A stretch of DNA of 64,000 nucleotides from Adineta vaga (taxonomy: Eukaryota; Animalia; Rotifera). This document shows, piece by piece, positions 1 through 64,000 of the stretch. Location: contig CP075495.1 in assembly GCA_021613535.1 (NCBI GenBank), positions 5,456,001 to 5,520,000 of the forward strand, read 5' to 3'. The notes beneath the pieces are model-generated. The model saw only the letters and a program-made list of their open reading frames with translations. It was not told where the DNA came from and ran no database searches. The position numbers and the translations under genes were made by a program. Position 1 is the first letter of the stretch; every line of letters begins with the position of its first letter.

Positions 1-609
1 TCTAAGATTGCTTTTCAATTCGCATATTTAATAACTGATGGTTTGAATATGTCGAAAAAATTTCAAGAAAAATCTCTTTTTCAACTTAATCAAGCTAATA
101 AAGAACTAGGACGAAAGGTAAAGAGTTTGCTTGATATATGAACATAAATAGATCTAATAGGTGTGTGCTTAATTTAGATTATAAAAAATATGATGCAAAA
201 AGAATGTCGTTGCCATGGTGTGAGTGGATCGTGTGAACTGCAAATCTGTCGATTACGGCCAGCTAAATTAGTTGATATTAGTAATGAAATCTATTTGAAT
301 GCATATCAAAATGCTCGATATATAGAATCAATGGAGTTCATGACATCCGAAGAGAAAATTCAACTAATTTATGCACGGAAATCAATAAATTATTGTCGTT
401 CAAATTCATTTATTGATTACTCAGGTACAAAGCAAGGACGAGAATGTTTTAGTAATGAAGGATGTGAAAAAGTTTGTTGTCATCGTGGATATCAATTAAT
501 AACTGAATTGAAATCAATTGATAATTGTCATTGTTTTTTTTCATGGAATATTGTAAATATTCAATGTCAACCATGTGAGAAAAAGTTGACACGAATGATT
601 TGTAATTAA
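1..609 (+). CDS. Wnt family ligand, 3' exons (5' part outside window)
   Basis: KECRCHGVSGSC lipidation motif, YC and CCxRGY motifs, CHCxFxW and terminal Cys. Intron about 118-177. Subfamily not assignable by eye. Confidence 0.9.
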
Positions 610-2761
610 ACTGATTTGTTTTTGTGTAAATAATTCTTATTATATCAAGAGAAATCTACTTCAATGGTGTTTTTTTTTAGAAATAAATATCTAATATTTG
701 TAAGTTAAAATTCATTTAAGATCAAAGTGCAGCTTTTCTTTCTATAAACTATTACTATGTTCATTTGTCGAAAAACGACAGACATTGAATAAATATACAA
801 GCCTTCTATTATCATTTCCGTCTTCAATTAATTATCATTTGATCATACCGAATTCATATATCACATCTGAAGAATGTTATTTTGTAATATTTTTTCCTCT
901 AAACATGTTTCTTATCTTTCTCAAATAATCAACATATTCGTAATATATTATTTGATCATCGTAAACATATCAATAGATCATAAACCGATAATCATGTATT
1001 TCTCGAAATACCTTTTATCTTGATAAGAACAATTGTCTGACATAAATATCTATTAATATCTAATCTACTCATGATCAATGAAGTGTTCAATCGTTTTAAA
1101 AAATAATATTAATTTACTAATTATGAATACAAGAGCAAATTTTTCTCTTCGGATTTTCTTTTTGTATTTTGTAATCAAATAAATATTTCTCAACAAATTA
1201 AACCTGATGTTTTACTATCCTAACAGGAAAAAAACAATTGCATTTAGACTCAATCGAATAGAAAAATTTTTATTTGTTAAACTAATGAATAACCCAAATG
1301 CAATCATCTTCAGGCGAGAAAATGCAATCAAACTCATATCCATAATCAATTTATTTGCTGTTTTCAATCATTGTTCAAATAACAATTCAATGCCCGTTAG
1401 ACAAATACTTCTTTTATAATAGGGGAGAGAAGAAAAAAAAAACGATTCCTTTATTCTATTTTTCTTTTTCTTTTCATCACATCATTTATACTCGTCTGTA
1501 GCAAAGGAAAAAATATATCAATCAATTCAAAAAATGAAAGAAAATTTTGTCAGATAAGTTCAATTCGAAGGCTTAATCGTTCGATTTATTGAAGAAATCC
1601 TTGACAAAATACTTCAAATGTCGATAAAAGAGGAGAAAGACAAAAGAATCTTTTTGACCCTAATAATACATACATACTCTTATGCTTCTCTTCTCTTCTG
1701 AAAGATTTTCTCGTTATATGCTTTGATTTATTTCTGGTAATCATCGATCTTCAATATTGAATTCAAACACACACAAAAAAAATCATATTTAGCGAGTTGT
1801 TTTCTTTTCTTGGAAATATTTCCTTTGAATCCGTTCATTTAATATCCAATTTCCATAATTAATAAGCTTGTTGAAAAAAAAGAGAGATGGAGAGTGTATA
1901 TTGAAGAAAACCGAATAATAGTCTTCATTTTTCATTGAACAAACTTTTTCTATTAATAAACGATCATATAATTAAAAAGTTGTTTTTTTCTTTTTCTTAA
2001 TAAACAATTTCAAAAAAAAAGAATGATTAGAAAGACTTGAAAAAAGAAAAAAGCAAGACCTCGAATGGAAATGAATTATATGTTAGATTTGAATAAATTG
2101 TACCTGTCTGAAGGCGATTATTAACTACTCTATGATCGCTAAATTACATACTATAGAACAGAGGCGGCTTGGGTTAGAATGGTAATATAAGCATGATTAG
2201 TGAGGATGAGTTACTCAAGTATCTCATTTGCTTACCAATAACAGAACACAGATAAAAGTAAAGAGATCATATTATTCCTGCTGAATTTTCTCACTTTTTT
2301 CTCTCGTTCTTTTTTAGACTTTATTTGGTATTCTTCTTCTCCTTCTTCTTCGGTTTCTTATGCCTCTACGTGCGCGACCAAGCGACTGTTATTGTTGTGT
2401 TCATGCAGAACAACGACGGGCGAGAGAGAAAAAGAGGAAGAGATGAGAGAAGAAGACAGAGCGCTAGAAACAGAGAGGGAGAAAGTCGATCGCCTTCTCT
2501 TATTATCATCATTGCCGCTCGTTTGACTGTCTCTTGCAGCGAGAAGTTTATTCAACTCCTTTTTTTAACAGACCAATATGTGTCTTATCATCAATGCTCG
2601 AATGGTTTTCTTTCCAAGATTTTCTTAATAGGCTCATTTAAGTTAGGAAGTAACTGCAGGAGTGAAACTACGAGAAAGAACGAGAGTGAGTGAGGGACAG
2701 AGAGAGATAGACACAGAGCATATGTGTGTGTATATATGTGTACGCGAGTTTTCAATCGTCG

Positions 2762-7528
<4,767 letters not shown>

Positions 7529-7791
7529 ATATTTTTCTTTCCATCGGTTTTGTTTTCTTGTTCTTATATTAGATGTTTTTATTTTGTCATGAAACGAATA
7601 AAAAAAGAACTATACACAATTATTTCAATGTCTCTTCCAATAATATAATCCGATCGATATTTATCCTTATTCAAAGCATGTTGCTACACTAGGATCATTT
7701 GATAGTAGACAAGAGATACACTTTCTATAAATTATCGATTTCAACACAACTGATACTTTATTTTAAATATTACATTTCATTTTTCTGGAAG

Positions 7792-7832
7792 GTGTGGTTG
7801 TGGGTGTAAATACAAGAGACCCTCATCCACAC
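7792..7832. repeat. Short imperfect inverted repeat (hairpin)
   Basis: gtgtggttgtgggt (7792-7805) pairs with accctcatccacac (7819-7832), 12/14 match, in AT-rich intergenic DNA. Confidence 0.45.
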
Positions 7833-7899
7833 TCTCACATTCACTTCGAATATTATTTATAATTGTCTAAAAAAAAGATACAGATATAATTTTGAAAAG

Positions 7900-8820
7900 A
7901 TTTCAATGAATTTTTTTCTTTACTTGAATTTTATCAATTTTCTTTGGATCAAAATTCGATTGATTTAATTTTGGAATAATTTAATGTTCCAATTGTTCAA
8001 CCATATTTTGTTGATATTAATCTAAATTTGGTTGGATTACATTGCTAAATAATTGATTTAAATCCTTTAAACGTTGATTAAAGATTTGCGAAAGATGATT
8101 TATTGCTGATAAATGCCAAGTTTCGAAATCTTCTTGAGATTGTAAATGAATGTGCTAAGGAAAATGTTTCTAACAGATTGAATTGTTCATTAACTATTTC
8201 TGATAATGTATAAACTGAATCAGATAATGATTGTGATGAACATATATGTTCTTTTCCATCTTTTTTTTAAACATTCATAACAATATTTACAATAATTATT
8301 TTCTTTATCTTTTGAACTAAATGATGTGATTTTTATTCTAGAAAGAATAATTTTCTTCAAAAATTGATTTTGATTGAACAAAAAACATTTCGATTAACGA
8401 ATTCATTTTTTTCAATTCCATTGATGCATGAAATGAAATTTTATTTAATACCTAATTCAACAGATTGACAATAGGAGAAAAAGGTTTTCAATTCACGATC
8501 AAACATCAATGAATTTTTTTTATACATAAAAATTCTTTTTATCTCTTCAAATTTCCTTCAGTTTTGTGTCGTTCTGTTAAAAAAGCTTGCTTGGTTCGAA
8601 TCCATATGTAATTCGCAATCCAAAGTGCAGTTCGTGCGAATTGAATAGCATAATATTTCAAATTGATTAATTGGTTTCATAATGAAGGCACAGAAACATC
8701 ATTTACTGCTGAAAATCAATAACATAACGTTTCAATTCATGATAACAAAGATTCTGTAAACTAACCGGAATTTTCTTGATCATGATCGACGACATTGGGT
8801 TGCGCAAGATAGACCTGGAA
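7900..8820 (-). pseudogene. Degraded coding fragments (Cys/His-rich start plus helical segment)
   Basis: Minus strand reads as protein-like pieces (MFDRELKTFFSYCQS; CKYCYEC..EHIC; ETWHLSAINHLSQIFNQRLKDLNQLF) broken by in-frame stops and frameshifts. Confidence 0.4.
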
Positions 8821-9686
8821 AAAAGGTTGTTTATTACATATGATATAGAAAGAGCATAGAAAAGACGAAATGTAATTGAAAATAAAAGATCGGAATTTCA
8901 CTCACTGATCGAATGTCTGAATTAGATTTTTGCCTACACATATTCACAGCTCAACTTACCAATCTGAATGGATAGAATTTCTTTATCGAGAAGCAGTCTT
9001 TTTTATATCTCATTAGGGTGAGTAAGGTCATTTCTTTCCAAAAACAAATGTTCAGTCCGTCAGTAGCGAACAATCATTCTTTCGTAATGACCTCTTTAGT
9101 ATTCGATAAAATAGCTCGACGAGAGAAAAAAGAGTCATTTCTCTTATTTTTGTTATCAAAAATTCTCATTTCGTATGAATCTTTTCTGTTCGTTTAGTCA
9201 TAAAGTTTCCAACGAAATTTGATTGATATTTACCTGTTCACTTGTTTGTCTTCGAACTACTCGAGTTTTTCGACTTAAGCTTTGTTCAGGTTCTTTTTCG
9301 GATTGGGTTGGATCGATATTCCTCGTGCTTGTGTTGATTCACATTGTACTGCATTCTAAAATTACGAAGATAAATTAGTTTCACGCATCAGTTTGACTGA
9401 ATACACTTTTATAAGCAAAACCTATGTAATGTAACCACGCATATGTTTAGTGTAAAATACATCTAACCCTCGAGTAACGTCCCCTCACTTTACGTATGAA
9501 ATATTCACGTGTGTACTGGTATTCATATATCCCTACAGCACAGAAAGAAATATTAGAAAGGAAAAGTATAATGAATCTGTTTGAATATTGGATGATGTAT
9601 ATCGATAATGTTATTGAACTTCTCAAAAAAATGACGCAATAATATGTGTACATCTAATTAACATTTGACAACTATTTTTATTTCAA

Positions 9687-10275
9687 ATGATATCACGAGC
9701 TAAAGAGCATAGAATAATTTCATTTATTTATACTGTACCCAATGATTGGGCATTTCAACATTTTCTTGATGGAATTAGTCCGATATTATCTCATTCATTT
9801 AACTTTTTAAATAAATTTCTCAATGCAAAGGTACTCATCTTAAGAGGTGCACGATTTGATCGATCTGTTAAAGAAATTCGGAAAATGCTTAGTTTATTTA
9901 TACATATATTCTTGTAAAACTATTGGTGTTGAAGAATCTTCTCGATTAGTTCATTATTATGATGAAACAAGAGTTGGTTTTATAATGCTCGTTATATTAT
10001 CGATGTTTATAGTGCAGCTGTATCAAATATGAATTTTTCGTAATCAGATACAACATTAATTGAAATAATGACTTTTAGAGCAACAACAAGTTCTCTTCCG
10101 CACAATGGCATGTTCAATTTTCAATCCACGTGATTTAAAAGCATGTACTAGTTATATTTTATATACACAATCACAATTACTTAATCAAACTTATTGGATT
10201 TTACTAACTGTTGTTAATAATAATGGAAATATGAATGTTAATTTAACTGGAGTTGAAAAACTTCTTCAACAGATA
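9687..10275 (+). pseudogene. Fragmentary glycosyltransferase family 61-like remnant
   Basis: WAFQHFLDGISP..AKVLILRG segment plus a downstream segment YTQSQLLNQTYW resemble GT61-type proteins. No complete frame; central part missing. Confidence 0.35.
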
Positions 10276-11085
10276 TAAATTATCCTTTGTTAGGAATAAT
10301 TCTTTTTATGATCAGAATCAATATCAGATGATTTATCATTAGAAAATGAATTTTCATTTAAACCAAATGAAATCAAGTTTTTCTTTATTATAAAGTTATA
10401 CTGAAGTGAGGTGGGCAAGTGTACTCATATGATGATCAATTTCGATCTTCCGAGAGAAAAAGCTAAATGTAGCAAAGAATATTTTATATAAATATATTTG
10501 TAAAACAAAATTCGAAAGAACAAATGATTACAGTTTAGTACAATCAGTAAATAATTTATGGATCATTTTGTGTCGGACAAAAGAAACTGGAAAATTTCGA
10601 ACAAAAATGATTTCGATGAAGTATTACACTTTTGAGATAATTAAAATTAATCAAGCAGCAAAATTCTAGAGCAACTATAATGAGCGAAAAGAATGGATTG
10701 GAAAAATAATTGAACAGTCAATAGTTGTTATTTTATAAGACTAATTAATAACATTTAGTAAAAGTCTCGTAACGGCAGCACAATTATTCGTATTCTCAGG
10801 TTAAAACAGGATTGTCGTAAACGACTCTATTCAGAGAACTACGTCGGGAGTTTGCCGCCTAACGACATCTATTTTACATTTTGATATATTGTACAGAATT
10901 CATTTGTGAAAAAGAATTTTACAATTCTCTAGTGTTTATTTATTTATTTTTTCGAATTGAAAATATAATGCTAGGTTAGGATTTTTTAAAACATGATTAT
11001 ATATCTAATATATTCTACTTCGATATGATTGGAGAGTAGAGTTCACACTTCATTTGTTTTTCCTGCATTTATTTGTCAATTGTGA

Positions 11086-11400
11086 ATGCCCGAAAGTCTT
11101 GCACGTAAACGCTTGACTTCAATTGCTAAGAACGTTGCCACGTGTTCAACTCAAGTAATATATTTTGAATATAAGATAAACTCATAATATCATCATTATC
11201 CTCTTCTTTGTCCCTCTATGTAGGCTACAGCATACGCCGCTTGTGTAATTAATCATAGTGATTTAAAAAAAGATTCTTGTTTAAAAGAATTTCTTGCATT
11301 AAAAGATTGTGTACAAAAAGCAGTAAGAACTATATTTTGTTTTTGAATAATTGTTGATCTCTTTTCAATATCTTTCAATTAGGCATTAAAAAATGGTTAA
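11086..11400 (+). CDS. NDUFAF8: NDUFAF8-like twin CX9C complex I assembly factor (exons 11086-11154, 11224-11322, 11383-11400)
   Basis: Spliced product MPESLARKRLTSIAKNVATCSTQATAYAACVINHSDLKKDSCLKEFLALKDCVQKAALKNG with two CX9C motifs, resembling human NDUFAF8 (CxxxAxAYxxCV ... CxxEFxALxxC). Absent from the ORF track. Confidence 0.85.
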
Positions 11401-12188
11401 ATATATCATTTCTGTTTTGTTATGTTTCATATTTGTATTGTTTATCAATGCATCACAAGACTCAGTTGCTATCAATCCTTCAACTGAAAATGTAGGTTCA
11501 TATAAAATCGAAGGAAAAATCATTGTACCACCTGGTGATAATGCACTTGATAATACAAGAATATTAATTGATGAAGGTCTCTATGTTGGTATTCCACAAG
11601 TTGATGGAACATTTACCATTTGTGGTATGTTTTTCAGTTGAATACATTCTTGAATTCAATCTGTGAATTCATTTAGGTGTTCCCAGTGGTTCCTATATCG
11701 TTTCTGTTGTATCACCCATGCATGTATTCGAACCGATTCGTGTTGATATCAATGCTAAAGGTAAAATTCGTGCTCGTAAAGTCAATTTTATTCAACCAGG
11801 TGAAGTTGTTACAATGAAATATCCATTAAATTTCGAAACACACGGAATACCAAATTATTTTCAAAAACGTGAAGTCTATCGTTTAACAGATGTTATTATG
11901 AATCCAATGTTTTTAACATTACTTGTACCGTTAGCTCTATTATTAATTCTACCTAAACTTGCATCACAAGATCCTGAAATGCAACGCGATTTACAACAAG
12001 CAAGTAATTTTCTTCAACCAAATTTAAATACTCCCGATATTGGTGATATGTTTGCTAATATATTTGGTGGACCGAAGAAACAAAAGCCAGCACAACAACA
12101 AATTCAAAATAATGGTGCAAATACTGGTACAGCAGCAAATGCACAACAAAGACGAAGAAATGAAGCAGCAGTTAGACGAAGAAATTAG
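11393..12188 (+). CDS. EMC7: ER membrane protein complex subunit 7
   Basis: Signal peptide; YKIEGKI, DGTF..VPSGSY, FEPIRVDINAKGKIRARKVNFIQ, YFQKRE, TM segment; one intron about 11626-11677. Confidence 0.95.
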
Positions 12189-12401
12189 AAGCATTTGCTT
12201 TTGTATAACTTTTTTCTCTCTTTCTTTCTTTCTTTTCCTTTTTTTTCTTATTTCAAATAAAAATTAAACTCAAAACAAAGTCTACTTGTTTGTTTTTTTT
12301 TGTTCATTGTGAGTTTACTCGACATAGTCCATATTCAGAAAGTAATGAGGTCATATCATCATCAATATGCATTGTACAATTGAAAAGTGCAGTAACTGAT
12401 C

Positions 12402-12905
12402 TTAATTGGCATCTTCACCTGTTTTTCTATATGTCCCACGAAAGATGAATGTGTTTTCTACGGATGGAATTTGTAATTCTAGAATACAATGTTTACCAGT
12501 TATTGTTAAGAGCAAAAAATGATTAGTTGATGATGGTATCGGTGCAAAAGATATCATGACAGATGATTGAGATATATCTTGTTTTATATAGCGTGTAATT
12601 TGTAAACGTTTTCGTTTATGTATTTCAATGATATTTGCATCGAGTTTGTTTTGATTCATCTGATTAGGTTTGAGAAATAAACGTAATTCATTTAAATTTC
12701 TTTGCCAATACATTTTTAAAGGATTACGATTATTTATTGTTAAACTTGTTTGTTCAAGTGAGTTTGTCCATAGAGTTTCACTTGGAAGACAATCAATACG
12801 TAATGGAAGATTAAGTAAAGAGATTAGTTTCTTTTCACATAGATTATAATCAGTTTGTTGTAAATCATTTAATGGTAATGGTACTATCCAATGATCAATA
12901 TTCAT
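12402..12905 (-). CDS. Hypothetical protein (3' end possibly spliced)
   Basis: 167-aa ATG-initiated ORF with protein-like composition in DNA where long ORFs are rare; no recognised family. Confidence 0.55.
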   Translation of the reverse strand: MNIDHWIVPLPLNDLQQTDYNLCEKKLISLLNLPLRIDCLPSETLWTNSLEQTSLTINNRNPLKMYWQRNLNELRLFLKPNQMNQNKLDANIIEIHKRKRLQITRYIKQDISQSSVMISFAPIPSSTNHFLLLTITGKHCILELQIPSVENTFIFRGTYRKTGEDAN

Positions 12906-12972
12906 TTAGGTTTCATGAATAAAAAATAATATAAATATGTTGTCTTGGTGATTTTTGAATTTTTTTTTCTAG

Positions 12973-13266
12973 ATGAAACAATTATCATTAAAACATTTTA
13001 TTGTTCGTTCACAAGTTTTGGCATTATATCGAGATATAATGAGAACTATGATGAAAATTGATGATCAAGATTATCGAAAAGAAAGTTTGTAAGAAAGATA
13101 GTTTTTAATCACAAATACATGATTCTATATTTTAGTGCGAGAATGGACAAGAAGTGAATTTAATCGTAATCGTACATTGAGAGATCTGGGAGAAATACGA
13201 ACACAAGTAGCATTAGGACGGCGAAATTTAAATGAATTAAAATTATCTATGCAAATGGCTTCTTAA
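12973..13266 (+). CDS. LYRM2: LYR motif-containing protein 2 (exons 12973-13084, 13136-13266)
   Basis: MKQLSLKHFIVRSQVLALYRDIMR..MREWTRSEFNRNR; LYR tripeptide, downstream Phe and LYRM2-type N-terminus. Absent from the ORF track. Confidence 0.88.
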
Positions 13267-13340
13267 CATATATATATATATATATAATAGAAAACACATT
13301 TGTAGTTCATTGATTTTATGTGTCTTTTTTCATATTTTAG

Positions 13341-15395
<2,055 letters not shown>

Positions 15396-15605
15396 CAAAA
15401 GAAAAACACAGTGATATTAATTTTATGACGCAAACTAACAATTTCTTTTTTCTTAGGAAAATCTATCGTTGTTATGCGTTTTCTTTTTAAAACTGATTTC
15501 GTTTTCTTTTCTAAATTGATTGATTCTTAAACAATATCGATGATTTCTCGTTTAACAAAACAAACATTAAAGAGTATAAACGCATGTTTACTTTTTCAGA
15601 CTAAA

Positions 15606-16481
15606 ATGACATCTATTCGACAATTTAAACTCACTGATCTATTAAGAATCAACAATGTGTAAGTAGAACTGAAATGAATGATAATAACTAACATGAATTT
15701 CACTATCGGTTTTTGTAGAAACTTAGATATTTTTACTGAAAATGTAAGTAGAAAGAAAAAGATATTCTTAATATAGAATTCTAATAATCTTTTATTCAGT
15801 ATGGTCTGTCATTCTATTTACATTACTTAGCACGTTGGCCAGAATGTTTCTTTGTAGCAGTTAATCCTGCTCAAAGATTAATGGGTTATAGTAAGTTTTT
15901 TTCTCTTCGAATAATAGACTAGCATTATAACTTTGTCTTTCTTTCAATTACAGTCATGGGAAAGATTGAAGGTAAATTTGAAAACAAATCTGATCTTGAC
16001 ATTTTTCCTTTCATAAAAAGGCAAACAAGAAAATTATCATGGTCATGTCACTGCTTTATCCGTCGCACCTGAATTTCGACGCATAGGTGTTTCATCACAA
16101 TTGATGACTTTATTAGAAAACGTTTCTGAACAGTAATAGATATATCTACTACGTAGTAGAAAATTGAATACTTATCTGTATTTAAATCTTTAGAAGAAAA
16201 ACATATTTCGTCGATTTATTCGTACGTGTTTCAAATAAACGTGCAGTTGATATGTATCATAAATTGAATTATGTTGTTTATCGGCGAATTATTGGGTACT
16301 ATTCTGGAGAACGAGATGAAGATGCATTTGGTAAAATAATTGATAGAGAATTATTTGAAGATAAAGATTATATTTTCATTCATTTTTAGATATGCGTAAA
16401 GCTCTATCACGTGATGTAGAGAAAAAGTCATTGATACCAATTCCACATCCTGTACGACCGGAAGATCTAGTAGATGATTAA
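15606..16481 (+). CDS. NAA20: N-alpha-acetyltransferase 20 (NatB catalytic subunit), multi-exon
   Basis: Small exons assemble to NNVNLDIFTENYGLSFYLHYLARWPE..GYIMGKIEG..HGHVTALSVAPEFRR..FVDLFVRVSNKRAV..YY..DEDAFDMRKALSRD. Absent from the ORF track. Confidence 0.95.
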
Positions 16482-16577
16482 TGTTTAGGATATAGTTTTT
16501 AAATATTTGTTCAGTTATTTATTCGTGAAAAGAGATTAATAAAAACTTAAGAAAAGAAAAAATTTCCGAAGATATAT

Positions 16578-17646
16578 CTAATCTGGTAATCGACATTCGT
16601 AACTTGTTGATGGACAATCTGTATATTGTTTAAATCGGCCATCTTGTTGATCACTATTCTGTATACAAACACATCGTTCTGCTTTTACTAAACTATCAAA
16701 ATATCGACGTGGAAAACCAATCCATGTTCGTTCAATACCACCACTGAATACAGTCAAATAAATAATTTTTTTTACAAATAATTACCTTACCTTTTCTCGG
16801 TACACCATACTCGTCGACCTGTATCATGTGACCATTCACTATTACATGGTGGCCATTTCTGTTCGAAACTTGTTTTTTCTTCTTCTTTCTATATAAACTG
16901 TATTAATAGTGATGAATGATTATTATAGATATTAACCTTTTTCATAAGATTAACCGACGTGAGAACATTATGAAAATGTTTTGTCGGTATTCCATTGACG
17001 TCAAAATATCGACCGATTAATTTACCTAGATAATCTCATCTAATAGTTTAGACATGATGATCAATATATACCTATTTGTGGATATTGTTTTTGATAGAAT
17101 GTTAACCAATCATATATACTCGATATTGCTTCATCATTTAATCCAGTTAAATCATCAACTAAATCTTCTTCAGATGATTTACCCGTATGGAAACTTCGTG
17201 ACGCATCTCGACCTACATATATATTTAGATCAGATATAACATAGAATGTCTATTAAAATAAATACCTGTATAGAATTTATAACTTCCAGTTGATGAATAA
17301 AACCGAGGTGCTGATGAAACATCAAAAACATGTCCTAAATCAATGTTATTTTTTTTTACATATTCTAAGATCAATATATATATGTATAGTTATTCTCTTA
17401 CCTAGAATAGCTAAATACAACTGATCTTTCGTATAAGTTCCAAGTTCATCATGCGTAAATAAACGTTCTTTTTTCGTATCTATTTGATTATTCTTGTCAA
17501 CGGATTGACGTTGAAGAAAAAAGGAAATAACTAGTATTAATATGCAAGAGACCAACCAGAATTTGTAACTATAAAAACAAGAGAAACAATCTGTTCATTA
17601 ATTATATATAATCTATAGATAACAGAATGGTATTGTTGTTAAGCAT
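16578..17646 (-). CDS. CYB5D2: Neuferricin / cytochrome b5 domain-containing protein 2
   Basis: N-terminal hydrophobic segment; RLFTHDEL, LYLAILGHVFDV, FYG..FxGRDASRSFHTG, WLTFYQK.Y..GKLIGRYF, WPPCNSEWS, WIGFPRRYF, RCVCI, C-terminal Cys. Confidence 0.9.
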
Positions 17647-18856
17647 AGGAAAAAAAATTTCAGCATGAATATGCCAGAATGATAATTATATTATTATTAT
17701 TTTCTCTTCGTTTCATCGTATGTAAATAGCTAAAAATATCAAGCATACTTCGATAAAAATGAAGACGTCGATGATAATGATGGTAGTGGTTGATTCACAG
17801 ATTCTTTCTGACCTTTGTCAGGTTTGTTTATTGTCGACTAAAAATAAATAGAATGAATAACTACGGATCTGTTAATATTTGTTAGCTTAAGCATCATATA
17901 TATTATTCTATGATAAATAGTAAACTATTTTGCGTTGTTATGTTTTTCTTGTCTTATTATCAATAATTTATGACATCTATTCAGAAGTGTGCTTTTGAAA
18001 GAGACGGATGAGATTGTCTATTATTGATTTAAGACAAATTCCAACGAGTATAAATTTGAAATTAAAGTAATAGTAAAATATGTAATGAAGCGAAGGTCAA
18101 GTTTTTAATGTCGCCTACCATAAGTAATTGTTGAATATTTCTTTTCGTGTTCTTTTTTTACAAGCAGCAGGAAAAAAAACGAAAAAAGAAAAAGGTATGT
18201 TTTAGTTGTTTGTAACTTATCTTCTACCTATAAGATGCCTTTATACAATAAGAACACGTCAACTATATAACATTCACCAATCTAATGTATTTGATGTCGC
18301 CTTTTCTTCTGTTCTTTTTCTTTTTTCTTTTTCGTTAAATGTACGTACACACAGTCGAAGCTAACGATTTTTGACGAATTTTCAAACATCATAAAATTTT
18401 CATTATATATCATCACAATCAACACTGCTGGATTCAAAATAGTATGGAGAATATAATTCAGCAGTGGAAAGGTTTTATATACACCCATATCAGAATGTCG
18501 TTCGTCCGACTGGATTACTAAGCTTTTTTTTCTTTCTTTCTTTTATTTTCTCTCTCGTTTTCCTCTCTATTCTGTGCATATTTGCATGCCTTTAGCATCC
18601 ATGATTCTCTCACACTTTTTATTTCTCTCATTTTCTCTCTTTCTCGTTTTTCTTCTCTTCTGACTATAAGTATCTTTTGCGTATACATCGGCAGTAGACC
18701 ATTCGACATCGAGTTATATCACGAAAAGCAGACTATTGTTACATACCAACATGTTTCCCTAGCTAACCAACCACAGAGACAGTTTACAACTTAATCATCT
18801 TTCTTCTTCTAGATTCTAAATTTTTTTTACTATTATCTAAAAGAAAACAATTTATC

Positions 18857-19846
18857 ATGGGTGGTAAAGGATCGAAAAAATCACGAGCATCTCTTGAACT
18901 TACACCTAAAGGTTTGATATTTATAATATCATAATCTTCTATTGTTATTGATTATTTTTCTAATATTATAGAAATCGCAATGCTTAAAGCTAATACTAAA
19001 TTTAGCGAAAAGGGTAAGAATTTATTTATAAATAGAAGTGAAATAATCATATCTCGTTTTTTGCTATTCTCTAGAAATTCGAGAATGGCATGCTGTAAGT
19101 CATTTGTATTCGATAAGTTCTTACTCATATTAGTATGTTAATAGGGCTTTTTACGTGATTGTCCAAATGGTAAACTCGACAAGAAGAAATTTGTTGATGT
19201 CTACAAACAATTCTATCCTCAAGGCAAAGCTGATTCTTTTTGCAAGTAAGATATTTGACAAAAGAAATTATTCGTGTTTTCATCGATTATTTTAGATATG
19301 CATTTGCAACATTTGATGCTAATAATGATGGTACAATTGATTTCGATGAATTTCTTTTGGCTATTGCCGCAACAAGTCAAGGTGATTTAGATGATCGTCT
19401 TGAAGTTGCCTTCGAAATGTAAGATCGACTTTTCTTTCCACAAGCATTCAAATTATGATCTTTTGTTTCAGGTACGATGTTTCGGGTGATGGACAAATCG
19501 ATCAAAAAGAATTAGCTAATTTAATCTCAGCTATGGTAAAAAATAACTTGATCTATTTATGTTCAAGTTTTATTTTAACTAATGAATTTTTCTTTTCTAG
19601 TATGATCTTGTAGGTGAAACTGATCGTAAAGGTGATCGTGATCCTAAGAAACGTGCTACCGAAATCATTACTAAACTCGATGTTGGTGGTGATAAGAAAT
19701 TAAATAAACAAGAATTTATTGCTGGGTATGTTTTATTATCAAATTATTATGTCTCGTTCATTTTTTATCTGTCTATTTTTTTTCTTCATTTCTCTAGATG
19801 CAAAAATGATCCAGTTATTCGTCGTATGCTTGCACCTAATGTTTAA
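18857..19846 (+). CDS. Neuronal calcium sensor (hippocalcin/neurocalcin-like) paralog A
   Basis: MGGKGSK myristoylation motif; [22 protein letters not shown]; EF-hands DANNDGTIDFDEF, DVSGDGQIDQKEL, DVGGDKKLNKQEF; multi-exon. Confidence 0.95.
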
Positions 19847-20921
19847 AAAAATTAGCTTTTTAAAAGACATATTTACAAACCATAGACAAACAGATTTTTA
19901 TCGTATTTCATTCCTTCTCTTTTTTTTTATAATAAACAACTGTCAGTGTATGATTATGTCTAATTGTATCGAATATACAGAAACCGAAATGTTTTTTTAG
20001 TCATTATCTGCTCGTTGTTCTTTTTTCGATAATGATACAGAGAGAAAAGAACAAAACCATGTGTTTATTACCTTTGATGTTTTCTATGATAATTAGAAAT
20101 GAGTAAGAATTACGATCAAGTTAAAGAGTACTAAAACACCCTAATGACTGTTCATGTTGTAGAAATTATGAGTTTATTTGAATAAGAAGTATTGTTTTTA
20201 GAATAGGATACGTACAAGGTGAGAGTAGAATAATGTCCAAAATTTTACATACTTCAGAGATCGTTTTCATTGTTTATCATAAAATTTATGAAGAAAAACT
20301 CCATTTTTTTCTTCTTTCATAAAGGAAAAGAAGAAATGCGGTGGAATATTTGCTTTTTATTCTTACAATATTATTTTAAGCGTAAGTAAGATCATCGAAG
20401 AAAAACAAATTATGGAAGTGAGAATTCTTGATTCGTAGATGACGATGAAATTTATGAAGTAGACACTTAGCAATATGAAATGCATTTTCTACGATGCATA
20501 GTTCCTTTTTCCTCTTTTTCGAGTGGAAAATGAAAAAAAAACGAGTACGGTACGAGAAAAAAAGAACTTCGTAGTAGGACAAAAAGGATCGACATGAGTG
20601 AAATCAATGATATATCTATGTAAATATTTAATGAACACAACAAATAGACTAGTTCTGTTTTAATTAACACACTATTATTTTTTTTTCTTTCGATATATGA
20701 GATTCAATTTTGAGTCAACACGTTCGAGTCTATATAGGATAACTAATTTAAAAATCTCATTAATATTAATGGTATTCCAATAATGAATATGTACTACAGA
20801 TGTAAGTGTTAACATTTTTCACACGAAAAACTATTCTGCGACTGAATTCGAGTAATACTATTAATCAAATTATCTAAATAAATACAGCGCCAAGAATATC
20901 TTCAAAACATTTTTCACTATC

Positions 20922-23717
20922 ATGAGTTCGTTACAAGTCTCTTCTTCAATTAAGAAATTATCTACTTCCGATTTTAATGATCGTATCATATCGTTACATA
21001 CTTCATTCATCACTCGATTTGATTCAATTTCCAAAGCAAATCCTTCTCCTCAACAATTATTTCATTCTATTCCAATCATCTTTCATTTTCTTCGTAATAC
21101 TCTTCAATCTCAACAAAGCCTTCTCGATGAATATAATAATCTCACAAATACTAGTCAAAAAGTAATTGCAATCTGTACTCAATATATACATGATCGACAG
21201 GATCGTGAAAATAAATTTCTACATATGGACGATAAAATCTCACAAACAATTGGACAGATTAGTTACGTTAAATATTGTTTAGAACAGTATTGGACAATGA
21301 TTCGCAGTTTAGAACAAGAAATTGAACGTTTACAATTGCTTCTCAATAATCTTCAATTGTTAAAGAATGATCAAGAGCAATTACAAACATTTGAGGAAAA
21401 TCAAAAGATTAAATTTGATCTCCTTATAAAAGAAAATGAGAATATGAAAAATCTAATTCAACAACGAAAAGATTCAATTCGAACAATTCAAACACAGATT
21501 GAAACTGATGTCCAAGAATTACGAACATTACAGTCACTTCTACATAATAATAAATTAGAAGAAAAAAATATTCATAAACACTGGCTACGACTAAGTTTGT
21601 TTTCCTCTGAAAAAAAAATCACCTCGAATAGAGATCATTAATAGATAAACAAGCATCTCATCTACAAACTGTTTCTGAACAAACGGAAAATATGGAAAAT
21701 GAATATCATCAACGAATGAAAACTACCAAGGATCAATATGAATTGATGCAAAAAAAATTGAATTCACTAACGAATACATATGATCAAGCTAATCGAAAGT
21801 TATCTGTCATCGAAACCAAGGAAACCAATGTAATACATATTCTTCTTTCAAATGTATTCGTATTGAAATATCTTTTCGAACTATAGATCAAAGGAGAGAT
21901 TGAGAATATAAAGAAAGATATGAGTATAGGTTTGTAAGAAAAGAAAATCTAGATTTATCTTAATTTATACAGTATTTGTAGAACAAACTCGAGTTACAAC
22001 TTACCATGAACAGATAGAAAATCTTCGACATGAAACATCAAAGCTTACTGAAGATCATCGTCATATTCGACATCTTCTCAAATCGAAAAAACACACAAAT
22101 TCTATCAGAACGTCAACTCTCATTATATCAACAAAATCAACGTAAATTACAAGGTCGTGTAAAGAATTTAACTGAGCAATTAGTTGATACTATTAAAGAT
22201 AATAAAAAATATGAACATCTCATTCAAATAAATCTTCTTCAAAGTGAAAATCAACAATACAAATTTACCAAAATGCAACTTGCTCTGAAGAAAATCACTC
22301 ATGTAAATAATAATTTAGAAAAAATTCTACAAGAAAATCGTTTGATTCGTTCAAATGAACAAGCAAAACTTCATTCAATAAAACAAGTCTCATTTCAAAA
22401 ACGTAAACAACTTATTCTACATACAAAACAACTACATATTCTATCGATTGATAAACATCGTTTGACAAATAATATCATTCGAAATACTCTCGATACTATT
22501 CGATTAAATTCAATTTTTCACGATTTTACTAATACTGAAAAAGTATTCTCATCGATCTAACTATGTAGAATTGTCATCATTCCTTTCGTTTAGTATTTCC
22601 AACAACAATTACGACAAAAGAAAACTGAGTTGCTGAAGTAAATATTGAATGAGAGGATGAATTTCACCATTCTCAAAACATTTCGAACTATATAGTCATG
22701 AAAAACAACGTGCATTACTAAATCGCTACCTTCACGATCATGATAATAGAATACATTTTTTAACGAAAAAAAATCAATTAATTGAAAATGAACTTCAAAG
22801 TAAAATTGATCAATTTCAATCGTTTCATCGCCAATTTCTTCAACGAAAACATGACCGATTGATTGATTCTAATAAGAAACAATTAGCGATTTATTCTTAT
22901 CAACAGAAAATAACAAAACTAGATGAATTACATAAAAAATATGATCAACTAGAAAAACTATCGGATAATGAAATCAATCGGATAACAAAGAAAATTGAAG
23001 AGAATGAACTTTTAAAATTAAATATTACAAAAATTAAACAACAAATTATCAATATGATTAGTCAAAATAAACGTCAAATCGATGAATCTTTATTATTACG
23101 TGAAAAAATTCATCTATATACTCAATTGAATGATATGATCAATCAACAAGAAGACCGATATTCATTCTATGTAAATCGTTTTTCTCGATATATTGTCGAT
23201 TTACAACAGGAAAATAATCGATTATTAACCACAATGGAAAATTTAAAGACAAAATCCATGATTATATTTGATTCTCATCAATATAAAGTACAGAAAAAAG
23301 TTGATATACTTCACATCAATCAAATATTGTCGGATCGACCTATACATATTCGAAAAAATTCAGTACAGATTGATGTTCACAAAACACTCGAAAATTATTC
23401 AATATCTGTAAAACAATTAGTGAAGATTATTTATCAAGTTGTTCAATGGAGAGAAAAATTAGCGTGGATTACTCAACGCTATTTTGTAACATCTGATTTA
23501 TTTGGTAGACGACAATAAGAAACTTGTATTTTTTCTTTTTATTACTAGACAAAAATGAACGAAATTCGTCAACAAATTAAATTATTCGCAGGAAACAAAG
23601 AAATGATCTTACGATATAGAATCAATGCAGAAAGCAGACAGTGTAAAGCAATAAGAGCTGAATTATGTCTGCAGACACTTTTGTCATCGACTGAAAACAA
23701 TGTAACATATTTGTGAT
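20922..23717 (+). CDS. Long coiled-coil protein of unknown family (possible frameshift near 22080)
   Basis: Consecutive long Q/E/K/L-rich heptad ORFs linked by short GT-AG introns; no diagnostic motif. Confidence 0.6.
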
Positions 23718-23855
23718 GCTTCATTTAATCTCTATATACTAAACTGTAATTTGATTGAATCTTGTAATACAATTGAGTTTATTTCTAATCGATCTAGCTT
23801 GTTCTATAGATGAAAATAGAATGATCAAAAGACATATATCAAATATTTGTATACA

Positions 23856-23881
23856 GTATGAGAAGTGAAGTAGTTACATTC
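23856..23881 (+). promoter_or_regulatory. Conserved 5S upstream element (also at 26390-26415)
   Basis: gtatgagaagtgaagtagttacattc is identical immediately upstream of both 5S copies, while flanks further out are unrelated. Confidence 0.6.
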
Positions 23882-24000
23882 GCTTACGGCCATACCACGT
23901 TGAATACACCAGTTCTCGTCCGATCACTGAAGTTAAGCAACGTCGGGCTCGGTTAGTACTTGGATGGGTGACCGCCTGGGAATACCGAGTGTCGTAAGCT
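23882..24000 (+). rRNA. 5S: 5S rRNA (copy 1)
   Basis: GCTTACGGCCATACCAC..CCGATCACTGAAGTTAAGCAACGTCGGGC..TTAGTACTTGGATGGGTGACCGCCTGGGAATACC..GTAAGCT, followed by a T-run Pol III terminator. Confidence 0.98.
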
Positions 24001-25107
24001 TTTTTATTTTTAAATTTTTCTCTCGAATTCTTTTCTGCGGAAGTAACATTTCATTTTTATCTTAAAGCACTGATCTTTATATATATATATATATATCAGA
24101 TTAGAAGATTAGATGAATGTATGAGGGAAATATGTGTTAAAGGAAGTATTTGATCCACTACGCAGTTTAATTTTCTATATTCTTTCAACCATAATCATGT
24201 ACTTACTAATCTATTTGTGCGAATAGCATTACAAATTTAGCTTAATAAAGGGAAAATACTAGGGGATATCCCATCTACAGTGTTACATTGCAATATTGTA
24301 TATTAAATATTTAAATTATCTCCCTTTACAATGACGTCATTTCTTTCAGATGTATATGCATGACAAAAATCTTTTTCATTCCATGCGTCATTCTTTAAAG
24401 GTTTGAAGAAACAGATTCTGACATTTCGAATATATATTTATATGTAATATAATCACTAAGTCGCCTGGATAGGAAGTGCAGTAGTATGATTAAAAAAGTG
24501 AGGAAGAAAATGCTATCAGTGTGATTTCAAGCTTCCTTTTTTCACATATGAGTACTTCATTATTATTCATATAACTCGATTGTTAAACATTCTTAACACT
24601 TTTACCGTATTCACCTTTCTATAATGACCGAATAGATCAATTTATTTCTGATTTATTTTTCATTATTTGTAATAATAATATGTTGCTTCTTACAATCGTC
24701 CTTCTCGCATCAATAGCTTCGTGAAATAACACATTCAGTAAGAAGATTTACTTAACATTGCTGAAGTTTAAAATACAGCAATTTTAAGTAGTACTAAGAT
24801 ACTTGTATCATACAAGGAAGAATATTTTAAACACATCAAGCATCGTGAGAAAATTATCATATTATTAAATCGTCAATATGATTTGTACATGCATTTATAC
24901 ATAATCATTACCCTTGTTTTATATCTTTCTCTTCATTTTATTCTTTTTTCTTTTCCTTATCAATTATTGTTGTTTTGAAAGCTATTGTATGGTCTGACTC
25001 TCGATAGTGCGATACTTCGTATAAAATATATATGAAATTAGATTGCATCAAGCATCGACGAATATGTTTTATATAATTTTTCTCTCTTCTAGATAACTGA
25101 TTCAAGT

Positions 25108-26085
25108 ATGGGTTGTACAAGTTCAAAAAGTTCAAAAGTATATACAGAACTTACAATAGAACGTGTGTATTCTTTTCAATATTTCTTTCATTTCAATGAA
25201 AATTTTTTTAATTGTATCATAGAAATTGTTTTGCTCAAAGAGAAAACAAAATTTAGTGAAAAAGGTAGATCTCGGTGTAATACTTTTTATTTCTAATCCT
25301 ATTTTTTCAAATATTTTGCTTCAGAGATTCGAGAATGGCATACTGTGAGCATCATATTCATATCTGTATCAAATCAATTTTGTTTATTTTGCTATCGATT
25401 TCAAGGGTTTTTTACACGATTGTCCGACTGGTGAACTCGATAGAAAACAACTCGTCAATGTTTACAAACATTTTTATCCACAAGGAAATGTGAAGCCATT
25501 TTGCAAGTAAATGAACATAGTATCTTATCTTTATGCTCTATATAATTTGTATATCTAGATATGTATTTGCTGCTGTGGATACTAATAATGATGGGAAAAT
25601 TGATTTTGTTGAATATCTTTTACAAATTGCTGCATTAAGTCACAGTGATTTAAATAAACGACTAGCAGCCGCGTTTAATATGTAAGTGTGTCTTCGTGTG
25701 TATTTTTATTGATAGTGATTTGATCAAATGATTATAGATACGATATTTCTGGTGATGGACAAATTGATCGAAAAGAATTAACGATATTGATTTCAGCATT
25801 AGTAAATAAATCTCGTCTTTGTATTTGTTTTGTTTTTATATTAGTGGCTATTTTCTTCGTAGTATGATCTTGTCGGCGAAAATGATCGAAAAGGTAGTCG
25901 TGATCCAAAGAATCGTGCTAATGATATTATTGCTCGACTTGATAAAAATGGTGATAAAAAATTGAACAAAGAAGAATTTATTGCTGGGTAAATGATTAAG
26001 ATTGCGCGATTCTTTTGACTTGATCTTCTCGTTTAGATGTCAAATTGATTCGGTACTACGACATATACTTGCACCAACTGTTTGA
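25108..26085 (+). CDS. Neuronal calcium sensor paralog B
   Basis: Same intron positions as paralog A; MGCTSSK start, EIREWHTGFLHDCPTG, DTNNDGKIDFVEY, DISGDGQIDRKEL, DKNGDKKLNKEEF. Confidence 0.93.
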
Positions 26086-26415
26086 AAACAAATGACTTTT
26101 TATCTCAAAGAAACATTTATGTAACATTCAAAGAACGTCTTTGTGTGTTGCACGTTGTTTCGATATGTGAAAATAGTATCATACATATATTTTTTATAGG
26201 CTCAATTCTTGTTTATTTGCTTGTACTCTTCCTTTTGTTCAGTGTAAAGTTTGAAAAACAAAATTTCGATAACAAAAACCATTTAAAGCTACGCTCATAT
26301 TTTCCCCCTATTGTCATATCGTTGATATTTAAATAAATTTGACTTAGTTATCTATTTCACGGAATTGTATGCTTGAAATATAACATACGGTATGAGAAGT
26401 GAAGTAGTTACATTC

Positions 26416-26534
26416 GCTTACGGCCATACCACGTTGAATACACCAGTTCTCGTCCGATCACTGAAGTTAAGCAACGTCGGGCTCGGTTAGTACTTGGATG
26501 GGTGACCGCCTGGGAATACCGAGTGTCGTAAGCT
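26416..26534 (+). rRNA. 5S: 5S rRNA (copy 2)
   Basis: Identical to copy 1; T-run terminator follows. Confidence 0.98.
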
Positions 26535-27489
26535 TTTTGTTTTGATTTTTTTTCAATTTATTTCTTAAAATATTCAAATATGTATCCGACAAATTTAATT
26601 TTTATACTTTCCGTTATTATGTTTTACTTTAAATTGAATCTGAATAAATAATTTTTACATCTTTGCCGAATCATTTTAAATAACATCACATATAACAACT
26701 ATCGTACATGTTAGCTTTTAGTCTATATATATCAATGGACTAGCTTTACTATGAAGAACGATTTACTAGTCCAAGTCTATCTTTTTTTTACAACTAACAT
26801 GTAGAATTCTTTCGTGGACTTACTATAATTATTATGCCCTATTTATCTGTTCTGTATGCGAAGTACATCTGGCGTCATCTATGAAATATATCATCTCGTT
26901 TTTTCGCTATTTCCATCAATAGAATTTGAATTGATTACAAGAATAAATTTCAATGCATGCTAAAGATTGTTAGAAAATCATATCGACCATTCTCTACTAT
27001 GATTGGTGAAATGAGTTGGTAGCAATGTAGAGTAGATGTTACGTTTACGTATATATGTGTATGTATAAAACGATCTACTATTAGATATTCTTAATCAGAA
27101 ATCCTTCAAAGCTTCCAAGATGTTTATTCTTTTCTTGAAATCCATTACTTCCAATACTTCTACATTTCTTTCAATGCCTTTCATCATTGTTGACTATCTG
27201 TTTTAGTTATATCTTTGTCTCTTTTTCTATATTACATATCTTATTAATCATGAAATTTCGTTTGACATGTTTTTTTTTCAAACTGGAAATTATTTTCTCT
27301 ATTTAATGTTCTTTTTTTCTTCTTAGTAAGCGTCTTTACATACGCATAGTTAGCGTAAACCGAATAGAAATGCGATGATGACATCGTAAAGCGATTGCAT
27401 CATCCTTTTTGTCACTAATAATTTCTAAATTATTTATTGGTGTATTTAAATACTTCGGCTTCTAATTCTAGTTTTATAGAGAATCAAAT

Positions 27490-30400
27490 ATGACAGACAG
27501 TGTATCAACTAGTAGTAGCGTTTCGCAAAAACCAGCAATGAAAGATGAAGGTAAATTCGTCGAATTACCAGATGCTAAAGAAGGCGAAGTTGTTGTACGA
27601 TTTCCACCGGAAGCTAGCGGGTTTGTTGATTATAGAAGTTCTAATTCATTTACTTGAATATATACTTTTTATAATTTAGCTATTTGCATATTGGTCATGC
27701 TAAAGCTGCACTTCTCAATCAATATTATCAAAAAACTTTCAAAGGAATATTAATTATGCGTTTTGATGATACAAATCCAGCAAAAGAAAATGCTGAATTT
27801 GAAAAAGTAGTTTGATGAAATAATTCATGTGATATTCATCTGTTTTCTTTTCTCTAGGTTATTCTTGAAGATTTAAAAATGTTAGGTGTCACGTATGATC
27901 GTTTTACACATACTTCCGATCATTTTGATACTTTAATGAAATATTGTAAAGAAACAATTGAAAAAGGTATTGCTTATTGTGACGATACAGAGCCAGAAGA
28001 AATGAAAGCTCAACGTGATCAACGTCAAGATTCTGTAAATCGTAATAATAGTGTTGAAAAAAATTTGAAAATGTGGGATGATATGATTGCCGGAAATGAG
28101 AATGGTAAAAAATGTTGTGTTCGATTGAAAATCAATATGAAATCTAATAATGGATGTATGCGTGATCCAACTATTTATCGTTGTAAACCAGAGGAACATG
28201 TACGAACAGGCAATAAATATAAGTAAGACGGGAAAATAACTTCATTATGAATGGTATTTTTAATTATATTTTCTTCTCTTCAAAGAGTTTATCCAACATA
28301 TGATTTTGCTTGTCCAATTGTCGATAGTATCGAAGAAGGTTGGTAAACATTTTATCGTCATTCTGATAATATAATTCTACTTGTTTAGTTACTCATGCAC
28401 TTCGAACAACGGAATATCATGATCGTGATGAACAATACTATTGGATTCTCGATGCTCTTGGTAAATAATTCTAAAGATAAAATAAACCTTTTTTTACTGA
28501 CTTCAATAAATTTTCTATCCAGGTCTTCGCAAACCATTTATTTACGAATATGCACGTCTCAACATGCAATATACAGTATTGTCGAAACGTAAATTAACAT
28601 GGTTTGTTAACGAAAAAATTGTCGATGGTTGGGATGATCCACGTTTACCAACGGTACGTGGTATTCTTCGACGTGGTATGACTGTTGAAGGTCTTCGACA
28701 ATTTATCATTGCACAAGGTTCATCACGATCTGTTGTTTTAATGGATTGGGATAAGATTTGGGCTTTCAATAAAAAACAAATCGATCCAGTAGCACCACGT
28801 TTTACTGCATTATTAAAAGATCAACTAGTCAAATTACATTTGAAAAATGTTACAAAAGAAGAATGTAATCAACATCAAAAACATCCAAAAGATCCAAGTA
28901 TTGGTATGAAAAATGTCTATTCTGGTCCAGCAGTGTATATTGAGAACGACGATGCTGTACAAATTACGGATGGTCAAATTGTTACTTTAATGAATTGGGG
29001 AAATGTTAAGATCAATCGAGTGCAAAAGTAAGTTACGAGAAAACCAATGAATAGTTTCTGTATCATTATAATTAACTTCTTTTTATTTAGAGATACTACC
29101 GGTAAAATCGAATTGATCGAAGGTGAAACTCAATTTGATAATAAAGATTTCAAAAATACGCTGAAATTAACATGGCTTGCTGAAACAAGTCAAGCACCGT
29201 TAACACCAATAACTTGTATTCATTATGATAATATTATGACAAAAGCCAAACTTGACGAAGGTGATACATTCGAAAATTTTGTCAATTATGGATCAAAAGT
29301 AAGAAAAACTTCATTTCATTTTCGCATGGTAACTTTCCCCATTTTCAGACTGAGTATGATATTATGGGTGAACCTGATATGGCACAACTGAAAAAAGGAG
29401 ATATTATTCAAATTCTTCGCAAAGGTTACTATATATGTGACAGTCCATTTGATGGTGCCACTAAACAATCATGTCGTCTATTAAATATCCCAGATGGTGG
29501 TACTAAAGAAAAACCAACATCACTGAAATCGACCGATACTAATGTAACAGCAAATGCTTCGGGAGATAAATCAAAATCGTCAGCAGGAGCAACAGCGACT
29601 GTTAAATCAAGTCCTGAAGTAGATAAATTAGTTGAACAAATCGGTCAGCAAGGTGATAAAGTTCGAGATTTAAAAACAAATAAATCAACACCAAAGGTAA
29701 ACGAACATTCGATGAGGAATAAAATGAAATCGAATAACATTTCTTAATTAGGATGATGTCAATGCTGCGGTAAAAGAACTTTTAGCATTAAAAGAAAAAT
29801 ATAAAAGTTTAACTGGTACTGATTATAAACCAACAAATACAGCCGGTGCATCAGCAGCAGCATCTAGTTCAACACAAAAAGAAAATAAGAAACCAGCATC
29901 CGCTCCAGCCGCTACAACACCCTCAGCAACGTCTGCAGAAGCTGATAAACTTCTCGAAAAAATAACACAACAAGGCGATAAAGTGCGCGAACTTAAAGGC
30001 AATAAATCAGCTTCAAAAGTAAGTCTAACTACTGGAATCAGTAGTATCCGAGAAGTAGCGATCTCTAGCGACGATTTGAAAAAAAAGGGAACGGCGTAAA
30101 ACTTTCGCATAAGAGAAAGAAAAATAAAGATTGGTTCGCGTAAATATTATACACGTCACTGATCACAGCCTCATCTACATATCACGATTCACATATATAT
30201 CGAAAAGAAGGATGAGTTCAAATGAAAGTGTTGATATCGAAAATTTAAAATCTCGTGTAGATGAACAAGCTAATCTTGTTCGTAAATTAAAAAGTGTTCC
30301 TAATCATAATAAAGTATGCTGATGAAGTATTCGTTTTTCTAATTATTATCTTTTTCTTTTAAGGATGAAGTTACAGCGGCTGTACAAGAATTATTAAAAT

Positions 30401-32641
30401 TAAAAGAACAATATAAAACATTAACAGGTACGGATGTTCCAGCAACTGGAGCAGCTCCTGCACGTAAAGAGAAAGAAAAGAAACCAGCAGTCAAGCCAGC
30501 TGAAAGTGAACATGCTGCAGGATCTGGTCATACTGATTTAAAAAAACAAACCAAGTATGTTTTATAATAAATAATAATTAGAAAACCAAGAAAAATCAAA
30601 TGTTTTTCTAGACTTGGTATTGAATTTAAAAAAGAAGAAAATCTTGCTGATTGGTATGGACAAGTAAGTTTAAGATTATATAGGTACTCTCTTTATTCAT
30701 ATCTGCCTTGATCATTTAAGGTCGTTCGTAAAGGTGAATTAATTGAAAACTATGATGTATCTGGATGTTATATTCTTCGTCCATGGGCATATTTTCTTTG
30801 GGAACAATTAAAGGCTTTCATTGATGACGAAATATCTGCTATGGGCGTACAAAATTGTTATTTTCCATTGTTTGTTTCTCACAGTGCACTTCATCGTGAA
30901 CAAACTCACATTGCTGACTTTTCTCCGGAAGTAAGAATAGAATTAAATCAATAAAAAAAACATATGGAATTATCTAACTTAACTTTTCAGGTTGCTTGGG
31001 TAACTAAATCTGGTGATACTGATTTAGCTCAACCGATTGCAGTACGTCCAACAAGTGAAACCATTATGTATCCAGCATATGCCAAATGGATTCAATCACA
31101 TCGTGATCTTCCATTAAAATTGAATCAATGGAATAATGTTGTGGTATGTATGAAGATGATCAATTGAAAGATTTCTATTTCGAAAATTTTAGAGATGGGA
31201 ATTTAAAAATCCTCAACCATTTCTTCGTACCAGAGAATTTCTTTGGCAGGAAGGTCATACAGCATGGGCAACTCAAAAAGAAGCTTCCGAAGAAGTTTAT
31301 CAAATTCTTGATTTGTATGCAAGAGTTTATACAGATTTATTGGCTATACCAGTTATTAAAGGACGTAAAACAGAAAAAGAGAAATTTGCTGGTGCAGATT
31401 GGACAACAACAATTGAAGGTTATATCGCAGCTAGTGGAAGAGGCATTCAAGTTAGTAGATTTGAAAATAAAAACTTCGTGTCTTTTTCATATATAGAATA
31501 TTTTATTTTTAAGGCAGCAACATCTCATCATTTGGGTCAGAATTTCTCGAAAATGTTCGAAATTACATTTGAAGATCCACAAACACAAAGTAAACAATAT
31601 GTTTATCAAAATTCATGGGGTATAACTACACGAACCATTGGTGTTATGACCATGATTCATGGAGATAACAAAGGCTTAGTCTTACCACCACGTATCGCTA
31701 AATACCAGGTATATATAAAACGATGATATACGATAGGCAAATCATACGAAATATAGATCATATTCAGATTTTATAACTTATCTTTTTAATGTAACTAATA
31801 TATATATATATACATGATACTTTATATAGGTTGTTATTGTTCCATGTGGTATTACAGCATCATTGTCGAAAGAAGATGAAGATGCATTGATAAATACATG
31901 TAAAGATGTTGAAACGAAATTGAAAAAAGCCGGTATACGTGTCTATGGTGATTATCGAGATAATTATTCACCGGGATGGAAATTTAATCATTGGGAAATG
32001 AAAGGTACGATGATATTGATTTAGTTTTCAACGTATATCTCATCAATACAATTTTTTCTAGGTGTTCCAATCCGTGTTGAATTTGGTCCAAATGACAAAG
32101 CTCAATCACAATTGACTGTTGTATTTCGTCATACTGGAGATAAAACAAAAATTCCAGTTGACACTTGTGAAACTAAATTACGTGAAATGCTTGAACAAAT
32201 GCACAATGATCTATACAAGAAGTAAGAAACATAGATTAATTGGTGAGATACAATTTTTTTTTCTAAATTTCTTTTTGTTTTCTAGAGCTAAAACTGAACT
32301 TGATAGTCATACTGTAGTTGTTAAAGATTGGGCTGGTTTCTTAAAAGGTCTTGATAACTCTTGTATTATGTTAGCACCATTCTGTGGTGAACCATCATGT
32401 GAAGATCGAATTAAACAAGACAGTGCTCAGTATGAAAAGAAAATGAATATTTATTATTTATATTCTTCTCTTGTATCTCTTTAGGGATGCTGTCGTTGAA
32501 GAAGGTGCACCAGCAATGGGTGCTAAAGGTCTATGTATTCCATTTGATCAACCAGAACAGCTGGCGGAAAATCAACAATGTTGTCATCCATCATGTAAAA
32601 GCAAAGCAAAATACTTTACATTGTTTGGTCGAAGTTACTAA
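27490..32641 (+). CDS. EPRS1: Bifunctional glutamyl-prolyl-tRNA synthetase with two WHEP domains
   Basis: GluRS: [48 protein letters not shown]. WHEPs: QQGDKVR.LK..AVxELLxLKxxYK. ProRS: [40 protein letters not shown]-terminal LFGRSY. Confidence 0.97.
30211..30313 (+). CDS. Alternative first exon inside an EPRS intron (N-half of a WHEP domain) for a ProRS-only isoform
   Basis: [37 protein letters not shown] then gtatgc donor, phase 0; joins the exon at 30364 ([18 protein letters not shown]) to complete a WHEP domain. Confidence 0.75.
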
Positions 32642-33842
32642 ACAAATGATGAAAATGAATGAAAAACAAGGAATAGACAAGACATTTTTTTTTATTATTA
32701 TTCTTGATCAAATCGTTATCCGTTCTCATACGTTTATCTCTGAGTCTGACCTTGTTGTTTTGAGCTTCAAGTGTTTATTTTACATTTTAGGCATCGAAAT
32801 ATAAAGACAATAAAAATAAGTTATCGCATCTATCAGTTAATGAATAAGTTTTCATTATGAATGAAAAACTATATCAACTTGACATACAATGCATCTTTGT
32901 TAACAATTATTGTTTTCTATTCTGAACATGACTAATCAAATGCATGTCTTTTTTTTCTATCGAAGAGACAAAGCAACAAAGAGCTTGCACTGTTTCTAAC
33001 ATAAAATAATCATTTTGGAGATTTTTATATGATATGTCAGTTACAAAGTGTTATTAAAGTCAATCAATGATATTATTTATTGAATTTATGACTAAATAAT
33101 ATTATCTCTTCAAAACTAGGTCATTTTGTCAGTGCCTGTCAGATATTGTCAATTTGTTCTCGTTTTCAAAATCGGGAAGTTTTTTCATTAAAGAATGACG
33201 GTTATCGCTTTTTGTCATTCTGTATTACAAAAAAATAAATCAGACTACCATTCATTGTTATTTTCCGTTATTATATCATAATACCGAATTATTAGAACAA
33301 TACATAAGAAGATTTGAAAATACTTTTGTATTAATAAGAAGGAATGTACTTATAATTTAAATAAGAACTTATATGATCCCTGATTATCAAAACATATTCT
33401 AATTCCATCTAGGACAACAAGAAGAAAGAAGAAGAAGAAGAAGAAGAAGGAAAAAAAATGACAATGTTCATTACTCTTATATTCACATATAATCTCTCAT
33501 TCTTTTCATCTGCAAATATCCGATTATATCTCTTTTTCATTTAATACATCCCACATAAGTGCTCTTGTATAAATGGATAATAAACCATCTGTAGACATAT
33601 TGTTCTAATTAGCTTCGAGGAAAAATACAAACATACACATTTTAGATTTATTTCTCTATAAACACACATGACTTCTTTTTGTTTCTACTAATGATGATCT
33701 GATAGTGACTTAAAATGAAGAAGAAGAAGAAGAAAAATCTCTAGTGAGCAATTTTTATAGCACTTTAACTTCAAATAGAAGAGATATAAACAGAAAGAGA
33801 AAAACGATCCAATGTGTTTTTAAAGCAAAAAAAAAGTATCAA

Positions 33843-33854
33843 TTAAATACACAG

Positions 33855-33886
<32 letters not shown>

Positions 33887-34799
33887 GCAATTGACAAGAG
33901 GAATCAATAGGAGGTCGTTGATAATGATGCATATTGAAATTTGAATTCGTTGGATGTTGTTGTTGCTGATGAATATGATGCTGATGATATCCGATTGTTG
34001 AAGTTGGATAAGATGATAAAGGTGGGGTGGCAAATGCACTTGGTGCTTGCTGATGTACTATGGGCCATGAAGGATTTAATGATGGACTACTACTACGTTC
34101 AGTAAAACATTCCAGATGTGATAATAGACGTAGACGAAGTGGATGTTGAATATCAAAACCTTCGATAGAAATTAAATATCGAGAGATTTCATCAATACAT
34201 TCACGAAAACCACTCGCATGAGCATCAAATACTGGCCATGTTTGATAAGAATGACTGGTATCTACGGAAGAAAAAAAAGATTATTTCCAATGATAAAATT
34301 GATTAGAAAGAAGAAAGAAAGATACCTTTGTCGAGATGTTGTAGTGATCGAAGATGATCAACTGTCATTTGTAGGATTTCTGCTTTTTCCAATTTTGCTG
34401 AACCTTCTTTTGATATTGCTTGAGGTACTAGTCGACGTAATTCCATTAAACAATGATTAATTCGATCACGACGACGTTTTTCAATAACACCACGTCGTTT
34501 TTTACGGCTAGTTAAATGTTCATAGTCGTAAGCTCGTGGACTTAAACTTGAACTAAAAATAAAATCTTGTTTAGATAATAAATATTATTTTCAATTCTTA
34601 GTGTGTTCGTCTTCTTTTTTCATATTGACAGACACACATCTTCTTCCTTCCGCTTTTTCATTGAACAGAAATTGTTAGTTTCAAGATAATATTTTATAAT
34701 GTCGGATATTTTTGTTTTCTTTACTAAAAATAAATTTACGTACTCGATGAATTCTTCTTCTGAATCACCACCACTTTCGTATGTATTAACTCGTTTCAT
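33843..34799 (-). CDS. HEY: Hey-family bHLH-Orange transcription factor
   Basis: MKR...DSEEE start; [43 protein letters not shown]; Orange domain [13 protein letters not shown]...[10 protein letters not shown]. Confidence 0.92.
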
Positions 34800-35239
34800 G
34801 TCTTGACTTTGACAGAAGAAAAAAAGATCGATTAATGATGGTATGAGGGTCATATCTTTTTTCCGTCTCTCTCCTGCTTTTTCGCTTCTTTTTTTCTTTT
34901 GTTCTTAACCAATCAACGTATTGCTTATTATGTACAATCTAATTGCTCTCTGAAGAGAGAGAGAGAGAAAGAGAAAGAGAAAGACTATGAAGGTCGAATT
35001 ATTAAGGTAGCTTATCGTCCTTTATTATCACTGTATATTTGAAGACTACTTGAATATGAAAATGAAAGTGCCGCACATTTTTCCTGGCAGTTATCATTGG
35101 AATTAAATTCTTTGAAATAGCACACATGCACACATTGAAGAAACATGAACGCACCGTATTGTTCTTTCTTTCCGGACAGCGGAAGTTAATGATGATGATG
35201 ATAAAAATCACTTCAAATCTTTTTCTTCTCTTTTAAATA

Positions 35240-35247
35240 CACGTGCC
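35240..35247 (-). promoter_or_regulatory. Class B E-box GGCACGTG upstream of Hey (candidate autoregulatory site)
   Basis: cacgtgcc about 440 bp upstream of the Hey ATG matches the known Hes/Hey binding preference. Confidence 0.35.
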
Positions 35248-36540
35248 GACCATATATGACAAGATTTATTTTCCAATACATAGTTGATTGAAATAGCAAT
35301 TTCATTTTTTTCTATTTTCCGAAGTGTCTCTTCATCTACTCAGAAACTAAGAATAAAAGAATAAGAAGTGTTACTTATTTTCTGTACTATATAATTATTC
35401 TTCATCAACATACAAATACAAGAATGAAACAGAAGATTTATCATTAAATGTAATCTTCTAGTTGTTCATCTTTTTTTTTCTTGGATGGATACGATCTTAT
35501 TTCATTCCATTATTCATAATCTGTTTTTTGTCTTGTAAATCAAATCAAAATTCTAATTTTAGTCCAATGAATACGAGATGTTTTGATGATCAATGACAAT
35601 TTTCAAAGACGACCGAAAAAAAGAAGAAGAAAAACAAGAAATAAGTAATAGAATAGTAATGTTGGTTTGCTGCTAATGTCTCTTTTTTTTGTTCTCTGTC
35701 TCTTTCTCTGTCTCTTTTTGTCATTCAAATATAATAAAATAGATTCGGAAGATGATGATAAAATAGACTAGATTTTCTATGTGAAAAGAAAAAGGAAATC
35801 TTCCGATAAATGCAGTGATTTGAAAATGATTTTGAAAAAAAGAGAAAAGGAAACGATCTAGATTGATAATTAGATAAGGCAAACACTTCTGCTTGTTTTC
35901 TAACTATCGGATGTCTTTTTTTTGAAAACAACAATTACAGACTCAAGAAACAAATAACAGGTATAGATCTTTTTTTGCAAGCACATGATGTTAATGAGAA
36001 AATCGTTTTTGTCATACGTATATAGTAGATGTATATGAGAATAGAAGGAAAAAAAGCAATAGAACAATACAAAAATAAAAACAAAATAGATTTAGTTTAG
36101 AAAATCGCGATAAAATTTTCTTTCTTGTTCATAGATAGAAAATAAGAAGCAATGCATGAGAAAGAGAGACGTGTTCTTATAAATGACATAAGTTTGTATT
36201 GAGTGTCATTGCTTTTCCCTTTTTTTTCTTCTTCTTCTTCTTCTTTCTTTTTCTTTCTAATTCATATTTTGATATAGGATTGTTTCGAAAGAAGAAATAC
36301 TGTTGTCAGTTGATTCATTCGTGTAATTATTTCTCACTTATTGATTGTGAGCGAACTCCTTCCTGTTTTCAGCATTTCCATTAGAAAACTTCGAACTTTT
36401 CTTTTCCTTTTCCCTCTCTCTCTCTTTCTTTAATAACTACTTTCCTCTTCGGCACTTTGTTCCATGTTTTATAGCTTTAATCTAACAACTGTTTATTGTT
36501 TTTCTGTTTTCTAGTGCATGCATGAATTATATTATGTTCG

Positions 36541-37900
36541 ATGAGCAGTTTTCAAGAACTGTTTTATGGATCGAATATGAACCAAACAAATGGATCATAT
36601 GAAACGACATACTCATTACCGTCGGCTACATTACCTGGACAAATCTTTTTCATTATATTTCCATGTATGGTCATCATCGGTGTCGTATGTAATTCACTAA
36701 TTTTCGTAATCATGCAACGTCGACGTATGTCTCATCTTTCGACATGTTACTATATGGGAATATTAGCTATTGCTGATACAAGTGTTTTACTTCTTGGACT
36801 ATCTGTTATGTGGTTATATTTAGTTAATCGTAAATGGTCATTATTATTACAATCAACTTATGTTTGTAAATTTATTTCACTTTTATTCTATACTGTATCT
36901 GATGCAAGCGTTTGGCTTGTTTGTCTAATGTCAGCTGATCGATGTATAGCTGTAACACGTCCACTACATGCTAGTTCAATTTGTACGGTACAACGAGCAC
37001 GAAAATGTGCTTTTATACTTGTTATATGTTGTATATGGATTAATATTCATTTTCTTTTCTCACATCATTTATCACCAGAAAATGATTGTACGTATCATGA
37101 ACATTATGAATTTTTTAGTCGTCATATTTGGCCATGGATCGATGCAGCTGTCTATTCGATTTTACCCTTTATATTATTATTGACAATGAATTTAATCATT
37201 GTTCATAGTTTATTTCAAGCACGACGTTCAACAACAACTCTACAAATCTGTCAATCTCAACTAACACGCAAAAAAAATAAATTATCTATGTCAAGAAAAT
37301 TGACAACAATGCTTTTAGCGGTTACTATCTTTTTTCTATTAAGTTCATGTCCTATGGTTTGTTTACAAATCTATATAAATATACATAAAAATAATCAATA
37401 TAAACAAATGTTTGCACAATTTTACCTGAAACCATTATGTGAAACATTACAATATTCAAATCATTGTGTAAGTCTTTCTTCGTCTGATTCTTTAATTATC
37501 ATAAAGTTTACTTAGAATATTTGATTTGTCTTGGTTTCAGGTTAATTTTTTTCTCTATGCTATAACTGGTAAAGCATTTCGTCATGAATTACATAGATTA
37601 TTTGAAAGTATTGCTATAAAATTACATTTAACGAGTGAAGTTATTCCAAAAACAGGTGAACGTCGTTCAACATTACCGAATATACAATTTCAAGTTGTTG
37701 AAAAAACTATTGATCGAAATTTTAAAACAAAACAACCATTGCCTAGTACACTTTCACTTCTTCAATCTCGACAATCAAATGATTCGACAGCAAGTAGTTC
37801 AAGTACGATTCCTCAATATTTTCGGCAACAACAAGAACATATTCCTCGTGTTAATCTCAATGATATGTCATACTATATTCAAAAAATATCTAATGTTTAA
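36541..37900 (+). CDS. Class A peptide-type GPCR (FMRFamide/TRH-receptor-like orphan)
   Basis: N-glycosylated N-terminus; TM1 Asn, LAIAD, CK..., ADRCIAV..PL, PF..L..N, NFFLY; one intron about 37468-37540. Confidence 0.9.
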
Positions 37901-38244
37901 TAAATATTGCTTTTTTTCTCATTTCAGTTGTAATATTTTTCTTTCGGTGTGTTTTTTTGTTTTTGAATGAGAAATATAAAAACTATTTTTATATGGATCA
38001 TACTTCTCTCTCTCCCTCTCTCTTTTTTCTACCTTTCAAAGTTTAAACAAGTGAACTTTGATAACAAATGAGTTGAGTAAGAAGAAAAAAAAGGACGAAG
38101 ATAGATAACAGTATCAAGAATATTATCAAATGCTTTATAAGTTGTTTTGAGAAAAAAGAATTTGTCCTGTCATAGAATTTCTTAAGTGCTTCGATATTCC
38201 TTTTACGTTTGTAGCCAAAAAAGTGACATTTGAACGACTTAGTT

Positions 38245-40502
38245 ATGGCGAAAAAAGACTTGAGTTTTTCGACAAGTACAAATGAACGATCAGCATTGTT
38301 AAATAATCGAATCAGTGATTCAATTAATCGATCTAGATCAGAATCGTATGGAATCTTTCTTGAGATTTCTTACTAATTTGTCTAATTCTATGTTTTTCTC
38401 TATACATAAATATATAGTATGCGTCGTCGTTCATCATCATCGGTCAATGAAGCAACAAAAAAACAACGTTTTCGTGCTATTCGTATCTGTTATTTTGGCA
38501 TGTTTGTCAGTTCAATCGTCTTTAGTATCACTGTTTCATCACTGTGGCCTTTTCTTCAAATTGTATATAATATAGACATTTCATCGTTAATATTCATCTT
38601 TAATTAGTTTATTATTTAGATTGATACTTCTGCTGAAGCCACCTTTCTTGGATGGCTCGTTGCTGCATTTTCTATTGGACAATTGATTGCATCACCCATT
38701 ATTGGATATGTTGCAAATCGAACAGATAATAATAAAATGCCTTTAGTTGCTAGTACAGCATTGATTGTTGTCTCGAATATACTTTATGCATACGTTCAAA
38801 GTATAAATAACGTCGGACTTTCAAATAAATGGTGGTTGATGCTTTCTCGTTTTATTATGGGAATTGGTGCAGGTTTATCATCGATAGGATTTAAATTGAT
38901 ACAAGATTTTTGTCTTTTTTTGTTTTTCTAGCGAATTCAACGATTATGAGATCATATTCTTCATCAGCTACAACATTATCAGAACGAACAGCAGTTATGG
39001 CTAATTTATCTGCTTACCAAGGAGTAGGTTTTATTCTCGGACCTCGTAAGTTTCTTTTTAATTTGTGATCATCGAAATTATACATATGTAAATGTTGCTC
39101 TTAGTCATTCAAGCTCTCTTTGCTTTTCTTGGATATCCTGGTCCTGTTCATAAATCTTGGGTAAACTATTACTTTTTTTTCTTATATAAATGATACTATT
39201 CATCGATATTGATTTTGTTTTCATTTTCAAAGCTCTATCTTAATATTTATACGGCTCCAGCTTTTTTCAGTGCATTAACAGCGGGTGTTAATCTTGTATT
39301 ATTCTTAGTTTCGTTTCATGATGTACGAACTGTGTCGCCATCAAGAAAGAGTATTAGTAACAGTACATCAAACAAAAGTAAGTATGGTGAAATGATTTTT
39401 CGGAAAAATATTGTTTTTCTCTCTTATTTTTCAGCAGTTCAATCAAAAGCAGAAAGTCGTGAACGGCACGACCAATCGATGGCAATTGTATGCTGTCTCT
39501 ATATGTTTTTTGTTGCTTATTTAACATTTACAAATTATGAAACGTATGAATGAATTTGGTTTTCGAATTGAAAGAAGAGCACCACGAGTCTCCAATTGAA
39601 ATTTTACATTTTAGAATTGCTTCACCACTTTCAATTGATATGTATGCTTGGTCAAAGGAACAAAGTACAAGAAATAATGGTTATTTACTTGGTGCACTTG
39701 GTTGTATGTCTGTCGTAGTTCTGATCGTAACAAAACTATTAGCAAAACGGTAAATTTAATTGAATACCATAGGATTTCGAATTCGTTTTCTTTTCGAATA
39801 GACTTCAAGATCGTCTGTTAATGTTAATTGGTTTAATTATCTGTTTTCTCGGCTATTTCGTCTTTTTACCATGGGGTTCTGATTATCCCAGTATTCAAAT
39901 TGCTAGTAAATATTTCTCATTCCTTTCTTTTTGTTTTGATTCAAATCTTTTCCTCTTTTCTCTTAGCACTTCCATCTTCAACTACTACTATTCGTCCATC
40001 ATCCAACACATCAGCACCACCGTTACGAACAACAACAACAACAGTTGCTGATTCCGATGATAAAGGTTGTCCACTTGATTATCAATGGTGTTATTATATT
40101 CCACGTGTACAATTATGGCAATATATAGCAGCATCAATTATCATTACAACCGGCTTTTCAATCTGTAATGTGATTTGTTATTCGATATTCTCAAAAAAAC
40201 TCGGTGATCGTCCCCAAGGTACAATGATGGGTATATTTACAAGTGCTGGCTCCTTAGCACGTGCATTTGGTCCTATTGCTGTTGGTTTTCTTTATAAACA
40301 TTGGGGACCACGTATAATGATGATATTTATGCTTGTTTTTGTTTTAACTGGTATTTTATCATTATTATTTAACTATACAAGATTGCATATTGAAGCTGAG
40401 CAAGTCGATGATACTGATGACGAAGATCATGATGATGATGATGAAGAAAGAAATATTAATGGAGATAATCGATATGACAGCAATGAAAATATTACTGCAT
40501 AA
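38245..40502 (+). CDS. MFSD8: MFS domain-containing protein 8 (CLN7)-like lysosomal transporter
   Basis: First exon 38245-38345 carries the dileucine motif ERSALL; SLWPFLQ, ASPIIG, RFIMGIGA, GFILGP, GCPLDYQWC, YSIFSKKLG..QGTMMG, GSLARAFGP. Confidence 0.9.
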
Positions 40503-40826
40503 TAAAAACTATTTTGGAAAAAAAGATGAAAAAAAAACAAAGCATATAAGATATAGATCGGGGATTTCGTATAATTAATAAAAAGAAGAGAAAAAAACAA
40601 AACAAAAGAAAAAAATTCACTAGAAACTATCATTTTGTTTGCTTAATGTAATATTTTTTTCTGTTCTTGTGCATAGAAAATATGTGTAAACGTGATTAAA
40701 AGATTATTTTGGAAAAGACGAAAGAAGAAATCGTTCGTATTTTGTAATTATACATAAAAACGTTATGAAGGCTATAGACACAGAAAAAAAAGAGAGAAAA
40801 AAAACAAGAATGAATCAGATTCGTTA

Positions 40827-41505
40827 TCAAGAGAATAATGTTTTTTTTGTTAACGAAGCACGATCCTAAAAAGAAAAGAAAAAGAAAGAAAACGATTTTT
40901 TTATTCTTTTTTTATAACAGTTGGATAGAAACTAATTTATTAATGGAGTAGAGTAATAACAGACTGCAAGGTAAAATTCTATCTTCAATTCTCTCAAGAT
41001 GTTCTCTCCGTTAGACAAGACGATTTTTCAAACCTATTGCTCGTGTCTTGTATATACATATAGTTATGTATGTATACCTAACGTCGATTAAATGTGAAGT
41101 GTTTATGTTTTACCTTGCCATCGGCATTGATTAATTTTGTAACTACATTTGAATTCGTATGCCATGAAGACAATAATGAAGCAATAAGATCGCCATTTCT
41201 TCGTTCTGTTTCATTTGATTTTGAAAGAATCTAATCGAACAGAAAATATTCAATGTATGATTACGAAATCAAACTATTCTTTGATACTTTTAGTGATTGA
41301 TTCGATCTTAATAGACAATTTTCAGGAAAATTATATGTAAGAATATCTCCATTATCGTTTTCTTGTTGTAAAGTCCAACCAGATAATGCAATATTTTTTG
41401 AGCGACTGGTATTTTCAATGAGAATATATTTGCCTTGTGCTTCACATTCAGCTATTGAAATCGGTCCTTTGGCTGATTTATGAATCGTTGTACGAGCTTC
41501 AAGTG
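40827..41505 (-). CDS. Lamin-tail (LTD, Ig-fold) domain exons 41505-41288, 41230-41114, 40865-40827
   Basis: LEARTTIHKSAKGPISIAECEAQGKYILIENTS..LSGWTL..YNFP..W..KLINADGKDRA, the protostome cytoplasmic IF LTD signature; no CaaX. First exon starts in phase 1. Confidence 0.9.
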
Positions 41506-41613
41506 CTATTTAAATGAAAGAAAAGTATTATATAAGTTAATCTAATCATAAAAAATTCAAAGTTAAAACGAAAAAAAAACCCAAGTGTAATGAAAGAAAG
41601 TATATTTGCTCAC

Positions 41614-41776
41614 TGATATAATACTGAGAAAAATCATTTTTCTCCGATTTGTTAGCAACTGTGGAAGTTGAATCATTTGTTGACGGAAGATTATATGTAA
41701 TCGGATGTTCAAAAACGGCCGGTCGAGGGTGAAACATAAAAGTTCCGGCGATGTTAGTAATGGATGATGTTGCCAT
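41614..41776 (-). CDS. Alternative first exon for an LTD-only protein
   Basis: ATG 41776 (MATSSITNIAGTFMFHPRPAVFEHP...), 163 nt, ending in a phase-1 gtgagc donor that is in frame with the LTD exon 108 nt away. Confidence 0.65.
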
Positions 41777-42884
41777 TAGTTTTCTTTTTCTTTTTAATCG
41801 ATATTCAACGTATTTACTTTTTTTTTTGTTATAATATATGTAAGAGTAGAATGATCTCAAATAGTGGACAATACTGAAGCAGCCTTCTCTTTTTTCTCTC
41901 TCTCGCTCTCTGTCTGTCTCCGTCTCTCTTCTTTCGTTTTTTTTCTCTCTCGCCGTGTCTCTGTCTCTGTCTCTCTTTCTCCTTCGTTTTGTCGTTCTCG
42001 AGGTTTGTTCGATAATAGCGGAAGAAAACAATCAAGTCAGTGTGCGTATACATGTGTGTGCTTGCATGTCGGTGATAGATAAACACACCATACACATATA
42101 GCAGTAAACGAAATGAATATACACTTTTGTGTAATGATAAAATGCAACAAATTTTTTTCTTCATGTGTCGCTTGTTAAAATGAGTAGGGGAGACTGACTT
42201 TTCGGTTTTTTCCTTTCTTTCATACAATGCCAACGTAACTATATATATATATATATATATATACACACGTATAGTCAGTCGAAGGCCGTGTCATAGGCTT
42301 CCATCAACTGCTATTAGTCCTTGTTGTTTTTTTCTAATGTTTCAATCGAATCGAGAAAGAGAGAGAGAAGAGAACGAAATCAAAAGACATTTGATGCAAC
42401 TGTTTTACAGTTGTTCGTAATATACAATCAGAGAAACTGATAAGTGAACGATCGACATAAATATATGTTTTTTATAAATAGAGCGATCACATTGTGCGGC
42501 ATAGGTATGTATGTACAAGTAATCGCAACTACTTGAAGAAAAAAAATGAATACGAACAGACAAAAATCGTAGAACAAGAGAGAAAGAAAAAGAACACGCT
42601 TGTTAAAACAAACGCGTTCATCACATTGATATGGTTCAAGTATCTACACACGCAGCAATGGCAACTATACCACTTCAGATCGAATGTTACATACATTAAC
42701 AGGCAAACAGCATCGAATAGGAAAATGAATAAAAGACATGATTGGAGTAACAACAAAAAATCCAAAAGACATCTGATCTGATCTTTGTCTATTTATAAGT
42801 GCAAACACATTAACATTTCATTGACGACATTGATTGTCGTTTTATTTTTCACGCCTATTGCCAAAAAATGTTTTTATTACTTAC

Positions 42885-45800
42885 GTCCATCAGGTCCTTC
42901 AGTAGTTGTTGTAATTGTGTTAATGTTATTTAACCAAGATGATGATGAGGGAAGTTTTTGTTGATCACTTTCATTACTACTTAAAGATGGCGTACTTGCA
43001 CGACTACTTGATGTTGTTTTTTGTATCGGTTCACTCAAGGCTGAAGGTGATGGTAGATCGGTTTCTGTTGCTGTTGAATATAAAGAAGCATCGATAGGTG
43101 TAGATGCTGATAAACGTAATGCCATATCGTCATAATCAATTTTCATAGTAACTGGTAACGAAACACCACGTTCACGTTCACGAATAAGAAGGATTTTTTC
43201 GTCTGGACTTGTTTGATGTTCTTGTTGTTCGGATATAGATATTTGATGAAGATCAGATGGTTTAATTTGTTTCGATGTTGAAGAAGAATTTATAGTTGAC
43301 GCACAAGTTTTAAAACTATCTGATTCAGATATATCAAATGAAAATTCATTCAATGGACGATTGAAAACATCAACTGATTCTGATTGCGATGATAAACTAG
43401 GGTCTGTTATAGTTTGGTGTTGTTTTAAAAATGATTGCAATTGCGTTGGATTTGTTGTACGAACAATCGTCTATGCAGAAGATCGAATGATTTAATCTTT
43501 TTTCAAAATTTCGTAACATTTATGAACGATAAGAAAATGTCATAAACATCTATAACAGATTTATCTTAAACAACACTTTCGATCTTAGTCGTTTTTTTTC
43601 TTAGATGAGTTCTTTCAAGATTTTAGCCAATATATTTACACAAGTTATCAGATAGATTTATTTTTTAACCTTCGATTAAGACTTATTTTGATAAGAAAAA
43701 GGTTATAGATGTGTATGTGTTTAATCTCGAGTATCTTCTTTCAAAACCAATACAACAACAAATTCTATTCTAAACATCAACTCAGAAGAAAACATGTCAA
43801 TCAAATGTGTAATTCGACATGTTTTTCATACACTTACTTTCGTTTTAACAGCAATTGTAGATTGATTTTTTTCATCTTCATCATCAGCATCATTAGTAAA
43901 TCCAGAATGAATACTATCGTCATCATCAGCTGATGGTCTCCATAAGCCAGGATATCCTGGTATAATATATATATCATCTGTTTGTGGTTTTGTTGATACT
44001 GAACTACTATTGGAAAGATCATAACGTCGATAAGTTTGTTCATGTCTTCCTGGTTGTGTAATTTCATCGATAATACGATAAAGATTTGAAATATCGGGTT
44101 GTTCAAATTCATTGAAATTTTCATCATCAACATCTTCATCTGTACTACTAGCATCTACTCTTTCTTGCTGATTTGAATGTAAAGCATTGTGTTTTTGTAT
44201 ATGAATATCATCAGAATAAGATGTTAAGTTTTCTGTTGCATCTAATTCAGTTAAATCATCGTCTTTTGTTATGCCTTGATTGTTATTACCGATTGGTTCT
44301 GATAAAAGATGTTGATCTTTACTTTCGTCAGATGTTTTTTTATCTGATTTATAAATAGGAATGTCAGCTGCAATTGGAAATGATGGTAAACGTTCTTGAG
44401 ACGAATCACCCATTTCATGTATTGCATAGGAAACATATCGATCTGAACTTGTTACTTGTGATGATGTCGTCGTTGTTGAACTTGATGATTTTTCTTGTAC
44501 TACTGGCAAGTGTTCTCCACTTTGTTCATTCATTGGAAGAATTTCTGATCGAACAGGAGCTGAAGTATCAAGAATGATACTATGACCTTGTAGTGCATGA
44601 ATTAATTCCGATGGATCGTCTTCAGTATTGACTGGAGACGTTTCACGAAGATCAGACGACAAATCTTTCTTAGTCTCTGTAATAGTTGGTGCCTACGTAA
44701 AAATATAAATAATTGAGGTTTCAGACATGATTAAATGCATATTTTTACCGAATCTAATTGAAATACATTAATAGATTGTTGCATAGTATCATCAATCTAA
44801 ATAAATAAAAATAAATAATGTTGTATCTGAAGAATTGAATATATAAATGTTCATTTTTACTTGAGGTGTAATGATAGTTTGTTCAGTTATATTTTCATTA
44901 ATGGATACGGATTGATTTTCATCCGGAATGATTTTATCTTCTGTTATATTTTCGAATGATTGATTAAGAGTTTCTTCAGCTGATTCTTCATCGACTAGAT
45001 CAGACCAAGTCATATTCGATACTGACATAGCATTATCAGATGTAGTTGACTCCAAGTTTTTCAGGACTGATTCAATTGTTTCATTGATCAAATCCTGGAT
45101 AGTATCTTGAATAATTTGATTTGTATCAGAAGCAGTCTGATCAGTTTCATGTGTATCTAAATCTTGTGTTGATGTTAATAAGTCAGTAATAGTATCTTGT
45201 TTAGTTTCTACTATTGATTCTTCTGTTGTTATGATATCTGGATCCTTGTTTTCATCCGTACTAGTTGTAGAAATCTAAATAACAAAAATAATTTACTGTA
45301 AAAAGAGTCTGATGATTTACAAACCTGTTGTTCGGAGTTTTGAGCTTCGTCATTTGTTGAAGGAGAGACAATACTTTGAATTTTCTCCGTAATAGCAGCT
45401 AATGGATGAGTAATAACATTTCGAAGAGTTTCAAAAGTAGATTTGGATTCCGTTCTTTCGATTTGATCTTCGTTGGCGGTAGAATCCGTTTTTGTCTCAG
45501 TTGTTGATGTTTCAAGAAGTGGTTCTTCTGTTAAACTTTCATTATCATCATCATCATCATCAGAGGGGCTGATTGAATATTTTGACGTATTTAGTGATGT
45601 TTGATCGGTTTGTTCGCTGTCCGAAGTTGATAGAACACTTTGAATTTGATCAGTAATTGCAGTTATTGGATGAGTAATAACATCTCGAATAGTCTCCAAA
45701 GTTGTTTTTGTTTCAATCGATTGAGCTTCATTAGTGTTGATTGTTGAAGCAACTTTTTCTTCAACAGTATCAGTATTCTAAATAACAACATATATTTTCG

Positions 45801-48800
45801 AACATCTTTCTCATGGAATACTCACTTCTGTTGAAGAGACATGTTGTTCTTTTGAATGCTCTCCGTCAGAGTTGATACTGTGAAATTTTTCACTAAGCGT
45901 CGTTAATGGATGTGTAATCACATCACGAATTATTTCAAAGGTCGTTTTCGTTTCCGCAGATGTATCCACATCTGTCTTGTCGGTCATTGTTGTTGTTTCA
46001 GCTTGCAATATTTCTTGTGTATCTGTTTGTTCAGATTCAGTATCATGGGGTATCACAGTATGTTCTGTAATTGTTGTCAAGGTATTCTGTTCATCATCTT
46101 TCTTTTCTGTTAATGAAAGATGTCCTGTTGCTTGGTCGATCGATGCTATCTCCTAAATATCTCGATAAGTGTAAGAATTATATGTTGTTATTTTAGAAAA
46201 TCACTTACGAATGGTTCAGTTAGTGTTGTGTTTTGTTCAGAAGAAAGAGCAATCGGTGATGACGTTTGATCATCATATTCGATACTATGAGATGGCACTA
46301 AACTATCGATTGTTGTGTCTTCAGTTGATGGTTCAACAAACTAAATTTCAATCAAATATTTATAAGCAAATTTCCTCTAATAATACAACTTACTGGTGTA
46401 TCTGCAGAAGAAGATTCCATTTCCTAAATATTTATAATTACTCATTTATATGAATACTTTTATAACACTTTGAATTTACCGATATAGATGATGATGAAAA
46501 TTCTGCTATTGTTGGCATTGTTTCTTGTTTTTCATTTTGTTCAGTCACGTCTTCAAGAGGGGCACTAGTGGCGTCTGATGATGTCGAAACTGTAGTATCA
46601 GCAATTAAACTAACATCTCGTTCTTTCGATGTAGTATCTGCAGCAATACTAAGTTCATCATCTTTGTGAGCATCTGTGGATGATGCATTGGTTGTTTCTA
46701 CATCTTGAATACTTTTTGAAACTGTTTTTTGTGTATGATCCAATTTCGAAGACGATGTCTCCTCAGGTTCTACGTTTGATTGATCATTGATGTTTTGATC
46801 AGAAGAGCTGATAGTTACTGAAGAGAGTTCTTGTTTATCCGACTGCAAATTGGATATAGCTTCTTGAATTGTTTCACTTATAGCTGTAATTGGTGTTGAA
46901 ATTGTTTCACCAAGACTTTCCAATATTGTTTTTGATTCTTCTAAAGTATCTATCACGGGATTCTCCTATTAAATAATAGTTTAAACTAGTTGACAAAATA
47001 ATTAAACATTTTTATGTTACCTGTTCGATTTGAGTATTACTATTACTGACTTCTACGTTTGTATCACTTTCAGTTTTCGATGGACTAGGTACAGTTGTTG
47101 TTTGCATACTGGAAATAACACTTTGGATAGTTTCAATGAGTGGTGTAATTGGTGTTGAAATAGAATCTCGAAGAGCAGTAAAGAGAGATTTTGTCGTACT
47201 ATCCTGATCTACTTCTAAAGTATTATCCTAATTAAGAAAATACAATATGTTTATAAACATATATGCCGTTGAAAAATAATAAGACTTACTAATAAAAAGA
47301 GCTTATGATCACCCAGATATCCATGATAAACATCGCTGCTGATAAAGCGATTTGTCACTGTATCTGGAAGTGTATCGATCGGACTGACAATTACTGGTTG
47401 TAATACTAGAGCTGTTTTTTCAACAATTGATTCATCAGATTCATGTGATACATTTGCTGGAATCTGTTGAGACGGTTCGACTTTGTGCTCGTCACTCGAT
47501 GCATCTTCATTTGGTTCTATCTTTTCGCATCGTACATCAATAGGACTAGGTGAACGAGCCGATTGTTCAATATCTTCTAAATGTGACTCAATTAAGTTTG
47601 ATGTACTAAGTCGTTGTTTAGAAGAAGTAGATTGTGAATTAGAAGAGTCCATTGCATTAATATGTTGATCAATTGGAGTAGAGGCGGTAATAGACGATTC
47701 AATAGAAGACTGTGAATCAGTAGTTTGATCTTGAGTTATTTTTGATTGATTGGCAGTTGTATTCTCATCACCTATGGTTGTAAACATTGAGGACTCAGAA
47801 GCGCTACTTTCTTCTGTTAAAGTAGGACTCATTGAACTTTCATCATCTTCGTTATCGACAACTGTTTCATCCCATGCATGTTACATGTTTTGCAGATTTT
47901 TTGCTTGATCCATCATCATCTGTGAATGATTCCTCTATTTCATCCATCACGCCTGTATCATTTGGAACGCTTGATAATAAGCCTGTCTGTTGTTGAATAA
48001 ACTCATCGATAGCCGTCTTTTCTTCTGATGTTGATTCATTTGTGATAATAACCGCTGAAGACGTTTGTTCTTGTTGTTGTTCAGGCGATGAAGTCGATGT
48101 ATCCTCAATGTCTTCGCTCTTTATTTCCATGGATGTAGATTCCGTTTCAAGTTGATCTACAACTGACATTTTGGTTTCTTCTGCTGTTTCGTCTTTTGAT
48201 GCTGGCGAAACTTGTTGTTCATCAGTAGAGACAATGGTTGTTGCTTCATTTTGTTCTTCACTTGTTGCTGTCTGTGAATCTTTACTTTCTTCCTGATGTG
48301 TCGATGCTGTTGATAAAACCTGTTGTTCATCTTCCTTTTTATCTGCTGTCGATTCTTCTTGATTTTTTACAGTAGTTTGTTGGTCATCCGCAAATGTTGT
48401 TGTTGCTGTTTCTTCTTTCTTTTCTTCTACCTGTTCATCTTTGGATGCTGACGAAACTTGTTGTTCATTAGTAGAGACAACGGTTGTTGCTTCATCTTGT
48501 TCTTCAATTGGTTCCATCTGCAAATCTTTACTTTCTTCCTGATGTGTCGATGTTAATGATAAAATCTGTTGTTCATCTTCCTTTTTATCTGCTGTCGATT
48601 CTTCTTGATTTTTTATAGTAGTTTGTTGGTCATCCGCAAATGTTGATGTTGTTGTTTCTTCTTCTTTCTTCTCTTGTGTGAACAATGATTCCGTTTTAGA
48701 TTGATCGATGATGGGAGCTTTCGTTTCTTCTACCTGTTCATCTGTAGAGATATCTGTTACATTTTCGTCTTTCTTCTCAGTAGTTGTTAAAGTGTGTTGT

Positions 48801-50382
48801 GGTGTTGACGAGACTTCTGTTTCGCTTTCTTCTTCGGATTCTTTAGTTGTCGATATGGTTTGAGAAACTTCATTTTTTTCCTCTTCAACTCCTGGAAGAG
48901 TTTGATGTTTAGCTAATGGTGATCGCTTGATGTCTTCGTCTATAGATACTGGTTTGTTTTGAGTATCTGATGGTGATAAAATTTCAGTATCGAGATCAGA
49001 TATGGCAGTAACAATTTTATCATAGGAATCTTCACGAATTAGATGATTCGATTTTGCTTGTGATTGTTGTGACAATTGATTTTCAATACGTTGATTTGGT
49101 AAGGTCGGTGAATCATCTGATGACAACTGATAGTCGAGTACACTTTTACCTGGACTCATACTACTTATCGTAGAACTTAATGGCGATACACTAGCAAGAA
49201 CTTCAGAGATTTGATTAATTAATGAATCGTACTTGTTTAGTGTATTTTCAAGAATTCGAATAGGTGCTGAGGCAGCATCAACTAAATTACCAGTAGACGC
49301 CGATTCTTTCTCAATTTGAGATATTACGTCAGTAGCAGGAGTTTCAGGTGATGGATTAACAAATGGCGATGGCTTAGTCACTAGTGATGTTCGAATATCT
49401 TCATCAGGTTGAAAAAGAAGTGTTTCAGGACGACTAAGTGGTTTTTCAACATTTGGAGTTGGTGAAATTGTCCGTTCAATCGTATTGAATTGATTGATGT
49501 TAGATGAAGTTAATAATGGAGTTGATTCAAATGGCTTATACGAAGTATACGATGATTGTGTAGATAATGTTGAGTCAAAGAGCGTAGTATCTATATTGGA
49601 TGGTGGATACGACTGAACAGAATAAGGAGCCATTGGTTTATATATACTTTCGTATGCTGTTTCGAGTCGATTAAAACTTGAGAATGTAGAAGTCGATGTT
49701 GGTGAACGAAGTGACGTTGAATAATTCGATGTAAATGTTTGAGATTCAGGTGAAAAATATTGTTTACTTGAAAATGGTTCGTATGATGTTGTTTTTTCGG
49801 GAATGTAGCTTTCCGAATATGTAAAACTTCCAGACGATGAAGGTAATGTAGGTTTAGTAAATGTAGTCGATCTTTGATTATTATGTATAGTATCAAAATA
49901 AGTTTGGCTCGGTTTCATTGAACTACTTGTAAATATTGGTATATTTGTTGGTTTCAGTGGAATTGGAGCTGAATTAGCAAATATAGAGGTACTTAATCGA
50001 TGGATATGTCTTTTTGGAATTGATTTTGAAGCAAATGTAGATAGATATGCATCAGTATAATCTGAACTTGGTGGTGTAACGGCTTTCGGTTGTTGTTGAC
50101 CTCGCATTTCACCCGTACCGAAAAACGTGACGGTCTTTACTTTACGAGAATAATTATTACTACTATTAATACTGTTATTATCATTCTCATTCCATTGATA
50201 AGTACCTATACGATCATTTACAGGAATCCATTGAACATTTAAACTAATCATAGCTGGACGGCGTCGATAATCACCATAGACCTGATCAAAAATTGTCGTT
50301 TCCGTTCGTGATGAAGATAAAGACTGAGTAGATAGAGAAGGTGTTAATGTAAAGTTATTTCTGACAACAGCAGCACCATCAC
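42885..50382 (-). CDS. Giant Ser/Thr/Glu/Asp-rich IF tail module (~11 exons, roughly 2,200 aa; 4-nt frameshift at 47873-47880)
   Basis: Begins at a phase-1 acceptor (50383-50384) and ends at a phase-1 donor (42883-42884); internal junctions checked are phase 0; low-complexity acidic content. Confidence 0.75.
48190..48672 (-). repeat. Tandem 246-bp (82-aa) in-frame duplication
   Basis: TFADDQQTT(I/V)KNQEESTADKKEDEQQ..STHQEESKD..EATT..ST.EQQVS.ASKDE occurs twice; tcctgatgtg at 48291 and 48537. Confidence 0.9.
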
Positions 50383-50698
50383 CTGTAAACAGAATTTCGA
50401 AAATGAAAACTATCCTTTAGTTTATTAGCTCCTTGCATAAGATCATGCATTTCAATTGTGAATCATTCTTCAATCAATCATTCATTTCATCATGCTTTGT
50501 GTATATTATGCTTCAGCTGAAACTAAGTGTATTGAGAAAGAAAAAAAGAGAATAAAAAGCTATGGCTAGTTTAAAATTAGATAAGAATAGTAAACTGAAC
50601 TAAAAGCAAGGTAAGAAAAATGAATATAGATATTATAATAGAAGAATATATCACTGGCGACAACATGTAAGATATGTTCGATTAAAGTCCAATTCTTG

Positions 50699-51477
50699 TC
50701 AAGCATCAAGTGCTTTGAGTCGTAAAGCTAATGCACCTTCAGGCTCAAGTGTAAACCAATCGTCGATTAAATTTCCATCATCTAAATTATAATTAGCCAA
50801 TGTAACCAATGCTTGACCCATGAAAACTTTTTCAGTTGAAAATAATGAACGATCATTTTTAACAGTCAGATCCAAGGTTTTTAACTTGGCTTCTTCATAT
50901 GTCATATCATATTCGAATGTTTCATCAAAAACTGGTGCTAATGTATCTTTCATAATTCGTGTACGTCGTTTGGTTTTCTTGCGTTTGTCAGGTAATAATA
51001 ATACACGTACATACGGATCTGACAGACTATTCTTATCCGTATTAATCAAATCACGTGCTTCATAAACACGTACAGCAAGTTTACCACGTGTCCGATCATA
51101 ACGTATACCACAACGAATTTGACCATAGCCTTCATCTTTACGTGATGTTGGTAAACGATCACGTCGATCATGTGGATCTTCTAAGGATGAATCATCACCT
51201 TCTGTACCAGGTCGACCACTAGAACTTCGATCTACTGATCCACTTTGATCTCGAAGTCGGTTAAGTGCACTATTACTTCGATTGGGTTCTTCTCGTATTG
51301 TTGGTGGATGTCGATCATTGCTACCGCCACGAATATTATCACCAGATGAACTAGTTCCTGCACCATATCGATAAAATTCTTCTCGACTACGATTTCCGCC
51401 AACATAATCATTACCACCAACACCTCGACGATTTCCACTTGAATCACGTTCAATTGATGATGATCTATCATCTGACT
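50699..51477 (-). CDS. Terminal exon: Arg/Gly/Ser/Asp linker plus extended-synaptotagmin C2C-like C2 domain
   Basis: GQIRCGIRY..KLAVRVYEARDL..SDPYVRVLLLPDKRKKTKRRT..KDTLAPVFDETFEY..LDLTVKN..MGQALV..WFTL. Phase-1 acceptor at 51478-51479; no in-frame ATG before the C2 core. Confidence 0.85.
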
Positions 51478-52623
51478 CTATAAGGAGTACAGTATTCTTT
51501 GTATTTTATTTAATTAAAATGTACGACGATACACAATCACAAGGACATTGTAACAATAACAACGATGACGACGACGACAATGATAATAATAAAGATGATG
51601 ACGAAAAGAATATCGATTACAAATTGTTTCAATTAACAATATTTTCCGTTCGAGTCTCAATCACTTATTCTATGTAAAGAGAGAAAGGTTCCCGAACGGA
51701 AAAACGTTCTCACAAGAATACATAGTAGTAAAATTATATGTGATACTTTTTCAAACACCAATTATTTATTTGTTAACTAACTAAATACAATATTGAATGG
51801 GCGAACAAAATCACAACAATGAACAAGCAAGAGAAGGAAAGAGGAGAAGCGGTGCAAACATGCAAATCTCTGCTCCTTCAAAAGAAAAATATCTTGAAAA
51901 GAATTTTCTCCATTCTTCTTCTTCTTCTTCTTTGTCTGTTGTATGGAAAAAGAAGAAGAAGAGCAAATCTTGTTTTTCTTTTCTTTTCTATACTTTTTCA
52001 ATTTATGAAAAAAAACGAGCGTCTACAAATTGACGAAATACATGTCATTTTCTTGTCATGTCATTTTCTACTCGTTTGGTTTGGAATGAAAAGAGAAGAC
52101 TCTAATGAAGGAAAGAAAAGCAAACAAATGTTTAGTGTTCCACATTGCTAACAGAAATTAAACGAAACGAAACGAAACGAATACACTTGACTAGCGAATA
52201 AAACTAAGTTATATTTATATGTATATTGTATTTCAAGAGAATATATTGGAATCATGATGATAATCATGTTCTGCCAGTCGTACCTAGAAAAATAAATCAT
52301 AGGATGGATGATGGATGGATCGATAAATGATTTCATTTCACAATTATTCTTTCTGCTCGATTGAAATTCTAAAATGAATCTCGCTTATCTTTTAGACGAA
52401 AGATTGACATTTAATCGTATTTATATGTAATCATTACTCTTTTCTTTTGTCAAGGTTGACCTTCTGTAATTATCGATAAGTTTTTTCAAACTTTTAACAT
52501 ATTTCTTTTTGAAGGATAGTGCAAAGAAAATACAAAGCAAGGATAAGAAGATATCCAGCATGCAATATGTGCATTATATCACAACGAGCAACATTACATA
52601 GTGCATTTTATTTTTTCGCTTAC

Positions 52624-55241
52624 CTTGACCACCACTCGTTGTTCGATAAGAACGTGAATATGAATATGATGAAGCACCGGCGCCACCGCTACCACCACCG
52701 GCACCACCACCGGCACTAGCTCCGCCACCGCTGCCGCCACCAGCACCACCGGAAGCAGCGAAATCTGATCGTGCTTGTTCTTCAACATGAGAGACTATTT
52801 GTTTCAAACCTCCTCTGAAAAGATGAAATCACTTTTTTTATGTATATCTAAATATTCTTTCAATCATACCTATTTTCTTCTCCTTCCAATAGTTTTCTAT
52901 AGATTGCAATTTCTGCATCAAGTGACGATTTCGTTGTTACCAATTCATCATAATCACGTCCTAATTCTTCTAATCGAGCTCGTAATTCTTGAATTTCACG
53001 ATCACGTTCATTGGATGCTTGAACACCTTCACGTCGTTCAATTTGTACCAGTTCTTCTAATTCTTGAATACGATTTTCTAATTCTCCATTCTAAATTCAA
53101 ATCATTTTGTGATATTATTTTCTGTTCGCCTCTACGATATAATATATATTTACTCTTTGACGCATAGCTGAAATATCTGTTCGTGAATCAGTTACTAATG
53201 TTCGTAATTTTTTAATTTCTTCTCGTTCACGAACACTTTCTGGTCCTTCAATTGCACGACGAGCTTGTACTTCTTGTACCTATTTTAAAATTAAAATCTT
53301 TAAAATATCGATATAATAATTACAAATTTATATCTTACCGCTTGTGTAACTTTCATACGATACCAGGATTCTAATTCATTACGTTGTTGACTATTAAGTT
53401 GCTCATATTCTTCTCGAATATCACGTATAGCATTGGATAATTCATGTTTGAAAAAATTCGAAGGATCCAAAGCTGTTCCAATTAGATTCGCATGTTTTAA
53501 TTCTTCAATTTCTTGTGCATGAATTTGTTTTAAGAAATTAATTTCTTCTTCTAGACTTTGTTTTTCATTTTCTAATTGAACACGAGCAATTGTTTCATGA
53601 TCTAAATCTTCTGTGACACGTTGAATATCTAAGATAAGCTTTTGAGATTCAGCACGATAACGTTTTTGCTCATCTTCCAAATCAACTAAATACGAAAAAG
53701 AAGTTTGATATTTTATGATTAGATAAATAAATATGATATAAATTAATTTACCTAAACGACGTCGAAATAGATTAAGATCTGCTTCATTGTCGGCTAGTTG
53801 TTTTTGTAATGCTTCAACTTTTTGTCGATCGGCATCTCTTGAAGCTAATAAAGTTTCATATCTATCGAAGAAATTATTAAACAATGTAATAAGAAGAATA
53901 AGATATATATGAATGAATATGAACATACTTGTCTTTATATCTTAATGTTTCTTCTTCGGCACGTTTAGCACGAAGTTCCGCTGTTGCTCGATCTTTTGAA
54001 GTTTCATCAATAATACGACGAGCTTCACGTATTTCAACTTCATACATATCCTTAACTTTACTTGTTTCTGAACCCCATTTTCCCCTATTGAAATAATTAT
54101 ATAATTCATCAAAATAGATGAATATAGATTTACCGTAAATGTTCCAATTCAAGTTGAAGCTTCTTATTGAGTGCTTCCAAATATCGCACACGTTCAATGT
54201 ATGATGCAAAACGATCATTAAGATGACTTAATTCTCGTTTTTCACGTTCACGATTTTCTCTTTAATAAAGAAAAAAAAATAGTTGATTTTATTTTATTCC
54301 TATACACAAGGGAATAGCTAAGAATAGTATTTCTTTTCAATTAGTCAAGACAAAACACCTATGAAATCTCTAGAGATATAAATTTTTCACTAAACACTTC
54401 ACTTATGTAGAAACTAAAACTTCTCCCATGTGTAACTCTTGTACCATAGAAATTTTTCAAGCTTAGATCTATAAGAAAAGTTTTTTTCCTGACACGACAA
54501 CCTTCGAATAATATTTAAATTATGATGGAAAAAAATTGTTTTTTTTTCTGTTGAAGACAACACGCTTATATCACAATTCCTCAAACTATTATTTTTCAAC
54601 AGTTGTATTGTTTTTGTTTATCATACTAGTTGTTAAATAACATTCTGGACATGCACACATCCATGTCGGCAGCATCTAACATTAGTCTAACATATGGTAT
54701 CATGCGCAGTTGGACTTTCTCTTCACACTATCCCCCCCGATCAAATTACATCCTTATGAGAAGAAGGCGGGTATCACTACTACTGTAGTAGTCAGTGATC
54801 AAACTAGCTAATCAGAGAACGAACACGCGTACATATCGGTGATTAATCGATTCATTTTTATGCAATAGTACGATGGAATTTGAACAGAACATGTATAAAA
54901 AAAATTTTTGCTCATTTAACTTACTGAATAGCTACAACAGCCGCTGATTTGCCACCTGGTTTAAGTGGAACACCAGGACCACTACCATAGGCATAGAAAC
55001 GTTCCATCATAATATTATTGGATGATGGTACAACTCGATTTGTTGTAATATTTGTAGGACGTGGAGCAATTTGTGAACGATAATGAATCGTTTCTTCTTC
55101 ATCTATTCGTTGCGGTTGAGATGAAGATGAAGAAGGATCACGACGTTGATCTCGTTCATCACGATCACCTCCACGATCATTACCACCACCACCACCACCA
55201 CCACGACGATCAGAATCTCGATTATTACCACGATTATCCAT
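52624..55241 (-). CDS. Cytoplasmic intermediate filament protein 1, head and rod (tail supplied by downstream alternative exons)
   Basis: [16 protein letters not shown], long coil 1[33 protein letters not shown], Gly-rich spacer, then donor CAAG|gtaagc at 52624/52623. Confidence 0.95.
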
Positions 55242-58200
55242 GGATTGAAGAAATTTTGGTGAAACTAAAATAATAAATGAATCCAATGATATTTCTTTAT
55301 AATAGAATATTCATCGTAAATAATTCTACTTGCCCTCTTTTCCTATGAAAATATATAACGGAAAGCAAATTTATAAATAATGAGCGTTCGATGCAAGAAA
55401 TGCGTAGACTTCGATCTTTAGAAAAAAAATAATATATGCTGACGTTGAAACGAGGTTTTTTTCGAAGAGTTTCCTCTGGGAAAAGTGGAAGTTTTTTTTT
55501 TATTCTCCTTCTTCTTTGTTTCAAACCACAATAACTAGCACTAGCCACCGAAGAAGATCAGAGACACAAATCGAGAAAAATACCAAGCAATTTCTCTAGA
55601 CTCTCTCCTTTCCTTTCTGTCTTACCGCGTTACACAGAGACGAGCAATAATAACTCTTTTCTGCGTTTACGTCTTCTCTTTTCCTTGGCTTCTGCTACTT
55701 GTTTCTGTGAACAAAATATGCGAAACCCATCCTTTGCGGCGATAACTGCGGTAAAAGTGGCATTTCCATCTCCTTCGCCTTTCTCTACTTCTCTTTTTGC
55801 CACTAACATATAAAAAAAAAGAAACTGGTTCAAACTTCCTCTTATTCGCTTCGATAGTAAAAAAAATAAAAAGAAAAAAATTGTGTTTTTTTTTCTTTCA
55901 TTACTCTTTTCTCTTACTCTCTCTCTCTCCCTTGTACCCTCTTCTCTTTATAACAAAGAGAGTTGAAGAGATGTGGTAATTTCATCTGTGATGCATCCTT
56001 TCCCTTTCTCTATCTTTCGATTGCGTGATGATGTACCACAGTGCGTAAAGATCAGTGGTATGTCTATTTATATGATGTGCACTAGCCATCATCATTCAAT
56101 AACAAATAGAAGCAAATTTTATGCAACGATCTGTAATAATAAAATTATTCCTAAATGAATTCGTAGGCGTATATATATATATATGTATGTAGACGGAAAG
56201 TAATGAACGGATTATTTGAATATTCGATCTGAAGAGGGAGAAAAAGAGGGAAGAATGAAAAGGGAAAAAACGAAGAGAGACACATTTATAATAGAAAAGA
56301 CCAAGGGACTGACTAACTCTATTCGGTTAGTTAGAGCAAAACCAATTGAATCTCGAATGCTAAATAGGAGCAGAGCAAAAAAAACACAGAAAAAGAGAAA
56401 CTTTACAGTGACATGTATCTATGAATAAATGATAAGAATGAATATTTCATTTAAGCAAGAAAGCAATCACATAGGCATTGAATGATTTCTGTCTATATAA
56501 GACTATATTGGTGATTGAAAGCTTTTCTTCAATCAACGTAAAACAAAGCTAAGAAATTCACATATCAAATATTTCTAACGACAACATAACAACTCCCTAT
56601 TGACTTTCGATCGTTGACAGAAGATGATGATGATAGATATATTACTTGTAAGTACATATATATATATATATGCACCAACTATGATAAACAAGATGTCTTG
56701 CCTTACGCTGAAAATTCATAGAAAAATAAACACCTGCTATACAATCTCTTCACTATCTAATTACATATTTGAATTAAATTCTACTAGATATAATTAAAAT
56801 TTATTCGAACACGCTATAAGATCATTAAGGAAAAGAAAGAGTTTGTTTCTTCTAAATATATAATATACCATTTCCCAAGTGGAAAATATTTAAATAAATA
56901 GACGACCTTGTAGTAAAAACATATCTATGACGTAATTCTCTTGATAACAAAATTATCTATGGAATATTTTTATATTGTTTATTTATCATTCTTTTACTGA
57001 TAGATGTATTAAAAAAACAAGTCACTCAATATTATTAAACAAGAACTAATTATCAATGTGCATGTATGCATATATTAATTCTTGAAAAATCAATATTCTC
57101 ATTACAAATAGATTACACATATCTATAGACGAATTCATAAATATTTCTTCTACAAATTCTCTATATATAGAAATCTATCTATAGCCTATAACAATCTTTT
57201 TTTATTGACTATTTCAATGACATACCGTAAGGCAATACGTGTGATCAATAGATGTGTCTACCAATCTATCTCTGTCAATAGAGACAAAACTCAGTCCGTA
57301 TTTAGTTGTTTTCTGCCGCCAGACACGATTTTTTCAATACACTGATGATTACATTAGTAGTAGATACGAGTTCGAAGAAGAGAGAGAGAGAAATCCAAAG
57401 AGCTTGTTCCTCTTTTTTTCTCCTCAAAGATTGGCGATTAACGTGTCGAAAGAAAAATATTTTCTCCCCCCTTTTTGCTTCCATTATCATCATTTTCGCC
57501 TTCTACCGTTCTTTCTTTGGCATGTATCGTATATTTTTGTTTGTTCTATCCATAACGCCAAATAAACATAGTTGTGTGTCTTCAACTCGACAAACGTCAT
57601 ATACTCAGGATGGTGTCACTCACAATCATCCTTATGGAACAGAAAGACAAAATAACAACAATATATATGTCAGATGAGAAAGAGATATAACAATTAAGAC
57701 AGTAGGTAGAAACAAAAATCATTAAGATATAGTTGATTTTGGAATCTAAGATCAATGCCATGTTAATATAATGAAGAGAAAATATTTTCAATCTTTTTCT
57801 TTTCGTCTGTTTGGCGTCAGGACTACCGATAAAGTATTTGACAACAATTGTCTCATTAGCATCAGCATTCTTTTTCTTGGACGATGTCATTTCCTGATTG
57901 ATAGGAAAACGAAGAAGTGTGTCTATATACTTGATGCAACGTCGTCAACATTCAAGTATGAAAGAATAAAAGCACAGAACTACCAATCGGAAGACCCGAA
58001 ACTAAGCACGTACTTTCTCCTAATGAAATCTTCTAATATTAAATGATCGTGCGAAAGCATTTTGCGAGAGAAATATGAAGAAATATTGCTTCAAATAAGC
58101 ATATCCTTAATTCTTGAATTCTATCAGATGAATGGTGTCTTTGAAGTAAATATGTCACTGGAAAAGACAGATAACTTAACAATGATCTTTTAAAAGAAAC

Positions 58201-59316
58201 TAATGAGCATTTATAGCCTGTTTTATTTCAGGAAATTACAACCATATCCTGAATAGTCAGATTAACATATATATATTTCAACATTCATAACTAACTAACT
58301 AAACAAATTGCTATTTATATTTCTATTCAATAAGAGGAATTCGTAATTGTTCTGATTTTATATAATCTAGATAATACAATAAATCAATGTGAGAAAAAAA
58401 AGTAGAGTTCTTTCTGTTAAAATAAAAATCGTGTAGTTCCAATGAATGTCAATTACAGTAATAATATTTCTCTCATAGCTCAAACGCTCCAGGCATTTTT
58501 CTCATAACTAAAGATTTAATCGAAAGAATGAAAGGAAAGGTAATGGCATTGACCTATAGAAGAATCAATAACACAAACGGTAGAAGTGTTTCATAACTTT
58601 ACTTTGTCAGTGTCATAAAAATAGTACAGAAATAACATGCAGCATCTAGTGAAATTGTAATCGTTAAAGAACCTCTCTTAGACACAAAACATACTTTTCT
58701 TCTTGCAATAATCATATTGAATAACTGACGTTTACCTCAAAGATTGATTAGTTTCCTTTTCGGTCAATAACGTTGACGTTACTCTTCCGTAAAACTAACA
58801 TCTTATGTCATTATTACTTCAGGCTCTGGTAAAGAAAATTATTAGCACGAGTAACAATATACTCGGTTCATTGATCTATCTACTAAGTCAGAAAAGTAAC
58901 AAAACTATCTTTCCAATATTCATTCAATTGCAAATTCAAGTGGCAAAAAATATCATATCAAAGCTATATCAATTTGATCATATGTATCTATATCCTTCAC
59001 CATTAATTTAGAAATTTTCTCTCTCATTGCAATCAATAATCCATGACCAAAGCAATTGCTTGTGCAAAAAAGAAGCAAAAAAATCACATCTATCTTTCTC
59101 CTCTTTCAACATATACATATATATTGCTAAAAGATAGACCTGAACACCAAAAACATATGTTTTCTGAAACGACATAAAACTTATCTAACTCTCCTTAATA
59201 AACACATACAAACACAGAGAGAGACATAAACTGGATTAAAAATGATGATTATGGGAAAAGTCTTTTTTTTGAATTTTTATTAATTTTTTTGATTCAAATC
59301 TTCTTTCTTCCTTGAT

Positions 59317-61179
59317 TTAACTTCCGGATGTATATTCGCGACGTGATGACGTTTGCGAATATGATGCACCACCACTGCCGCCACCACTGGTACGGCCAGG
59401 ACCGGTAACTAAACTACTTATTCCAGCATTGCTTGTTCCTGATCCGCTGCTACTAATAAATGTACGTGAAATTGTTGTTGATCGACCACCACCACCACCT
59501 GAATAGGAGATGGAACCAGCAACACCGGAGCCACTAGTGGCTCTTTCAGCTTCCATACGACGAGCTTCTTCAACAACATGATCAACAATTTGTTTCAAAC
59601 CTTCACGATTATTTGTTCCTTCAAGTAATTCTCTGTATGTATTGATTTCTTTTTCTAATGATGTCTTCATATTTGTCACTTCTTCATATTCTTTCTGTAA
59701 TTGTTCTAATTTACGACGTAATTCTTCAATTTCAGCAGCACGTTTTTGTATCACACGACCACCTAGATAGAAAAGAAAACAATAAACAAAATTGTGTATC
59801 GAATCAAAAAAAAAACATCTCGAAGTATCATTTTATGTACCGTCATCACGTTCTTGATCAATATGTAATTGAAGTTCTCGTATGCGATTATTTAATTCTT
59901 CATTTCGTGCTTTCATATGTGCAACTTCATTGCGTGTTGTCAATAATGTTGTTCGTAATTTTTCTTCTTGGACGCGTTGTTGTTCACTTTGAATTGGATC
60001 AAGATCTGGTTTTTGATGGCGAAGAATCAATTCATTGTATGACATCATATATCGATTGTGTAAATCAGCACGTTGTTGATCATTCAAAGCTTCAAATTCA
60101 TTACGGATATCACGAATAGCTTGAGCTAATTCATTACGGAAGAAGTGTGATGGATCCAAATTAACATCAACAACAGTCTTCGATCGTAATTCGTTCAAAT
60201 CAGCTTCATCTAAAGTAAAAATGAAAAGAATGGTTTTAGCCTTTTATTATTAAGTATGTTTTGCTTACGCATTTGTTTAAGCATGGCAAGTTCATCTTCA
60301 AGTGCCATTTTTTCTGTATCGAGTGAACTTTTAACAAACGTTTCATTTTGAATTTCATTTTGTAAACGAGCAATTTCCGAAGCAAGACGTTGAGTTTCAG
60401 CCTTATAACGTCGTGCTTCATCTTCAAGATCTCCTAAACGGCGTCGAAATAAATTAATTTGAGCTTCATTTTCAGCAATTTGTTGTTGAAGACGATCAAT
60501 TGCTGATCGATCAGTTTCGCGGCTGTTTAAAATTTCTTCATATCGTTTACGATAACGACCTTAAAGAGAAAGAAAAGAAAAGCAATGTATATATGTAAAT
60601 AAGAAACAGATGTTTGTAAAAATTACCAGCTTCTTTTTCTGCATCACGGGCTTTAACTTCTGCTGCAGCTCGATCACGTGTGGTGTCATCAATAAGTTTC
60701 TTGGCTTCGTTCATTTCAACTTCATACATTTCTTTGATTTTCGATGAACCTTGACCAGCTTTATTTTGTAAAGCTTCTAATTCCAATTGTAATTTACGAT
60801 TTTGTGCTTCAAGAAATCGTACTTTTTCAACATATTGAGCGAATTTGTCATTTAATTGACATAATTCACGTTTTTCTCGTTCACGTGTTTCATTGACAGC
60901 AACTAATGCTGATGAACCACGATTTGGTCGTAATGGAATGCCAGAAAAATTTCCTAGGCCAGCAATAGATGCTAAACCAGAAATTCCGGCACCAAGACCA
61001 CCTGTATTAAATCCTCCACTACCGCCGGTAGTTGAATAAGATTGATACATGCGTGTCATGATTCCTGATGGACCACCTGAACGACGTTGAACATTTGTTG
61101 AACGTGGTGTGATTTGTGATTTGTATGAACTGTATGAAGACGAACCAGTTTTGGCAAATTCATCATCGTATCCTTGCAT
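59317..61179 (-). CDS. Cytoplasmic intermediate filament protein 2 (short Gly/Ser tail, no LTD)
   Basis: LNDKFAQYVEKVRFLE, ELAQAIRDIRNEFE, LEKEINTYRELLEG; three introns. Confidence 0.95.
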
Positions 61180-62242
61180 TTTGCTGTTGTTATCTATGGT
61201 TTCGACGGTAAAATCTGAAGCTTAACAGTATTTGGTATGGATATTCCCCGAAAAAAAAATATAGACTTATGCGCGCACACACACACTCAAAGACACACAA
61301 CGAGGAAAAAAAGAAGAAAAATGAATGCAAAGATGGGGAGAAATGACCCTTTTATTCAAGCAGTCGGTTAGTGTTTTTTTCTTTTGCGTTCTATAAACTA
61401 TATGATTCGACGAGAGAAAAACGAGGCGAACAAGCCACTATCATGCAAATAAGATCTATCTTGTTTGCGCGCGCGTTCTTTCTCGTTCGATCGTTAGTGG
61501 CTGTTGTCGAGCATATACAGACATGCATGTAATTATATTTTTCCTTACACGTTAGTTTGACTGGAGGAGAAGAAGAAGAAGAAGAGAAAAAAGTCAAGTT
61601 TTTGCTCTCTCTGTTGTTTTACCGCCTGTTACTCTATGATTCATTACTAAACTAGAAGCATACCAAGAATAACTTTAAACATTGTTAGAATAGCAATGGA
61701 GCGAAACAAATCGGACAGACCCGTTTGCTAGAGAGAGAGAAAGAGGAAAAAAGAATTATTACTTCTCTTTCTTTCTTTCTTTCTCTCTGTATATATGCTC
61801 GATGTGTTCGCCTCGTACAAATAAATCCACCCATGCATAGTTTAACATAAAACTATACACATTCACAAAAGAATGAGTAGACAAAAGATGTACATCCTAC
61901 TAATAGCATATAGTCATTTTCGATTGGCTTTCTCATATATTTGAAAGATTTAATCATATATCGCATTTACATATACACACATATACGTGAACGATACACT
62001 ATCAATATATACATCTCAAATGACAACGTATCATTATCGATAAAAAGGATAAAATTCCCTGAAGGATGATTTTTTGATATTCTATTCAAGTAATAACTAT
62101 ATGCATATATATATATATATATATGTGTGTGTGTATTGAGAGAGAATGAAAGAAGATTAATCGAGAAGAATTAAAACAAAAAAGCTTTTAATCTACAAAT
62201 ATTTTGTTGATGTTTTTGATCAATAATATATTCTTGTTATTG

Positions 62243-63802
62243 TTAGCGATGCGGTGAAACATTTCGTGAAGTTGAAGGTGATCGACCACTAAGACCACCA
62301 GCAGATGAGTATGATGTTGAATAAGTGACTTCACGAACATTATGAGAACTACTTGGACCTGATGTATTTCTCAATAAACGTAAATTAAGTGAATCGAGTA
62401 ATGAACGACCACGATTCATTATTTTTTCTGCTTCTTCAGCAAAATGTCGTAGACCAACTTGATTATTACCACCTTCGAGTAATAAACGATATCGACGTAT
62501 TTCTTCTTCTAATGTTGTACGATATTTTTCTAAATCATTTATATAACCTTTTATACGATCAATTTCTTCACGATAACGTCTTTGTTCGTCAACAAGACGT
62601 TGATCTTCATGATAGGTTGTGGATTGTATCTGTTGACGTATATCAGCTATTTGTCTATCAAGATCTTGATTTTCCATTTGTAAGCCATTAACACGACCAC
62701 GTATATCAGATATACTTCGAGTGATTTCTCGAATCTTTTCTGTTTGCCATTGTGATTCAATCGGTTCTTTTGGTTGATGATATTCAATCAACGCACTAAC
62801 TTTTGCCTGATAATAATTTTGTAATTGTTGTTGCTGTTGATCGGTAATTGCTTCAAATTGTTTACGTATTTCACGTATAGCAGCTGTTAATTCACTTTCA
62901 AAGAATGGTGCTGGATCAACATTAGCAATAGCTACTTTGGAACGAAGTTGTTCAACATCAAATTTATGTGCAGTATCTAATGCTTTTAATTCTTGTTCAA
63001 GAACAGTTTTCTCTGCCATAAGTAATTGTTTTTGTGTTGCTTCATTAGCTATTTCAGAGATAAGATTTGCAACATCAGCACGAATACGTTGTAATTCAGC
63101 ATTGTATAGTGTAATTTCATCATCATTATCAGCAATTATTTTACGAATTAATTCAATTTTTTTTTCGAGATCAATGATTTTTTCACGTAATTGTTTTAAT
63201 TGACCTTTAGCACCATTGATTTGATCTGGTCGTTGAGCATTAGTTAAACGTTGTTCAGCTTGTTTAAGACGTGCTTCTGCTTCTTGTCGTTTACCTTGTC
63301 CTGAACGGACATCATCATCCATTCGTTTTAACGTTTCTTCGGCTTCTTTTTTTTCCCGTGTAATTATTTCACGAATACGTTGCAAACCAATACCTTTCTT
63401 ATTTCGTATATTATCCAAATCACGACTAAGTTTTCGATTGACTGCTTCTAAGTAACGAATTTTACCAATATATTCAGCAAATCGATCATTCAATTCAGCT
63501 AATTGACGTTTTTCTTCAGCTCGTTGACTATTAAATGGAACTAATGCCCAAGAACCCATGCCACCACCACCAACCGTAGTACGTAATGGTACAGCACTAC
63601 TTGACATCGAGTGAGATACACTCATCTTTGATGTTACACTTCGATTTCCTCCACCTAAATTTTTCACTGGTCGAGTGATGATCACTTGTCGTGGAGTAAT
63701 TGCTGACATATAGCCAACAGATCCAAGTGTGTCATATGTTGTATTTGTACGCGGATCTGCTGTATACATTTCTTCACGCTGTACATCATAGATAGTTGGC
63801 AT
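62243..63802 (-). CDS. Cytoplasmic intermediate filament protein 3 (intronless, no LTD)
   Basis: 519-aa single ORF: LNDRFAEYIGKIRYLE, ELTAAIREIRKQFE, LEEEIRRYRLLLEG. Confidence 0.95.
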   Translation of the reverse strand: MPTIYDVQREEMYTADPRTNTTYDTLGSVGYMSAITPRQVIITRPVKNLGGGNRSVTSKMSVSHSMSSSAVPLRTTVGGGGMGSWALVPFNSQRAEEKRQLAELNDRFAEYIGKIRYLEAVNRKLSRDLDNIRNKKGIGLQRIREIITREKKEAEETLKRMDDDVRSGQGKRQEAEARLKQAEQRLTNAQRPDQINGAKGQLKQLREKIIDLEKKIELIRKIIADNDDEITLYNAELQRIRADVANLISEIANEATQKQLLMAEKTVLEQELKALDTAHKFDVEQLRSKVAIANVDPAPFFESELTAAIREIRKQFEAITDQQQQQLQNYYQAKVSALIEYHQPKEPIESQWQTEKIREITRSISDIRGRVNGLQMENQDLDRQIADIRQQIQSTTYHEDQRLVDEQRRYREEIDRIKGYINDLEKYRTTLEEEIRRYRLLLEGGNNQVGLRHFAEEAEKIMNRGRSLLDSLNLRLLRNTSGPSSSHNVREVTYSTSYSSAGGLSGRSPSTSRNVSPHR

Positions 63803-64000
63803 GGTAAATGACGCAAAAAGAAACGAGCGGATTTCTTGATTTAAATAGATGGATATGTGTCAGATGAATGTGCTATAGAAAATGTGTACCGATGTACTTC
63901 TTATATACGAGAAAGAACAAGAGATGATAGAAGGTATATGTGTGTATATGTAACAGACTCATCGACTTAATTTCTCATCAGTACAAACAAATCCAAAATT

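What the first reader, a model, noticed from the sequence alone, without database searches (positions are those of the whole stretch)
50699..52624. Intermediate filament fused to an extended-synaptotagmin-like C2 domain
Seen: a 779-nt terminal exon in frame with the IF rod encodes a C2 domain with a very basic strand (LLPDKRKKTKRRTR). No SMP domain, TM hairpin or other C2 domain lies between it and the rod, and no in-frame ATG precedes the C2 core. Known: the last C2 domain of E-Syt2/3 binds PI(4,5)P2 through such a basic patch without Ca2+. I know of no described IF-C2 architecture. Inference: a captured E-Syt last exon could tether filaments directly to the plasma membrane, which is notable if this is a rotifer with an IF-based intracytoplasmic lamina.
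Basis: partly seen in the sequence, partly recalled or inferred. Interest (0 to 1): 0.88.

Follow-up and report, generated by a model that had tools for sequence, protein, structure and literature searches.

The report
Rotifer intermediate filament with C2 tail
A cytoskeletal intermediate-filament gene of a bdelloid-type rotifer really is spliced to a last exon that encodes a lipid-binding C2 domain of the extended-synaptotagmin kind; I found no report of this domain combination, and it could fasten filaments directly to a membrane.

Summary
On the minus strand, eight exons (55241-52624) encode an intermediate-filament (IF) head, a lamin-type long rod and a glycine-rich tail. Spliced RNA contigs from three independent studies join the phase-1 donor at 52624 to the acceptor at 51477. 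This gives one open frame of 790 codons that ends in a C2 domain (Pfam E 1.9e-22).

The same donor also joins a second, nearer terminal exon at 52283, seen in four studies. That exon adds only GTTGRT and a stop, so the gene makes a C2-bearing and a C2-less isoform.

In a careful tree the C2 domain falls in one clade with the last C2 (C2C) of ten SMP-bearing extended synaptotagmins (bootstrap 99, SH-aLRT 95). It lies apart from the synaptotagmin-like, FYVE_2-bearing and PDZ-bearing tandem-C2 proteins and from E-Syt C2A and C2B. Its best solved relative by sequence is the third C2 of E-Syt2. It keeps the polybasic strand and lacks two of the five acidic Ca2+ ligands of synaptotagmin-1.

The rod, tail exon, C2 exon order, both acceptors and the phases are kept in about six distinct related sequences. 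dN/dS of the C2 core is 0.03.

I found no IF+C2 protein in the literature or among the 150 best C2 matches. Membrane tethering remains an inference. The scan had noted this gene once before, on this same window.

The parts
54925..55241 (-). Coding exon 1: head domain, starting [10 protein letters not shown]... (the ATG at 55241 is inferred as the start)
   Evidence: An RNA contig covers 54925-55265 and is joined to the next exon. The frame was read. The RNA carries at least one more 5' exon (loose end at 55265), so the start codon is not proven.
54133..54259 (-). Exon 2: start of the rod, with the helix-initiation motif [16 protein letters not shown]
   Evidence: Pfam Filament E 2.1e-11, profile positions 2-37. 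Joints 54925>54259 and 54133>54083.
53929..54083 (-). Exon 3: rod, coil 1A/1B
   Evidence: Pfam Filament E 2.6e-4, profile positions 42-87. Joints.
53752..53861 (-). Exon 4: rod; carries most of the 42-residue lamin-type insert in coil 1B
   Evidence: Fifty-three residues lie between Pfam profile positions 87 and 99 (with the exon frames). Joints.
53336..53685 (-). Exon 5: rod
   Evidence: Pfam Filament E 3.4e-19, profile positions 99-200. Joints.
53154..53276 (-). Exon 6: rod
   Evidence: Joints. Open frame continuous with its neighbours.
52870..53090 (-). Exon 7: end of the rod, with the helix-termination motif [10 protein letters not shown]
   Evidence: Pfam Filament E 1.5e-13, profile positions 242-312. 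Joints.
52624..52814 (-). Exon 8: glycine/serine-rich tail stub without a lamin-tail domain. It ends at the shared phase-1 donor CAAG|GTAAGC.
   Evidence: No Pfam family on this exon. The IF-body contigs of X1, X14 and X15 end exactly at 52624, and two joints leave from there. The donor is conserved in L001, L009, L010/L012, L040 and L043.
51539..52283 (-). Alternative terminal exon A. It codes only G-TTGRT-stop (52283-52264); the rest is 3' UTR. It gives the C2-less isoform of 537 residues.
   Evidence: The joint 52624>52283 (reported as 52621>52280, cut +3) is seen in all four runs, with 48 letters on the short side in X5. Contigs run from 52280 to between 51539 and 51577. The acceptor ttttctag|GTxCGA and a stop after 5-6 codons are conserved in L001, L009, L010, L041 and L043. 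The 3' end is not sharply defined.
51478..52623 (-). Intron of the C2 isoform (1146 nt, GT..AG); it contains exon A
   Evidence: Joint 51477/52624 in X1, X14 and X15.
50699..51477 (-). Terminal C2 exon: a 117-residue Gly/Ser/Arg/Asp-rich linker, a C2 domain, a short C-terminal helix and the TGA stop. It gives the 790-residue isoform.
   Evidence: dN/dS against L001 is 0.41 for the linker and 0.034 for the C2 core.
50747..51085 (-). C2 domain proper (Pfam PF00168, full length, profile positions 1-104)
   Evidence: The AlphaFold2 model has mean pLDDT 92.8, seven strands of three or more residues (a further two-residue strand at 58-59) and a C-terminal helix. Foldseek against PDB matches synaptotagmin C2A and 2dmg, with TM-score by the query 0.77-0.81.
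50957..50998 (-). Polybasic stretch LLPDKRKKTKRRTR. Eight of the ten residues after LLPD are Lys or Arg.
   Evidence: It aligns with the basic KxKxxKRKT stretch of the E-Syt C2C clade.
50500..50698 (-). 3' UTR of the C2 isoform
   Evidence: The C2-exon contigs of all four runs end at 50496-50512, and depth is 0 at 50300-50480.

Best explanation
This is one gene for a protostome-type cytoplasmic intermediate-filament protein. It has a lamin-length rod and no lamin-tail domain. Its last common exon ends in a phase-1 donor that is spliced to either of two terminal exons.

The nearer exon adds six residues and a stop, giving a 537-residue 'plain' filament subunit. The farther exon adds a 117-residue flexible linker and a C2 domain of the extended-synaptotagmin C2C type, giving a 790-residue subunit.

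Shown here: the splice junctions, the continuous reading frame, the family of the C2 domain, the conservation of the arrangement, and purifying selection on the C2 core.

Inferred: like the C2C of E-Syt2/3, the domain binds acidic phosphoinositides, chiefly PI(4,5)P2, through its polybasic strand with little or no need for Ca2+. If so, filaments that incorporate the long subunit would be studded with membrane anchors on flexible leashes and would be held against the cytoplasmic face of the plasma membrane. The ratio of long to short isoform would then set how densely the network is anchored.

In a rotifer the obvious candidate structure is the intracytoplasmic lamina under the apical membrane of the syncytial epidermis. 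That link is speculation.
For: Splicing. One search shows all eight IF exons joined in single contigs (1599-1726 nt) in X1, X14 and X15. The junction 52624>51477 is present in X1, X14 and X15, and 52624>52283 in X1, X5, X14 and X15. Depth is zero in the bins 54282-54824, inside the 665-nt intron, and past 50480.

Frame. Exon lengths of 317+127+155+110+350+123+221+191+779 nt give 791 codons including the stop, with every phase matching.

Domains. Filament matches four rod exons. C2 matches at E 1.9e-22.

C2 family. Ten ~800-residue hits are SMP_LBD + 3 C2 proteins, and each matches best through its last C2. The careful tree puts the IF-C2 rows, orphan C2 ORFs and all ten E-Syt C2C rows in one clade at 99/95. 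2dmg is the best single-domain match among solved structures.

Ca2+ ligands. In the alignment to synaptotagmin-1 C2A, D172, D178 and D230 are kept, while D232 is Ser and D238 is Lys (residue numbers from my own count of the Syt1 sequence). The KNDxSxFS loop is shared with E-Syt C2C.

Known function of the relative. [quoted passage not shown]

Conservation. The order rod, tail exon, C2 exon, and the donor, both acceptors and the phases, are kept in L001, L009/L043, L010-L012, L040 and L041. The C2 core has dN/dS 0.034 with synonymous sites near saturation.

Contig depths are additive in X15 (C2 38.8 + exon A 18.2 against body 58.2), as expected for one donor feeding two ends. The tool warns that contig depth is a poor measure.
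Against: No lipid-binding, localisation or protein-level evidence exists.

The junction contigs overlap the upstream exon by only 22-30 letters. No single contig runs from the ATG to the C2 stop, so long-range phasing rests on the shared donor.

Three acidic loop residues remain, so some Ca2+ dependence is not excluded.

A polybasic strand can also act as a nuclear localisation signal or bind nucleic acid or other acidic partners.

I could not check whether the C2-bearing subunit can still assemble into filaments.

The organism is identified as Adineta vaga only through other agents' notes and the run pattern, not by my own test.
Confidence: 0.7

Rival explanations
1. The C2 exon belongs to a separate transcription unit. 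It would have its own promoter inside 51.5-52.6 kb, or it would be a spliced-leader trans-spliced downstream gene of an operon, and the IF-C2 junction would be a minor read-through product.
For: The 1146-nt intron is far longer than six of the gene's other seven introns (49-67 nt; the first is 665 nt). Some RNA depth continues across 51478-51573 in X1 and X14. In X5 the C2 exon has depth while the IF-body contigs are missing. Other agents' notes propose spliced-leader operons in this genome (unchecked).
Against: No in-frame ATG exists between the stop at 51508-51506 and residue 175, inside the C2 domain, so a stand-alone mRNA could not encode the domain. The only joint listed at 51477 is to 52624, and no loose end is listed there. 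The depth in the 'intron' is explained by exon A, which is itself joined to the IF donor in all four runs, X5 included. Phase-1 donor and acceptor are co-conserved in about six distinct related sequences. The 'M' of the database ORFs P0001 and P0008 is a TTG chosen by a prokaryotic gene caller.
Confidence: 0.05
2. The fusion is real, but the C2 tail does not anchor filaments to the plasma membrane. It could target another membrane, for example the nuclear envelope, as a substitute for the CaaX farnesyl anchor that rotifer lamins lack. It could carry a nuclear localisation signal. Or it could act as a protein-protein or Ca2+-sensing module that regulates filament assembly.
For: All rotifer lamins examined lack a CaaX motif (PMC10125929), which leaves open how IF networks are held at membranes in this phylum. 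KRKKTKRRTR resembles a classical basic nuclear localisation signal (my own reading). Three of the five acidic loop residues are kept. E-Syt C2C domains also act at peroxisome-ER contacts (PMC7889955).
Against: The rod is followed by no lamin-tail domain, and no nuclear localisation signal lies outside the C2. The closest characterised relatives, E-Syt2/3 C2C, are plasma-membrane PI(4,5)P2 binders (PMC7889955). Loop 3 matches the Ca2+-independent E-Syt C2C pattern rather than the synaptotagmin DxD pattern.
Confidence: 0.2
3. The C2 isoform is transcript noise: a spliced but untranslated or non-functional product of a decaying captured exon.
For: There is no protein evidence. Public gene callers give only fragments.
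Against: dN/dS of the C2 core is 0.034 while synonymous sites are near saturation. The exon, its acceptor and its phase are intact in every related locus found. The junction is seen in three studies, at contig depths equal to or above those of the short isoform.
Confidence: 0.03

Closest known systems
Extended synaptotagmins E-Syt2/E-Syt3, C-terminal C2C domain
   Same: The C2 subfamily is the same (clade support 99/95; best solved relative 2dmg). The similarity extends into the pre-C2C linker. The domain sits at the C-terminus, has a polybasic strand and has an incomplete set of Ca2+ ligands. E-Syt2/3 C2C binds plasma-membrane PI(4,5)P2 constitutively (PMC7889955).
   Different: There is no SMP lipid-transfer domain, no N-terminal ER hairpin and no C2A or C2B anywhere in the 64-kb window. 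The C2 is attached to a filament-forming rod instead of an ER anchor. It would therefore tether cytoskeleton to membrane, not ER to membrane, and no lipid transfer is implied.
Nuclear lamins with a farnesylated CaaX tail
   Same: Both are IF proteins with the long lamin-type rod whose C-terminus carries a membrane-anchoring device. In both, alternative 3' ends can give anchored and unanchored isoforms; lamin A/C and the B-type lamins are the example, from general knowledge.
   Different: The anchor here is a folded lipid-binding domain, not a lipid modification. There is no nuclear localisation signal plus lamin-tail (Ig) domain. The presumed target is the plasma membrane, not the nuclear membrane. 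Rotifer lamins lack CaaX altogether (PMC10125929).
Protostome cytoplasmic IF proteins (mollusc, annelid and nematode type)
   Same: The rod has the helix-initiation and helix-termination motifs and the 42-residue coil 1B insert. Alternative 3' exons giving different tails are known in invertebrate IF genes, for example Helix aspersa (my recollection, not checked here).
   Different: Those proteins carry a lamin-tail Ig domain in the tail (PMC4448529, PMC10125929). This one has a glycine-rich stub followed by either six residues or a C2 domain.
Copepod 'lamins' with an N-terminal PDZ domain (Kollmar 2015)
   Same: It is another rare case of an IF rod that has lost its classical tail and gained an unrelated signalling or binding domain (PMC4448529).
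   Different: There the gained domain is a PDZ at the N-terminus. Here it is a C2 at the C-terminus, supplied by alternative splicing.

Membership tests
Intermediate filament proteins (Pfam Filament, PF00038) | Central alpha-helical rod that matches the Filament profile end to end | tested here: met
Searched exon by exon, four rod exons match profile positions 2-37, 42-87, 99-200 and 242-312, at E 2.1e-11, 2.6e-4, 3.4e-19 and 1.5e-13.
Intermediate filament proteins (Pfam Filament, PF00038) | Conserved helix-initiation motif (LNDRFA.YI..VR.LE) and helix-termination motif (YRKLLEGEE) | tested here: met
   Both are read directly in the translations of exons 2 and 7.
Lamin-type / protostome-type IF | 42-residue (six-heptad) insert in coil 1B | tested here: met
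   Fifty-three residues span Pfam profile positions 88-98, an excess of 42.
Lamin-type / protostome-type IF | Lamin-tail (Ig-fold) domain in the tail | tested here: not met
   No Pfam family was found on exon 8. Only C2 was found on the terminal exon.
Nuclear lamins | C-terminal CaaX box | tested here: not met
   The isoforms end ...LKALDA and ...GTTGRT.
C2 domain (PF00168) | Full-length match above the gathering score, and a beta-sandwich fold | tested here: met
   79.9 bits against a cutoff of 22, profile positions 1-104. The AlphaFold2 model has pLDDT 92.8 and seven strands of three or more residues, with a further two-residue strand. Foldseek probability is 1.00 to synaptotagmin, E-Syt2 and PKC C2 domains.
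E-Syt C2C subfamily of C2 domains | Groups with the last C2 of SMP-bearing E-Syts, to the exclusion of other C2 types | tested here: met
   One clade at UFBoot 99 / SH-aLRT 95 in the careful tree of 77 C2 domains, and 99 in the quick tree of 104. Position inside the clade is unresolved, and the bootstrap had not fully converged.
E-Syt C2C subfamily of C2 domains | PI(4,5)P2 binding through the basic patch, independent of Ca2+ | not testable with these tools
   Only the sequence features are seen: the polybasic strand, and two of the five synaptotagmin-1 acidic ligands replaced.
Extended synaptotagmin proteins | SMP (SMP_LBD) lipid-transfer domain | tested here: not met
   tblastn of eight E-Syts against the whole window hits only the C2C region. 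No SMP was found in the Pfam scans of the exons.
Extended synaptotagmin proteins | N-terminal membrane hairpin and three or more C2 domains | tested here: not met
   There is a single C2 in the window. The N-terminus is an IF head.

The most novel reading that the evidence does not exclude
Bdelloid rotifers, and probably a wider group of rotifers, have a cytoplasmic intermediate-filament protein that binds plasma-membrane phosphoinositides directly through a C2 domain taken from an extended synaptotagmin. This C2-bearing subunit would be the link that welds the syndermatan intracytoplasmic lamina to the apical membrane, and the ratio of the two splice forms would tune that attachment. It would be the first IF known to carry its own lipid-binding domain, and a molecular handle on a defining but biochemically uncharacterised structure of the phylum.
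Probability: 0.3. Interest if true: 0.85.

Novelty: new variant of a known kind. Interest (0 to 1): 0.64.

Why it matters
As far as I know, cytoplasmic intermediate filaments reach membranes through adaptor proteins such as plakins and desmosomal or hemidesmosomal plaques, and lamins do so through a farnesyl group. I know of no IF subunit with a built-in, folded phosphoinositide-binding domain, and I found none in the library I could search.

If the C2 tail binds PI(4,5)P2 as its E-Syt relatives do, this gene shows a third and much simpler way to couple filaments to a membrane, with alternative splicing as the control.

It also gives a concrete and testable candidate for the membrane link of the rotifer intracytoplasmic lamina. 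In the library I could search, the composition of that structure is essentially unaddressed.

It is also a clean example of new architecture arising by exon capture: a phase-1 terminal exon of E-Syt type added behind a phase-1 donor and kept under strong purifying selection.

Tried and rejected
(1) A public full-length IF-C2 protein. None of the 150 best matches to the C2 exon among 1.84 billion cluster representatives contains an IF rod. The length window of the search for homologous proteins (142-451 aa for this query) excludes a 790-aa protein, so its blank means little. The ESM Atlas gave only tandem-C2 families.

(2) P0001 and P0008 as stand-alone C2 genes. Their 'Met' is a TTG picked by a prokaryotic gene caller on eukaryotic DNA, so I rejected this.

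(3) L002 and L004 as spliced transcripts. Both are collinear with genomic DNA and give no information.

(4) Context of the more distant C2 group (P0008, P0013, P0038, P0073). The contigs L003-L006, L044, L045 and L046 are too short upstream.

(5) Rfam on 50300-55700: no match.

(6) Literature searches for IF + C2 + rotifer, for PF00038 + PF00168, and for intracytoplasmic lamina + IF or keratin found nothing relevant.

(7) A second C2 exon behind the neighbouring IF paralogues in the window: none found.

The joined step was left out, and all searches were made exon by exon, by reference.

In X5 the IF-body contigs are missing, possibly because of the tool's silent filter, so I drew nothing from that hole.
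Full report
THE REGION. The window is 31% G+C and has short GT..AG introns. Other agents' notes on the same genome call it the bdelloid rotifer Adineta vaga. I did not test this myself. It fits the pattern of public runs that hold the stretch: DNA and RNA runs from 2013 onward under one species label.

On the minus strand, open-frame pieces between 55241 and 52624 read as an intermediate-filament (IF) protein. They include [16 protein letters not shown] at the start of the rod and [10 protein letters not shown] at its end. Scanned exon by exon, four rod exons match Pfam Filament at profile positions 2-37, 42-87, 99-200 and 242-312. Fifty-three residues lie where the profile has eleven positions (88-98). 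This is the 42-residue coil 1B insert of lamins and protostome cytoplasmic IFs. The exon after the rod (52814-52624) is a Gly/Ser-rich stub with no Pfam match, so there is no lamin-tail domain.

THE OBSERVATION. The exon 51477-50699 (779 nt with its stop) translates without interruption. Its last 141 residues contain a full-length C2 domain: PF00168, E 1.9e-22, profile positions 1-104. The strand LLPDKRKKTKRRTR lies at 50998-50957. The frame is closed by a TAA at 51508-51506, and there is no ATG until residue 175, inside the domain. The exon therefore cannot be translated on its own.

Exon 8 ends CAA G|GTAAGC (phase 1) and the C2 exon begins ttatag|AG TCA, so the split codon is GAG. Summed over all exons, 317+127+155+110+350+123+221+191+779 nt make 791 codons including the stop, and every phase matches.

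tblastn of eight extended synaptotagmins against the whole window hits only this exon. tblastn of the C2 against the window finds no second copy.

IS THE JUNCTION USED? I laid the contigs of four runs from four studies on 50300-55700. They are RNA. All seven small or medium introns of the IF gene are removed at GT..AG sites. Depth is 0 in the bins 54282-54824, inside the 665-nt intron, and again at 50300-50480.

In X1, X14 and X15, single contigs of 1599-1726 nt carry exons 1-8 and stop exactly at 52624. From that donor two joints leave:
- 52624>51477 (skips 1146 nt), seen in X1, X14 and X15.
- 52624>52283 (reported as 52621>52280 with the cut 3 places to the right), seen in all four runs.

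The contigs on the C2 side run to 50496-50512 in all four runs, which marks the 3' end. No other partner for the acceptor at 51477 is listed, and no loose end is listed there.

The short side of the C2 joint is 22-30 letters, under the tool's 31-letter rule of thumb. As I understand them, Logan contigs are built from 31-letter words. A contig would then end 30 letters past a fork, which is what a shared donor with two acceptors should give. I count a 30-letter exact overlap at a canonical splice site in three studies as good evidence. It does not give end-to-end phasing.

Contig depths are roughly additive in X15 (C2 38.8 + exon A 18.2 against body 58.2). This fits one donor feeding two ends, with the C2 form at least as abundant as the short form. 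The tool warns that contig depth is a poor measure, so I do not lean on it.

THE SECOND END. Exon A (acceptor ttttctag|GTACGACTGG at 52283) adds G-TTGRT and a stop. The gene thus makes a 537-residue C2-less subunit and a 790-residue C2-bearing one.

In the stretch I could lay I see two ends. The transcripts end near 50500, and the next long ORF (50251-47867) starts after a stretch with no RNA depth.

WHAT KIND OF C2? The best-scoring single-domain match among solved structures is 2dmg, 'third C2 domain of KIAA1228' (E-Syt2; the identity is my own knowledge), at 86.5 bits. Synaptotagmin-1 C2A scores 55 bits per domain. Among the best 150 matches in 1.84 billion representatives, ten proteins of about 660-890 residues match best through their last C2. 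All ten are SMP_LBD + three C2, that is, extended synaptotagmins.

I cut out C2 domains from these and from three other kinds of hit: tandem-C2 (synaptotagmin-like) proteins, FYVE_2-bearing (rabphilin/Slp-like) proteins and PDZ-bearing (RIM-like) proteins.
- The quick tree of 104 domains puts the IF-C2 rows, 13 orphan C2 ORFs and all ten E-Syt C2C rows in one clade at SH-aLRT 99.
- The careful tree of 77 domains does the same at UFBoot 99 / SH-aLRT 95. Its bootstrap had not quite converged.
- E-Syt C2A and C2B and the other families lie outside.
- Inside the clade the order is unresolved, so the tree supports 'E-Syt C2C type' but gives no donor or direction.

E-Syt similarity also covers about 70 residues of linker in front of the domain. 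This favours descent from the 3' part of an E-Syt gene rather than mere convergence of a fold.

An AlphaFold2 model of the domain has pLDDT 92.8, with seven strands of three or more residues, a further two-residue strand and a C-terminal helix. Foldseek gives synaptotagmin C2A domains and 2dmg as the best matches, and 2dmg has the highest sequence identity of these, 38%.

CA2+ AND LIPID FEATURES. In the alignment to synaptotagmin-1 C2A (residue numbers from my own count of the Syt1 sequence), the ligands D172, D178 and D230 are kept, but D232 is Ser and D238 is Lys. Loop 3 reads KNDRSLFSTEK, the pattern of the E-Syt C2C clade (KNxxSxFSxxK) rather than the YDFDRFSKHD of synaptotagmins. The basic strand is even richer in Lys/Arg than in the E-Syts. 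[quoted passage not shown] The preprint 10.64898/2026.10.13.758694 says the same of the E-Syt2 patch. That this C2 does likewise is an inference from homology.

CONSERVATION. One Logan contig (L001) and several metagenome or assembly contigs (L009/L043, L010-L012, L040, L041) carry the same order: IF exons, tail exon, C2 exon, then a homologue of the long acidic ORF. C2-exon identity to the window is 71-82% in these loci.

The following are kept:
- the donor CAAG|GTAAG or CAAG|GTATG, read in L001, L009/L043, L010-L012 and L040 (not located in L041);
- the phase-1 acceptor ttatag|A (tgtag|A in L010-L012);
- the exon A acceptor, with a stop after five or six codons, found in L001, L009, L010, L041 and L043.

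Between the window and L001 the C2 core has dN/dS 0.034 with pS 0.71, and the linker has 0.41. The domain is therefore under strong purifying selection, while the leash evolves more freely.

A more distant group of C2 ORFs (P0008 and relatives, about 50% identical to this C2) is the nearest neighbour in the tree, with weak support. One member, P0188, lies 2.9 kb downstream of two Filament ORFs on the same strand of an 11.6-kb contig whose DNA I could not fetch. The fusion may therefore be older than the close relatives show, but this is a lead only.

IS IT KNOWN? None of the top 150 C2 matches holds an IF rod. Full-text searches for IF + C2 domain + rotifer and for PF00038 + PF00168 gave nothing relevant. 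[quoted passage not shown] Stick and Peter report that all rotifer lamins lack CaaX (PMC10125929). The only paper that holds both 'intracytoplasmic lamina' and 'intermediate filament' is a morphological study that gives no composition for the lamina. The length window of the search for homologous proteins and the 50% clustering of the representative library mean that an annotated 790-residue protein could have escaped me.

MECHANISM AND RIVALS. My best reading, at about 0.7, is as follows. One IF gene uses alternative terminal exons to make plain subunits and subunits with an E-Syt-type phosphoinositide anchor on a 117-residue leash. Co-assembly of the two gives a filament network pinned to the plasma membrane.

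The rivals are:
- A different target or role for the C2: nuclear envelope, nuclear localisation signal, or Ca2+ or protein sensor (about 0.2).
- A separate C2 transcription unit (about 0.05). Against it are the absence of a start codon, the single observed partner of the acceptor, and the co-conserved phases.
- Non-functional transcript noise (about 0.03). Against it is the dN/dS.

PROCEDURE. Everything was done exon by exon, by reference, and the joined step was left out.

VERDICT. The functional claim is untested. I class this as a new variant of a known kind: a new domain architecture built from two well-known parts.

Noticed in passing
window 59317-61000 and 62843-63523, minus strand: Two further IF-rod genes lie in tandem upstream of the IF-C2 gene. 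Their rod exons are 33-71% identical to it. The nearer one ends in a Gly/Ser-rich tail, and no C2 exon lies behind either. L011 and L012 also carry a second, apparently intron-poor IF gene upstream.
   Followed up: partly
window 47867-50251, minus strand: A 794-residue acidic, Ser/Thr/Glu-rich repetitive ORF starts about 250 nt after the end of the C2 transcripts. It is syntenic in every related locus (38-59% identity, aligned from residue 1). RNA depth is 0 at 50300-50480. I could not lay reads on it.
   Followed up: partly
window 51748-51893, minus strand (3' UTR of exon A): A non-coding block is conserved at 82% with L010 and partly with L001. It includes GGAGCAGAGATTTGCATGT...CTTCTCC, a possible hairpin, and an AATAAA. 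RNA contigs nevertheless run on to about 51540. There is no Rfam match.
   Followed up: partly
window 55265 and upstream: The IF-body RNA contig of X1 carries 108 more letters beyond 55265 that do not lie on the adjacent DNA. The gene therefore has at least one further 5' exon, and the ATG at 55241 is not proven to be the first.
   Followed up: no
P0059, P0065, P0035, P0100 and P0108 (database ORFs); ENA contig of P0157: A second group of E-Syt-C2C-like terminal C2 ORFs sits behind long Asn/Ser/Glu-rich low-complexity stretches. Their residue make-up resembles that of the AT-rich, rotifer-like loci studied here. In one 4.7-kb contig the ORF directly upstream has a weak LIM-domain hit. C2C-type exons may have been added to several different genes in these animals.
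   Followed up: no
P0002, P0005, P0006, P0007 and P0023 (3300-3900 aa); L020: Giant predicted proteins carry roughly 18 to 20 or more tandem C2 domains. One 307-kb contig has at least nine C2-coding segments within 13 kb. Origin and function are unknown.
   Followed up: no
JGI contig of P0188 (no DNA held) and L044: The more distant P0008-type C2 ORF lies 2.9 kb downstream of two Filament ORFs and upstream of a LolA_2nd_metazoa gene. L044 shares the C2 and LolA part. This suggests an older IF-C2 linkage in another rotifer-like lineage.
   Followed up: partly
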